From Pirellulales bacterium (lineage in GTDB: Bacteria; Planctomycetota; Planctomycetia; Pirellulales; UBA1268): a stretch of 26,184 bases of DNA. This document shows positions 1 to 26,184 of this stretch, piece after piece. The notes below the pieces were generated by a model, which was not told the DNA's origin, made no database searches, and saw only the letters and a list, made by a program, of their open reading frames with translations. Where the stretch lies: assembly GCA_044342095.1 (NCBI GenBank), contig JBIIQL010000001.1:1-26184 (forward strand), written 5' to 3'. Made by a program: the position numbers and the translations under genes. Each line of letters begins with the position of its first letter. Positions within the stretch are counted from its first letter, which is position 1.

Positions 1-1
1 A

Positions 2-2113
2 CGCCCCCTCGGACTGATTCCCGCGTCTCCCAGCCACCAGGCCGGCGTCCGGAGGCCGCAAGCGGCCCCTCGCTCGGCCGTTGCCCGCAACGCCGTTCCG
101 GCAGAGAGCCTTCCCCAGCCCCTCACCGCCCTCCCGGCCAACACTCCCACCGACGCCACGCTCCCCCCCGACGGTCTTGTCCCGGCCGACAGCCTTGCCG
201 ACGCCTCGACCGGCGGGATGGAGACGGCCGACGACGACGCTCCGGACAGCGCTCCCCTCCTTGCCGACGAAGCCGCCGCTGAAGCCACCACGACGGAGCC
301 GACCGCCGCCCACGAGGCTGCGTCCGAGCTCGTGACCGAGGCGACACCGACGGCGGCCGGCGCCTTGGAATCCCTCGTCGAAACCGCCGCTCCGGGCCCC
401 GAGGCTGTCGCCACCGAAGCCGTTTCGGCGCCGCCCGACGGTGAACCGGAAGCGATTGCCGAGGTCGCGGCCACCGACGATTCGATCGCTGCGTCCGACG
501 TCCCGCCGGAGACGACCGACACCGCCGCGGTCCCCGCCGCCGATCAGACCACGACACCGTCCCTTCAGCAGCCCCGTGCCACGAACCAACCTCAGGCCCG
601 CCGCCAGAGTGGCAGCAAGCGTCCCTTGGCGTCGAAAAGCCATCAGCAGCCGATGACGCCGCTGGATCGGCTGCAGGCACGGCTCGAGCAGATGCCCCGG
701 GCGCTTGGACTCGTGCCGGCTCCGCGTCCGTCGATGCACGCCTCGCAAGCGCCGCGTCGTCGGACCGCCACGCCAGGTCCTGCCGCGAAGCCGGAAGCCG
801 TGGTGACGGCGCCCGCGGCGGCGACGGAGCCCACGCCGGCCGCTGACGAAGTTGTCACCGCCGATCGGCCGAGCGAGACTTCCGAGTCCCCGGCCCTGGT
901 CGAAGGGGATGTGGCGCAGGGTGCCCCCGAACTCGGTGCCCCCGTGCTCGAATCGCTCGAAGCCGAGGGATCGCTCGGCGACGCGGGTTCACCGCATCCG
1001 GCCGACACGATTTCCGATGAACCGAACGAATCGACGCTCGCCACCGATGACGGGGTCGAGCAGGACCATCTCGCGGTCGCTGACGGCGAAGCGGAGGCGA
1101 CGACGCCTGCCTCGGAAACCGAGTCGGGCGAGGAGGTGAGCGACGCCGTCGGTGCAACGGCTTCCCTGGAAGCCCCGGCTCTGGTGACCACGACGGCCGA
1201 CGAGTCGGCAATGCCGGCCACCGTCGCCGAACCGAAGCCCGCAGCCAAGCAACCGAGCCCAGCCGTGGCCAATCGCCCCGCGCCGCGTCACCATGCCCGC
1301 CAGCCCGCGGCGCCGGTCGCCCGTCGCCCGATCCGCGACGCCCTCGGAACGGCCCTGGCGACCATGCCGCGTCCGTTCGGCCTCCTCCCGGAGCCGGAAT
1401 CGACTCCCCAGCGTCGCCCGGCTGCCAGCCCGGCCATCGGCACGCCGGCACCCCGGGCTCTGGCCACCAAGTCGATCGGGACGCGGCCGCTCGACGGCAC
1501 AGCCGAAGCCCAGGCCGACGTCGCCCGGGCGACTGTTGCCGAGCCGCCGGAAGCCTCGCAGAGCGAAGACGACAGCACGACGCTCACCTCCGGGAACGAT
1601 ACGGAAGAAACCCGGTCGCCGGCGGCGCTCGCAGACAGCGCCGGCGAGCCGGCAGTCCTCGACGCCGAGCTGCGGGAGGGTGCCGCGGGCCCTGAAGCGC
1701 TCGAGGTATCACCCGCCTCTGTCGAGGTGACGGTCACGAGCCCGGAGGCATCGACAGCGCTCGGAGAGCGCGTCACGCTCCTCCTCACGATCCGCAATCC
1801 CGGCACCACCGCGGTCAGCGCGGTGACCCCCGTCATCCACTTCGGGGCCGGCCTCGAACCGCTCGGCATCCGGGGACGCAACGGCCACTTCTCCGCGGAT
1901 GGCTCGGTGACCTTCGATCGGCTCGCAGAACTTCCCGCCGGCGAATCCGTGGAACTCGAGATCATCGCCGTCTGCACCGGCACCGGCACGATTCCCTACC
2001 GGGGCGTGGCGTGGTGCGGCGATGGTGAGGATCGGGAGATCGTGCCGGCCGACGCCTCGGTCACCGTGACTCCGGCCGTGGCGACCGAGCCGAACGGCGT
2101 CCGGCACCGCTGA
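2..2113 (+). CDS. Long low-complexity Ala/Glu/Thr/Pro-rich protein with C-terminal DUF11-like Ig domain (5'-truncated)
   Basis: The frame of ORF 218..2113 has no stop back to position 2 (RPLGLIPASP...), so the gene probably starts upstream of the window. The last ~120 aa (VEVTVTSPEASTALGERVTLLLTIRNPGTTAVSAV...LAELPAGESVELEI) fit the DUF11 pattern. Confidence 0.7.
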   Translation, partial: RPLGLIPASPSHQAGVRRPQAAPRSAVARNAVPAESLPQPLTALPANTPTDATLPPDGLVPADSLADASTGGMETADDDAPDSAPLLADEAAAEATTTEPTAAHEAASELVTEATPTAAGALESLVETAAPGPEAVATEAVSAPPDGEPEAIAEVAATDDSIAASDVPPETTDTAAVPAADQTTTPSLQQPRATNQPQARRQSGSKRPLASKSHQQPMTPLDRLQARLEQMPRALGLVPAPRPSMHASQAPRRRTATPGPAAKPEAVVTAPAAATEPTPAADEVVTADRPSETSESPALVEGDVAQGAPELGAPVLESLEAEGSLGDAGSPHPADTISDEPNESTLATDDGVEQDHLAVADGEAEATTPASETESGEEVSDAVGATASLEAPALVTTTADESAMPATVAEPKPAAKQPSPAVANRPAPRHHARQPAAPVARRPIRDALGTALATMPRPFGLLPEPESTPQRRPAASPAIGTPAPRALATKSIGTRPLDGTAEAQADVARATVAEPPEASQSEDDSTTLTSGNDTEETRSPAALADSAGEPAVLDAELREGAAGPEALEVSPASVEVTVTSPEASTALGERVTLLLTIRNPGTTAVSAVTPVIHFGAGLEPLGIRGRNGHFSADGSVTFDRLAELPAGESVELEIIAVCTGTGTIPYRGVAWCGDGEDREIVPADASVTVTPAVATEPNGVRHR

Positions 2114-2122
2114 TCACGCTCC

Positions 2123-2159
2123 CCCCCCCGATCCTGCCGCCGACGGCCGATCGGGGGGG
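2123..2159. terminator. Stem-loop between convergent genes (probable bidirectional terminator)
   Basis: CCCCCCCGATC (2123-2133) pairs with GATCGGGGGGG (2149-2159) in an 11-bp stem. It lies between stops at 2113 (+) and 2174 (-). No U-tract. Confidence 0.6.
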
Positions 2160-2173
2160 ACACGGCCGAAGCC

Positions 2174-3301
2174 TCAGCCGATGAGCCCCAGCGGAAACGG
2201 CGAGAGCAACTCGAGACCCGCAGCCGTGACCAGATAATCGTTCTCGATCCGGATGCCGACGCCGAGATCGGGGCCGTAGAGCGCGGGCTCGACGGCGATC
2301 ACGTCCCCTTCCTCGAGGGTGTCATCCCAGGAGGGGTTGAGGTGGGGCGTCTCGTGGACGAACAGTCCGATGCCATGGCCGAGGTGGCTGCTCCAGGAGC
2401 CGAGTGACGGCACCCCGTTGAGCCAGCCATGGACATCGGCGTAGATGTCGCGGCAACGGACACCGGGCCGTCCCATCCGCTCGACGATTTCAAACGCCCC
2501 GCAGACCCGCTCGCACGCCGCCGACTGGGCGTCGGTGGGCCGCCGATCGACCGACACCGTCCGGGCGTTGTCGGAGAAGTAGCCGCGGTAGGCGGGACCG
2601 AGATCGAGGATGTAGAGTTCGCCGGCACGCGCCCCGCGGGCCCGGGGAGATCCGCCCCGCACGCCCGAGGCGTAGTCGTTCCCCGTGTCCGTGAGCATCT
2701 CGCCGCACGCTTCGACCGCCGCCCCCTGGAGCGCCGAGAAGACGGCCAATTCGCTCACCCCAGGCTCGATCATCGCACGGGCCGTACGGTACATCGCGCC
2801 GGTGGCGTCGATGGCCCGGCGGAGGAGAACGAGCTCGTCGGCGTCCTTGCGGCGGCGGAGATCCCAGAGCACGGGATCGACATCGATCAGCTCGGCGTCG
2901 GGAAAGAGTCGGGTGACATGGGGACAGCAGGCCGAAAACTCGACGGCGACGCGCCCCGGCGTCGCCCGCCCCGCGAGCCAATCGACGAGCACCGCCGCCG
3001 ATGCCTGTCGCTGATCGAGCCGGAGCGTCGAACGCCACTTGCTCTCGTAGGTGCGGACGTCGTCGGCCGCCGCGGCATCGACGACCTTGTCGGGGCAGAC
3101 GAGGAGCAGATTCCCCGCCCCGTCGATCGCCGCCAACGGGGCCCTGGCCCAACGGTAGTCCCACCGGTGCCCGGTGAGGTATTGGACATGCTCCGGGGAG
3201 GTGAGGACGACAAGGTCGGGCGCCGCACCGGCGAGGCGTTCGCGGAGCCGGCGCTGCCGCACCAGACAGGTGTCGAGATCGAGGAGGGGAACGCCGTTCA
3301 T
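2174..3301 (-). CDS. M24 family metallopeptidase (Xaa-Pro aminopeptidase/prolidase-like)
   Basis: N-terminal creatinase-like domain plus a pita-bread domain with the expected ligands: LDLG...SDNART (D,D), HLGHGIGLFVHETP (H), VEP and IEN (E,E). Confidence 0.92.
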   Translation of the reverse strand: MNGVPLLDLDTCLVRQRRLRERLAGAAPDLVVLTSPEHVQYLTGHRWDYRWARAPLAAIDGAGNLLLVCPDKVVDAAAADDVRTYESKWRSTLRLDQRQASAAVLVDWLAGRATPGRVAVEFSACCPHVTRLFPDAELIDVDPVLWDLRRRKDADELVLLRRAIDATGAMYRTARAMIEPGVSELAVFSALQGAAVEACGEMLTDTGNDYASGVRGGSPRARGARAGELYILDLGPAYRGYFSDNARTVSVDRRPTDAQSAACERVCGAFEIVERMGRPGVRCRDIYADVHGWLNGVPSLGSWSSHLGHGIGLFVHETPHLNPSWDDTLEEGDVIAVEPALYGPDLGVGIRIENDYLVTAAGLELLSPFPLGLIG

Positions 3302-3368
3302 GGAGGGCCTCGCGGAGGGGACGGACGGGGAAGCATCGGCGCCCGGCGGGCGGTCGCCGCATCCCCGC

Positions 3369-4166
3369 TCAGGTGAGACGGGAGAGGAGGGTGGGATCGA
3401 ATGGAGGAAAGCGTGGATCGAGCTTCTCGAGGGTCTCGCGGACCAGACGGGCCACGACCAGATTGCGATACCACTTCCGGTTGGCCGGCACGATGTGCCA
3501 AGGTGCCTCGGGGGTGCTGCATCTTGTGAGCGCTTCTTCGTAGGCGGCGGTGAAGTCGTCCCACAGCAGCCGGTCGTCGAGATCGGCCGGCCCCAGCTTC
3601 CACTGCTTCGTCGGATCTTTGAGGCGATCCTCGAGACGCTTGCGCTGCTCCTCGCGGCTGATGTGGAGGAAGCACTTCACGAACGTGATCCGCCCCTCGT
3701 GGAGGAGCTTCTCGAAGGCGTTGATCTGCGCGAACCGCTCCTTCCAAACCTCCTTCGCCACGAGCTTCCGCACTCGGACGACGACCACGTCCTCGTAGTG
3801 GGAACGGTTGAAGATCCCGATCTTGCCGTGGGGCGGCACCTTGGCATGCACGCGCCACAGGAAATCGTGTGACAATTCCAGGGCGCTGGGGGCCTTGAAG
3901 CTCTCCACCTCGAGGCACTGCGGGCTGATCCCGCCGGAGAGCATCCGGATCGTGCCGTCCTTCCCCGAGGTGTCGATCCCCTGGAGGACGACGATCACGG
4001 CACGCTGCGATTCGGCAAACAGCCGGTAGGCGAGTTCGTCGAGCTTCTCGCAGTGCAGGCGGGTCTCGGCTTCGGCCCGATCCTTCTCGAGCCCCTCGTG
4101 GTAGCCGGGGTCGAAATCTTCGAGACGGCACTTCGTGCCGGGAACGAGCTGAACGGATTGTGGCAT
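3369..4166 (-). CDS. ppk2: Polyphosphate kinase 2 family phosphotransferase (class III-like)
   Basis: Walker A QGIDTSGKDGT, FKAPS...HDFLWR, FNRSHYEDV and lid KQWK. Start set at ATG 4166 (MPQSVQL); the ORF track start at 4199 is the alternative. Confidence 0.9.
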   Translation of the reverse strand: MPQSVQLVPGTKCRLEDFDPGYHEGLEKDRAEAETRLHCEKLDELAYRLFAESQRAVIVVLQGIDTSGKDGTIRMLSGGISPQCLEVESFKAPSALELSHDFLWRVHAKVPPHGKIGIFNRSHYEDVVVVRVRKLVAKEVWKERFAQINAFEKLLHEGRITFVKCFLHISREEQRKRLEDRLKDPTKQWKLGPADLDDRLLWDDFTAAYEEALTRCSTPEAPWHIVPANRKWYRNLVVARLVRETLEKLDPRFPPFDPTLLSRLT

Positions 4167-4261
4167 GGAAGGGATGCTGGTCGGAGGTTCCGACGGCACC
4201 CGGGGCAGAAGCCCCGGATGGCGACAGCATCAAGGCAGACACGCCAGCCGTCGCGGCGGCG

Positions 4262-4267
4262 AGTCTA
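4262..4267 (-). promoter_or_regulatory. Candidate -10 element (TAGACT) upstream of ppk2
   Basis: The minus strand reads caggTAGACT about 95 nt upstream of the ppk2 ATG. The same ggTAGACT lies upstream of the FAAL gene (16589-16594). No clear -35. Confidence 0.25.
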
Positions 4268-4318
4268 CCTGCTGGCCGAAGGAGCCTTCCATGGCCCCAG
4301 CGACCCAGCCGCCGGACT

Positions 4319-4630
4319 CTAGCCCCGCGGGCCAGCGAAGAACATCGCCCGCGAAGACAGGGCCCGCTGACGCCGGCGGAGGCGTGGGGCAGAAATCATC
4401 CCGCCGCCGAGCGACCTGGCGTCAGCAGCCTCATCGCTGGCATCGATGAGCCCCACGGCTTCCATCTCCTCCCAACCGAGCCGCTCCGCCTCCGGCGCGG
4501 AGAGCACATCGGCGATCGGGCAGACACCGGTGGCGCGAACGGTGCACGGATCGTCGCCCACCATGACGACGAAGGTCGATCCATGGAGGACACCGGGACG
4601 GCTGGTGACGCTCGGCTGGATGGCTGGCAT
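4319..4630 (-). CDS. Hypothetical small protein (103 aa)
   Basis: ATG preceded by GGAG at about -12, G/C-rich third codon positions like neighbouring genes, and a sigma54-type promoter ~65 nt upstream. No domain recognised. Confidence 0.55.
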   Translation of the reverse strand: MPAIQPSVTSRPGVLHGSTFVVMVGDDPCTVRATGVCPIADVLSAPEAERLGWEEMEAVGLIDASDEAADARSLGGGMISAPRLRRRQRALSSRAMFFAGPRG

Positions 4631-4694
4631 GGGGAGGTCTCCCGTGGGAGGAGGGATGCTTCACCGGCACCCGGCCGGCGTGAGGGAAAGTGGT

Positions 4695-4710
4695 TGCAAA
4701 CGGCGCGCCA
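4695..4710 (-). promoter_or_regulatory. Sigma54 (RpoN) -24/-12 promoter
   Basis: The minus strand reads TGGCGCG-CCGT-TTGCA against consensus TGGCACG-N4-TTGCW. GG at 4709-4708 and GC at 4697-4696 have the exact 12-nt spacing. Intergenic and pointing at the 4630 ATG. Confidence 0.7.
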
Positions 4711-4981
4711 ATCGTGGCGAGGTCTCCGAACCCCGCTGCGAACCGCCAAAGTCAGCCCAGACTTCCCTCCCCGTTGCCGCCGACCTCCCTCCGCTGCAAT
4801 TCCTGCAACGGACAGGCGATCTGCGGCCCCCCGGAAAGCTGGGTGACCTGCAATTTCTTCCATCGTCGCGCCAGCTCGAACGGCTTGAGACTGGGCGGGG
4901 GAGGGGGGAAGGTGCCGACGCGGCAAACCCTGACGGGCGTTCGCGTTGGCCCGGCATCACCGGCAACCGGGGGATGTGGGG

Positions 4982-5797
4982 TCAGGCGTCGGGGGCGGCG
5001 TGATCGACCCGGGCAAAACCGTCGTCAGGCCCGAGGCCGTCGGGCCGATCACCTTCGGCCACGGCCGGAGGCCGCGTCCGCAATTGGTCGCGGAGCGACG
5101 CGGCACGCTCGTAATCCTCGTCGCGAACCGCAGCGGCGAGCTGCTCCTCGAGCGTCTGCCCCACCTCGTACTTCTTCCGGACGCTCTCGCGCATTTGCTC
5201 GAGGCGACGGACCAATTCGTCGTCGGAGAACTGTTCCGCCGCGTCATAGCGGGCAAACAGATCGCGGAACTGATCGAGCCCGACGTTGATCTCCTTGATC
5301 GCCGAAGCCGCTCCCTGCTCCTCGAGCGTCGCCAGCGCCGTCGCCTGAACCCGGTGAAAGAGAACGAACGGGCGGTATTGCTCGTGGGAGAGCGTCCATT
5401 CCTCGTCGGGCGAATGCTCCCGGACGAAGTCCATGAAGGCCAGGCTGTGATCGGCGTCGCGCGCGGCCCGGCGGTATTCACGCAGCGACAGCCAGCAGAT
5501 GCGGCGGTGGTAGTACTGGACGAACTCGCGGTCCGCCTCGGCACACTGCTCCTTCGTGAGGCGAAACCGCTCGCCGATCCGCACCGCCTCGCCCACGAGG
5601 TAATCGAAATAGGTCTCGGCACCGTTGGGATGGACGCCGTCGGGGCGGAGATCGGTCTCCATCTGGAGCAGACCCATGTCGACACGCATCTGGATGACGT
5701 CGCGGCCATTGCGGGCTTTGACGAGCCGAGCGCTGACTTCTCCGGGCTGGAATTCCCATCCTTTGAGGAGCGAATCGATGTCGCGGGCACCAGCCAT
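4982..5797 (-). CDS. UvrB/UvrC (UVR) motif-containing protein
   Basis: C-terminal UVR coiled coil LEEQLAAAVRDEDYERAASLRDQLR. The N-terminal region (QMRVDMGLLQME..RPDG, YYHRRICWL) resembles a conserved planctomycete family as I recall it. SD GAGGTG present. Confidence 0.8.
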   Translation of the reverse strand: MAGARDIDSLLKGWEFQPGEVSARLVKARNGRDVIQMRVDMGLLQMETDLRPDGVHPNGAETYFDYLVGEAVRIGERFRLTKEQCAEADREFVQYYHRRICWLSLREYRRAARDADHSLAFMDFVREHSPDEEWTLSHEQYRPFVLFHRVQATALATLEEQGAASAIKEINVGLDQFRDLFARYDAAEQFSDDELVRRLEQMRESVRKKYEVGQTLEEQLAAAVRDEDYERAASLRDQLRTRPPAVAEGDRPDGLGPDDGFARVDHAAPDA

Positions 5798-5875
5798 GGA
5801 GGTTCACCTCGGATTCGGTTGACGCCCTTTCAAGACCGCCCTCGTGGCGCTCCGGCAGGCGTTTCCAGAGGCCCG

Positions 5876-5884
5876 ATTATAGCA
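5876..5884 (-). promoter_or_regulatory. Extended -10 promoter TGCTATAAT
   Basis: Perfect TGnTATAAT on the minus strand in the arfB-UVR gap, 78 nt upstream of ATG 5797. Such an AT-rich match is rare in this GC-rich DNA. Confidence 0.7.
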
Positions 5885-5924
5885 TCGCCGCCGACCGATC
5901 CGGACCGTCGACGGAACGTGCGAC

Positions 5925-6359
5925 TCACTCGGCCGGTCGGCGGCGGAGTGACTTCGTCTCGCCACGGTGCCGTTTGCCGGCCAGTCTCCGGGCCACCGCT
6001 GACTTCGGGACCTTCGTGCGTCGCCGGACAACGGGTGGACGCAGCGCCCGTTCGACCAGCGCGGACAGTTTCGCGAGGCAGTCGGCGACGTTCTGGGGCT
6101 GATCGCGGAAACGTTGTCCGGTGATCACGAGGTGCCCTTCGTGGGTCAGCCGCGATGCCACCAGCGCCATCAACCGCCGTCGGACCGGGTCGGGCAGGGC
6201 AGGGGAGTTGCGCACATCGTAGCGGAGCACCGCCTTGCTGCTGGTCCGGTTGACGTTCTGCCCGCCAGGCCCGCCACTGCGCACGAAGTGCCACGACAAT
6301 TCATGGGCGGGGATGACCACCGCGCCATCGCCGACCCTGATTTCCTTCTCGCGTGCCAT
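5925..6359 (-). CDS. arfB: Alternative ribosome rescue peptidyl-tRNA hydrolase ArfB (YaeJ)
   Basis: RSGGPGGQNVNRTSSKA (GGQ motif), 144 aa, basic C-terminal tail RRRTKVPKSAVARRLAGKRHRGETKSLRR. Confidence 0.95.
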   Translation of the reverse strand: MAREKEIRVGDGAVVIPAHELSWHFVRSGGPGGQNVNRTSSKAVLRYDVRNSPALPDPVRRRLMALVASRLTHEGHLVITGQRFRDQPQNVADCLAKLSALVERALRPPVVRRRTKVPKSAVARRLAGKRHRGETKSLRRRPAE

Positions 6360-6486
6360 CTGCGGTAGCCTTGTTCCCGGGTTCGCCCGTCCTCGGGATC
6401 AATTGGTGTACGCGATTCTCCCTGGACCGGAAAGGTCCCGGCCGGCGCGTCGCAGTCGTCGTCACCCCTCCACCGCAGAGTCGCTC

Positions 6487-7893
6487 ATGGTCCGATCCAC
6501 GGCCATTCTCTTCGTCGCCATCGCCCTCGTCGCTCCATCATCCCCGGTCACCGCCGCCGAACCGGCCCCGGCAGCTGATCTTTCGACCCGCGCGGGGGAG
6601 GATTGGGGGACGTTCCTCGGCCCCTCCGGCACCGGCTCGAGCAGCCTCGTCGGGATCGCGTCTCCCTGGGAGGCGGGTGGCCCGAGGGTCGTGTGGCAGG
6701 CGGCGATCGGCGAGGGGTATTGCGCCCCGGCCGTCGCCGAGGGCCGGGCGTTCCTCTTCGACCGCGTCGCCGACCGCCTCCGCCTGCGGGCCGTCGAGGC
6801 CGAGACTGGCCGCCCCCTGTGGGAAGCCGGTCGCGACATCGTCTACACCGATTCCTTCGGCTACGACGGCGGCCCACGGGCCCAGCCTGTCGTCGCCGGC
6901 GACCGCGTCCTCACCTTCGGGCCGGATGGGAGGCTCGAGTGCCGGGCGGTCGTCGATGGCAGTCTTCTCTGGGAGGTCGACACCTCGGCCACCTACCACG
7001 TCGTCCAGAACTTCTTCGGCGTCGGCACCGCCCCGCTCGTCGTCGAAGCCGAAGGGGACGACGCGGCGGCGCGGACGCTCGTCGTCGTCCAGGTGGGGGG
7101 AAGCCGCGAGGGGGCAAGCCCGGCGGCCCCCGAACGCCTCGATCTGGTGAAGGGGCTCGACAGTGGCCTGGTGGCCTTCGACATCGGCTCTGGCGCCGAG
7201 GTGTGGCGGGCCACGAACCAGCTCGCCAGTTACAGCGTGCCGGTGCGGGCGACGATCGGCGGCCGCCCGCTGATCCTCGCCTGGATGCGTGACGACCTCG
7301 CGGCGGTCGAGCCAGCGACCGGCCGGCTCCTGGACCGCTTTCGGTGGCGGTCGGACGAACTGTTCAGCGTCGTCGCCGCGAGCCCGGTGGTGTCCGGCAA
7401 CGAGGTCCTCCTCTCCGAATGCTACGGCCCCGGCAGCGTCGTTCTCGCCCTGGAGAAAGACACGTTCCGCGAAGTCCGTCGCGACAAGCCCGGGCTGCGG
7501 CCCCGCCAGGCCCTCAAGACCCACTGGAACACGCCCGTGCTCCGCGATGGGTACGTCTACGGCTCGAGCGGGCGCAACGCCGGCGATGCCCAGCTCGTCT
7601 GCGTCAACTGGAACACCGGTGTGGTCGGCTGGAGCGAGGGGGGACTGGGGCGGTCGAGCGTCACGCTCGTCGACGACCACCTCCTCATCCTCGGCGAGTA
7701 CGGCGACCTCGTTCTGGCGCGGGCGACGCCTGAGAAATACGAGGAGGTGTCGCGCGTCCGCCCCCTCGATGCCGCAAGCGCTCGCGAGCTCCTCGCGCCT
7801 CCCTGCTGGGCGGCACCGGTGATCGCACGCGGTTTGGTGTTCGTCCGCGGCACCGGCCGCATTGTTTGTCTCGACCTCATGCCGGCGCGTTGA
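6487..7893 (+). CDS. Secreted PQQ-binding-like (BamB-like) beta-propeller repeat protein
   Basis: Signal peptide MVRSTAILFVAIALVAPSSPVTAA, then DWGTFLGPSG, GEGYCAPAV, GPRAQPVV, FFGVGTAPLV and repeated G..lW blade ends. Start moved from 6235 to ATG 6487. Confidence 0.85.
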   Translation: MVRSTAILFVAIALVAPSSPVTAAEPAPAADLSTRAGEDWGTFLGPSGTGSSSLVGIASPWEAGGPRVVWQAAIGEGYCAPAVAEGRAFLFDRVADRLRLRAVEAETGRPLWEAGRDIVYTDSFGYDGGPRAQPVVAGDRVLTFGPDGRLECRAVVDGSLLWEVDTSATYHVVQNFFGVGTAPLVVEAEGDDAAARTLVVVQVGGSREGASPAAPERLDLVKGLDSGLVAFDIGSGAEVWRATNQLASYSVPVRATIGGRPLILAWMRDDLAAVEPATGRLLDRFRWRSDELFSVVAASPVVSGNEVLLSECYGPGSVVLALEKDTFREVRRDKPGLRPRQALKTHWNTPVLRDGYVYGSSGRNAGDAQLVCVNWNTGVVGWSEGGLGRSSVTLVDDHLLILGEYGDLVLARATPEKYEEVSRVRPLDAASARELLAPPCWAAPVIARGLVFVRGTGRIVCLDLMPAR

Positions 7894-8032
7894 CCGACGC
7901 CAAGGGGCATGAACGGCTGTTCCGCCCGTGTCGGGACACCTCCCCGCGCGCTGTCAACCCCGGATGCGGCGCTGCTGAAAGCCCCTCGGTTCCGCGCGTG
8001 CGGGCGGAAGGAGCGAGTCCTACCGACTTCTC

Positions 8033-8062
8033 TTGCCTGCCTGCATGGGGGCGTCCCATACT
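8033..8062 (+). promoter_or_regulatory. Candidate sigma70 promoter TTGCCT-N18-CATACT
   Basis: -35/-10-like hexamers in the 7894-8134 gap, upstream of ATG 8135. Confidence 0.35.
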
Positions 8063-8134
8063 TCCCCCTCTGACAGCGATTCGCCGTCGCGGCAACGCCC
8101 GTGTTCACCGGTTGGCAGGAGACAAATCCGACCC

Positions 8135-9022
8135 ATGTCCGAGCCCACGCCCCGCGTATCGCGTCCGCAGATGTCGATCAGCCAGTTGACCACCTACCGC
8201 TGGGATCTTCCGGTCGAAATCGAGCATCTTGCCTACCACGGCTTCGACGCGATCTCGCTGTGGCGGACGAAGGTGTCGGATGTCGGGATCGATGTGGCGA
8301 GGAAGCTTCTCGATCGCTCCGGGCTGCGGGTCTCGAGCCTCCAGTGGGCCGGCGGGTTCACCGGGAGCGACGGCCGGACGTTCCGCGAGAGCATCGACGA
8401 CGCCGCCGAGGCGATCACGACGGCCGAGCGTGTCGGCGCCGAGGTCCTGGTCGTCCACACGGGCTGCCGTGGCGGCCACACCCTCGGCCATGCCCGCCGA
8501 CTCCTCCAGGAGTCGCTCGAGATCCTCGCTCCGATCGCCTCCGAACAGGGCGTGACGCTCGCCCTCGAGCCCCATCACCCCGCTGCCGCCGTGGGCTGCG
8601 GCTTCATGCCGCGGCTCACCCAGGCCCTGGAATGGGTCGATCGATTCAATCACCCGTCCGTGCGTTTGGCCCTCGATCTGTGGCAGTTCGGCCACGACTC
8701 GACCCTCCCCGGTCTCCTCCCCGATCTCGTCAAGCGATTGGCGATCGTCAAGCTGGCCGATCGGATCGGCCCCCCCTCGTCAGATCGGGAACGCCTCCCC
8801 CCGGGTCAGGGTCAGCTCCCCCTCGAAGCGCTCGTGGCCGACGTGCACGCCGCCGGATATCGGGGCGACTTCGAGTTCGAGATCGTCGGCGAGGCGGTCG
8901 AGGGGCTCGGTTACGACTCGGCCCTCCGGCATCTCCGCCGGGTGACGGATGGATGGACCCGTCCGGTGCGCCGCCCCATCCAACGGGAAATCGTCCGCGT
9001 CGCCAGCCCCGTCAGACGCTGA
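8135..9022 (+). CDS. Sugar phosphate isomerase/epimerase family (xylose isomerase-like TIM barrel)
   Basis: GLRVSSLQWAGGF, A..VGAEVLVVHTG, VTLALEP, LALDLW, RLPPGQG.LPL, GYRGDFEFEI. SD AGGAG upstream of ATG 8135. Confidence 0.85.
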   Translation: MSEPTPRVSRPQMSISQLTTYRWDLPVEIEHLAYHGFDAISLWRTKVSDVGIDVARKLLDRSGLRVSSLQWAGGFTGSDGRTFRESIDDAAEAITTAERVGAEVLVVHTGCRGGHTLGHARRLLQESLEILAPIASEQGVTLALEPHHPAAAVGCGFMPRLTQALEWVDRFNHPSVRLALDLWQFGHDSTLPGLLPDLVKRLAIVKLADRIGPPSSDRERLPPGQGQLPLEALVADVHAAGYRGDFEFEIVGEAVEGLGYDSALRHLRRVTDGWTRPVRRPIQREIVRVASPVRR

Positions 9023-9061
9023 GGCGCCGCCGATCGTCGGGCATCGACGTCTTGCCGTCGA

Positions 9062-10087
9062 TTACTTCTCTCCCGGCATCCGCAGATCCCAGGCCTCGAC
9101 CCATTCGACCTCCCCCGGCTCCATGCCGAAATCCTCCCGGAGGCGGCGGTCGAAGTCTTCCATGTGAGCGGCGCCATAGAAGATGGCCATCCGCTGCTTC
9201 CCGTCGGCGATCTGTTCCGAGAGCACCTCGAGCGCGGCGCCGTTACGGTCGGTGATCAGCGTCGATCCCTCCTCGCCGCCGAAGGCCGCGGTGAGGACCT
9301 CCATGTCGGTGAACTGCTCCGCCATGATGCGGCGGAGCCGGACCTCGCGGTCCTTCCCGAAGAATAGGCCCCACAGATCCCCGATCCCAACCTCGGGCCC
9401 GGTCGGCTTTCCGCGTTCGGCACGCTCGACCCCTTCGGCCATGAGCCTGGTGAACATCGTCCACCACGATTCGCCACGCTTCTGCATCGCGGCGTCGAAC
9501 TCCTTCGGCGACATGTCGGCGTGGACGAAGTTCTCGGCGGTGTAGTCGATCTGGTCGAGTTGGAACTCGAGCCCGAGCATCTTCGTCATGCCGTGCTGGG
9601 CGCTGCCGATCGCCCCGGAGGCCTTCCGCCCCGGCTTCGGGATCCGGGCGTTGTCGGGGGCGACGAGTTCATAGAGGACAGCGTCATAATCCTCGAAGAG
9701 CCGGTCGAGGGTGTCGTAGTAGCCCTGTCCTCCGAGATGGACGGCCCCGACGAGATCGACCTCGACGGGCGTCCGGCGGCCCGCCGCCCGGGCCGACGCC
9801 TCGGTCTCCCGGTAATGGACGATCGACGTGTCGAGCGACACCGGCCGCCCCTTGGCATCACGGGAGACCCTGAGGAACTCGACGTCGTCGGTCGGACCCT
9901 CCTCCCGCTCGGCAACCGCCCCCCCGCGCCCCCTCGCCGGCTCCGCGGCCGCCGCCTGACCGATGCCCCACCCTCCCCAAACCACCGCGGCGAGCAGCCA
10001 TCCGCACCGGATCGCGTGGCTGGGCCAAAAATTCTTGGCCCGTGGAGGTCGGCCCCCGTGGTGAGAGCCCTCGAGGCAGATCGGCAT
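9062..10087 (-). CDS. Exported protein, TraB/GumN (Tiki)-like
   Basis: Hydrophobic N-terminal segment (WLLAAVVWGGWGIGQAAAA), VGAVHLG, VLYELV, LITDRN and IFYGAAHM, matching the GxxH / E / RN / GxxH pattern. SD GGGAG before ATG 10087. Confidence 0.6.
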   Translation of the reverse strand: MPICLEGSHHGGRPPRAKNFWPSHAIRCGWLLAAVVWGGWGIGQAAAAEPARGRGGAVAEREEGPTDDVEFLRVSRDAKGRPVSLDTSIVHYRETEASARAAGRRTPVEVDLVGAVHLGGQGYYDTLDRLFEDYDAVLYELVAPDNARIPKPGRKASGAIGSAQHGMTKMLGLEFQLDQIDYTAENFVHADMSPKEFDAAMQKRGESWWTMFTRLMAEGVERAERGKPTGPEVGIGDLWGLFFGKDREVRLRRIMAEQFTDMEVLTAAFGGEEGSTLITDRNGAALEVLSEQIADGKQRMAIFYGAAHMEDFDRRLREDFGMEPGEVEWVEAWDLRMPGEK

Positions 10088-10288
10088 CGCTCTTCTCCCT
10101 GAAAACGTCGGGAATCCGCGGAAAACCGCCGCAGTCCGGGGCCGCGCGGGGCGGTTCCTGCAGGATACCCGAGGTTGCCCCGGCTGCCACCCTTTCTTCC
10201 TTCGGGATCGCTTCGTCCCCCCGATCCGTCAGGGTCTGCCAAGTTTCGTTAACTCGGATCCCCGGCACGACCGATACCAAAGGAGCAA

Positions 10289-10302
10289 TCCGCAATTGCG
10301 GA
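10289..10302. promoter_or_regulatory. Perfect 14-bp palindrome TCCGCAATTGCGGA (candidate operator)
   Basis: Read directly from the sequence; ends 32 nt upstream of ATG 10335 in a divergent intergenic region. Confidence 0.45.
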
Positions 10303-10334
10303 ACAACGGCTCCTGCTCCCCAGGACACATAGCG

Positions 10335-12161
10335 ATGGCTACACACCCCCGTGTCAAGCGTGTTTCCGGACTCGTCTCCAAGCTGGCGACCATCCTCGCC
10401 CTGGCGACGCCGCTGGCCCCTCTCCCCGTGGCCAGTGGCGGAGACTGGATGCCGCTCCTGCCGGACCAGGACTTCTACGACTTCCAACTCTTCGCCCCGC
10501 CCGATCTCCAGGAGTACGAGATGTACCCTGAGCCGAGCGAGGGGATCTTCTTCTCCTACGACCGCCTCGCCTACGGCATCACAGTGCCGCGGGTGACCGG
10601 CGTGGGCAAGACGGATACCGGCGGGTATATCATCCCCACCCAGCCGATCTCGCCGCAGACGCTCGTTCAGCTCAACAACGGCAACATCCAGGCCGGGGCC
10701 TCGACGGGCAGCGCCAACGGCGACGTCATCGGCGGCATCTACATCTTCGGTGGTGATCCGATGCAGCTCGACCTCAACACGAGCTGGATGCGGACGAAGA
10801 TCTCGTGGGGCAACCGCTACGAGGGCGGCTGGATCTACGACAACCGCGGCGTCCTCATCTCCTATGCGAATCTCGGCTCCCAGTCGCAGAGCTTCCAGAC
10901 CAACAGCGAGTTCGCGGCGTCATCGCCGACCCAGGAGTTCACGCAGGAGACGGCCTCCGGCACAGGGACGACCGGCGGCATCGGCAACGCGATCGTGACC
11001 ACGACGATCACCTCCGAGAGCCCCCCGCCCGATCACCTCATCTCCCAGAAGCTGACCCAGAACAACAACACCGAGATCCAGAGCGGTGGCGTGGCGATGA
11101 TGCTCCGTCGCGAGTTGGGCCGGCGGGGGAGCGGCACGACGGCAACCTTCACCTTCGGTCCGCGGTACATCCAGGTGGCCGACCACTACAACATCGGTTA
11201 CGAGAGCAACCAGTACGCGTTCAACAACGGCACGACCGGTGGCGGCGGCGGCGGCGGGAACAACCAGGGCGGTGGCGGCAACAACCAGGGCGGCGGCAAC
11301 AACCAGGGTGGCGGCAACAACCAGGGTGGCGGCGTCAACAACCAAGGCGGCGGCAACAATCAGGGCGGCGGACTCGGCAACAACCCCCAGGGCAACAACT
11401 CCAACTTCATCTTCAACTCGGGACCGGCCGGGAACGTGCTCGGCATCACCGGTGTCGACACGCTGACCGGTGTCGGACAGGGTACGGCCCTCCAGACCGG
11501 CGAGTGGCAGACGAACACCTACAACAACATGGTCGGCCCGGAGTTCGGCATGCTCTTCGAGAGCAACTACGGCCGCTTCACCTTCACCAGCGGGCTCAAG
11601 TTCACCGCGGGCTTCAACTGGCAGAACAACCTTTACCAGGGTTCGAACTTCCCCGAGAGCATGGGTGCCGACTACCTCCGCGCCACGTTCTCACCCTCCA
11701 CGACGTACACCTCCGACGGCACCAACGGCACCGTCCAGACGCTCTCCGGCCCGCCGCTGTTCCTCCAGATCTACGGTGTCGGCCAGAGCAATGCGACGAA
11801 TGCGGCCAGTCACCAGTTCGTCTTCTCGCCGATCGGTGAATGGCGGTTCGGAGCCCAGTACAAGGTCAGCCAGGCGATCAACCTCCGGGCCGGCTACACG
11901 GGCATGTGGTTGGGGAGCATCGCCCGGGCCTCAACCAACACCGGCTACGTCAGCCAGCAGAGGCCGGTGCAGTATGCCCAGCCGCGGGATCCGAGCCAGC
12001 CGGCGAGTCTTCAGAATCCGTGGGTCGTGAAGACTTCGACGCCGACCGGGGCCGACGGCACGCAGGTCAGCCCGACCTACAACCGGATCGGTCCGGTGGT
12101 CGGCGGCCAGGAATACGTGTTCGTCAACGGCGTCGACTTCGGTGTCGAGGTGAAGTACTGA
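10335..12161 (+). CDS. BBP7-type outer-membrane beta-barrel protein with Gly/Asn/Gln repeat insertion
   Basis: Signal-peptide-like N-terminus, amphipathic strands (GIFFSYDRL, GNRYEGGW, NNMVGPEFG, FSPIGEWRFGAQY, INLRAGYTGMW) and a C-terminal strand VFVNGVDFGVEVKY ending in an aromatic residue. Confidence 0.75.
   Translation: MATHPRVKRVSGLVSKLATILALATPLAPLPVASGGDWMPLLPDQDFYDFQLFAPPDLQEYEMYPEPSEGIFFSYDRLAYGITVPRVTGVGKTDTGGYIIPTQPISPQTLVQLNNGNIQAGASTGSANGDVIGGIYIFGGDPMQLDLNTSWMRTKISWGNRYEGGWIYDNRGVLISYANLGSQSQSFQTNSEFAASSPTQEFTQETASGTGTTGGIGNAIVTTTITSESPPPDHLISQKLTQNNNTEIQSGGVAMMLRRELGRRGSGTTATFTFGPRYIQVADHYNIGYESNQYAFNNGTTGGGGGGGNNQGGGGNNQGGGNNQGGGNNQGGGVNNQGGGNNQGGGLGNNPQGNNSNFIFNSGPAGNVLGITGVDTLTGVGQGTALQTGEWQTNTYNNMVGPEFGMLFESNYGRFTFTSGLKFTAGFNWQNNLYQGSNFPESMGADYLRATFSPSTTYTSDGTNGTVQTLSGPPLFLQIYGVGQSNATNAASHQFVFSPIGEWRFGAQYKVSQAINLRAGYTGMWLGSIARASTNTGYVSQQRPVQYAQPRDPSQPASLQNPWVVKTSTPTGADGTQVSPTYNRIGPVVGGQEYVFVNGVDFGVEVKY
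11238..11405 (+). repeat. Intragenic tandem repeat encoding (GGG[G/V]NNQ)x6 plus degenerate copies
   Basis: GGGGGGGNNQ GGGGNNQ GGGNNQ GGGNNQ GGGVNNQ GGGNNQ GGGLGNNPQ GNNSN. The ~18-bp units carry synonymous variation (ggc/ggt/ggg, aac/aat, cag/caa). Confidence 0.95.
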
Positions 12162-12214
12162 TCGGAACTGCGGCGGGGATCAACCGCCCTCGCCGCCTCG
12201 AGATCACGGTGGTC

Positions 12215-12255
12215 ATCGCCGTTGGCATTCGCTGGGGAGCGATGCCAACGGCGAT
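12215..12255. terminator. Long stem-loop between convergent genes
   Basis: ATCGCCGTTGGCAT (12215-12228) pairs with ATGCCAACGGCGAT (12242-12255), plus an inner CGCT/AGCG pair and GGGG loop. It lies between stops at 12161 (+) and 12347 (-). Confidence 0.7.
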
Positions 12256-12346
12256 CCCGTTTTCCGGGAGCCGGTTTTCAGGGATTCAGTCTTCGAGGAT
12301 CAAACGGTCGGGATTGCAGGCTTCGGCCCGTCCACGGCAGCGGCGT

Positions 12347-12841
12347 TCAGGGGCTTTCGGGGGGATCGAACCCGACGCCGATCCAACCGGCGGTCGCCCC
12401 CCGCGTCTGCGCGAGGGTCTCGAGCCGGTCGGCGAGTGGCTGCCAGAGCCGTTCGCGGGCCGCCGACGCGATGCCCGCCGGCAACTCGACCGGCACCCCG
12501 GCGGCATCGACCTGAACAAATCCCATCAGCGCGTCCATCCAGGGGAGGTCGTGCCCCGCAAGCGGCATGCCGACCACGCCGACGACGAGGTAGCACTGCC
12601 GGATCTGGAGCACCGCGCCGCGGATCTCCACGAGGGCCCCCACCGGAACACTCCGCCGGCACTCGACCGACACCACCCGGCGGAGCATGAGGTTCGCCGA
12701 CGGCCCAACCGCCCGAGTGCCGGCCGCATAGGCCGCCTCGAGCGCGAAGCGGAGAAGGCTCCCAGCGTAGAGCGTGCCGTGGTGATTGGCGTCGGCCGGG
12801 AGGACGAGGCGGTGGCTGATGGTTTCCAAAGGACCCTGCAT
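12347..12841 (-). CDS. Hotdog-fold acyl-CoA thioesterase (YciA-like)
   Basis: HRLVLPADANHHGTLYAGSLLRFALEAA, then CRRSVPVGALVEIRG and MGFVQVDAAGVPVELP. Start set at ATG 12841. Confidence 0.8.
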   Translation of the reverse strand: MQGPLETISHRLVLPADANHHGTLYAGSLLRFALEAAYAAGTRAVGPSANLMLRRVVSVECRRSVPVGALVEIRGAVLQIRQCYLVVGVVGMPLAGHDLPWMDALMGFVQVDAAGVPVELPAGIASAARERLWQPLADRLETLAQTRGATAGWIGVGFDPPESP

Positions 12842-12848
12842 GCGGGCC

Positions 12849-12857
12849 GTTATAGCA
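12849..12857 (-). promoter_or_regulatory. Extended -10 TGCTATAAC, 7 nt before ATG (leaderless-type)
   Basis: The minus strand reads ctgcTATAACggcccgcATG; no SD between. Confidence 0.55.
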
Positions 12858-12918
12858 GGGCGGGGGAGGGACGCCACCGATGCCCGCCCCCGCGGGGATC
12901 AAACAGTTCCCGCCGTGC

Positions 12919-15900
12919 TCACCACCCCGACACGGCCGCACCGCGCGGAGCGGCCTGCCGGGAGAAACCCGGATCGATCTTCGCCAGTTCCTCCCGCATC
13001 ACGGAGATCGTCCGCCGGATCTGATCGGGGGTGTGCTTGGAAGTGATGAAGAAGCGGAGGCGGGCCGCCCGCTCCTCGACCGCCGGATAGAGGATCGGCT
13101 GGACGCTGATCCCGCGGGCGAACAAGGCCCGCGACAGCTTGAGGCTGTTGATCGAGTTGCCGAGGATCACCGGAATGATGGCCGTCCCACCGGCCGACCC
13201 GGTGTCGAAACCGGCCTCCTGGGCGAGCTGGAGGAAGAGCCGGGAGTTGGCAAGGAGCTTCGTCACCCGGTCGGGCTGACGCTCGAGGAGCCGCAGCGCC
13301 CCCAGCGCCGCTCCGGCGGCCGCCGGTGGGAGGCCGACGGAGTACACGAAGCCCGGCACGGTGTACTTGAGCCAGCGGACGAGCGACTTCGAACCGGCGA
13401 TGTAGCCGCCGCAGCTGCCGAGCGCCTTCGACAGCGTGCCCATCCACAAGTCGACGTCGGCGGGGTCGACTCCGAACTGCTCGCTCATCCCCCGACCGCT
13501 GGCTCCCATGACGCCGATCGAGTGGGCCTCGTCGACCATGAGGAGCGCCTTGTGCTTCTTCGCCATCGTCACGAACCGCGGCAGGTCGGAGAAGTCCCCG
13601 TCCATGCTGTAAACCCCCTCGATGACCACGAGCACGCGACGGTACTGGCCGCGCACCTGTCGGAGGAGTTGCTCGGCGGCATCGAAGTCGTTGTGGGGGA
13701 ACGGGCGGCGACGGGCCCCGGAGAGGATCGCCCCCTGGAGAAGGCTGTTGTGCGAGAGGGCGTCGTGGAGGACGAGGTCGCCCGGGCCGACGACATGGCC
13801 GATGACCGTCTCGTTGGTGGCATGGCCGCCGACGAAGGTAATCGAGTCTTCCGTCCCGATGAACCGAGCGATCGCCTGCTCGAGTTCCTTGTGGATGACC
13901 TTCTCCCCCGACACCAGCCGGCTCGCCGACACGCTCGAGCCGTAGCGATCGAGCGCCGCCTTGGCGGCTGCCGTGACGTCGGGCTCACCCGACATCCCGA
14001 GGTAGTTGTAGGTCGCCCAGCTGATCATCTCCCGGCCGCCGATCTGCGTCCGGTCGTTGGTGAGCCCCTCGTGGACGCCAAAGTAGGGATCCTCGAGGCC
14101 GGCATCGCGGACGAGCTTGAAGTTCTGCTCGAGGGCCCGCACCTCGGGAAACTCGGCGATGTCCCACGCCTCGCGGGGAATGTCGTGGGTCACCGCGGTG
14201 ACGGCCGGGTGCTGCGGGCCGATCCCGGCGGACACGGCCGGGGCGAACCGGCCGGCGGCGGGGAGATTCGCGGCCGGCATGTGATCGAGGATCGCCTCCA
14301 CCACCTCACGACAGGTTTCGATCTGGGGGAGCACCTGTTCGGGGAAACGCCCGCCGTAGGTCTCCTCGAGACCAGTGACGATCTCCATCCGTTCGAGCGA
14401 ATCGAGCCCGAGTTCGACGATGTTACTTTCGAGGGTGAGGTTGCCAGCCCGCTCCTTGGCGATGTTGCGGACCTGGCTGAAGACGGCCTCGACGACCGAC
14501 TCGGGGAGCTCCCGCTGCGGGCGGCCGGGGCGCGTCGACTCTCCTACCGGGCGATTGCGGGCCAGTCGCGGAGCCTCCGCGCCGGGGCGGGGGGCCGCGG
14601 CGGCGGGGCGGGGCGCCTCGGTGACCGTCGAACCGGCGATCCCCGGCTGCAGCCAGCCGATCTGCTGCTCCACAACCTCCAGCGTGCCGTCGAGGAACTG
14701 CCGCTTGCAGGCGTGGCGTTGGATCTTGCCGCTCGATGTCTTCGGGACGCTGTTGGGGCGGACGAGCACGATCCCCTCCAGCGCGATCTCGTGCTCGATG
14801 GCAAGCTGGCGGCGGATCTTGTCGAACGCCTCCGTCATCTCTTCGCTATCGCGCTTGCCGCGCTCCAGTTCGGCGACGACGACGACACGTTCGCGCCCCT
14901 CGACTTCGACGGAGAACGCCGCAACGGAACCGGCCCGGATGAGCGACCCGGTCGTCTCGACCGTCTGCTCGATGTCCTGGGGGTAGTGGTTGCGACCGCG
15001 GATGATGATCAGGTCCTTGAGCCGTCCGGTGACGAACAGTTCTCCGTTGTCGAAGAACCCGAGATCACCAGTGCGGAGGTAAGGACCGGGGTTGGGCTGC
15101 CAGGTCTTGAGCGACTGCCGCTCCGATCCTGAGTCGGGCCGGGCAAGCATGGCGCCAAACGTGGCCTGCGTCTCGTCGCTGCGGTTCCAATAGCCTTGGG
15201 CCACGCTCGGCCCGCTCACCCAGATCTCGCCGATCATCCCCGGCGGCAGGGCTTCGTTCGTGTGTGGGTCGACGATCCGGACATCCTGACCGTCGAGCTC
15301 GCGGCCGCTGCCGACGAGCCGGCGCGTCCCCGGGGCGAAGCCGGTGCGGACGACCGCCGATCCGGTCTCGATCGACGTGGCGTCGAAGGTGCGGATCACC
15401 GGCGGCTCGAACTTCATCCCGCCGGTCACCATGAGCGTGCTCTCGGCGAGGCCGTAGCAGGGGAAGAACGCCTCGCGGCGAAACCCGCACGGCGCGAACG
15501 CCTCGGAGAAGGCGTCGATCGTCTCGGGGCGGACCGGCTCGGCGCCATTGAAGGCCAGCGACCAACTGGAGAGATCGAGCGAGCGACGTTGCTCTGGCGT
15601 GATCTTTCGGACGCACAGCTCGTAGGCGAAGTTCGGCCCGCCGCTGATCGTGGCCCGGTATTTCGAGATCGCCTCGAGCCAACGGAGCGGCTTTTGGAGG
15701 AACGCCACCGGCGACATGAGGACGTTGAACTTCCCGCCGTAGAGCGGCACGAGGATGCCGCCGATGAGCCCCATGTCATGGAAGCTCGGCAGCCAGAAGA
15801 CCCCCGACTGCGACCGGGTGATCTCGAAGGCCTGCATGATCCGCAGGGAGTTGTGGAGAAGGTTGGCGTGCGAGAGCATCACCCCCTTCGGCGTCCCGGT

Positions 15901-16440
15901 CGACCCGCTCGTGTACTGGAGGAATGCCAGCGTCTCGCCGTCGATGTCGGGCCGCTCCCAGCGTTCCGCCCAGTCGGACTCGAGCTCGGCATCGACCTTC
16001 CAGAGGATCTTCCCGAGGCTCGGCGCCGCGGCCCGGAGGCCGTCGAAGCGATCGAGGACATCGCGGGTCGTGAGGGCGACCGAGGCGTCGGCGTCGCGGG
16101 CGATCGCCTCGATCCGCTCGACCGAGCGATTCTTCCGTGGCGGATACGCCGGGACCGCGATCGCGCCGCCGTAGAGACAGCCGAGAAACGCGGCGATGAA
16201 GTCGAGGCCCGAGGGGAAGAGAAGGAGGACGCGTTTCCCGGTCATCCCCGAGGCCTGAAGCCACGCACCGAGCGTCCGGGCCTTCCGGTCGAGCTCGGCG
16301 TAGGTGATGTTGAGTTCGTCTTGCTCGCCGTCGACGAGGAACGTGAACGCCCGGTCATGGGGGCGGTAGGCCGACCGTTGCCGCAGCAGGTCGACAATCG
16401 TTTCGGCGAACGACGCTTCGGTGTTGGGATTGGGATTCAC
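12919..16440 (-). CDS. Trifunctional fatty acyl-AMP ligase - acyl carrier protein - PLP alpha-oxoamine synthase fusion
   Basis: FAAL: FLQYTSGSTGTPKG, WLPSFHDMGLIG, GGPNFAY, PCYGLAESTL plus insertion, YLRTGDLG, GRNHYPQDIE, PKTSSGKIQR. ACP: LGLDSL (Ser codon 14398-14400). AOS: TYNYLG, SHNS, EGVYSMDGD, DEAHS, GTLSKALG (Lys codon 13426-13428), RLRFF. GTG start with GGAGGT upstream. Confidence 0.92.
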   Translation of the reverse strand: MNPNPNTEASFAETIVDLLRQRSAYRPHDRAFTFLVDGEQDELNITYAELDRKARTLGAWLQASGMTGKRVLLLFPSGLDFIAAFLGCLYGGAIAVPAYPPRKNRSVERIEAIARDADASVALTTRDVLDRFDGLRAAAPSLGKILWKVDAELESDWAERWERPDIDGETLAFLQYTSGSTGTPKGVMLSHANLLHNSLRIMQAFEITRSQSGVFWLPSFHDMGLIGGILVPLYGGKFNVLMSPVAFLQKPLRWLEAISKYRATISGGPNFAYELCVRKITPEQRRSLDLSSWSLAFNGAEPVRPETIDAFSEAFAPCGFRREAFFPCYGLAESTLMVTGGMKFEPPVIRTFDATSIETGSAVVRTGFAPGTRRLVGSGRELDGQDVRIVDPHTNEALPPGMIGEIWVSGPSVAQGYWNRSDETQATFGAMLARPDSGSERQSLKTWQPNPGPYLRTGDLGFFDNGELFVTGRLKDLIIIRGRNHYPQDIEQTVETTGSLIRAGSVAAFSVEVEGRERVVVVAELERGKRDSEEMTEAFDKIRRQLAIEHEIALEGIVLVRPNSVPKTSSGKIQRHACKRQFLDGTLEVVEQQIGWLQPGIAGSTVTEAPRPAAAAPRPGAEAPRLARNRPVGESTRPGRPQRELPESVVEAVFSQVRNIAKERAGNLTLESNIVELGLDSLERMEIVTGLEETYGGRFPEQVLPQIETCREVVEAILDHMPAANLPAAGRFAPAVSAGIGPQHPAVTAVTHDIPREAWDIAEFPEVRALEQNFKLVRDAGLEDPYFGVHEGLTNDRTQIGGREMISWATYNYLGMSGEPDVTAAAKAALDRYGSSVSASRLVSGEKVIHKELEQAIARFIGTEDSITFVGGHATNETVIGHVVGPGDLVLHDALSHNSLLQGAILSGARRRPFPHNDFDAAEQLLRQVRGQYRRVLVVIEGVYSMDGDFSDLPRFVTMAKKHKALLMVDEAHSIGVMGASGRGMSEQFGVDPADVDLWMGTLSKALGSCGGYIAGSKSLVRWLKYTVPGFVYSVGLPPAAAGAALGALRLLERQPDRVTKLLANSRLFLQLAQEAGFDTGSAGGTAIIPVILGNSINSLKLSRALFARGISVQPILYPAVEERAARLRFFITSKHTPDQIRRTISVMREELAKIDPGFSRQAAPRGAAVSGW

Positions 16441-16612
16441 GTGCCGTGGGACCTCCGCCCACCTACCGTCCTTGAGGGACTCCCGGCGCGGCGCCTGGGG
16501 GCAGCCGGCACGGGCACCGTGCTTTTGGAAACCCGGGATTCCCCCCGGGACTTCTGGGATTTCGGCAGGTTTCCCAGACCTCCAACAGAGTCTACCCGTG
16601 GGTGCCAGACAA

Positions 16613-16643
16613 CCGGAAGTTCCGGACCACCGGGAGCTTCCGG
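16613..16643. other. GC-rich hairpin in the 389-bp region upstream of the FAAL gene
   Basis: CCGGAAGTTCCGG-ACCA-CCGGGAGCTTCCGG gives 13 pairs with one G-T and one bulge. It could terminate the ribE-rsmA-hyp transcript. Confidence 0.35.
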
Positions 16644-16829
16644 ACGGTGTTCCGCCGGCCCCGCGACCGACAGCCCTTCACCAGTCGGCAAGGGGGAGCG
16701 TCAAAGCGTCCCTGTTCCGGGGGCCACGCAAACTCTGCGGCCCCATGGCACCACCCGCCCGGGGAGTCTGGAGCCGATTCCGGCCCCGGCATCGACCGGG
16801 CGACCGCGCCGGGAGCGAGTCCCGACCGA

Positions 16830-17066
16830 TCAGGAAGCCCAAGTCCGGCCGCTCGCCGACTCGACGCGCGGTCCGAACTTGCCGGTCAATCCGCCAATGA
16901 CGTCCCACCGATCGTGCCGACGGACTTCGATGTCCCCCTGGAGGTTGACACGCACCAAACAGGTGTCGGTGAGACCGGCGCGGCGGAGGGCCTCGGGCGA
17001 CACCTCGTCCGGCTCGAGCAGGCTCATCAGCGCCCGGCCGTTCATCTCGATGTACTTCGCCAGCAT
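16830..17066 (-). CDS. Small hypothetical protein (78 aa)
   Basis: MLAKYIEMNGRALMSLLEPDEVSPEALRRAGLTDTCLVRVNLQGDIEVRRHDRWDVIGGL... SD GGGAG at about -12 and typical codon bias; globular-looking composition. Confidence 0.7.
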   Translation of the reverse strand: MLAKYIEMNGRALMSLLEPDEVSPEALRRAGLTDTCLVRVNLQGDIEVRRHDRWDVIGGLTGKFGPRVESASGRTWAS

Positions 17067-17118
17067 GCTGATTCTCCCTGAAGCGGATCGGCTCGGCTTG
17101 ATCGTCGTCGGCGCTTCC

Positions 17119-18117
17119 TCACCCGCCGAACCGGGCGTGGAACTCGCTCTCCAACCGGATGAGACCGGCGGGGGGAATCTCCTCGGCACGGGCATCCGGG
17201 GAGAGTCCGAGGGTGGTGAACAGTCCGTCGACCCCCTCGCGGACGCCCGATTCTCGCTTCCCTCCGGCGATCCGCACAAGCACGCCGCGGAGCAGTTTGC
17301 GGCGGTGGCAGAAGAGATCGCGGATGAAGCGGTGAAAACGTCCCGGGTCGGGGATCGTCGCGCGGCGCTCGGCATCGACGACGATCCGCACGATCGCGGA
17401 TTCGACCTTCGGCCGTGGCCAGAAGACGCTCGGCGGGAGGATGCGGACGATCTCCGCGTCGGCCTGGGCACCGATCCACACCGACAGCGCGTTGTAGCTG
17501 GAGTCGCCGGCATGGGCCGACATCCGCTCCGCCATCTCGCGTTGCACCGTGACGGTGGCCGACGCGAACGGGCGGGGCAGGGCGAGGAGATTGGAGATCA
17601 CGGGTGTGGCGACGCAGTAGGGCAGATTGGCGACCAGCCGCAGCGCCCCGCCGGGCGAGGCTGCAAGGGCCGCGTCGACGGCCGCGAGGAGCTCGGGGGC
17701 CATCGTGTGCTTCGAGGCCAGCGCGTCCCCCTCGACAAGCTCGACGTTGTCGACCTCGATGAGACGATCGCGTGCCAACTGCGCGAGCCGGGGATCGATC
17801 TCGGCCGTGACGACCCTTCCCGCCGCCGCCGCCAGGCGCTCGGTGAGCACACCGGTGCCACAGCCCACCTCGAGGACGACGTCGGCCGGGCCGATCCCCG
17901 CCTCACGGACGACGAGATCGACGAGATTGAGGTCGACGAGGAAGTTTTGCCCCTTCGACGCGTCGATGCCGAAGCCGACCTGCTCGAAGAGCCGCTTCAA
18001 GTAGGCCGTCGTCTGCCGGGAGGCGCGGGTTATCGGCGCGGCGGGGGGGGGCTCTGGCGGCTTCGACCAGGCAGGACGCCCTTGGGGCCTCCCCCGGGTG
18101 CCATCACGTCGGGTCAT
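17119..18117 (-). CDS. rsmA: 16S rRNA m6(2)A1518/1519 dimethyltransferase
   Basis: KGQNFL, LEVGCGTG, EID, GDAL, ANLPY, VQREMAERM, FWPRPKVES, HRRK. ATG 18117 overlaps the ribE stop (ATGA). Confidence 0.95.
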   Translation of the reverse strand: MTRRDGTRGRPQGRPAWSKPPEPPPAAPITRASRQTTAYLKRLFEQVGFGIDASKGQNFLVDLNLVDLVVREAGIGPADVVLEVGCGTGVLTERLAAAAGRVVTAEIDPRLAQLARDRLIEVDNVELVEGDALASKHTMAPELLAAVDAALAASPGGALRLVANLPYCVATPVISNLLALPRPFASATVTVQREMAERMSAHAGDSSYNALSVWIGAQADAEIVRILPPSVFWPRPKVESAIVRIVVDAERRATIPDPGRFHRFIRDLFCHRRKLLRGVLVRIAGGKRESGVREGVDGLFTTLGLSPDARAEEIPPAGLIRLESEFHARFGG

Positions 18118-18719
18118 GGAGCCCCTTCCAACCAACGGGCGACATACTTGGCCACGAGATCGGTCTCGAGATTGACGCTCCCACCGACAGGAAGCGATCC
18201 CAGGGTGGTGACGGCGAGGGTGTGGGGGATGAGGGCGACGCTGAATCGATCCGCCTCGACATCGACGAGGGTCAGGCTGATGCCATCGATCGCCACCGAG
18301 CCCTTGGAGGCCATCTGGCGGAGGAGCGCCGCCGGCGCCGAAAACCAGCAGGTCACCCAGTCGCCCGATTCGTCGCGGGAGAGGAGGCGGCCGAGCCCGT
18401 CGACATGCCCGGTGACGAGGTGACCGCCGAGCCGGTCAGAGAGGCGCAGCGAGCGTTCCAGATTCACCCCCGCGCCGGGGACGAGGCCCCCGAGCGTGGT
18501 CCGGGCGAGGGTCTCCGGCCCGAGTTGGAAGGTGAGACGCGGCCCATCGGCGGCCACCACCGAAAGGCAGCAGCCACTGACGCAGATGCTCGCCCCCAGA
18601 GGTGCGGTCAGCGGTGCCTCGGCAGGAACTTCCCCCGCCTCGACCGTCATCCGCACGCCGGGCGGTTCGACCCGCACGTCGCTGATCCGCCCGATGGTTT
18701 CCACAAGTCCGGTGAACAT
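18114..18719 (-). CDS. ribE: Riboflavin synthase (alpha chain; E. coli RibC)
   Basis: Diagnostic N-terminus MFTGLVE, then GCCLSV, NLERSL...GGHLVTGHVDG, KGSVAIDGISLT, IPHT, VNLETD. Confidence 0.96.
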   Translation of the reverse strand: MFTGLVETIGRISDVRVEPPGVRMTVEAGEVPAEAPLTAPLGASICVSGCCLSVVAADGPRLTFQLGPETLARTTLGGLVPGAGVNLERSLRLSDRLGGHLVTGHVDGLGRLLSRDESGDWVTCWFSAPAALLRQMASKGSVAIDGISLTLVDVEADRFSVALIPHTLAVTTLGSLPVGGSVNLETDLVAKYVARWLEGAP

Positions 18720-18726
18720 GGAGGCG

Positions 18727-20191
<1,465 letters not shown>

Positions 20192-20224
20192 TCGAGGCTC
20201 GGATTGCTCGAAGTCCAACAAGCA

Positions 20225-20272
20225 GGTCGGCCGGGCACCGGTGGGATTCACCCCGGTGCCCGGCGACCGACC
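20225..20272. terminator. Long GC hairpin downstream of eno
   Basis: CCGGGCACCGG (20231-20241) pairs with CCGGTGCCCGG (20253-20263), extended by GGTCGG/CCGACC across a 3-nt bulge. No U-tract, so terminator or mRNA-stabilising stem. Confidence 0.5.
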
Positions 20273-20283
20273 GGAGCGTGGCC

Positions 20284-20625
20284 ATGCCCTCCCCGCCGTT
20301 CCGTGCCACCGACTCCCCCTGGTTCTGGGGATGTCTGTTCTCGGTGATGGCGCTGGTCGGCATGGCACTCATCGCACCGAAGTACGACATCAGGCAGCGG
20401 CAGATCGAAGGCCGTTTTCTCGGTCGTCAACAAGCCCACATCGAACGCTCGCGCCGGACCGCGGGGCTCGAGCCGGTTGATCTGGCGGAAACGGCCGAGG
20501 ACCGCGACGTCGCGGCGCCGGAGAGGATCGTCCCGCTGTGGACGCTCGCCACGCTCGCGGTGCTCGCCGCCACGGGGAGCGCCGTGATGCTTGCCCGGGA
20601 GATCGGGCGCGCTCGCCGCAGCTGA
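20284..20625 (+). CDS. Small membrane protein with two hydrophobic helices (113 aa)
   Basis: DSPWFWGCLFSVMALVGMALIAPKY and VPLWTLATLAVLAATGSAVML flank a polar loop. Start set at ATG 20284. Confidence 0.75.
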   Translation: MPSPPFRATDSPWFWGCLFSVMALVGMALIAPKYDIRQRQIEGRFLGRQQAHIERSRRTAGLEPVDLAETAEDRDVAAPERIVPLWTLATLAVLAATGSAVMLAREIGRARRS

Positions 20626-20652
20626 CGGCTTGGACGAAGTTCGAGGATCGTC

Positions 20653-22005
20653 ATGTTGCCACGAATCGTCTTCCACCATGTCCACAAGTGTGCCGGCACG
20701 ACGCTGCTGAAGTTTCTCGAGGGGACGACCGCTCACGAGCGGGCCGCCCATGTCGAGGAACTCGTGGCCGGGCAGGGGGGCGATCCAAACGGCACGGATG
20801 CCCGCGCGGCGATCCTCCGCGCCGAGTTCCTCCACGATCCGTACGGTGTCCACGACTGGAAATCGCTCCTCGGCAACACCCTCGACGTCCTGTTCCTCCG
20901 GGATCCGGTCGCCAGGCTCCACTCCGAATGGCGGATGATCACGCGCTGGGACGATGCCCTCGTCGCCAGCCGCGACGATCGTTACCGCCGGCTCCGCGCG
21001 GTGGCCCGTGCCGGCTTCGGCCCCTTCCTCGCGCTCCCCGGCGCCGCGGTCTTCGGCAACGCCGTCGCCCACCACCTCGCCTTCGGTGAGCCGGTGCTCG
21101 GCGAACTCCATGCCGCTTGCCGTGAGGGTGCCCCCCCCGACGCCCTTCTCGAGTTCCTGGCGGCACGACTGGCGGCGATCGACGTCGTCGGCTTCGTCGA
21201 GGAGTTTGACAACTCCCTGGCCGAACTCGCCGCCAGACTCGGCTGTTTTCCACCGCGCGGCTCACTCCAGGTTCACAACAAGTTTGCCGCTGCGGCGAGC
21301 CTCAGCGCCGAAGAACGGCGTCTCGCCGAGGCGTGCACCGCCATCGACCGGCGGCTGATCGCCTCGGCGTACAGGCTGGCCGCCGACCGGCGTCGCGTCG
21401 ATCGCCAAGCGCTCGATGCCGAAGCCTGTCTCGGCTACCAAACACGCATCCTCGAGCCCCCGGCGGCGGTGCTCGTCGACATGGGTGATGGATTCCTCGG
21501 CCCTGGTTGGCATCCCTGCGAGATCAATGGCCGGAAGCGGGCCCGGTGGACCGGTCCCGGCCCGAGGGCGAGCCTCGATCTGCGGATCGACCGGAGCCGC
21601 GCCCTCTCCCTGCGGCTCCGCGTCGGCAATCATCTCCGCTCCGCGCAGGTGGATGGCCTGCGGATCGTGATCGATGGCACTCCCTCCCGGGTCGACCATT
21701 GGGTGCTTCCCCCCTTCGATCACTTCTTCGAAGCGGCGATCCCGGCGGCACCCGGCACTCCCCCTTTGCTCCATGTCGAAATCGACTGCGTCGAGACTTT
21801 TCCCCCTCCCAACTCGGCCGACGCCCGCCTGCTCGGCGTGGAGATCGAGGAGATCGAAATCGGTCCTGCGGATCGCTACGCTCCCCGGTCGCTGACCGGC
21901 CTGGGCCTGGTGAGCGATGAACTGGCGGCCCTCGCCCGCACCGCCGATGGCGACCGACGGACGCAATGCTTGCTCGATTCGCTGCCCGCCGGCGCCGGCG
22001 CCTGA
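20653..22005 (+). CDS. PAPS-dependent sulfotransferase (family 2-like) with C-terminal beta-rich domain
   Basis: 5'-PSB loop FHHVHKCAGTT, 3'-PB motif LFLRDPVARLHS, DVVGFVEEF. C-terminal GFLGPGWHPCE...RWTG...LDL segment is strand-rich. SD GAGG. Confidence 0.8.
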   Translation: MLPRIVFHHVHKCAGTTLLKFLEGTTAHERAAHVEELVAGQGGDPNGTDARAAILRAEFLHDPYGVHDWKSLLGNTLDVLFLRDPVARLHSEWRMITRWDDALVASRDDRYRRLRAVARAGFGPFLALPGAAVFGNAVAHHLAFGEPVLGELHAACREGAPPDALLEFLAARLAAIDVVGFVEEFDNSLAELAARLGCFPPRGSLQVHNKFAAAASLSAEERRLAEACTAIDRRLIASAYRLAADRRRVDRQALDAEACLGYQTRILEPPAAVLVDMGDGFLGPGWHPCEINGRKRARWTGPGPRASLDLRIDRSRALSLRLRVGNHLRSAQVDGLRIVIDGTPSRVDHWVLPPFDHFFEAAIPAAPGTPPLLHVEIDCVETFPPPNSADARLLGVEIEEIEIGPADRYAPRSLTGLGLVSDELAALARTADGDRRTQCLLDSLPAGAGA

Positions 22006-22096
22006 CCGCCGCGCCCGATTTCCTGGGCAAGACTGTCGTGGCGCGTTCCGGCAACGCTCGGAAGCGCTTCGTCGCCCACTCGCCCGCCTGCCGCCC

Positions 22097-22447
22097 ATGA
22101 CGACTCCCCGTCGATCCCGTCGCGGGCCGAAGCTCCACCACCGGGTGTACGTGGTGGAACTGGCGACCGAGGTCCGTCGCGACCGTCGCTTCATCCGGCA
22201 AAACCGCTACACGAAGCCCGACCAGATCTGCCTCTATGTCGGCTCGACGGGGCTCGATCCGGAAGTCCGCTACGTCAACCACCTCCGCGGCCACAAGGGC
22301 TGCCCGCTCGTCCGCGACCACGCCATCCGCCTGCGGCCCGATCTGTTCGCCGACTTCCCGGCGATGACCTGGGAGGACGCGGTCGCCACCGAGGAGGCCT
22401 GGGCCAAGGAGCTCCGCGAAATGGGCTACGCAGTCTACCAGCACTAG
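22097..22447 (+). CDS. Minimal stand-alone GIY-YIG superfamily protein (116 aa)
   Basis: VYVVEL...LYVGST...RYVNH and a C-terminal helix with Glu (AVATEE), the GIY / YIG / R..H / E pattern. Start set at ATG 22097. Confidence 0.7.
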   Translation: MTTPRRSRRGPKLHHRVYVVELATEVRRDRRFIRQNRYTKPDQICLYVGSTGLDPEVRYVNHLRGHKGCPLVRDHAIRLRPDLFADFPAMTWEDAVATEEAWAKELREMGYAVYQH

Positions 22448-22467
22448 CTGCCCCGCCTCACCAGTAC

Positions 22468-22667
22468 CGTGGAAAGACGCTCAACGAGCGACGTGCCTCG
22501 CTCCGAGCGAGGGGTCGCCCGTGCTCCGAGAGCCGGCCTCGCCGGTCAGCGAAGCCCGGAGGGCGAAAGCGCAAGCGGCGCGGAGAGAGCGGAGGGCAGG
22601 GATGCCCTCCGCGAGCGTCCGGCGTCGGGGCATGGGCGACCCCGAAGCCACGTTTGAGCCATCCACG
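22468..22667. repeat. ~200-nt nested inverted-repeat element (MITE/REP-like DNA or structured RNA)
   Basis: Nested pairings: CGTGGA/TCCACG (22468-73/22662-67), GCTCAA/TTGAGC (22479-84/22654-59), ACGTG/CACGT (22491-95/22649-53), a 19-bp stem 22511-29/22625-43, and a 10-bp stem with GGGA loop at 22589-22612. Confidence 0.6.
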
Positions 22668-22678
22668 TGAACCCCCGC

Positions 22679-24379
22679 TCAGCCGATGATCGAGCGGCGG
22701 CGAGAGACGTAGTCCCAAACGACGAAGCGGTCGAGATCCTTCCCCGACGTGAAGAACACCCGACCCTGCGCGGTCTGCGCGAGCTTGTAGGCAAACTGAA
22801 TGTCCTCGCGCGACTGCGACCAGCCGGAAAGAAGAAACACGTTCACGACGATCCCCTCGCGCCGGCAGGCCTCCGCCTCGCGGAGCGTCGCCTCCTCGGT
22901 GCGCTTGTGGGGGGGATAGAGAAGGTAGAGCTCGTTCCCTTCGAAATGGGCCGTGGGCAGGCCGTCGGTGATGAGGATCACCTGCTTGTTCGGCGTGTCG
23001 GCACGGGCAAGTTGGCGGCGGGCGAGTTGGAGGGCGTGCTGGATGTTCGTGAAGTGCGGCGGAACATCCTCCGCCGTGATCCCCGGATCGGACATGTCGG
23101 CCCGGAGGCGGACGACCGGCTCGAAGATCGTCACCGGCTTGGGGAGGAGCGTGACGATCTCCCCGGCGGGGCGGGGCTTGGCGAAGGAATACATCTCGAG
23201 GAAGGAGAGCGAGTCGCCGGGGAACTCGCGCTGCACGAGCCCCTGGAGGGCCAGCGCCATCCGCTTCACGCTCACGTAGAGCCCACCGTGCCGCATCGAG
23301 CCGCTCATGTCGAGGGCGACGACGGTGGCGCACTTCGGCGTGTTGCGGGTGGAATGGACCTCGATGTCCCGCGCGGAGAGTCGCAGCGGCCGCTCCTTCC
23401 CTTGGCGGAGCATCGCGTTGACGAGCGAGCCGGGGATGTCGATGTGCGCGACGGAATCGCCGAATTCGTAAGGGCGGGTCGGGACCAGTTCCACCGCCCC
23501 CTCGCCGGTGACGTTCACTTGGTGCCGGCCGGTGCGGGAGGGATCGAGCGCGGAGAAGATCTTCTCGAGGAGCTTGCCCTGGAAGAGTCGCATCGCCTTG
23601 GGGGAGAGCGAGTAGCCCTTCTTCCCCTTGTCGAGCCCCTGCTCGGCGGCCATCCGCGCCACCATCTCCTCGACCTGGGCCTTGAGGCGGGCGAGGTCGT
23701 CGAGCTCACCGTCAGCGGCGTACCGGCCGAGGGCATCGAGATCGATGAGCCCCACGCGGGCATTCTTCTGCGCGTCGGCAAGCTGGGCGAGGAGCCGATC
23801 GATCTCCTCGAGCTCCTCCTTGACACGAAGCGCTTCCTCGATGCCGAGCTTCTCACGGCCTGTGAAGGTCCACTTCGTCGCCAGTTCGTCGATCTGATAA
23901 ACGGCACCGAGGCGGTCGACGAGACCGACGAGATCGGCGCCGAACCGGCTCTGATCGTCGTCCTGGGCGTACCAGAGCCGCTCGAGGAGGCGAAGCTGCT
24001 CCTCGCGGACGGCACGGTGGAAGAGGTCCTTGTGCTTCGCCGGTGGCTTGACTTTCGCCGCCGCCTCGCGGAAGGCGGTGCGGGCACGCTTCCGGGCACC
24101 GGAGGCGTCCCAGTGCTCGAGGATCTTTCGCTTCCTCGCCTCGAGCATCCTCCGCAGCGACTCGATCGACGGGCCGAAGCCGCGGATTTGCTCCGGATCG
24201 AGGAGTACGGCGCCGGCGAGTTCCTCGGGGGTGAGATCGTCGAGCTCCCCGAACTCGAGGAGGTGCTCCATCGCGGGGCTCACCAGATCGACCTCGGCCG
24301 GCCGCGGAGACGGGATCCGGGCCGGGTCGTAACGCTGGTAAGAGTGAACGATGCCGCCGAGGTCGTCGCGGGTGGGCAT
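22679..24379 (-). CDS. vWA (MIDAS) domain protein, Rv0959/COG4867-like
   Basis: VALDMSGSM (DxSxS), FTNIQHAL, ILITDGLPTAH, preceded by a long helical region. Starts 9 nt after the ATPase stop. Confidence 0.85.
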   Translation of the reverse strand: MPTRDDLGGIVHSYQRYDPARIPSPRPAEVDLVSPAMEHLLEFGELDDLTPEELAGAVLLDPEQIRGFGPSIESLRRMLEARKRKILEHWDASGARKRARTAFREAAAKVKPPAKHKDLFHRAVREEQLRLLERLWYAQDDDQSRFGADLVGLVDRLGAVYQIDELATKWTFTGREKLGIEEALRVKEELEEIDRLLAQLADAQKNARVGLIDLDALGRYAADGELDDLARLKAQVEEMVARMAAEQGLDKGKKGYSLSPKAMRLFQGKLLEKIFSALDPSRTGRHQVNVTGEGAVELVPTRPYEFGDSVAHIDIPGSLVNAMLRQGKERPLRLSARDIEVHSTRNTPKCATVVALDMSGSMRHGGLYVSVKRMALALQGLVQREFPGDSLSFLEMYSFAKPRPAGEIVTLLPKPVTIFEPVVRLRADMSDPGITAEDVPPHFTNIQHALQLARRQLARADTPNKQVILITDGLPTAHFEGNELYLLYPPHKRTEEATLREAEACRREGIVVNVFLLSGWSQSREDIQFAYKLAQTAQGRVFFTSGKDLDRFVVWDYVSRRRSIIG

Positions 24380-24388
24380 GAAAAAACC

Positions 24389-25849
24389 TCAAGCGTAGCC
24401 GCGGGTGTCGTAGATCGTGTGACCGTGGGATTGGATCCGGGAGATCCGCTCGGTGGCGTAGAGGCCGGCGAGGATGAACTCGATGCACGAGGCGCGCACC
24501 GCCGGATCCTTGGCGGCGTTGACCTCGAAGGCTTTCTCCCACAGCTCCGGAACATCGGCCACGATCTTGGCGTAGTCGGGCGAGGGGACCGCGTCGCCAA
24601 CCTCGATCTTCATCCCCTCCGCGAACACCTTCGCGATCCCGTCGAGCGAGTGCTTCTCGACGTACTCGTTGAAGACGATGGCGATCGCATCGGCGATGAT
24701 TCCGTCGAGAACCTGCCGCTCGGAGAGCTGGTGGCTCCCCATGAGGTCGAGCTCGAGCTTGCCGAGGCTCGAGGCATAGAGGTGGCCGAGATCGCTGATC
24801 CTGGGAACCGCCGGCGTCTCGCCGAGCCGGACGGCGCGGTGGCGGGCACTGGCGACCATCGTGCGGTAGTTGGCGATCGAAAACCGGGCGCTGACGCCCG
24901 ACTGCTGGTCGATGTGCTTGGAGGCTCGAGCGCAGATCGTGATCTGTTCGATGAGCTCCTTCATGAAAGGGGGCACGAGCACCGGCCAGGCGTGGCCACC
25001 CTCCACAGCCGCTTCCTGCTCGAGCATCTGGATGCCGAGGGCCCGTTCGCGGGGATAGTGGGTGTGGATGACGGTGCCGATCCGGTCCTTGAGCTGCGGG
25101 ATCACCTTGCCGGAGCGGTTGTAGGTGGAGGGATTGGCGGAGAAGAGGAGCATGACGTCGATGTCGAACTTGACCGGATAGCCGCGGATCTGGACGTCGC
25201 GTTCCTCGAGGATGTTGAACATCCCCACCTGCACGAGTTCGTCGAGCTCCGGGAGTTCGTTCATGGCGAAGATGCCGCGGTGCATCCGGGGAATGAGGCC
25301 GAGGTGGAGGGCCTCTTCCGAGGCCATGCTCGTGCCGCCGGCGAGCTTCGACGGATCGATCTCCCCGATGATGTCGGCGAACTTCGTCCCGGGGGCGAGC
25401 CGCTCGGCATAGCGTTCGGAACGGTGCCACCAGCGGATCGGCACGTTCTCCTCGGCGCGACCGGCGACGAGCGCCTTGCCAGCCGACGTGATTGGTTTCA
25501 GGGGGTCGTCGTGGAGGGGGATGGCAGGATCGTCGAGGTAGGGGAGCCACTCGTCGAGAAACCGGCCGAGCAGCCGCATCACCCGGCTCTTCGCCTGCCC
25601 CTTCTCGCCGAGGAACAGCATGTCATGCCCGGCGATGAGGGCGATGTCGATCTCGGGGATGACGGTGTCGTCATAGCCGACGATGCCGGGAAAGAGTTCC
25701 GTGCCGTCGGCGAGCGCGCGGAGGAAGTTCTCCCGCACCTCCTCTTTCACCGTCCGGCTCCGCCACCCGGAGGCGCGGAGTTCGGCGAGGGTCCGCGGGA
25801 GCGAACGCGGATCGATCGGGGCAGGGGAGGGAGCGGGAACGTTGGGCAT
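24389..25849 (-). CDS. Magnesium chelatase ChlI-like AAA+ ATPase, Rv0958-like
   Basis: [11 protein letters not shown], Walker A variant LGEKGQAKS, Walker B variant [29 protein letters not shown]...G. Start set at ATG 25849 (SD GGAG). Confidence 0.85.
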
Positions 25850-25875
25850 CGACGGGTCTCCGGGTGACTCCGCCG

Positions 25876-25881
25876 ATTGTA
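25876..25881 (-). promoter_or_regulatory. Candidate -10 TACAAT for the ATPase-vWA operon
   Basis: The minus strand reads gccTACAAT 26 nt upstream of ATG 25849; no clear -35. Confidence 0.45.
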
Positions 25882-25923
25882 GGCGCCTCCGGCGCCCCCG
25901 CCACGAATGGGAGTGTGTCATCG

Positions 25924-25949
25924 TCGAATCGGGGCTTGAGCCGATTCGA
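25924..25949. terminator. Hairpin downstream of the histidine kinase gene
   Basis: TCGAATCGG / CCGATTCGA 9-bp stem with 8-nt loop, 18 nt past the kinase stop; no U-tract. Confidence 0.4.
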
Positions 25950-25967
25950 TGGGACGCGGGGCGGCCT

Positions 25968-26183
25968 TCAGCTGCCGGCGGGCTGCGGCGGCGTGGCCAG
26001 CGGGAGGCGGATCGTGATCGCCGTCCCCTTGCCGGGAGCGCTTTCCACTCGGATGCGTCCCTGATGGGCCTCGACGATCTCGCGGCAGGCGGAGAGTCCC
26101 AGCCCCGTGCCCCCCTTGCCGGTCTCGTCCGGGCCACTCTTCGTGGAGAAATGGGCCTCGAACATCCGCCGCATGACGTCGGG
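25968..26183 (-). CDS. C-terminal end of a sensor histidine kinase (HATPase_c), 5'-truncated
   Basis: F-box-like [10 protein letters not shown]2 box GGTGLGLS, then [26 protein letters not shown]. The frame stays open to the window edge. Confidence 0.9.
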
Positions 26184-26184
26184 C

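Follow-up and report, generated by a model that had tools for sequence, protein, structure and literature searches.

A fused fatty acyl-AMP ligase, carrier and alpha-oxoamine synthase of Pirellulales, a candidate first enzyme of a sphingolipid-type pathway

Described routes and related assembly-line proteins

In Caulobacter crescentus and Escherichia coli B, the tripartite AasR/AcpR/Spt system, accompanied by 'epi' (CerR) and 'aca' (YghO, bCerS), has been described by Padilla-Gomez et al. 2022 (PMC9386255) and by Stankeviciute et al. 2022, the latter as cited in PMC11087976. YghO is the 'aca' product, i.e., the bCerS equivalent in the ceramide clusters of both organisms (PMC9386255), and the E. 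coli cluster was recovered in our searches in the order yghO, fatty acyl-AMP ligase (FAAL), epimerase, acyl carrier protein (ACP) and alpha-oxoamine synthase (AOS). The PfSgaA/SgaB/SgaC system of Pseudomonas fluorescens MYb115 was reported by Peters et al. 2025; PfSgaB is an experimentally shown SPT with a near-exclusive preference for L-serine, which leads to 3-ketosphinganines (PMC12134224). RkpA/RkpG/RkpH of Sinorhizobium and WcbR/WcbT of Burkholderia are homologues of PfSgaA/SgaB/SgaC, and clusters of SgaAB homologues occur mainly in Sinorhizobium, Burkholderia and Pseudomonas. A longer assembly line is RedL of prodiginine biosynthesis (A-ACP-KS-AT-ACP-AOS), in which a KS-AT-ACP module extends the chain after loading and before condensation; its amino acid is glycine, and a pyrrole precursor results.

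Assembly-line AOS proteins of the 'A-CP-PLP2' type, among them A3ZWL3 of Blastopirellula marina, were catalogued by Milano et al. 2013; the A3ZWL3 entry is a catalogue record alone, with cluster type, substrate and product unassigned (PMC3870968). The layout considered here has thus been on record in Blastopirellula since 2013, and a pair of the RkpG/WcbT type was characterised in 2025 as a sphinganine synthase (PMC3870968, PMC12134224). In the literature searched, we found no FAAL-ACP-AOS protein with a reported product, nor any mention of ceramides in cultures of Pirellulales; an eLife survey of FAALs does not mention AOS fusions.

Anatomy and relationships of the tri-domain protein

The window, i.e., the whole stretch of DNA analysed (26,184 nucleotides, 68% GC, from a freshwater planctomycete), encodes on its reverse strand a protein that combines these activities in a single chain:

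12919..16440 (-): FAAL-ACP-AOS tri-domain gene; 1173 aa, GTG start, GGAGG about 12 nt upstream
14656..16440 (-): FAAL domain, aa 1 to about 595 (Pfam AMP-binding and PF23024)
14281..14475 (-): carrier (ACP) domain, aa 656-720; Ser681 codon at 14398-14400
12991..14133 (-): AOS domain of the SgaB/RkpG/WcbT type, aa 770-1150; Lys1005 codon at 13426-13428

The open reading frame contains no internal stops, and its GC3 of 0.88 is typical of real genes. Pfam matches comprise AMP-binding (PF00501, aa 22-418, 1.4e-69), the FAAL-type C-terminal subdomain PF23024 (aa 476-591, 4.8e-12), PP-binding (PF00550, aa 657-717, 2e-07) and Aminotran_1_2 (PF00155, aa 804-1145, 4.6e-49). Adenylation motifs of the FAAL domain are TSGSTG (177), YGLAE (329) and SGKIQR (570). 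The carrier domain, which is bordered by Pro/Ala-rich linkers, has its DSL motif at aa 680-682 with the phosphopantetheine Ser681, and two candidate phosphopantetheinyl transferases of the ACPS family are encoded in the same metagenome-assembled genome (MAG). The AOS domain contains GTLSK with Lys1005, SHNS (His897), DEAHS (Asp970/His973), ASRLVSGE, FVYSVGL and RLRFFIT; His897, Asp970, His973, Lys1005 and the C-terminal Arg of RLRF align with the E. coli B-type SPT. Pfam and the motif check thus confirmed the preliminary description of this DNA, which had claimed three intact domains in one chain and quoted these motifs and residues. The domain layout is identical to that of Blastopirellula marina A3ZWL3, whose host belongs to the same order. 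As in RedL, a fatty-acid-activating domain, a carrier and a terminal AOS reside on one chain; unlike RedL, the tri-domain protein lacks KS and AT domains, and none is encoded in the window.

By sequence comparison, the first domain resembles carrier-loading FAALs rather than CoA ligases. Its top eight NCBIfam matches are FAAL or NRPS/PKS-loading families, all scoring below the curated cut-offs, and its best PDB matches are the FAALs 7r7e-g ('Polyketide synthase', 599 bits) and 3kxw (471 bits), with FadD23 and FadD32 as further FAAL matches (third-best score 368 bits). As to the FAAL-specific insertion, which blocks CoA use, the alignment to 7r7e, viewed across the region as a whole, shows no large gap through residues 340-400. 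With the AasR-type FAAL from the yghO cluster of E. coli, the domain shares 32% identity.

In a maximum-likelihood tree, the AOS domain falls into a clade of carrier-, PKS- or FAAL-fused AOS domains (UFBoot/SH-aLRT 100/100, stem length 0.84), which also holds S. meliloti RkpG and a PKS-adjacent AOS of Pseudomonas; a quick tree gives the same placement. In the maximum-likelihood tree, RkpG and the Pseudomonas plasmid AOS represent the SgaB/RkpG/WcbT type. The domain is 47% identical to RkpG and 57% identical to the Pseudomonas AOS, whose plasmid cluster has the order PKS, AOS, four genes and then an SDR. The RkpG/WcbT type, recognised earlier from signature motifs, is borne out by these identities and the shared clade. 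A separate canonical Spt clade (100/98) comprises the E. coli B-type SPT, a Rubrobacter AOS and eight planctomycete Spt-like proteins, and BioF and KBL form groups apart, so the phylogeny that had been called for places the AOS domain outside all three. In the 150 top-ranking cluster representatives, this type of AOS stands at the end of PKS, FAAL-PKS, FAAL-ACP and ACP-only proteins, and FAAL-PKS-AOS proteins of 2100-2600 aa fall within the clade; these layouts agree with the earlier proposal that FAAL-ACP takes the place of a PKS.

Like PfSga, the tri-domain protein would condense a carrier-held acyl chain with an amino acid. In PfSga, however, the acyl chain is assembled by an iterative type I PKS, whereas the FAAL domain studied here would load a fatty acid that is already complete; it is joined to the carrier and the AOS in one polypeptide. 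With AasR/AcpR/Spt it shares the predicted order of activities, from fatty acid activation via a dedicated carrier to decarboxylative condensation, but the latter system consists of three separate proteins, its AOS (33% identity to the domain studied here) belongs to a different clade, and its FAAL is likewise distant. Given the low identities and the different AOS clade, the fusion is a parallel solution and not a fused copy of AasR/AcpR/Spt.

The highest NCBIfam score of the AOS domain is that of the bioF model (TIGR00858, 353 bits), and JGI pipelines label relatives '8-amino-7-oxononanoate synthase', as would be expected of a BioF or KBL enzyme with extra domains. We reject this reading, and with it that of an assembly artefact, as extremely improbable: the score is below the cut-off of 426 bits, BioF and KBL lie elsewhere in the tree, the genome contains a stand-alone BioF-like gene (422.8 bits, contig C499), and the fusion recurs in independent assemblies and complete genomes (see below).

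The AOS domain also scores below all curated Spt cut-offs (NF047599/NF047600/NF047603; 274/295/244 versus 500/640/670 bits). The equivalent of Arg378 of Sphingomonas SPT is on our reading of the alignment changed even in the E. coli B-type SPT and is therefore not diagnostic for the substrate. Failure of the Spt cut-offs and the position outside the canonical Spt clade are in line with an alternative in which the same chemistry employs alanine, glycine or another amino acid, or the product meets another fate and feeds no ceramide pathway; a 1-deoxy-type base, a free amino-ketone lipid or a diffusible signal (compare CqsA, which leads to CAI-1) might then be formed. Sequence cannot reveal amino-acid choice in the AOS superfamily. 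However, L-serine is strongly preferred by the one enzyme characterised from the homologous type of cluster, and, as regards a signal, CqsA is the weakest AOS match (model 154 bits, PDB 80 bits). We consider this alternative unlikely.

Distribution, neighbourhood and partner genes

The full-length protein (72-98% identity over residues 1-1173) was found on 80 contigs from independent MAG assemblies, and orthologues are also present in complete single-contig genomes of the order, Pirellulales (assigned by record names). Of 40 genomes drawn evenly from the order, about 36 carry the gene at full length, as do all 28 of a second draw. Because the protein is full-length in the 80 independent assemblies and in most order genomes, the fusion is not an assembly chimera; the junctions, about which the preliminary description had been cautious, are real. 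Metatranscriptome contigs from four freshwater or river RNA libraries match the gene, one run yielding four pieces 100% identical to it; DNA carry-over is possible in these libraries.

An AOS in the canonical Spt range (460-611 bits) was not found in 41 genomes of the order, the maximum being 389 bits; among candidate suppliers of a long-chain base, the tri-domain protein is thus the most widespread. Some genomes additionally carry ACP-AOS or PKS-AOS paralogues, which could be the true partners of the acyltransferase discussed below.

Within the window, the tri-domain gene is placed directly among housekeeping genes, and the arrangement enolase / ribE / ksgA / small ORF / gene / outer-membrane protein is kept only among near relatives. 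Across 12 genomes of the order compared, no gene consistently adjoins the tri-domain gene, and in most genomes it is solitary. In the window it is followed by a putative thioesterase gene:

12347..12877 (-): hotdog-fold acyl thioesterase, 176 aa; 41 nt downstream of the tri-domain gene, same strand

The Pfam match of this protein to 4HBT is weak (E 0.038). Its AlphaFold2 model (pLDDT 79.8, pTM 0.75) retrieved the acyl-CoA hydrolases 1vpm, 3sps, 2eis and 5egl in a Foldseek search of the PDB (E 1e-7, prob 1.00, TM 0.6-0.79), and Asn31 and Glu47 are invariant across 25 homologues. It is probably a helper enzyme that edits or unloads the carrier domain. The gene lies directly downstream in 52 of 80 loci of close relatives and in none of 15 more distant loci of the order, i.e., it is an accessory confined to near relatives.

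The window itself contains neither a ketoreductase nor an N-acyltransferase gene, as had been stated in the preliminary description, and the search for partners was extended to the genomes. An orthologue of a CerR-like reductase is encoded in the MAG (C138:254-1222), whereas a candidate for the ceramide synthase likewise to be sought, a YghO-like protein, was not found in this MAG, which is 76% complete. The contig starts 253 bp upstream of the reductase gene, which is exactly the place of the YghO-like gene in relatives, and both genomes of the window's own family have this gene. Among the 41 genomes of the order, a YghO/bCerS-type N-acyltransferase gene is present in 32 and missing from nine; no NCBIfam model exists for the protein, whose alignment with E. 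coli YghO covers 98% of its length at 37% identity. The CerR-like reductase occurs in 26 genomes and is missing from 15, with orthologues sharing 47-75% identity. Its assignment as CerR is loose: it scores best against HpnA/SdmB-type models (HpnA 226 bits, below the cut-off) and is weakly similar to E. coli 'epi', so that it could serve another lipid pathway.

Each pair among the three genes is adjacent in some genome. The YghO-like gene adjoins the tri-domain gene in three genomes, the reductase gene adjoins it in a fourth, and reductase and YghO-like genes are neighbours in at least seven, including both of the window's own family. Four high-quality genomes of the order without the tri-domain gene also lack the YghO-like gene. 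Of two unrelated metagenome contigs, one has the order reductase / FAAL-ACP-AOS / YghO-like and the other FAAL-ACP-AOS / reductase. Other Planctomycetota possess an unfused canonical cluster, in which genes for an acyl-CoA/ACP-synthetase-like protein, an Spt-like protein (611 bits, cut-off 640) and the same YghO-like family are followed by a reductase gene. In its partner families, namely a YghO-like acyltransferase and an epimerase-family reductase, the lineage resembles AasR/AcpR/Spt. It differs from PfSga in having an extended-SDR reductase of the CerR-like kind and a bCerS-type acyltransferase; the PfSga reductase is a classical KDSR-like SDR (SgaC/RkpH), and a search of the MAG for RkpH gave generic SDR matches only (best 35% identity), with no clear orthologue. 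The linkage and co-occurrence of the three genes argue against use of another amino acid outside a ceramide pathway, which would in turn fit the solitary position of the gene in most genomes and the absence of the reductase or acyltransferase from some of them.

The closest named AOS homologues belong to capsule clusters, where 'capsular polysaccharide biosynthesis' genes adjoin them, and in several lineages the tri-domain gene has a neighbour predicted to encode an outer-membrane protein. Both observations would suit a lipid anchor or carrier of a surface polysaccharide, as long proposed for the products of RkpA/RkpG/RkpH and WcbR/WcbT, and such a role is compatible with a sphingolipid, which can carry a glycan. 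However, no glycosyltransferase or export gene is consistently adjacent, and KpsC/KpsS-type PF05159 proteins, not found in the MAG, gave weak matches in 4 of 41 genomes of an order in which the tri-domain gene is nearly universal. Owing to this scarcity of Kps-type proteins, a capsule anchor was dropped as the main explanation; we regard it as distinctly improbable, more so than use of another amino acid.

Proposed function and significance

Domain anatomy, AOS clade, order-wide conservation, and the linkage and co-occurrence of the three genes were observed directly; from them we infer the chemical steps, the amino acid, the chain length and the final lipid. The tri-domain protein is likely a self-contained first enzyme of a sphingolipid-type pathway, supplying a 3-keto base for a ceramide-like lipid. 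Its FAAL domain would adenylate a free long-chain fatty acid and the acyl group would pass to the carrier domain of the same chain, onto the phosphopantetheine attached at Ser681. There the PLP enzyme (Lys1005) would condense the thioester with an amino acid, releasing CO2. L-Serine is the most likely amino acid and would give a 3-keto long-chain base of the 3-ketosphinganine type; this specificity is suggested by homology to relatives of a single characterised enzyme, with identities of up to 57%. The base would next become the substrate of the two partner proteins, which the lineage encodes in unlinked genes, and the downstream thioesterase would probably clear mis-loaded carrier. Of the three products offered in the preliminary description (sphingoid-like base, glycan anchor, signal), the sphingoid base is now favoured, because YghO/bCerS-type and CerR-like genes are linked to the tri-domain gene in the lineage.

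The protein is a candidate fused variant of the bacterial sphingolipid routes described in 2022 and 2025. More speculatively, and with the balance tilting against it, the Pirellulales as a whole order, for whose cultures the literature searched has no sphingolipids on record, may produce ceramide-like lipids by a one-protein route, with an AOS from the SgaB/RkpG lineage rather than from canonical Spt and independently recruited bCerS and CerR enzymes, and the base may be non-standard in its amino acid or chain. A non-standard base would define a new class of lipid, one that might serve as a biomarker of Pirellulales in fresh and marine waters. The order has cultured members, so direct tests of the question are possible. 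The protein would also be a compact biocatalyst that converts a free fatty acid and an amino acid to an amino-ketone without CoA. If the proposed function holds, an abundant order of aquatic bacteria would join the sphingolipid producers with a third architecture, after free Spt with AasR/AcpR and PKS with SgaB, which bears on how often sphingolipid synthesis evolved in bacteria, on the producers of sphingolipids in lake and sea lipidomes, and on the biology of the planctomycete envelope.

Structure and conservation of the tri-domain gene

Of the frames in the window (GC content 68%) whose codon bias is that of a gene, the open reading frame 12919–16440 on the minus strand is the longest (GC3 0.88); it is free of stops and translates into 1173 residues. 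The following domains were assigned by Pfam; the linkers between them are rich in proline and alanine.

Domains of the tri-domain protein
Residues 22–418: AMP-binding domain
Residues 476–591: FAAL/DIP2-type C-terminal subdomain
Residues 657–717: PP-binding carrier domain
Residues 804–1145: class I/II aminotransferase-fold domain, the alpha-oxoamine synthase (AOS)

The carrier serine (Ser681) and the PLP-binding lysine (Lys1005) named in the preliminary description lie in the motifs DSL and GTLSK, respectively, and the AOS signature strings quoted there are found in the translated protein. An assembly chimera, which had been considered as an objection, is ruled out, since the full-length protein recurs on 80 contigs of independent metagenome-assembled genomes (MAGs), with 72–98% identity over residues 1–1173, and in complete single-contig genomes; the junctions are real. 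Nearly all of the 80 contigs originate from lakes or reservoirs, and they are labeled Pirellulales, Planctomycetaceae or Planctomycetia. The full-length gene was detected in about 36 of 40 genomes of the order Pirellulales, covering 30 families (51–80% identity), and in all 28 genomes of a separate draw. As a tri-domain gene it was not seen in the other sampled orders of the same class, and it occurs sporadically elsewhere in the phylum and in other phyla. Among Pirellulales it belongs to the core genes and not to a secondary-metabolite island.

Short contigs matching the tri-domain gene (region 12300–17200) were present in four metatranscriptome libraries from rivers or lakes. In one run there were four pieces without differences, while those of the other runs were 92–96% alike and therefore stem from relatives. 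These contigs are compatible with expression in situ, but DNA carry-over was not controlled for.

On both sides the tri-domain gene is flanked by housekeeping or unrelated genes, whose order is conserved among near relatives only; a comparison of 12 genomes from more distant members of the order revealed no consistently adjacent gene.

Neighborhood of the tri-domain gene
One flank: ksgA/rsmA, riboflavin synthase, enolase
Other flank: predicted outer-membrane protein, xylose-isomerase-like TIM barrel protein, PQQ-repeat protein, PPK2, M24 peptidase
12347–12877: 176-aa ORF, 41 nt downstream of the tri-domain gene
16830–17066, minus strand: 78-aa ORF with ATG start, between ksgA and the tri-domain gene
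10296–12161, plus strand: the predicted outer-membrane protein, 621 aa

The one neighbor that belongs to the tri-domain gene is the 176-aa ORF. It is a family-level accessory, as 52 of 80 loci from close relatives, but none of 15 from more distant ones, have it 3' of the gene. Its sole Pfam match, to 4HBT, is below threshold; its AlphaFold2 model (pLDDT 79.8) adopts a hotdog fold, with hexameric acyl-CoA thioesterases as the best PDB matches (E 1e-7, probability 1.00). The simplest role for its product would be that of a thioesterase with an editing function on the carrier.

The 78-aa ORF, for which no Pfam match was found, is nearly identical in relatives (e.g., loci L007 and L009) and occurs in 34 of 95 loci searched. 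The 621-aa protein likewise lacks a Pfam match; a weak homologue (E about 1e-15) is the immediate neighbor of the tri-domain gene in no fewer than three further families of the order (see loci L031, L037, L041 and L154), and the count over all loci is 51 of 95. This adjacency may indicate a functional link, for instance in lipid export or outer-membrane placement, or may be coincidence.

Affiliation of the FAAL and AOS domains

The FAAL domain resembles solved FAALs much more closely than CoA ligases, scoring 599 bits with the FAAL domain of 7r7e-g (“Polyketide synthase”) and 471 bits with the Legionella FAAL 3kxw, followed by FadD23 and FadD32. Its top NCBIfam families are all FAALs. The AOS domain falls below every curated NCBIfam equivalog cut-off tested, and its best match to a solved structure reaches 239 bits, ThAOS, plant LCB2, KBL and bacterial SPT being about equal.

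Scores of the AOS domain against equivalog models
bioF: 353 bits, cut-off 426
KBL: 310 bits, cut-off 460
Spt (three models): 295, 274 and 244 bits, cut-offs 640, 500 and 670
ALAS: 236 bits, cut-off 339
CqsA: 154 bits, cut-off 428

In tblastn searches of annotated plasmid and chromid records, the nearest relatives of the AOS domain were encoded directly 3' of type I polyketide synthase (PKS) genes in capsule-type loci. A PKS-adjacent AOS of a Pseudomonas plasmid is 57% identical to the domain, and RkpG of S. meliloti, which adjoins RkpA and RkpH, is 47% identical. Relatives in such loci bring to mind synthesis of a polysaccharide anchor; no Kps-type partners were found in the MAG, and matches in the order were weak and confined to 4 of 41 genomes, so that we consider this role improbable. 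HMMER was run exhaustively against 1.84 billion cluster representatives; in almost all of the 150 best matches (44–68% identity, 430–636 bits), this type of AOS forms the C-terminus of a larger protein.

Architectures among the 150 best matches
PKS-AOS: 65
FAAL-ACP-AOS (about 1050–1250 aa): 11
FAAL-x-AOS or FAAL-PKS-AOS: 13
ACP-AOS: 7
Stand-alone AOS: 6

In an IQ-TREE phylogeny of 83 AOS domains (LG+C20+F+G4; a quick tree was run besides), the domain of the window, eight orthologues from the order, RkpG, the Pseudomonas AOS and all fused forms constitute one clade (UFBoot/SH-aLRT 100/100, stem length 0.84), so that the assignment to the RkpG/WcbT type, made earlier from motifs, was right. A second clade (100/98) comprises E. 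coli B-type SPT, an AOS from Rubrobacter and eight Spt-like proteins of planctomycetes; neither clade includes KBL or BioF. BioF identity is rejected on the score against the bioF model, on this placement, and on the presence of a separate BioF-like gene (422.8 bits) on contig C499 of the MAG.

Further genes of this kind were observed. Seven genomes of family f2 of the order (G190, G211, G246, G294, G242, G286 and G238) encode, alongside the tri-domain gene, PKS-AOS proteins of about 2565–2586 aa that resemble a fused RkpA-RkpG or SgaAB, since their AOS domain is 52–55% identical to that of the window. The MAG itself carries on contig C85 (locus L006) a shorter carrier-AOS paralogue of the same AOS clade, with a weak carrier-domain match, an N-terminal stretch without assigned function and at most about 650 aa in total; same-family genomes contain it as 541–564-aa frames. 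A Streptomyces PKS-AOS gene (L019) likewise adjoins an MMPL gene.

Features of locus L006
9139–11088, minus strand: carrier-AOS, 46% identity to residues 652–1153 of the tri-domain protein
6869–9205, plus strand: MMPL-family lipid transporter gene, convergent with the carrier-AOS gene
15725–16978: fatty-acid desaturase, near the carrier-AOS gene

Candidate partner genes

In a metagenome locus of another lineage (L142), genes for an epimerase-family reductase, a FAAL-ACP-AOS protein and a GNAT-like protein of 354 aa follow each other in this order; in L141, also from another lineage, the FAAL-ACP-AOS gene precedes a reductase gene, with overlapping stop and start codons. The GNAT-like protein is 37% identical to E. 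coli YghO over 98% of its length. In an E. coli record, YghO is encoded beside FAAL, epimerase, ACP and AOS, which is exactly the unfused cluster of the acyl-ACP synthetase AasR, AcpR and Spt, with “epi” and “aca”, the latter being yghO in E. coli B (Padilla-Gomez et al. 2022, PMC9386255). A YghO-family gene of Rubrobacter is flanked by AOS and oxidoreductase genes, and in other Planctomycetota a canonical Spt-like gene (611 bits; cut-off 640) is followed by a YghO-like and then a reductase gene. Spt-model scores in a 200-genome draw from the phylum were bimodal (460–611 or ≤408 bits), and none of the AOS proteins in 41 genomes of the order fell into the canonical Spt range. The canonical unfused clusters of these Planctomycetota, which lie outside the order (L158 on contig C37 of genome G017, L159 and L160), begin with an acyl-CoA/ACP-synthetase-like gene, followed by Spt-like (up to 611 bits), YghO/bCerS-like and epimerase-family reductase genes.

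Strong homologues of the GNAT-like protein, here called YghO-like, occur in 32 of 41 genomes drawn evenly from the order (36–44% identity, E 1e-66 to 1e-83), including both genomes of the window's own family. Different lineages of the order show different pairs of the three genes side by side: the tri-domain gene adjoins the YghO-like gene in three genomes (G337, G340, G320) and the reductase gene in another (G326), and reductase and YghO-like genes are adjacent in at least seven. The YghO-like gene is also missing from the four high-quality genomes in which the tri-domain gene is absent, a joint absence that is suggestive, not statistical, because related genomes are not independent.

Candidates for the partner genes sought since the preliminary description were thus found in the order, whereas the MAG (3.84 Mb, 640 contigs, 76% complete) yielded the reductase but not the YghO-like gene. 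Its reductase gene, on contig C138, is 73–75% identical to same-family copies, which are divergent neighbors of the YghO-like gene; as C138 begins 253 bp upstream of the reductase gene, the YghO-like gene was probably lost in an assembly gap. A same-family genome (G323, contig C60, 18283–20446) has yet another carrier-AOS gene, with a frame of 555 aa that scores 371 bits against the Spt model. It is separated by 70 bp from a second YghO-like gene of the same orientation, so some family members may possess two parallel amino-lipid modules.

Predicted function

Given the order of its domains, its catalytic residues, its AOS clade, and the conservation and linkage of its gene, all of which were observed, the tri-domain protein is probably a sphingoid-base synthase. 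The FAAL domain would load a fatty acid, serine would serve as the amino acid to give a 3-keto product, and this product would presumably undergo N-acylation and reduction. In Pseudomonas fluorescens MYb115, the two-gene cluster PfSgaAB, an iterative type I PKS and an AOS, leads to sphinganines; purified PfSgaB converts acyl-CoAs to 3-ketosphinganines, its preferred amino acid being, almost exclusively, L-serine rather than alanine or glycine, and SgaC, an SDR encoded five genes away, is the proposed reductase (Peters et al. 2025, PMC12134224). The Pseudomonas plasmid cluster represented in our tree is arranged likewise: PKS and AOS come first, and an SDR follows after four genes. In the survey of these authors, SgaAB homologue clusters were mainly from Burkholderia (3452), Sinorhizobium (241) and Pseudomonas (225); the first two are the genera of WcbR/T and RkpA/G. 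The main alternative to a sphingoid-base synthase, the same chemistry with another amino acid or another fate of the product, appears rather unlikely.

The pieces and the logic of such a pathway are known, and the FAAL-ACP-AOS layout itself is not new, as the orthologue A3ZWL3 of Blastopirellula marina was catalogued as “A-CP-PLP2”, with no product given (Milano et al. 2013, PMC3870968). Our literature search found no report of sphingolipids from Pirellulales.
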